A stretch of 20,000 nt of DNA, from the IMG/VR virus record IMGVR_UViG_3300038548_000322, one strand, 5' to 3'. Made by a program: the position numbers and the translations under genes. Positions 1-20,000 of this stretch are shown in pieces (the stretch's first letter is position 1; each line of letters opens with the position of its first letter). The stretch comes from an uncultured virus (IMG/VR IMGVR_UViG_3300038548_000322) (taxonomy: Duplodnaviria > Heunggongvirae > Uroviricota > Caudoviricetes). A model generated the notes under the pieces. It made no database searches. It worked only from the letters and a program-made list of their open reading frames with translations, and was not told the DNA's origin.

Positions 1-258
1 CGGCTCGTAGCCCAGCCGAATGCGCGCATGAATCGGGTCGCGTGGATTTTCCGTGGTCAGCCAACAAACGTGGTAACCATTAATCTTCGGAATATCTGGC
101 AATGCAGATTGGAAATACTGCTGGCGAAACTCTTCCACCCGTTCATCGTCTGATAGCGTGCGGTCTTGCGTCACATTACGATCTTGCATGTGACGATCTG
201 CGCGTACTCCCGATTGATCGGAATTCAGTCTCGTGTCACTTCTTCTTTTCGCTGCCAT
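1..258 (-). CDS. Conserved phage head-module hypothetical protein (runs off left edge)
   Basis: Translated by hand: ATG at 258, MAAKRRSDTRLNSDQSGVRADRHMQDRNVTQDRTLSDDERVEEFRQQYFQSALPDIPKINGYHVCWLTTENPRDPIHARIRLGYEP. Starts 2 nt after the scaffold stop, with GGGAG upstream. The LPDIP..GYHVCWL...R..LGYEP pattern is one I recognise from genes between scaffold and capsid in GroES-encoding phages. Confidence 0.8.
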   Translation of the reverse strand, partial: MAAKRRSDTRLNSDQSGVRADRHMQDRNVTQDRTLSDDERVEEFRQQYFQSALPDIPKINGYHVCWLTTENPRDPIHARIRLGYEP

Positions 259-260
259 GA

Positions 261-1265
261 TTATGCTCCCTCCGCCGCAGCCTGTTTATCGTAATCGGAA
301 TACGACTTCAGGTACTTGTTGCGGAGCACTGGATCGTCCCACACACCAGCCTCTTCCATCGCAGCACGACGGTCAGGACTGATATAAACCTCGTTCTTCC
401 TCAATGGACGTTCCCGTCCACCAGTTCGGAACTGCGGCCCGCGATTGCGAGGTTTCCCTTGTCCATTGGACTGGTCACCTGCGCCTTCGTCACCTTGGTC
501 ACCGGTTCGCGAATCGTACCGGTTGGGTAATGCTTCTGCGGAACGAGAACGTAGCTCGTCCCAATATTGTTTGGTCGTGGGATCGAATCCCTCTTGAACC
601 AGTGATCGGTCAATCTGCAACACTTTCGCAGAGTCCTGATCACGTCCAGCTGGATCCCACCAGTCGTTATCGACCATAAACTGCTGTGCGTGCGCGACAT
701 GACGCGGATCCAAATCTCTTGGCTCGACCTGTGGACGTCGCTGCGGCTGTGACAGGTAATTTTTCGCCTGTTCGAGGTCACGCATGTTGTCGCGAATAGT
801 GTCGCGGTGGTCAAGTGCCTCAGCGAGGTTCTTACCGTCGTTTGCAGCAACTGCTTGTTCAATGACTTGATTGGCAAGAGCTAAGTCGCCTCTCGCCTTG
901 GTGATACCCTGATCGATGCTGTGAATTTCACTGCCAGCGATGCGGGCGTCAGTTTCCTGCTCAAACTTACTGAAGCGTTGCTCCAGATCTGCGTTTCGAG
1001 TGCGAAGGAAGTTGAGTTCGCGATCACTGCGGTCGCGTGCTTCCTTCTGACGTTGACGACGCGTTTTGTTTTCAGAGCGACGTCGAGTCGCCTTGTCTTC
1101 GGGGTCCTCTTGGTCGCCAGCTAGACGTTCGTCTTGCGGTTCACCACCGTCGTCATCATCCTCATGCTCGCCGTCATCGACTTGACCTTCCGGTATTTCG
1201 ACGGCAACAAATTCTTCTTCGTGCTCATCGTCTTCGATTTCGACTTTTTCGTTTTCAGGGGACAT
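261..1265 (-). CDS. Putative capsid scaffolding protein
   Basis: 334 aa with a very acidic N-terminus, a central coiled coil, a Gly/Arg-rich linker and a short helical C-terminus (ISPDRRAAMEEAGVWDDP..YLKSY). AGGAGG SD. Position after portal and GroES. Confidence 0.7.
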   Translation of the reverse strand: MSPENEKVEIEDDEHEEEFVAVEIPEGQVDDGEHEDDDDGGEPQDERLAGDQEDPEDKATRRRSENKTRRQRQKEARDRSDRELNFLRTRNADLEQRFSKFEQETDARIAGSEIHSIDQGITKARGDLALANQVIEQAVAANDGKNLAEALDHRDTIRDNMRDLEQAKNYLSQPQRRPQVEPRDLDPRHVAHAQQFMVDNDWWDPAGRDQDSAKVLQIDRSLVQEGFDPTTKQYWDELRSRSAEALPNRYDSRTGDQGDEGAGDQSNGQGKPRNRGPQFRTGGRERPLRKNEVYISPDRRAAMEEAGVWDDPVLRNKYLKSYSDYDKQAAAEGA

Positions 1266-1275
1266 GCTTTACCTC

Positions 1276-1725
1276 CTACAGATAAGCGATGACGTCCATG
1301 GGATTACAGGTGATCTGACCAATGAGATCGAGATCGTTGTACAAAACAAAACAGGCCTGCTCGGCACCCGTGCGTTGACGCACTTCGTTGGAGAGATCAA
1401 CCACCCATTTGTCGCCGCCATACTTCGGCACGCGTACAAATGCACCAACCTCACACCACTCGCCTTCCGGCCAAACTTCCAGAGAGTCGCGATTCTTAAA
1501 AGCGCCGGGTCCAAGCGCGATGACTTTAGCCACTTGAGTGTTCCAGAACTCAGTGTCTTGGGTTTCATCTAGAACAATGATCCCACCTTTCGTGACCTTG
1601 CGCGGTGAACGTTTCTGAATCAAAACTCTTGAGCCAAACGGTACCAGACCGGGATCGGCCTCCGGAAATGCTTGGTCGATTGAATCGTAATCCAAAGTTA
1701 TTCGTGCGCTTGCTAACATTGTCAC
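1276..1725 (-). CDS. groES: GroES/Cpn10-like co-chaperonin
   Basis: Cpn10 motifs PFGSRVLI, mobile loop KVTKGGIIV, KVIALGPG, VGAFVRVPKYGG, NDLDLIG. Start is GTG 1725 or ATG 1719. Confidence 0.88.
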   Translation of the reverse strand: MTMLASARITLDYDSIDQAFPEADPGLVPFGSRVLIQKRSPRKVTKGGIIVLDETQDTEFWNTQVAKVIALGPGAFKNRDSLEVWPEGEWCEVGAFVRVPKYGGDKWVVDLSNEVRQRTGAEQACFVLYNDLDLIGQITCNPMDVIAYL

Positions 1726-1923
1726 TCAGTTCCTGTCTTCGTCTTCCCCAACAACTTCCTCGAACAGCTGCTCGGCGCGACACAGGCCTTGGTAAATGCC
1801 ACTTGCTTCACCGTATCCGAAGGCTGATTTATCCTTCGGTGTCGCGAGCAATGCGATGCATCCGGCCTGATCCTCTTTCAGCCTCTGCAGAAACTTCTGC
1901 AGAATTACGTTCTCGGCGGACAT
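1726..1923 (-). CDS. Small helical hypothetical protein (head module)
   Basis: 65 aa, abuts groES. The YGEASGIYQGL..AE pattern resembles small genes found upstream of phage groES. Confidence 0.75.
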   Translation of the reverse strand: MSAENVILQKFLQRLKEDQAGCIALLATPKDKSAFGYGEASGIYQGLCRAEQLFEEVVGEDEDRN

Positions 1924-1947
1924 AGTAGCTCTAACCTTATGTAAAGT

Positions 1948-2154
1948 CTAAGCTGGCGTCATGCGGGATGCCGGAACTTTGCCCCCTCGGGGACCTCCAG
2001 TGTCACCACTAGACGAGATTGTCCCGCCTTTACCCATGCCGCCTTTCAGGTTCACGTCGCCACCTTTGTTAGCCGTATTGGCTTTGCGCAAGGGTTTCCC
2101 AGTAGCCAGCAACTTGTGCTGGTTCATTGGTCCTGCTGGATATTTGTTTTTCAT
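1948..2154 (-). CDS. Small Gly/Lys-rich hypothetical protein
   Basis: 68 aa, strong SD (AGGAGAGGAG), basic low-complexity sequence, directly after the portal. Confidence 0.7.
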   Translation of the reverse strand: MKNKYPAGPMNQHKLLATGKPLRKANTANKGGDVNLKGGMGKGGTISSSGDTGGPRGGKVPASRMTPA

Positions 2155-2232
2155 CGTCTCCTCTCCTGTTGAATTATGGAGTCCTTACGGAACAGTTCTG
2201 CCGGTCAAACATCTGCTTCTCGGATCAACTCG

Positions 2233-4866
2233 TCAAGTATCCGTGCGTGGTCGAGGGTTCGTAGAACCTCTTCCCGACGTGATCTTCGACCGATCAGTTA
2301 CTGCCTTGACGCCTGCGATTTTAAGTGCCGTGGCATTATCCTCGGCATTGATAACCTCGCTGGAAGTGATTTTCATTTCCGTCCGCTCGTCTTCTGCACG
2401 CTCGCGCTCCACAAGCTCCTCAAGTCGAGCAGCGTACTCTTGAGCTTTCTGGGCATCGTCTTGTGCAGCTTCTAGAGCCTTCGTTCGCTCCTCGGCATCA
2501 AGCTCCATAAACGTCTTCTGCTTGTCGTGTTCACGCTGTTCGCGCTTGTCCACGAGAGTCAGTTGCGTGCGTTCGGTCTCTCTTTCGTGTCGTGCCTGAT
2601 CGGCTTCGCGTTCTTGCTCGATAGCAGCCATTGCGTTCGGATCGACCGGCGGCTGTGGCTCTTCCGGCTGGAGTTCCTGCATGGTTTGCTGCAGTTGCTC
2701 AATGACAGGTTGGATTCCAGCCAAAACTTGGTCTATCGCAGGAACCACGTCTGCAGATTGGAACGCAAGAGTTTTATCCATCTCTTTGCGCACGTCTGGA
2801 TCGCGGAGTTTCATCATCTGCGAGAACTCATCATCGTTCATTCCGCTAGCTGCTTTCAGCAGGTCAACATTGTAAGAGACGTAATAAAGCGCCACGTGTT
2901 CAATGATGTGCCCCATGAGCATGGGAATAAACCGAGGCGCAATTAACGGGTTCATTCCGAGTGCTGGTGACATCGAGTAATCGAGATGCACCTGCAAGTG
3001 GGCTAAGTGATCTTGTGATGGGAACGCAGCCACAGGTCTACCCATGGTCATCGCTGCGTTTTCGTTGACTGCGTTCTGTTCCTCAGGCGTGTCATCCGGT
3101 AAGAGCAGCTCATCAGGGTTTGGTATCTTGGTTCGTTCGAGAATGCGTTTCTCGACCGCTTTTACATTGTAAATCTCTGGCATCTGCGCAGCGCGGTCGG
3201 CAACGATCTGTAGCTGAGCCATGCGTTGAACATCGGAGAAGATCTCCGGATCTGCGACCGGCAGGACGTCATAAGGTGGATCGAAATCTTTTCGGTATGC
3301 GAGTAGCTCTCCGTACTCGTCTTTCAGCTCTTCCTCGTCGAGGTACATCCGGTTGATGCGGCATAAAATTTCGAGAACCTTGTCCATCGCTTGGAACATG
3401 CGCAGATGAATTGCGCTGAAGACAGTCATGCCCTCTTCGATCAGTGCGAGTGTCGTACCAACAGGCATGTTCGTATTTTGCTCGCCCAGCTTTTCAAAGG
3501 ATGTTTGAACAACCCCACGTCCGAGACCATCACAAATACCCAGTAGCTCAACGAGTACGTTCGACGGTGGGTTGAACGGCACCGGCATGATCAGTTTGCG
3601 GATGTCGTCGCCTGCTACACCACCTTCGATCTCGGTGATGGCGGCAACACGCAGCTCCTTGCTCTGTCCACTGAAATTAGCCCCTTTTAGTCGAATGAGT
3701 GTGGGCAGGTTATTCATATGAGCAGAGTCAAGGAGAGCGCGAAGTGCGCCAGTGGCTGCTCCAGACAGGGAACCGATCATCTGGCCGAGGCCAACTGATC
3801 CGGCACCACGCCACGGAATGAACGGGAACTCTACAGCCCAGTCCAGTTTCAGCTTGTGCTTGTTGTCCTCTTCCCAGTTGCGGTTGATTGCGCAGATCTT
3901 TTGGGAGGGACCATGAATAGTAATGCGATAAGGCGCGTAACCGAATTCGTCTTTCTTGCCTTCTGCGTTTTCAAACTCGTCGCAGTAGCAGAGGATTTCG
4001 AAGACGTTGTGCAATCCGTCCTCGTTGTACGCTTGCAGGTTTTCTTTACCCTCTACAGCGTCGGTAGCTTTTTGCGGACGGGATTCTTCTTCTACAATCC
4101 CGGCTTTGATCATTTCGGGGCCGAGGTCGGAGTACATGCCTCCTGCCACACGCTGTTTGTATTCAAACTCGGTGATGTGTTCGACGAAAGTGACGCGGTC
4201 TGATGTGTAAAAGTTCGAGGCCGCGTAGGGGATGTAAACGTCGTCAGAAGGCCAGAATTGTGGCACCGGACGTTTCTTTTGGTCATCCCAGACGAGTCGC
4301 ATATATTGCGAGCCACCCAGCGGCGTTTGTGACAAGAGCTGTTCCAGCTCCGTTCTGAAATCTGGCATCTGCTTCAAGAACTGCCAGTTCATGTAATTCT
4401 TGACGCGCTCAGCTTTCCTAAATCGATCTACCTCGGGATTGTCACCGGGGACGTACATTTTCACGGGACCGTTAGGTGGCATCAGCTCCTTGATCGCGCG
4501 TGATTGGAAATCCACCACCGCTTCAGTAAGCATGGGATGTACTGCTTTGGATGCACCTTCGAAATCGGCTCCACCGGGCGTCTCTTTGCCCAGCCCTGTA
4601 CGCTTGATCGCTTCTTCGTAATCCTTCTCCCGTTTCTCACGCGCTTTTTTATCGCGCTCGATGTCTTCCATCAGTCGGGTTGCGATTTTAGTTTTTACGC
4701 CTTCTTCGAAGTCATCCGCGATGTTGTCGAACCACTCACGGTTGGGACCTTTACCGTCGTCCTCTCCAACTGTGACGATGGCTCCTCCGTCATCGGTATC
4801 GACTACTGTGTCAGGAACCTCTGTGAATTCTTGTACGGAACCAACTTGGTCTTCGCGTGTTGCCAT
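2233..4866 (-). CDS. Portal protein (large type with C-terminal coiled-coil extension)
   Basis: 877 aa downstream of TerL. Motifs FEGASKAVHPMLTEAVVDFQSRAIKEL.P..GPVK, ALRALLDSAH..N, NMPVGTTLALIE, AFPSQDHLAHLQVH. Gln/Glu-rich helical C-terminus. TGATG coupling to the upstream gene. Confidence 0.88.
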   Translation of the reverse strand: MATREDQVGSVQEFTEVPDTVVDTDDGGAIVTVGEDDGKGPNREWFDNIADDFEEGVKTKIATRLMEDIERDKKAREKREKDYEEAIKRTGLGKETPGGADFEGASKAVHPMLTEAVVDFQSRAIKELMPPNGPVKMYVPGDNPEVDRFRKAERVKNYMNWQFLKQMPDFRTELEQLLSQTPLGGSQYMRLVWDDQKKRPVPQFWPSDDVYIPYAASNFYTSDRVTFVEHITEFEYKQRVAGGMYSDLGPEMIKAGIVEEESRPQKATDAVEGKENLQAYNEDGLHNVFEILCYCDEFENAEGKKDEFGYAPYRITIHGPSQKICAINRNWEEDNKHKLKLDWAVEFPFIPWRGAGSVGLGQMIGSLSGAATGALRALLDSAHMNNLPTLIRLKGANFSGQSKELRVAAITEIEGGVAGDDIRKLIMPVPFNPPSNVLVELLGICDGLGRGVVQTSFEKLGEQNTNMPVGTTLALIEEGMTVFSAIHLRMFQAMDKVLEILCRINRMYLDEEELKDEYGELLAYRKDFDPPYDVLPVADPEIFSDVQRMAQLQIVADRAAQMPEIYNVKAVEKRILERTKIPNPDELLLPDDTPEEQNAVNENAAMTMGRPVAAFPSQDHLAHLQVHLDYSMSPALGMNPLIAPRFIPMLMGHIIEHVALYYVSYNVDLLKAASGMNDDEFSQMMKLRDPDVRKEMDKTLAFQSADVVPAIDQVLAGIQPVIEQLQQTMQELQPEEPQPPVDPNAMAAIEQEREADQARHERETERTQLTLVDKREQREHDKQKTFMELDAEERTKALEAAQDDAQKAQEYAARLEELVERERAEDERTEMKITSSEVINAEDNATALKIAGVKAVTDRSKITSGRGSTNPRPRTDT

Positions 4867-5222
4867 CAGTTGACGCTCCCGTATTTCCCATGCATGAGAT
4901 CAGCAGCGTGCTGAACAATGTTGGCGAACGCACATACGGGGCACCCGGCGTTCTCTTCTACTACTCGGTCAGGACCGAAGATCTCCAGCGCACCCATGTT
5001 GAGCATGTTGCACGCCTCCCAGCAGGGATCTAGCTCCCCAGAGGCAAACTTGGCGTTGAGTTCATCGGATGTTGCGGCAATTTGGTCGTCGAGGCCGCGA
5101 TCTTTCAGGGCGAACATCAGCTCTGCCCAATGTCCCTCGCACCATTTGATCTGCTTCAGATCACTCGCCTCAGGGAGGGTCATGGTGGGAACGTCGAGCA
5201 AAAGAGTTTGCTTGCTACCCAT
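4866..5222 (-). CDS. Hypothetical Cys/His-containing protein between TerL and portal
   Basis: 118 aa overlapping the TerL stop and portal start. Contains WCEGHW, DPCWEAC and GCPVC. Confidence 0.75.
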   Translation of the reverse strand: MGSKQTLLLDVPTMTLPEASDLKQIKWCEGHWAELMFALKDRGLDDQIAATSDELNAKFASGELDPCWEACNMLNMGALEIFGPDRVVEENAGCPVCAFANIVQHAADLMHGKYGSVN

Positions 5223-6810
5223 AGGGATTCTCTTTCTTCTTCAACCGTCGCTCCGCAATCTCTTTCGCACGTGCACGCTCCTTGGATTCGACGGAGTCTA
5301 CCACGGTAAACGGACCAAAGAATTTATCCATGAGCAAGCGTAGACCTTGAGTAGCTGTGTCAAGCAGGTCGTCGCGCTCCGTGGAACCGGGACCGACATA
5401 CGAACAGACCTGAGAGATCAGTGGATCCGCCCAAGTCTTAAACTGTCCCGGATTTATTTCTGACTCAACTGCCCATACCCTGCCTGCCGCGAACATTGGT
5501 GAAACGTAATGAAGCCTCGTTAGTTTGTCTTCATTACCCGGATTGTAGCCGTGAGTCAAGATGTTCTCTTCCGCGAGCTGCTGACGGATGGAGATTCCGG
5601 ACGCTTTCTCTTCGATCAGAATGATGTCGGCCAGACGTCCCTGATGCTTTGCGCGCATTGCTTTCGACTTGATCAGCGGCTTAATCAGTGGCTCATCCAT
5701 GTCACCATAGGTGTACGACATCTCTTTCTTGATGCGACGCACGAGATTCGGGAAGCCCAACCAGTCCTCCCATGCGTCGAGCAGGATCACCTGCGGCAAC
5801 GGTGGCTTACCCTGTCGCGGCTGCTGGAATATTCCCCAGACACTGCACGCTGTCGGGTCACTCTCCATTTTCTTCTTGTCGTAATTGCGTTCCTTGAATG
5901 CCGGATCAATGGACATGACGATGAAGCTGAACTTCGGCAGAGGCTTGTCCTTCGGCCAAACGCGCCACTGGCTGCGCTTAACGAATCCTTCCTCTTCCGG
6001 ATCCAACACCTCACCGTGAATTTCTTGGCGACCGACACGCGTACCTTCGTATTTAGAGATGGACTCGAAGAAGTACGATGTCAGGTTGTCGCGGTTCTCG
6101 TACGTCGAACCCACCACGTCCACGGTGCGCTTATCCTTCTGCAGTCTGCGCACGAACGGTGTCGGCTTCGGCGTACCCGTTACGCACATGCGTGGGTTGT
6201 CACCAAGACGCAGCCCGAACATCATGTTGTCCCACGCTTCCTGTGGGTACTTCCACGACGCTATCTCGTCCGACCAGATAGCTGCATGCTGTGGTCCACG
6301 CAATCGCTCAGGGGTATCCCCCGCAAACCCACGAATGATCGACCCGTTCTTCAGGGTGATAGAAGGCAGGGCTTGGTTACGATCATGAATGAGCTGCGGG
6401 GGAATGACTGACATGAGCCCGGTCGGACCTTCGAAGCAGGTGTAGCGAACGTCGTCGTGCGTCGGTGAGACCACTGCGTAGAAGCTGGGGAACATCCACG
6501 CCTGTTCACCGATCCAGTTCGCACCGGTAAGCGTCTTACCAAAACCACGTCCAGATCTGATCAGCCAGATCGGCTTCTGCATGCTGAGGAATTCTTCGGG
6601 CGGGAGCTGCTTGGCTCGTGCCATCGCTTGCCAGCAGATGCGCCAGCGCAGGTAATGCAGGTCCTCCTCGGAGAACATCTGCAGGATCTCTGCAGTGTTC
6701 TCGGGGAGTTGTTCCTTTACGTCGTCGGGGAGATCATCGAAGTCGAAGTCGTAATCGAATTCGGGGGGCTGATGGACGAGCCCAAAATTTAATGCGATAA
6801 CCTGACCCAA
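5215..6810 (-). CDS. terL: Terminase large subunit
   Basis: Walker A GRGFGKT, PERLRGPQ, Walker B AIWSDE, coupling motif VTGTP, RQEIHGE, nuclease acidic residues in SIDPA, IEEKASG and DDLLD. Start uncertain (TTG 6810 with AGGAAG upstream). Confidence 0.95.
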   Translation of the reverse strand: MGQVIALNFGLVHQPPEFDYDFDFDDLPDDVKEQLPENTAEILQMFSEEDLHYLRWRICWQAMARAKQLPPEEFLSMQKPIWLIRSGRGFGKTLTGANWIGEQAWMFPSFYAVVSPTHDDVRYTCFEGPTGLMSVIPPQLIHDRNQALPSITLKNGSIIRGFAGDTPERLRGPQHAAIWSDEIASWKYPQEAWDNMMFGLRLGDNPRMCVTGTPKPTPFVRRLQKDKRTVDVVGSTYENRDNLTSYFFESISKYEGTRVGRQEIHGEVLDPEEEGFVKRSQWRVWPKDKPLPKFSFIVMSIDPAFKERNYDKKKMESDPTACSVWGIFQQPRQGKPPLPQVILLDAWEDWLGFPNLVRRIKKEMSYTYGDMDEPLIKPLIKSKAMRAKHQGRLADIILIEEKASGISIRQQLAEENILTHGYNPGNEDKLTRLHYVSPMFAAGRVWAVESEINPGQFKTWADPLISQVCSYVGPGSTERDDLLDTATQGLRLLMDKFFGPFTVVDSVESKERARAKEIAERRLKKKENPYG

Positions 6811-6862
6811 GGGAGGTGCTTCCTATACGGTTGACCAAAGCTGACCTCACCGAGGGTATCGG

Positions 6863-6888
6863 AAAAAGAAAGGGGTCGCTAGGACCCC
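6863..6888 (-). terminator. Rho-independent terminator after the 170-aa gene
   Basis: Minus strand reads GGGGTC-CTAGC-GACCCC-TTTCTTTTT: a 6-bp stem with the gene's stop codon in the loop, then a U tract. Confidence 0.75.
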
Positions 6889-7391
6889 AGTGTCTTTTGG
6901 TAGTAGCGCTGCTGCTTCCTGAGTTTCTTCAGCGCGGTAGCCGCCCGTCTCAACTTCGCCTCCCATCGTTTGATACCCGCATCAACTCTGGATGCACGCA
7001 CCTCGATCATGTTGGACTTCTCTTTCTTCGGAGGAGGCTCCGTCTCTAGGAACCGACGCACGATGAGGTTAGCTCCGTTGCGTTCCATCCGCAGTTGCTT
7101 GTCCGTGTGCGCGCCACCTGAAGTGCGGCGTTCAATGAAGTGCCCCATGTCGTGGTTGATGTCGTGCCAGCCCTGTTCCGGGTTGACGGTGAACACACCA
7201 CTGGCGAGCCACGTGCGTCGGTTGCCGGTACCGATGCGAATCTTCCAAGGGAACTTGGTTCCCATCTCGGCTTTCCACATCGCGCGTATAAAACTGATCG
7301 CGTGAGTCGGCCAGACGTTTTGCATCTGCTCGAAGGGTACCGGTTTCCAAATCGCTTCAACGACCCGGTTGTAGTCTCTAGCTGTGGGCAT
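6879..7391 (-). CDS. Hypothetical protein with HDxxH...H putative metal site and basic coiled-coil C-terminus
   Basis: Likely start is ATG 7391 (MPTARDY, AAAGGAG SD), giving 170 aa. Motifs GNRRTW and VNPEQGWHDINHDMGH...GAH. The upstream start in the ORF track falls inside the promoter. Confidence 0.8.
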   Translation of the reverse strand: MPTARDYNRVVEAIWKPVPFEQMQNVWPTHAISFIRAMWKAEMGTKFPWKIRIGTGNRRTWLASGVFTVNPEQGWHDINHDMGHFIERRTSGGAHTDKQLRMERNGANLIVRRFLETEPPPKKEKSNMIEVRASRVDAGIKRWEAKLRRAATALKKLRKQQRYYQKTLGS

Positions 7392-7411
7392 AACGTTAAC
7401 TCCTTTGCCTG

Positions 7412-7463
7412 CCGTGGAATCCACGGTAACGCTATTATAGCACATCTAGAAAATTTTTGTTTA
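7412..7463 (-). promoter_or_regulatory. Sigma70-type promoter with extended -10 and downstream palindrome
   Basis: Minus strand TAAACA-N18-TATAAT with TG at the extended -10 position (TGcTATAAT, -10 at 7434-7439). Palindrome CCGTGG-N3-CCACGG at 7412-7426, at the expected transcript 5' end. Confidence 0.75.
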
Positions 7464-7504
7464 TCGGAAAATCGCGCACCCTCCCCTTTTACGCGGTGGA
7501 GGCC

Positions 7505-7882
7505 TTACTGGAGCACAAAAACGGGCGGCTTGGGGTTGGCGAGCGTCACAGTAAAAGGGACGGTGTTACTAGGATCCGATTCCCGACCTCCCGTGTCTAC
7601 GGTCGTCGCATGACAACTGTGCGAACCGAAAGCGAATGATCCCGCTGGTGCTTCCCATCGCTCATCAACGTTAGGCGCATTGGTATGCTGCCAAATCGGT
7701 GTGGAATTACCGTCGCAATAAATGTTGTAGCTTGCGATCTCATCGTTAGGTAGTGGCGCAGAGAAACCATTTTCATCGGGCTCTCTTTCCGTTGGTGCAA
7801 CCCAAGTAAAAGTTTTTTGCACAGAACCTTGTGCGAATACCAACGAAGAGAGAAGCAACAATGCGAGGATGCGAATAGTCAT
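7505..7882 (-). CDS. Secreted fibronectin type III-like domain protein
   Basis: Start ATG 7882 (TGATG overlap). Sec-type signal MTIRILALLLLSSLVFA|QG. Fn3-like pattern TFTWVAPT.R....EIASYNIY...TTVDTGGRESDPSN. Two Cys. Confidence 0.72.
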   Translation of the reverse strand: MTIRILALLLLSSLVFAQGSVQKTFTWVAPTEREPDENGFSAPLPNDEIASYNIYCDGNSTPIWQHTNAPNVDERWEAPAGSFAFGSHSCHATTVDTGGRESDPSNTVPFTVTLANPKPPVFVLQ

Positions 7883-8109
7883 CAGCAATAAGACTCGTCA
7901 CCCTCCGGAACTGAGCCCGAACTGATGTGTTTCGCAGGTGGGTCGGTCAGAGTCCCGGACGCGCAATAAATGTAACTGCCGTCCTCCATCTTGTAGATCT
8001 CGACGTCAACCATCGCTACCGGAGCGAGGAACACTCCGAACATTATCACCACCACGAGCGCTAATAATAAGAGCTTGCTTTGCAGGAACGCTATCAATTT
8101 ATCGATCAT
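7882..8109 (-). CDS. Small membrane-anchored protein
   Basis: Likely start ATG 8109 (GGAG SD; MIDKLIAF), 75 aa. One hydrophobic segment LLLLALVVVIMFGVFLAPVAMV, then a soluble tail with two Cys. Confidence 0.7.
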   Translation of the reverse strand: MIDKLIAFLQSKLLLLALVVVIMFGVFLAPVAMVDVEIYKMEDGSYIYCASGTLTDPPAKHISSGSVPEGDESYC

Positions 8110-8282
8110 AACTTTCTCCAGTCTGGTTTCTTGAAGTGGTCGAACTCGATGCCGACAGTGATCATGGTCAGCGCGAAGCAAGTCCACGGTCCTGTCTCGT
8201 TAAACACGAACAACCAGATGACGACCAGTTCGAGGAACCAGCGAATGATGTGGCCTGCCATTTTGTAAATGTCGTCGTTCAT
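8106..8282 (-). CDS. Small protein with two hydrophobic segments
   Basis: Not in the ORF track (58 aa): MNDDIYKMAGHIIRWFLELVVIWLFVFNETGPWTCFALTMITVGIEFDHFKKPDWRKL. Fills the gap exactly, with an ATGA overlap into the next gene. Confidence 0.7.
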   Translation of the reverse strand: MNDDIYKMAGHIIRWFLELVVIWLFVFNETGPWTCFALTMITVGIEFDHFKKPDWRKL

Positions 8283-8286
8283 AAAA

Positions 8287-11031
8287 TTAGAATGATTGGA
8301 TCGCTCTCCACGAATGCCCAGCTGCTAAGTAAACGATGGCATTAGCTCCTACGTCTGCTTGCTTCGCTACACGAAGGGACATAGTGGTAGTCGCTTGGTT
8401 GCCGTTGATCAATACACCAATGATAGTAACGTAAACTCCATCGGGGGAGACCGAACCATCGGTGTCAATATCAACGATGTTAGTGATCACTTCACCTATA
8501 GCCGAGTGCAGCCCCGCTGATCCGGGAGTTGACCCACCACCTACCCAAGATATTGTGCCACTGAAAGTAGCGAGGGTATCAATGACTAATTCTACCCGGA
8601 GATCATCTGTTGCCGGTGCAGAATATTGGAAAGAACACTGATACACATACCTCTGATTTTCCTTGGGCTGGGAGACTAAGACTTCTGTAAAGCCGGTACC
8701 GGGGACAGAAATATTGCTGGTATTTATATCTGACTCGTTGATAGCAGCAAGAGGAATTACGATGCCGCTCCCAGTGACAACCCGAAGGCTTTGGTCAAAA
8801 GCATCATCTCTTACCCAGAATTGCATTTGACCTGACACGTCAGCTTCTTGCGCCGCTTGCTCGCGTATGAAGAGAACGCCCATGTCGTTGAGGTCGAAGC
8901 CGTCGCCATCGATAGGCGCAGTCAACGTAATCGGTTGCGTCAGACCTGCTGTCAAATCAAAGACGACTCCCGCTTCGGTGACGTAATTCAAACTGTCGTC
9001 AGCAGAATTGACCCAGAGCTGACCTTGACTTGCAATGTCCGCTTCCTGAGCGGCTTGCTCTACTAAGAACAGTGTTCCGTTGCCGACCTCGACACCGTGA
9101 TTAAGAGTCTGGAGACGAGGGACTGCGCTTGTGCCAGCATAGGCGGAGAAACCACCAGCTGCAGCATCACCACTGAAGTGACCACGAATACGACTGCCTC
9201 CGCCTGTCCCAACGCGCATGATGAGGCTTCCACCGACGATGTGATTGCGCATAATGAAGTCGGTGAAGAACTCCGTACCAAGACTGGCTCGGGTTGTTCC
9301 GTTTTGATTCTGCCATTCGACCTCGCGACCTTCACCATCGATGTTGCCGACGCTACGAATAGCCGTGATGCCGAGACCTTCTGCAACAGTCGCAGGGTTA
9401 CCTGAACCGTCTTCGAGTTGTGTCACTGCGGGTGCTGCATTCAGTACGAAGTCAACTCCGGCCTCGGTGATGTAGTGGAGCGTGTCGTCGCTAGCCTCGA
9501 CGCGCAACTGACCGTGACCGGTGATGTTTGCATTGGCTGCTGTCTGTTCCAAGTAGAGCGTGGCGTCATTGCGAATGGACACCCCATCAGCAGCGGCATC
9601 GAGGAACATCATCTCAGTGGATTCAGTACCCATGAGCCGCAGTTCACCGGAGTTGTCCATCTCGATGAATTTGAAACCAGCCTGATTCTCAAAAAACAAA
9701 CGATGGTTAGCAGTAGATAGACTGTGGCTGTCAGTAAGAGCCCAGAAAGTGGTTCCACTGTTGTCGGTAGATCGGAAAATTTCCCACTCTATTGTCGATG
9801 AACCCACACCACCCATCGCAATGAGAGTTTGAGACGTTCTAACATTAGGGAAGTTGATTGCTGCCAATGTGCCGCCAGCTGGGTCTATCACTAATTGCTT
9901 GGTCGTGTCGTCCCAAGTGAAGCTAGCGCTGCCTCCGAACGCACCAGAGTTGTTAAACTGGATGTTGGTATCCGCTCCACCGGGAGAACCAGCTGCATTC
10001 AATACGGTATCGACTCCCTGATCATCAGTGAACATCGGTTCACCATCGAGAGTGTCGCGCACCCAGAATTGACCAAAGGTTAGGACACTGGCATGAGCCG
10101 CTGCCTTCTCTTCGATCTTGATTCCGGTATCGAATCGGAAGCGGACATCCTCGGCTCCGTTGGCTGCAAACATCTCAATCTCACCCGCACCGATGCCAGT
10201 GAAAATCTGTGCACGGAGTGCGTTGTGAACCAGAACCAAAGAGGGGGCAGTGATAAGCGGACCACTAACAATTCGCACCGTGTTGCCAGCGGCTGCGTGA
10301 ATATTTAGTTGTCCGGGGGTAACAATCTCTGCGGCCCCACCACTTTTAGCGAAGGTGAGGCGAGGATTGAACTCTGTGCGCCAATCAAGCTCAATGCTGC
10401 CCGTGAGAGCAGGACTTAATACTGACATCACTGTTCCGGTCCAAAGGAACCGGTCATCACCACCGAACGCGCCAGCATCATTAAACTGAACGTTGGTATC
10501 CACGCCACCCGGAACTGCGCCACCACCGAGATCGGCAGTCGTGAGCACGCGTTCAAATCCTGCGCCGGTCGAAAGGTTGTTGATCTCGATGCCACCAGAT
10601 GCAGGCGGCACTGTGCGGAATACAGTCGTGCCAACTTCATCCATCTGGACGGAGTTCGGCCCAACCGGATCGATAGTGATTTGATCTACTGCCACGTACG
10701 TGTTCGGCGCAGTTTCGAGGTACATGATGTCCCCGACATTCCCGACCGGGAATTGGGCACCAATTGGGAGTGCCTGCAGGACCGCTACGTCAAAGCCGGA
10801 ATTGGGGCTTCCCTGTCGTTGCTGGTAGGGCTGGACGTCGTCCTGACATTGCTTGATGTCAGCAACAGCCGCGTCGAACGCAGCTTGTCCTGCTCCAGTG
10901 ACAGGACCCAGACCCGCTTTTTGAATGCGAATTGATGCATTCCAAAGCGCGTCGGAGTTATGCGGAAATTCCTCGCCGAGGTCGAGGACAATGGTTTGCA
11001 GCTCTTGTAGCTGGGTCGGGGTAAGCGACAT
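8287..11031 (-). CDS. Large repeat-containing fibre/adhesin-like virion protein
   Basis: 914 aa, Gly/Ala/Thr-rich and beta-like. Two copies of PGG.DTN.QFN..GAFGG and four ~43-aa EQAA...GQ.WV.....L...T..GV...L.A repeats. AGGAG SD. Confidence 0.65.
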   Translation of the reverse strand: MSLTPTQLQELQTIVLDLGEEFPHNSDALWNASIRIQKAGLGPVTGAGQAAFDAAVADIKQCQDDVQPYQQRQGSPNSGFDVAVLQALPIGAQFPVGNVGDIMYLETAPNTYVAVDQITIDPVGPNSVQMDEVGTTVFRTVPPASGGIEINNLSTGAGFERVLTTADLGGGAVPGGVDTNVQFNDAGAFGGDDRFLWTGTVMSVLSPALTGSIELDWRTEFNPRLTFAKSGGAAEIVTPGQLNIHAAAGNTVRIVSGPLITAPSLVLVHNALRAQIFTGIGAGEIEMFAANGAEDVRFRFDTGIKIEEKAAAHASVLTFGQFWVRDTLDGEPMFTDDQGVDTVLNAAGSPGGADTNIQFNNSGAFGGSASFTWDDTTKQLVIDPAGGTLAAINFPNVRTSQTLIAMGGVGSSTIEWEIFRSTDNSGTTFWALTDSHSLSTANHRLFFENQAGFKFIEMDNSGELRLMGTESTEMMFLDAAADGVSIRNDATLYLEQTAANANITGHGQLRVEASDDTLHYITEAGVDFVLNAAPAVTQLEDGSGNPATVAEGLGITAIRSVGNIDGEGREVEWQNQNGTTRASLGTEFFTDFIMRNHIVGGSLIMRVGTGGGSRIRGHFSGDAAAGGFSAYAGTSAVPRLQTLNHGVEVGNGTLFLVEQAAQEADIASQGQLWVNSADDSLNYVTEAGVVFDLTAGLTQPITLTAPIDGDGFDLNDMGVLFIREQAAQEADVSGQMQFWVRDDAFDQSLRVVTGSGIVIPLAAINESDINTSNISVPGTGFTEVLVSQPKENQRYVYQCSFQYSAPATDDLRVELVIDTLATFSGTISWVGGGSTPGSAGLHSAIGEVITNIVDIDTDGSVSPDGVYVTIIGVLINGNQATTTMSLRVAKQADVGANAIVYLAAGHSWRAIQSF

Positions 11032-11091
11032 CGCGTGCTCCTGAACAGGTCAACAAGGCACCCACGACGAAGGAGCTTACCCCATTACTCT

Positions 11092-11352
11092 CTAATCAGC
11101 GAACTGTCTGCTCCATTTACCGTTGCGCAGCACGTGAGGTCGGTAATGTCCATCGACCATGATCGTAGCCAGATCTCCGTCTTGCGTACCGTCGCCTCTC
11201 GTCAGGAAGTGCTCCACCTTGATGATTTCGTGTTCGTACCGCTTAACCTTGATCACTTCTTCCTCGACCCGTGGAGCTGCTGCCACACTTGCAGCGGCAG
11301 CTCCTGCGGTCATGCCGAGGCTCTTCAAAAACCCTCTGCGTGTTTTATTCAT
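11092..11352 (-). CDS. Small protein with twin-arginine (Tat) signal peptide
   Basis: 86 aa. MNKTRRGFLKSLGMTAGAAAASVAAAP matches the S/T-R-R-x-F-L-K consensus exactly, followed by an Ala-rich h-region and AxA sites. Confidence 0.78.
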   Translation of the reverse strand: MNKTRRGFLKSLGMTAGAAAASVAAAPRVEEEVIKVKRYEHEIIKVEHFLTRGDGTQDGDLATIMVDGHYRPHVLRNGKWSRQFAD

Positions 11353-11355
11353 GAC

Positions 11356-11589
11356 TTACTGAGCAATTTGCCAGTCAGTTGCCAGCAGATCCGTTTGTGA
11401 CGTTAGCCACGGTACGAGATCTCCCTGCACCGTGCGTATGTAAACGTACGGCAGTGTCATCTTGGAATGCTCATCAGGAGTCTGCAGCTCCAAATATTGA
11501 TCGGGACCATTCCACCCTTTGCGCGTGACGCGCAGACCGTTCTCCATTTGCTTAACTGCCCAGCCTATACCGTGTGCTTCGTCGTTCAC
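11356..11589 (-). CDS. tad2: DUF2829 / Tad2-like anti-Thoeris signal-sponge family protein
   Basis: 77 aa, GTG start with AAGGAG SD. Family pattern GWAVKQMENG.RV.RKGWNG..QYL...PYVYIRT.QG.LVPW..SQTDLLATDW. Confidence 0.8.
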   Translation of the reverse strand: MNDEAHGIGWAVKQMENGLRVTRKGWNGPDQYLELQTPDEHSKMTLPYVYIRTVQGDLVPWLTSQTDLLATDWQIAQ

Positions 11590-11604
11590 TTTGCTTCTCC
11601 TTTT

Positions 11605-11811
11605 TTAACCAACAACCATTTCTGGCTCGTGTTCACCGTGACATTTCAATTTCGGGTCCGTGGGATCGTGACGCATGTAAATGCCGTCCTGATTTACCTG
11701 ACCGCAAAAACAACAGGTCTCGACCGATGCATCTATCATCGCAGTAGGCGTCCGATGTGGACACCGACCTTGCCAGCACTTGGAACAAATATTATGCGAC
11801 CAGCTGCTCAT
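11605..11811 (-). CDS. Small Cys/His-rich (Zn-binding) protein
   Basis: Likely start ATG 11811 (ATGA overlap), 68 aa. HNICSKCW and TCCFCG motifs. Confidence 0.7.
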   Translation of the reverse strand: MSSWSHNICSKCWQGRCPHRTPTAMIDASVETCCFCGQVNQDGIYMRHDPTDPKLKCHGEHEPEMVVG

Positions 11812-12029
11812 AGCGGACTTGGTGCCTGATTTCTTTTTTCGATCAGTACAAGTTGCGACGGAGGGATCCAATACTGCCCCTGATTCTCCCGGCACAAGAC
11901 ATGTTCATTGGTGACCCAGAAACCATCTTTCAAGTCGTCGATGGACCAATGTTCGTGATCGGGCGTCGGTTGCTTGCGCGGTGCGCCTGCGACCATGAAC
12001 GTGACAAAAAAGGGACCTTCAATTGACAT
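11808..12029 (-). CDS. Hypothetical protein
   Basis: Likely start ATG 12029 (MSIEGPFF; GGGAGG SD), 73 aa, overlaps both neighbours. Confidence 0.7.
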   Translation of the reverse strand: MSIEGPFFVTFMVAGAPRKQPTPDHEHWSIDDLKDGFWVTNEHVLCRENQGQYWIPPSQLVLIEKRNQAPSPL

Positions 12030-12414
12030 ACATTTCCTCCCGTGAAATTCCTTCGACGTGCAGGAATTCGGTCGTAGGATCCCACCACGTTTTGTATGCA
12101 ACCGGATGCGCTTCCGATCTGAGCGAGATACCTTTTTCGAACGCGCGATTCAAAACATTCGCGGTTACCTGCTCTCTCGTTTGCATCATACTGCGCGCCA
12201 GTGCACGTGAACGACTCTCAGCGATCTCGATGCACATTTGTTCGAGGCTTTGCTCGCTCAGATCGGCAGGGCAGAGCGCAGCGTTTTCTAACGCTTCTCT
12301 CGGGATCACGTAGTGCGCAGTGCCGTACGTCTTGTGAGTGTACTTTTCCGTCCCCGGCAGAGTAGCCGCAATGACAGCCGCGACCGTGCCCTTCAAAAAT
12401 TTACGTCTGTCCAT
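12019..12414 (-). CDS. Tat-signal protein containing major-capsid-like fragments
   Basis: 131 aa. MDRRKFLKGTVAAVIAA (Tat motif), then YTHKTYG....IPREALE, PADLSEQSLEQMCIEIA, RALARSMMQTREQVTANVLNRAF and GISLRSEAHP, which I recognise as Mu gpT-like capsid family motifs. Confidence 0.75.
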   Translation of the reverse strand: MDRRKFLKGTVAAVIAATLPGTEKYTHKTYGTAHYVIPREALENAALCPADLSEQSLEQMCIEIAESRSRALARSMMQTREQVTANVLNRAFEKGISLRSEAHPVAYKTWWDPTTEFLHVEGISREEMYVN

Positions 12415-12700
12415 TGAACATCTCGTCCGGGAAACGACCCCGATTACCTTTCTTCTTTTTTGCCTTCGGCATCGCGCTGGTATTGCAGCGTACGTGGATC
12501 ATGTTGAGGATCCACGCACGCCAGTCGTGACTATCACCTTGCCCCGGAAATTTGGGTCTACCGAGATCAGGCGAGTGTCCATAGCGAGTGCCGACGTCCT
12601 GTAGCTCCTCACGCATGAATTTCGCGATCATTTGCCGGTTCACACCTTCCCCGTTCGCCCACTGGATGATGTCGTCTGGAATTTCCACGGTAAACTTCAT
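12401..12700 (-). CDS. Hypothetical protein
   Basis: 99-aa ORF in the coupled array, with a basic C-terminal patch (KAKKKKGNRGR). Confidence 0.65.
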   Translation of the reverse strand: MKFTVEIPDDIIQWANGEGVNRQMIAKFMREELQDVGTRYGHSPDLGRPKFPGQGDSHDWRAWILNMIHVRCNTSAMPKAKKKKGNRGRFPDEMFNGQT

Positions 12701-12713
12701 GTGGAGAAGCTTA

Positions 12714-13073
12714 CTACAGATAGGCCAGTACTTTCTCCGTAACGCACCTCTGAGAGAGCGTTTTCGGCTCTTTTTTCGCGATTAGCTCTTTGCGGAAGTC
12801 AGCAACATTGACGGTGCCAATACCTTTGCGTTTTTCGAGTTTTTCGAAGATTTCCAGAGCCTTCGCAAGCTTCGAATTTTTATTCGGCGTTTTACCGGTC
12901 ATCGTGAGCATCGAATTCGCGCGAGAGTGCATTTTGCCATTTGACTTCTTCGGGTCATCCCAACCGGGCACATATTTCTCCGTACTCTCGACCATCACTT
13001 TGTGACCATGCAAAAGTCGCATCGTTGCCGCCAGCTTCGTGTCGGGCACTTCGATTGTCAGTTTGAAACTCAT
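12714..13073 (-). CDS. Basic hypothetical protein (possible nucleic-acid binding)
   Basis: 119 aa, Lys-rich, GAGGA SD, starts 1 nt after the upstream stop. Confidence 0.72.
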   Translation of the reverse strand: MSFKLTIEVPDTKLAATMRLLHGHKVMVESTEKYVPGWDDPKKSNGKMHSRANSMLTMTGKTPNKNSKLAKALEIFEKLEKRKGIGTVNVADFRKELIAKKEPKTLSQRCVTEKVLAYL

Positions 13074-13074
13074 G

Positions 13075-13299
13075 TCATTCTTCCTCAGTGAAATATTCGT
13101 CGTACAAGTTGTCGAACCCTTCGATCACTCGTCGAATCGTGCCCTGAGGAACTTTTGTGTAGTGGCTCAGAAGCACGACCAGAGTTTTCTCTGGGATGCC
13201 TGCTTTCCTCCAGCCCGCAAGTGTCTTGTTCAACACCGCTATCTGGGTTTCGAGTTTTTTAATGCGTTTTTCGGTCAGTGGATCAATCTTGCTGCTCAC
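13075..13299 (-). CDS. Small helical hypothetical protein
   Basis: 74 aa, GTG start with GGAGG SD. Amphipathic helices (GIPEKTLVVLLSHYTKVPQGTIRRVIEGFDNL). Confidence 0.72.
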   Translation of the reverse strand: MSSKIDPLTEKRIKKLETQIAVLNKTLAGWRKAGIPEKTLVVLLSHYTKVPQGTIRRVIEGFDNLYDEYFTEEE

Positions 13300-13693
13300 A
13301 AGTCGCCTCCAAAGTCATATTTGCCGACCATTCGAGAAAATCGCCGAATTCCATCTTGAAAAAACCGTGCTGATCCGGATGTTCGGTGATGTAGCACGCA
13401 AACAGCTCATCGAGCGCCTGATGCAGCACTTTGTGCCGGAATGTTGTCGATGCGTGTTCGAGATCGATCTCACCGGACAGGTATGCCGCCTTTCCTTTGC
13501 AATTTCGGTCGAAAAACCGCTTCAACTTCACCGAGTGATGCTCAATGTCTTTCAGGTAGGTCTTCGCCTCGGTCGATTTCATCAACTCCGCGATTTCCGG
13601 CGAGATGTTGATCATCAACGGGTAAAATTTGTACGTGTTCGGCAGCTTGCCCGACTTCTCTTCTGGCTCGTCGCAATCTCCGTAACTAATCAC
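13283..13693 (-). CDS. Hypothetical protein
   Basis: Likely start GTG 13693 (GGAG SD; MISYGDCDE), 136 aa. Confidence 0.65.
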   Translation of the reverse strand: MISYGDCDEPEEKSGKLPNTYKFYPLMINISPEIAELMKSTEAKTYLKDIEHHSVKLKRFFDRNCKGKAAYLSGEIDLEHASTTFRHKVLHQALDELFACYITEHPDQHGFFKMEFGDFLEWSANMTLEATCEQQD

Positions 13694-13838
13694 CAAATTT
13701 CTCCGTCGCTGCAATCATAAATTCGTTGAGCCGACCGTAATCTTGCAACGCGCAGACTCCGATGTTCGGCATGAAGTCTTTGACCACTTCGTAGCCCTGT
13801 TTTGCCAGCTCGCGCATCTCTTCGAGTTCTTCATCCAT
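13686..13838 (-). CDS. Small hypothetical protein
   Basis: 50 aa from ATG 13838 (MDEELEEMRELAKQGYEVVKDFMPNIGVCALQDYGRLNEFMIAATEKFGD). The longer track ORF overlaps the upstream gene. Confidence 0.65.
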   Translation of the reverse strand: MDEELEEMRELAKQGYEVVKDFMPNIGVCALQDYGRLNEFMIAATEKFGD

Positions 13839-14085
13839 GTTTGTCCACCCAGTGTTGTGCGGCAGCTTGCCGATTTCGGAATTTTCGCTCGCAAAGAGGC
13901 TCAGGGCACTCAATCGTTTTCGGATCCTTCGGTTTGTTGACGAGCGAAATATCGTTCGGGTCGTCACCACGTGATTTGCAACCGTCACAGGTGATTGGGT
14001 AGCCCGCAGGAGGATCAGTGAAAAGGTACTCACCACACACTTGGCACATCGTGCCGTCGAGCATCATGTCAGCAATTTCACCCAT
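13831..14085 (-). CDS. Zn-finger protein (CxxC/CxxC plus C2H2-type finger)
   Basis: 84 aa. MGEIADMMLDGTMCQVCGEY..GYPITCDGC and CPEPLCERKF......QHWVDKH. Confidence 0.8.
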   Translation of the reverse strand: MGEIADMMLDGTMCQVCGEYLFTDPPAGYPITCDGCKSRGDDPNDISLVNKPKDPKTIECPEPLCERKFRNRQAAAQHWVDKHG

Positions 14086-14465
14086 CAGAGCACCACGTCA
14101 TTTTCGCGAAGCGGTTGCGTCCACTTCCAGCCCTCTTGGGTAGTCACGACGCGATCCCATTTATTGCAACGCATGTTCTGGGCAAGGATCTTTGTCTCGG
14201 GACCTTGCGCCTCGACCTCTTCGAGCGTTTGCACTCGGCAATTGACGTAGTACATCGGCGAGGTGTCGATCACGTGCGGTTCCATATCGCGAAGGCCGCG
14301 CTTCTTGGTCGTAAACTGAAATCCGTACGGCTTGGCACCGTAGCGTTCCTCAATTTCGGGCAACAATTTGAGCGCTTTCTTGACGTCCCAGCTCGGGATG
14401 CACTTGATGGTTGTTTCGGCAACGAAAGTGCCCGGTGAGAAGAAAGTGACGTAGCGCTTTTTCAT
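14085..14465 (-). CDS. Conserved-looking phage hypothetical protein
   Basis: 126 aa, GGAGG SD, coupled at both ends. VTFFSPGTFVAET and ERYGAKPYGFQFTT. Confidence 0.8.
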   Translation of the reverse strand: MKKRYVTFFSPGTFVAETTIKCIPSWDVKKALKLLPEIEERYGAKPYGFQFTTKKRGLRDMEPHVIDTSPMYYVNCRVQTLEEVEAQGPETKILAQNMRCNKWDRVVTTQEGWKWTQPLRENDVVL

Positions 14466-14647
14466 CCCTCCACCCCATCTATCTCAGCACGCCACGTTGA
14501 CGAATTGAGATCGAGGAATGCAGTGCGCGAATCGTAGTTACCGATCAGCTTGTGACGGCACTCGCGGTGCGGGCAGTAAGCGGAGTTGCGATCAAAGTCG
14601 CAGGGATGACCTTTTACACACCAATCAGGGGCTTTGCTCTTTCCCAT
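14462..14647 (-). CDS. Small Cys/His-rich protein
   Basis: 61 aa. WCVKGHPC and YCPHREC. ATGA overlap with the next gene. Confidence 0.6.
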   Translation of the reverse strand: MGKSKAPDWCVKGHPCDFDRNSAYCPHRECRHKLIGNYDSRTAFLDLNSSTWRAEIDGVEG

Positions 14648-15153
14648 GCTTCGATATCCTTTGCGTAGAAGTCGAACAGCTCCGGGTAGCGCGGCAGATC
14701 TGAAATCACCGGCTTCGGAAACGTGGTCTTGTTGAGGTGAGGCAACTTCACATCTGCGAGATGCGTAGTGCCTTCGAGACGGAACAGCTGCAGGTGCTTC
14801 ACAGCTTTGTGCTGGTCAATTTGCCGCCACGTGTGCGGAGAGCGCACGCCTTCGACATCATCGAGTGTGCCGTCGAGATATTCAGAGATCGGCGGCTGCA
14901 CAATTTCGTACAGCCCAGTCGTGTTATTCATCCGTTTTTCCTGTGCCAAGATCATGTGACTGGAGCGAAAACGCTCAATCGGATTTTTCAGCAACAACAT
15001 GCAAATCTCTGGTGCCTCGGGTAACTCTTTGGCGTCGTTATCTTTCGCCAGTTGCGCAATCGAGGTACAACCCGCGCGCCAACAGTAGGTGAAATTAATC
15101 CCGTTCAACCGGAAGTACTTGACGACCGGCATGTTCGGAGGATGGAAGTGCAT
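14614..15153 (-). CDS. Divergent sulfotransferase family 2-like protein
   Basis: 179 aa. 5'-PSB-like YCWRAGCTSI, 3'-PB-like LKNPIERFRSS, HTWRQ, FRLE, LPHLNKT and C-terminal FYAKDIEAW, all in the order expected for the family. Confidence 0.68.
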   Translation of the reverse strand: MHFHPPNMPVVKYFRLNGINFTYCWRAGCTSIAQLAKDNDAKELPEAPEICMLLLKNPIERFRSSHMILAQEKRMNNTTGLYEIVQPPISEYLDGTLDDVEGVRSPHTWRQIDQHKAVKHLQLFRLEGTTHLADVKLPHLNKTTFPKPVISDLPRYPELFDFYAKDIEAWERAKPLIGV

Positions 15154-15611
15154 TAGGTCTCTTCTTCTTCGACGTCATCTTTCTGCGCGTAAGGGGCGTG
15201 CGAGGTGCCGTACTGGTCAGCTTTCATGCCGGGGAGCGGTGTCATGACGCCCTTCTTCATCACAGCGTTGCGGAAGATCAAACCTACCATACTCTTGTGA
15301 TCTTCGACGCGGGTCTCGGCGCACTCTTTCCGGATCTCTAACTCAGTGCATTTACCCTCCCGGTCCATTAGATCCTGTTCACGCCCAGCCCATTCCTCGG
15401 CACATTTGTTGGCTTCGCACAATTGCGTGTGCAGCCTATCGCGATCAGTGGAAAGATTTTCATGCGTCACTTTGAGGGTTTTCAGCTCTTCGTGAATTGC
15501 ATTGCGTTCGGTAACGAGCGCATGAAATTGGTCAACCGCACCTTCGGTGAGTGCACCGTCAAGCGCTGCTTTCTGAATTAATTTTTCTAGGTTCTCGGTC
15601 AGGTCAGACAT
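15153..15611 (-). CDS. Coiled-coil hypothetical protein
   Basis: 152 aa with a heptad-like central region, GGAG SD, TAATG coupling downstream. Confidence 0.78.
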   Translation of the reverse strand: MSDLTENLEKLIQKAALDGALTEGAVDQFHALVTERNAIHEELKTLKVTHENLSTDRDRLHTQLCEANKCAEEWAGREQDLMDREGKCTELEIRKECAETRVEDHKSMVGLIFRNAVMKKGVMTPLPGMKADQYGTSHAPYAQKDDVEEEET

Positions 15612-15891
15612 TTATTTTCTCCGGGTAAGGGATTGGATGTTGTCCGTACGGGTAATCCGCGAGAGCATTCTGATCAGCGCAGCCTCCCCAGTGAAAGTTG
15701 AAGCGCTTGCACGTGCCGCAATACGCCTCGCTGTCATGCGAATGTTTCGCCACGTATTTTGCGAACGCGCCTTTGAGATCCCACAACGAATTGCAGGGCA
15801 CGCATATCCAGCCGTGCATGGTGACGCCACGCCAGAAGTAACAGGCGTCCCTGCGTACCAGTTTGGTATTGCACTTCGGGCAGTCACTCAT
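15604..15891 (-). CDS. Zn-ribbon protein
   Basis: Likely start ATG 15891 (MSDCPKCNTKL), 95 aa, three CxxC pairs. Confidence 0.72.
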   Translation of the reverse strand: MSDCPKCNTKLVRRDACYFWRGVTMHGWICVPCNSLWDLKGAFAKYVAKHSHDSEAYCGTCKRFNFHWGGCADQNALADYPYGQHPIPYPEKINV

Positions 15892-16018
15892 CTTCTTCCG
15901 GGGGCAGCAGTCCACGATCAACCATCTGCTTTTCGAAATCCTTAATCCCACGCCAGCGACCGAGAAGGAAGCAGCCGAGACCGATGGCAAATAGCAGTAC
16001 GGTGTACCAGTCAGACAT
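15884..16018 (-). CDS. Small single-TM membrane peptide
   Basis: Translated by hand, 44 aa: MSDWYTVLLFAIGLGCFLLGRWRGIKDFEKQMVDRGLLPPEEDE. GGAG SD, 8-nt overlaps at both ends. Confidence 0.68.
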   Translation of the reverse strand: MSDWYTVLLFAIGLGCFLLGRWRGIKDFEKQMVDRGLLPPEEDE

Positions 16019-16169
16019 AGCGAATTTTCTCCACCATAAACTTGCGCCGACACATCGGACAGCATTTAGGTGTGTGTTCTCTGGGCACGATGATGAGCAG
16101 CGTTGCTCTGCATTTGTCGCACCAAGCTGTGAGGTGTTTCATGGGGTGAGCCTTTGAGTCGGGCATCAT
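16011..16169 (-). CDS. Small Zn-ribbon protein
   Basis: Translated by hand, 52 aa: MMPDSKAHPMKHLTAWCDKCRATLLIIVPREHTPKCCPMCRRKFMVEKIRYV. Confidence 0.65.
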   Translation of the reverse strand: MMPDSKAHPMKHLTAWCDKCRATLLIIVPREHTPKCCPMCRRKFMVEKIRYV

Positions 16170-16351
16170 CCTAACTCTTTTTGCCGGAGTGCTGCGTATT
16201 CCAGCAGCGCGCGTAGTTCGAGCCAGACACCTCCGTTAACGCGAATGCCGAGTTGTGGTTTCGCAAACTTGCGCCCTTGCCAGTCAGTGTCGTAGTAATC
16301 GACTTCCCACGCATCGATCTCGGTCTTGGATGTGAAATTATTCAGCGTCAT
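16166..16351 (-). CDS. Hypothetical protein
   Basis: Likely start ATG 16351 (MTLNNF; ATGA overlap), 61 aa. Confidence 0.65.
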   Translation of the reverse strand: MTLNNFTSKTEIDAWEVDYYDTDWQGRKFAKPQLGIRVNGGVWLELRALLEYAALRQKELG

Positions 16352-16533
16352 GTGCACTTCCGATAGACGACTTTGCCACATGTTTCGCACATGCGTCGTT
16401 GCGTCATGTAACCGTTGACAATTTCGTTAGTGACGTCGCCATCGAGCACTTCGCGGTGCGTCCACGTGCCAGTAAAAGGATCGGACCACTTCTGCCACTT
16501 GTGCCAGCAGAAAGTTCGGATGAATACGCTCAT
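16348..16533 (-). CDS. Small Zn-ribbon protein
   Basis: 61 aa. FCWHKWQKW...QRRMCETCGK. GGAG SD. Confidence 0.72.
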   Translation of the reverse strand: MSVFIRTFCWHKWQKWSDPFTGTWTHREVLDGDVTNEIVNGYMTQRRMCETCGKVVYRKCT

Positions 16534-16862
16534 TTTGTTAGCTCCAGTTTTGGCGTGCCTCTGCGGAAGAAGTGAAATGCCTGCTTCATGGTCATGATCG
16601 TCAGGACGTAATCCCAGCCTGCAGGGATGTCCTGCTGAGATCCAACCAGCAGAAATTGCGCCTCTTCATGATTGACGACCGTTCCTTCGGGGTGTGACCA
16701 GCATTCAGCGAACAGAATGAAGTTGCCGTTTCCATCTACACAGATGTCGCGTACCGTCGCACCCGTTGGCAAGCTGACGGTAAGTTTGGTCGGCTCGCCG
16801 GGTGCTGCAATTCCATCAGGCTGCTCAAAGTTGAAGCCGAATACTCTACGTGTCTTTGCCAT
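16530..16862 (-). CDS. Hypothetical all-beta phage protein
   Basis: 110 aa, coupled at both ends. Pattern VSLPTGATVRDI...F.LVGSQQDIP...YV.T....FHFF. Confidence 0.72.
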   Translation of the reverse strand: MAKTRRVFGFNFEQPDGIAAPGEPTKLTVSLPTGATVRDICVDGNGNFILFAECWSHPEGTVVNHEEAQFLLVGSQQDIPAGWDYVLTIMTMKQAFHFFRRGTPKLELTK

Positions 16863-17083
16863 CAGCGACGTCTCTTAAGGGGCGTTTTCTTGGCGTGATG
16901 TTTGGGGTTGTCGAGAATGAAATCCATCCGGGACGCCAGACGTTTGCATCGGCCCAGCCTGAACTCTTTATCGTGCCGATTCCTGCCGCGCCACGTGGTC
17001 AGGCCGGAATAGCAAGCCTTGCACACTTGCAAATGATGGTAGTGGACTGCCTCTTCACAGTCCGGAATTATGCAGTTACTCAT
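16862..17083 (-). CDS. Small basic Zn-finger protein
   Basis: 73 aa. CIIPDC...VCKACY and an Arg/Lys-rich tail. Confidence 0.72.
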   Translation of the reverse strand: MSNCIIPDCEEAVHYHHLQVCKACYSGLTTWRGRNRHDKEFRLGRCKRLASRMDFILDNPKHHAKKTPLKRRR

Positions 17084-17456
17084 TGGCTTTTAAAAACTCC
17101 TCTTCGTCTGCGAAACAGGATGCGATGGCAGCGGAATCTGCACGCGACCACCAACGACTTTCAAGTTCAGGATCCTCTTCAATCGCTCGTTCCCATGGGA
17201 CGTTCGCGCCACCGTCTTTAAGGTATATGGCGAGAGCGCCAAAACAGTGCTGAGACGATCCGTCATCCTTGAAATGGTAGCCGTCCGATTCGCCATCCGG
17301 GCCTTCTCGGTGTTCGGAGTGCAGATGGCAAACAAAACCTTCACGGTACGCAATCTCTTCAATTTCTTCAGCACGCTCGCGACACTGGAACGTAATGCGT
17401 GTTGGGGTGTTGGCGAACGGGCAGTGTTCGCAGGGTCGTTTGAGATCGAAGCGCAC
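17076..17456 (-). CDS. Cys/His-motif phage hypothetical protein
   Basis: 126 aa, GTG start with AAGGA SD. RPCEHCPF...FVCH...QHCFGAL. Confidence 0.78.
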   Translation of the reverse strand: MRFDLKRPCEHCPFANTPTRITFQCRERAEEIEEIAYREGFVCHLHSEHREGPDGESDGYHFKDDGSSQHCFGALAIYLKDGGANVPWERAIEEDPELESRWWSRADSAAIASCFADEEEFLKANE

Positions 17457-17458
17457 AC

Positions 17459-18079
17459 TTACGTTTCCTTGGGTTGATTGCCAAGTTGGCGTATTGCCGT
17501 TTCCAGATTGCGCAGTCGATCAGGGATGGAAAGCAGCGCGTTCGCATCGGAGTCGGCAGTCGCACCGAGTGCTGCTTCTATTTTACGGATCCTGTCACCG
17601 TGATGCTGAATCAAATTGTCTTCGATGACCGGCGTGAGGAATTTATCCAGCCTATCGATGCGCGTTTCCGAGTTCCTGACGTCTTGGGCAAAACCCTCGA
17701 CCGCTTTTACCAGCGCACTCAGACGACCACTTAATTGCTTGAGTTCGCCCGTGATCAACTCTTTCATGAAGTCTTCGGGCGTGTTGCGCGGATCGGGGAA
17801 CCCACCAGTTGCAATCGATTCGGCGAGCTTTTTGCCTTTTTCGATCAGGCCGCGTGCTTCTCCCTCGGGAAGGGAGTCCATCAGCTCATTGTGCGGGTTC
17901 ATGCCGGGATCACCGACCGCACCGTTGTTTTTGATGTCGGCGTAGGACCACGATTCGGCCCCACGGACATGTAAGTCGAATGAGATCTCCCCAGAGACGG
18001 GCAGTTCGGGATGCATGGTGGCGCGGAGGACTTTTTGGACAGCGTCGGATATGTCGCGTTTTTGTTGAATGGAAAACAT
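17459..18079 (-). CDS. Two-domain hypothetical protein (globular N-terminus plus coiled coil)
   Basis: 206 aa, AAGGA SD. N-terminal MFSIQQKRDIS..HPELP..GAESWSYADIKNNGAV..NPHNE block, then heptad repeats. Confidence 0.82.
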   Translation of the reverse strand: MFSIQQKRDISDAVQKVLRATMHPELPVSGEISFDLHVRGAESWSYADIKNNGAVGDPGMNPHNELMDSLPEGEARGLIEKGKKLAESIATGGFPDPRNTPEDFMKELITGELKQLSGRLSALVKAVEGFAQDVRNSETRIDRLDKFLTPVIEDNLIQHHGDRIRKIEAALGATADSDANALLSIPDRLRNLETAIRQLGNQPKET

Positions 18080-18106
18080 TTCAGGGTTCCTTTATTACTT
18101 GGTATT

Positions 18107-18233
18107 ATGCGTTTGGATCTCCCGGCGAGGCACGGTGACTGCGAGGTTTAAACTTTGCGGGCCTCGCGCCTGTACACCTAAACCGAACCGGGAGGTCCTC
18201 ACCCGCATTCAGCGCGCCGACATCGGTCACGCT
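18107..18233. ncRNA. Candidate structured RNA / long imperfect hairpin element
   Basis: Intergenic gap 18080-18244 with nested inverted repeats: ATGCG/CGCAT, GGATCTCCCGG/CCGGGAGGTCC, GGTG/CACC and GCGAGG/CCTCGC, plus a second hairpin at 18211-18233. Confidence 0.45.
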
Positions 18234-18244
18234 CAACCCCAATA

Positions 18245-18376
18245 CTACACAGCAACGCAGCGGTGAGCAAGCAGCAGCGTAAAGGTCAGGATGAAAGCAC
18301 CCCAGAGGAGGAAAATTGCCCAGCGGGGCACCAGCAGCTTCGGTCGCCAGTCAGACCATTCCGGCAGAGTCCTCAT
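18245..18376 (-). CDS. Small single-TM membrane peptide
   Basis: Translated by hand, 43 aa: MRTLPEWSDWRPKLLVPRWAIFLLWGAFILTFTLLLAHRCVAV. ATGA overlap with the upstream gene. Confidence 0.6.
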   Translation of the reverse strand: MRTLPEWSDWRPKLLVPRWAIFLLWGAFILTFTLLLAHRCVAV

Positions 18377-18657
18377 TCAAGTTCGTCGATGTTGGTAATT
18401 GCGTGCTTGGCGAAGATCTTTGCCAATTCACCGTAGGCTTCACCGCTATTAATGGGTTTATCGCCCAGTGACCAGTTGCGACAGTGCGCGAGCACGGTAT
18501 TGAGCGCGTTGAAGTAAATTCGCTCTTGCCGGGTTTCATGTGCGGTGCGTTCCAGACGTTGCACTTCCCGGCGCAGCTCCAGCACCTCTTTAGCGACGTA
18601 CTTACGCCCAGCCTGATAGCCCTTGGCGTAGTTCCTGTTCTTATATTCTTCTGGCAT
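18373..18657 (-). CDS. Hypothetical protein
   Basis: 94 aa, AGGAGG SD, Y.KGY.AG pattern followed by a short coiled coil. Confidence 0.78.
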   Translation of the reverse strand: MPEEYKNRNYAKGYQAGRKYVAKEVLELRREVQRLERTAHETRQERIYFNALNTVLAHCRNWSLGDKPINSGEAYGELAKIFAKHAITNIDELE

Positions 18658-18868
18658 GCGGCCTCCTGTGGAATGCGAGCTTAAACCAGCATGCTAGGCA
18701 CAGCTGGGCATAACGGGGTTTGCCGCAGGAGTCGAGATCGCGCGGTTCCAGCTGCACCCGTAACTGGGCAGGCGGCTTGGTAGGTGTTGCCTTGTCGAAA
18801 CACCACTCACAGCGCAGATGGTCTGGGCATTCAATCGCATCGTCAAGGAAGTAGTGGGTGGCATGCAT
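18641..18868 (-). CDS. Small Zn-finger protein, first gene of the accessory array
   Basis: Start probably ATG 18868 (or 18892). CEWC and CLACW pairs. Confidence 0.6.
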   Translation of the reverse strand: MHATHYFLDDAIECPDHLRCEWCFDKATPTKPPAQLRVQLEPRDLDSCGKPRYAQLCLACWFKLAFHRRPHARRI

Positions 18869-18975
18869 CCTCGCGATCCTATCACACCACATAACGACGC
18901 GATAGAAATTACTGTTGCAACGCTCATGTGTAAGAAGGGGCTCTGGCGGAGACTCATGAAATAATATTCAAATGG

Positions 18976-19010
18976 GAGGCGCATTATACATAACGTAGTG
19001 ACATAACGTG
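18976..19010 (-). promoter_or_regulatory. Putative promoter for the accessory array
   Basis: Minus strand TATAAT (18983-18988) followed by the GC-rich GCGCC. No good -35; two tandem ACGTTATGT copies lie immediately upstream. Confidence 0.45.
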
Positions 19011-19147
19011 GGAGGGGTGCCACCGTGCATTATGTTAAGCCAAACTAAATGCCAGATTATGTTAAGTCGAGCTTGACACGGGAGCGCACGTGTGATAGGC
19101 GCGCATTATGTCAAGTCGGCGTGCGCAAGTTTATTTCGTCGCAGGCC

Positions 19148-19176
19148 TTGACACGGCAGCGCTTTTCTGGTAGCGT
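19148..19176 (+). promoter_or_regulatory. Plus-strand sigma70-like promoter
   Basis: TTGACA-N17-TAGCGT with TG at the extended -10 position. No credible plus-strand gene downstream. Confidence 0.5.
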
Positions 19177-19443
19177 CGATGACGCACGTGACCACGTGCT
19201 TCAATCGACACGCCACCCAATGCCAAGCGCACGCCATCACGCGTAGCGTGAATGACTGCGCATGTCAGGCACCACGCCATAGCGGTGGGCAATGCCCAGC
19301 TTATGGCAAGTGTCAGTTGACAAGGCGCGGCGTGATGTGGTAGCCACATTACACGGCACCGGTCACGTGTTACCTATAGGCTAAACGGTGGGATTGACAG
19401 CCGCTGTACGCGGTGGCATCCCCGCAGGTATCACGATTGTTTT

Positions 19444-19662
19444 GGATTGTAAAACCTACAATCGCCTGCAGCCGCTGGTATCAGTACATCTTAGCTTTTG
19501 GATTGTAGGATTGTATGATTGTATATAGAGGGAGGGAGGGGTCATATATAAGGGGGAGTCTGTGAGAGTGTGAGTGATATACAGGTACAATCCTACAATC
19601 CTTACAATCCTATTTGAATCAGTAGCTTGCAGTACAATGCACCTACAATCCCAGTACAATCC
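19444..19662. repeat. Converging 8-bp iteron array (putative replication origin)
   Basis: GGATTGTA at 19444, 19500, 19508 and TGATTGTA at 19516. TACAATCC at 19586, 19594, 19603, 19644, 19655, TACAATGC at 19633 and TACAATCG at 19457. A 62-bp purine-skewed spacer spans 19524-19585. Confidence 0.85.
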
Positions 19663-19676
19663 TAAACGCCAGACAC

Positions 19677-19700
19677 AAAAAAGGCCCGCCGAAGCGGACC
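19677..19700 (-). terminator. Rho-independent terminator
   Basis: Minus strand GGTCCGC-TTCG-GCGGGCC-TTTTTT: a 7-bp stem with one G-U pair, a cUUCGg tetraloop and a U6 tail, 26 nt after a stop codon. Confidence 0.9.
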
Positions 19701-19726
19701 ATTTAATGTGGCATCGTTGCCGTGTA

Positions 19727-19999
19727 CTAGCTGCGCATCATTGCGTCATCCCTCGCGCCATCCGCCCGGTCCTCCATCATGCACGTGTAACACTCGCTGC
19801 ACATGTCGCCGTCATCCTTGACCCGCACATCCTCGCATGATTTGCACATTACGGGCTCGCTCATTCCCTCCCAATCGTCGCCGCAATCCGGGCACGTTGC
19901 ACTGTACTCTGGCGGCTCCTCCTGACTACCGCGAAACTCACAGTGACTGACCAGCTCATCCTCGTGACCAGTCCAGCCGCACGGGCATTCCCATTGCTG
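19727..19999 (-). CDS. Cys-rich Zn-binding protein (start lies beyond right edge)
   Basis: Open frame translated by hand: QQWECPCGWTGHEDELVSHCEFRGSQEEPPEYSATCPDCGDDWEGMSEPVMCKSCEDVRVKDDGDMCSECYTCMMEDRADGARDDAMMRS*. Followed by the terminator. Confidence 0.75.
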   Translation of the reverse strand, partial: QQWECPCGWTGHEDELVSHCEFRGSQEEPPEYSATCPDCGDDWEGMSEPVMCKSCEDVRVKDDGDMCSECYTCMMEDRADGARDDAMMRS

Positions 20000-20000
20000 G

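Follow-up and report, generated by a model that had tools for sequence, protein, structure and literature searches.

Why should a tailed phage encode a small protein in which segments of a major capsid protein stand, in an altered order, behind what looks like an export signal? This question is raised by an open reading frame (ORF) at positions 12019-12414, minus strand, of the stretch of DNA analysed here. The stretch, called the window in the following, comprises 20,000 nucleotides of an uncultured virus (IMG/VR record IMGVR_UViG_3300038548_000322). A preliminary description, made from the letters of the DNA and without database searches, had proposed that the ORF encodes a repurposed capsid protein that could act as a decoy for capsid-sensing immunity.

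The window covers part of the genome of a tailed phage, and every gene in it is on the minus strand. Parts of it are contained in 24 sequencing runs with the labels marine sediment, marine or subsurface metagenome; none of these 24 is listed as RNA. The genes for the large terminase (5215-6810), the portal protein (2233-4866), a Cpn10/GroES-like protein (1276-1725) and a 334-aa protein in scaffold position (261-1265), all on the minus strand, were located in the window. The match of the GroES-like gene to Cpn10 bears out the earlier assignment of the phage to a portal-GroES-scaffold type. As a proxy for the capsid protein of the window's own phage, the 309-aa capsid protein of a relative, the 79%-related contig G002, was used.

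The open reading frame and its putative export leader

The ORF begins at an ATG, has no in-frame start codon further upstream and encodes 131 amino acids followed by a stop codon. From the N-terminus on, the protein consists of a Tat-type leader, four blocks in the order A-D-B-C and a tail, E. A 100% identical copy of the ORF is present on a second viral contig, and the contigs with its protein cluster reach 65,897 bp in length. The start of the ORF is overlapped by 14 nt by the 3' end of a 99-aa gene without family match (12401-12700, minus strand), and its end overlaps by 11 nt with a small gene on the same strand (11808-12029) whose ATG is at 12029. A Tad2-like gene (11356-11589, minus strand; Pfam Tad2-like, E 9.5e-23) lies 430 bp downstream. 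Both overlaps and this distance had been described correctly. At 11092-11352 on the minus strand, a second gene with a twin-arginine leader (TRRGFLK) encodes a protein of 86 aa that belongs to a separate conserved family and is not capsid-like. Its derivation from a capsid protein was considered and rejected (hhalign E 0.11, probability 0.5%).

The leader of the 131-aa protein (residues 1-21, positions 12352-12414, minus strand) comprises MDRRKFLK, an alanine-rich h-region and LPG; it is made up of DRRKFLK (residues 2-8) and GTVAAVIAATLPG. DRRKFLK corresponds to the S/T-R-R-x-F-L-K motif of Tat substrates at the boundary of n- and h-region. By eye, the h-region can be delimited as GTVAAVIAAT, which at about 10-13 residues is short, and candidate cleavage sites lie between IAA and T or between LPG and T. 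Pfam TAT_signal (PF10518) matches residues 1-20 with an E-value of 5.2e-4 and 20.3 bits, which is under the cut-off of 22.7 bits, and NCBIfam TIGR01409 gave no match to the 131-aa protein at E<=0.01. At the level of the family, PF10518 matches 15 of 23 relatives (best E 1.8e-6) and TIGR01409 matches 10 of the 23 (E<=0.01). R3, R4 and F6 are invariant in all 23 diverse relatives as well as in all 44 close ones. With about 21 residues the leader is very short for a Tat signal. Overall, we take residues 1-21 to be a Tat-type leader, and export of the protein is a prediction from these features.

Compared with the usual Tat substrates, the protein shares the RRxFLK motif and, as judged by eye, an alanine-rich h-region and a putative small-residue site before LPG with Tat signals and small Tat substrates as represented by PF10518 and TIGR01409. 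It differs from them in that it is phage-encoded, in its short leader and in its passenger, which is a string of virion segments and not an enzyme or cofactor protein.

Capsid segments in permuted order

The ORF was compared by tblastn with 50,697 phage records. Twelve records were matched, and every match lies at a capsid gene or at a gene in capsid position. Seven of these matches fall under annotated capsid or head genes and five under genes named 'hypothetical', the latter in four Caulobacter phages and in one Alcaligenes phage that carries the note 'Mu GpT'. In the one Caulobacter phage of the four that was inspected, GB2A, the matched gene encodes 304 aa and is in capsid position. BLASTP aligned residues 23-130 of the ORF with residues 79-177 of this protein (E 2e-13), with 15 residues inserted in the ORF and 6 residues deleted. 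The inserted residues are block D, and the capsid proteins carry this motif about 60 residues further on. An alignment of the 131-aa subfamily matched the capsid alignment in hhalign with a probability of 99.2% (E 7e-20) over capsid residues 76-151, collinear except for the D insert, and a capsid HMM matched the ORF protein with a full-sequence E-value of 1.4e-16. The matched capsid proteins carry Pfam Phage_capsid_4 (PF25209) and Mu-like_gpT (PF10124). Neither the 131-aa protein nor any of the 23 relatives matched a Pfam capsid family at E<=0.01. The capsid similarity read from the sequence by the preliminary description was therefore confirmed by tblastn, BLASTP and hhalign, and the capsid motifs and the native order A-B-C-D, which it had given, were found in the capsid sequences themselves.

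The blocks were mapped onto a structure model of the relative's capsid protein, which shows the HK97 fold. Block A (residues 24-44, 12283-12345) corresponds to capsid residues ~77-100 by similarity and by the capsid model, namely to the strands returning from the E-loop, which lie at 78-92 of the model; its dN/dS is 0.053. Block D (residues 49-65, 12220-12270) corresponds to capsid residues ~162-180, a helix of the A-domain (174-185 of the model) that has been moved before block B. It is identical to 15 capsid proteins at 9-12 of its 17 residues and forms a separate HMM domain. Block B (residues 68-92, 12139-12213) represents capsid residues ~104-133, the spine helix (102-132 of the model), and is found in almost all family members. 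Block C (residues 95-105, 12100-12132) represents capsid residues ~137-151, the GGDGVxLxSxAHP loop after the spine helix (139-152 of the model), and the linker of 6 residues between B and C is deleted. All four blocks, encoded like the leader on the minus strand, have exactly the extents originally given for them. Together, about 80 of the about 305 capsid residues are represented in the 131-aa protein.

The tail E (residues 106-131, 12022-12099, minus strand) has the conserved pattern WWD...FLHVE.ISREEMY and is predicted to form a beta-hairpin; it has no detectable capsid origin and matches other virion proteins no better than by chance. Its similarity to the 15 capsid proteins is at chance level (61 of 100 shuffles reach the score), and against the 126 ORFs of the window and G002 it does not rise above shuffled sequences. 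A search of PDB sequences with the capsid profile yielded nothing relevant, and the ESM Atlas yielded no usable match.

The order of the blocks in the ORF, A-D-B-C, is truly permuted as compared to the native capsid order A-B-C-D. This follows from the agreement of three independent checks. When a capsid protein was searched against G002, the small gene was matched twice, with capsid residues 146-182 upstream of capsid residues 101-135. The domains of the capsid HMM likewise appear out of order in the ORF protein, HMM positions 145-181 on residues 31-67 (i-E 1e-7) and HMM positions 102-150 on residues 63-105 (i-E 4e-12). Finally, in an ungapped mapping on 15 capsid proteins, A was placed at 74-79, D at 162-169 and B at 103-108 in 15 of 15 cases each, and C at 136-140 in 13 of 15; with 100 shuffles, the observed score was not attained for a single one of the four blocks. 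The placement of D between A and B in the original reading thus stands on separate local matches.

The predicted structure of the 131-aa protein is weak (pLDDT 65.9, pTM 0.32), and the HK97 fold is not predicted for it. The model consists of a leader helix, one long helix (residues 54-93) that spans D and B, and the tail hairpin, with block A disordered. Such a model fits a protein that would lack a compact fold. According to a review, Tat tolerates small unfolded hydrophilic passengers (PMC13673990).

When set beside the HK97-fold capsid proteins of the Mu-gpT-like/Phage_capsid_4 type (PF10124, PF25209), the ORF product is homologous in blocks A, B, C and D. The capsid proteins differ from it in having about 300 aa and the complete fold, with N-arm, E-loop, P-domain sheet and A-domain in native order, whereas in the ORF product the linkers are deleted and a leader and a novel tail are added.

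A family of leader-bearing capsid-derived proteins

Furthermore, the distribution and the selection of the gene were investigated. Between the ORF and its 79%-identical copy in G002, dN/dS is 0.21 at a dS of 0.66, which indicates purifying selection; within the gene the leader has the lowest value (0.045). Copies of the ORF that are 66-93% identical occur on many independent contigs from several sources, and 44 close 131-aa homologues retain the layout A-D-B-C-tail. In a search of a representative library, the 33 matches comprised 22 leader-bearing small proteins, 6 full capsid proteins and 5 leaderless capsid fragments. A profile search retrieved at least 275 clusters of relatives of 42-242 aa (E<=1e-3). 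Two arginines in a row are present within the first 25 residues of all 143 distinct small members analysed, and in 138 of the 143 one or more capsid blocks were recognised (domain E<=0.05); the remaining 5, in which none was recognised, had entered the set through a separate leader scan. The family is thus shown to be a large one of phage proteins of 70-140 aa, in which leader and spine-helix block are kept and the other blocks and their order vary.

In total, 17 block patterns were called when each threshold-dependent call pattern is counted apart. The 131-aa type (n=44) was called A-D-B-C, D-B-C, A-D-B or D-B depending on the threshold. The commonest patterns outside this type are C-B (28), B only (26), A-B (16) and C-A-B (13). 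Rarer ones are Z-B, C-D-B, C-B-D, B-A, Z-N, Z-C-N, C-F-B, F-B and F-A-B, where Z stands for the tip of the E-loop, N for the N-terminal helix and F for capsid residues about 195-235. A second gene type lacks the spine helix and consists of the leader, the loop, the E-loop tip, the A-domain helix and the N-terminal helix of the capsid protein. All block orders could be derived by duplicating a capsid fragment in tandem and then deleting parts of it. The family shows how circularly permuted and segment-swapped proteins originate from a structural gene. In the spine helix, the consensus sequences of family and capsid proteins are identical at 19 of 32 columns, and conservation correlates with a Spearman coefficient of 0.50; the capsid set behind both values was chosen by similarity and is biased.

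Among the longer relatives, the best 120 of 476 are ordinary capsid proteins. All 120 carry PF25209, and an RR motif within the first 40 residues was found in none; the top score among the longer relatives listed is 56 bits as compared to 90-120 bits for the family. Three further assignments were considered and dropped. A derivation of the leader from a modified capsid N-terminus found no support, as the HMM of the N block matched no leader. The C-terminal motif SGEGARR...GSPDRI of some relatives found no HMM support as a capsid C-terminus, and for several homologues the JGI name 'microcompartment protein CcmL/EutN' is not supported by Pfam. A cultured carrier phage was not found among the 50,697 phage records, in which three protein queries matched capsid genes or nothing. 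In 185,579 species genomes, one locus only was detected, on a metagenome-assembled contig, with no sign of prophage carriage or of a host.

A normal capsid gene is present beside the small gene on all six longer contigs inspected, and these six contain two capsid lineages. Block B is identical at 15-22 of 25 positions between family members and at 11-15 of 25 between a member and the capsid protein of its own phage. It comes nearest to the L016 type, a third capsid lineage, which is marine, with 14-18 of 25 identical positions; none of the five records of this lineage, one of which is at least 90% complete, carries a family member. By sequence comparison, the blocks of the family are shown not to follow the resident capsid lineage.

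The genomic settings of the gene were compared in seven contexts. Three of them (the window, G002 and G006) have a Tad2-like gene at a distance of at most 0.5 kb from the small gene, and there the small gene is located upstream of the terminase gene, a few kb away. No Tad2-like gene was seen near the small gene in the other four (G007-G010). In G008-G010 the small gene is located between the genes for the small and the large terminase, in G008 and G010 directly adjoining the latter, and this stretch also carries further leader-bearing genes as well as genes of fn3 or Ig-like type. In G007, which is complete with 61 kb, the small gene is in the replication arm, directly downstream of a primase gene; no integrase was found among its 70 ORFs at E<=1e-5, and a DNA-ejection-type protein is encoded. 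The original statement that the ORF is far from the head genes is consequently correct only in part, as the ORF of the window lies 5.2 kb from the large terminase gene on its upstream side and the gene adjoins the terminase gene in some relatives. The same phages encode further leader-bearing small proteins without capsid similarity, of 86 aa (44 clusters), 194-201 aa and 113 aa, and the leaders of all these families resemble one another.

Possible functions of the protein

What might such a protein do? Lit reads the Gol peptide of T4 gp23, which is a short linear capsid peptide. Capsid protein has been reported to trigger the immunity conferred by CapRel SJ46 (PMC9712102), and capsid proteins to trigger Avs7 and Dsr1 (bioRxiv 10.64898/2026.01.04.697583). 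That host defences read capsid protein is the premise of our best explanation, which we regard as possible and advance tentatively. It holds that the ORF product mimics conserved capsid segments, is routed through Tat and titrates a partner that recognises capsid protein, most likely a sensor of the host. The free order of the blocks, the lack of a compact fold in the model and the capsid-like conservation of the spine helix suggest that the blocks act as displayed segments. The mimic would be produced before or together with the capsid protein and, in the cytoplasm, would bind a partner whose normal target is capsid protein that has not yet assembled, likeliest a defence protein by which the host senses capsids. 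By its Tat leader, the mimic would then be brought, with or without this partner, to the translocon or into the periplasm, and as an outcome the response to the real capsid protein would be blunted. Circumstantial support for counter-defence comes from the Tad2-like neighbour in three of seven contexts, and the gene has an early or middle position in one complete relative (G007). Early expression would not be general, since the gene lies between the terminase genes in three relatives. To our knowledge, no host sensor is known for the Mu-gpT-like/Phage_capsid_4 capsid family.

Several points stand against a mimic. The capsid sensors treated in bioRxiv 10.64898/2026.01.04.697583 are described as recognising extended, folded surfaces, of a kind that shuffled segments strung together would not offer. 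Binding of the mimic might also activate the sensor, the leader is short, under the Pfam cut-off and without a match to TIGR01409, and four of the seven contexts lack a Tad2-like neighbour.

With these reservations in mind, other explanations have to be weighed. A decaying capsid fragment, a chance chimera or an assembly artefact without function would fit a short ORF that overlaps both neighbours, and truncated leaderless capsid ORFs do exist in metagenomes (5 of the 33 library matches). Such an origin is nevertheless extremely improbable in view of the low dN/dS, the identical copy and those with 66-93% identity that were found on many contigs, independent of one another and of several origins, and the invariance of the leader across the family. 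On the strength of this evidence, together with the conserved blocks and their permuted order, we agree with the preliminary description that the ORF encodes a repurposed, selected capsid-derived protein. The capsid ancestry could still be no more than history, if a Tat leader that already existed acquired a capsid fragment behind it and the resulting small periplasmic protein now has an unrelated task in the envelope, e.g. in lysis timing, exclusion or metal binding. The leader-bearing small proteins without capsid similarity in the same phages, with leaders alike, point in this direction, as do the tail E, which is conserved yet not capsid-like, and several conserved histidine residues. We consider this somewhat unlikely, as the family members keep near-consensus capsid motifs and the two gene types recruit different parts of the capsid protein, the one type spine helix, strand and loop, the other the tip of the E-loop and the N-terminal helix. 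Moreover, the conservation of the spine helix matches that of capsid proteins even in members without the packing partners of this helix.

Three further proposals also give the capsid segments a direct role, directed at other phages or at the head. The protein might be a weapon against co-infecting phages, whose competing capsid subunits would be capped or captured by the interface segments and removed via Tat, with the diverged capsid protein of the phage itself being spared. Tat is established as able to co-export a signal-less partner in a hitchhiker-type manner. Block B is nearer to the foreign L016-type capsid protein than to the resident one, and the absence of family members from the five L016-lineage records would agree with a target role of this lineage. 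These identity differences are small, however, and come from 25 columns, capsid assembly is cytoplasmic while the leader points outward, and a string of segments would have to compete with intramolecular folding, so that this proposal appears unlikely to us. A periplasmic detector or blocker of superinfecting kin would use the exported segments to bind head-interior proteins ejected at infection, and the newcomer would be excluded or its arrival signalled. The leader predicts a periplasmic mature protein, virulent phages do make periplasm-facing exclusion and lysis-inhibition proteins such as T4 RI, and the complete relative G007 encodes a DNA-ejection-type protein. The idea is purely conceptual, and in HK97-type capsids the E-loop is an outer element; we judge it distinctly unlikely. 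A very low probability is assigned to the proposal that the protein is a passenger of the head, brought into the assembling particle by its capsid pieces, injected with the DNA and directed by its leader to the envelope of the next host. The position of the gene in or beside the packaging/head operon in three relatives would suit such a passenger, but export in the producing cell via the exposed N-terminal leader would compete with packaging, and in G007 the gene is found in the replication arm.

If the ORF product is indeed a Tat-routed mimic of capsid segments, virion proteins would be the raw material for small exported mimics, the family would constitute a new class of phage accessory genes with hundreds of metagenome clusters, and capsid-sensing immunity, phage counter-defence and Tat transport would become linked. 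A more general version of this explanation, to which we give a slim chance, is that several unrelated phage lineages share one trick, in which a Tat leader is followed by strung-together conserved segments of the phage's own virion proteins, the patterns that are read by host immunity. Such a decoy would capture its cognate cytoplasmic sensor and tether it or carry it out by hitchhiker-type export, so that the sensor would be relocated rather than inhibited. Even if the idea of a mimic fails, it has to be explained why capsid segments are kept by selection while their order varies, and why several leader-bearing families occur side by side in these genomes.

The statement in the preliminary description that no such system has been described agrees with the literature surveyed, represented mostly by abstracts and listings, in which neither a phage protein that joins capsid segments to an export leader nor a phage-encoded capsid decoy was found. 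The known systems of capsid-triggered immunity (CapRel SJ46, Avs7, Dsr1 and Lit) are host sensors, whereas the ORF product is a phage protein. Counter-defence by mimicry or sequestration, as by the Tad2 sponge or by the DNA mimic Ocr, likewise relies on small accessory genes that are often clustered. These proteins mimic DNA or soak up signalling nucleotides, and none is virion-derived or has an export leader. The capsid-assembly redirecting proteins of satellites, P4 Sid, CpmA/B of SaPI and TcaP of PLE, are small as well and act on the HK97-fold assembly of another element. They differ in that they are not capsid-derived, lack an export leader and are encoded by satellites, while the ORF stems from a complete phage. 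As a side observation, the P4 procapsid with Sid was among the fold matches of the capsid model.

Leader-bearing capsid mosaics that lack the spine helix

Besides the small leader-bearing proteins that carry capsid block B, the spine helix of the HK97-fold capsid, the related phages encode capsid mosaics of a second type, which likewise bear a leader but lack this helix. Such genes are located at L085:1291-1674 (contig G010), L062:4250-4531, L006:1124-1483 and L086:8153-8512 (contig G008). In their products, the post-helix loop is combined with an LLHDAAHHD motif, the tip of the E-loop and the N-terminal helix of the capsid, and some members additionally contain the A-domain helix. In L006 and L062, the gene overlaps or abuts one of the spine-helix type.

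Leader-bearing proteins without capsid likeness

Besides the mosaic gene, the window itself contains another small gene whose product carries a twin-arginine leader (TRRGFLK). It is located on the minus strand at 11092-11352 and encodes 86 amino acids. For this protein, 44 homologue clusters with identities of 54-91% were found; R5, R6, F8 and L9 do not vary, and the mature part shows conservation at His, Asp and Gly positions. The 86-aa protein does not resemble a capsid protein, and the matches of its family profile to other leader-bearing ORFs are confined to the leader. Further leader-bearing proteins of 194-201 aa (L090:5339-5920 and L062:1889-2491) and of 113 aa (L090:9480-9818) are encoded in the same gene stretches as other leader-bearing genes. 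Similarity between these proteins and the large ORFs of their contigs was not detectable. Thus, several families with similar leaders are present in these phages.

Conserved histidines of the mosaic protein

In the alignment of the 131-aa mosaic protein with 44 close homologues (A5), H27, H34, H103, H119, D112, E121 and E126 are invariant or nearly so. His-rich motifs are also present in the two other leader families. A metal site is conceivable. One source names the 131-aa homologues P0038, P0041, P0048, P0049, P0058 and P0080 "microcompartment protein CcmL/EutN", a designation without Pfam support that was rejected.

Neighbouring genes

Between the accessory genes and the terminase gene lies a 914-aa ORF (8287-11031, minus strand) with no match in Pfam or PHROG, in which a ...QFN..GAFGG... 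motif recurs by eye; its counterparts comprise 809 aa in contig G006 and 1045 aa in contig G002. A Cpn10/GroES-like gene (1276-1725, minus strand; Pfam E 3e-7, above cut-off) immediately follows the portal gene, as in annotated relatives, and the 99-aa and 72-aa ORFs that overlap it in different reading frames are unlikely to be genes. In three related phages, the mosaic gene is adjoined by a gene for a Tad2-like (anti-Thoeris) domain (window 11356-11589, minus strand; L013:17206-17424; L089:4820-5281). In G006, the protein has 154 aa, and this domain makes up its C-terminal half. Around the terminase gene of two relatives, PFIN (plasmid fertility inhibition factor) domain proteins are encoded at L090:10075-10491 (E 5.8e-7) and L087:9131-9610 (E 5.5e-4, below cut-off).
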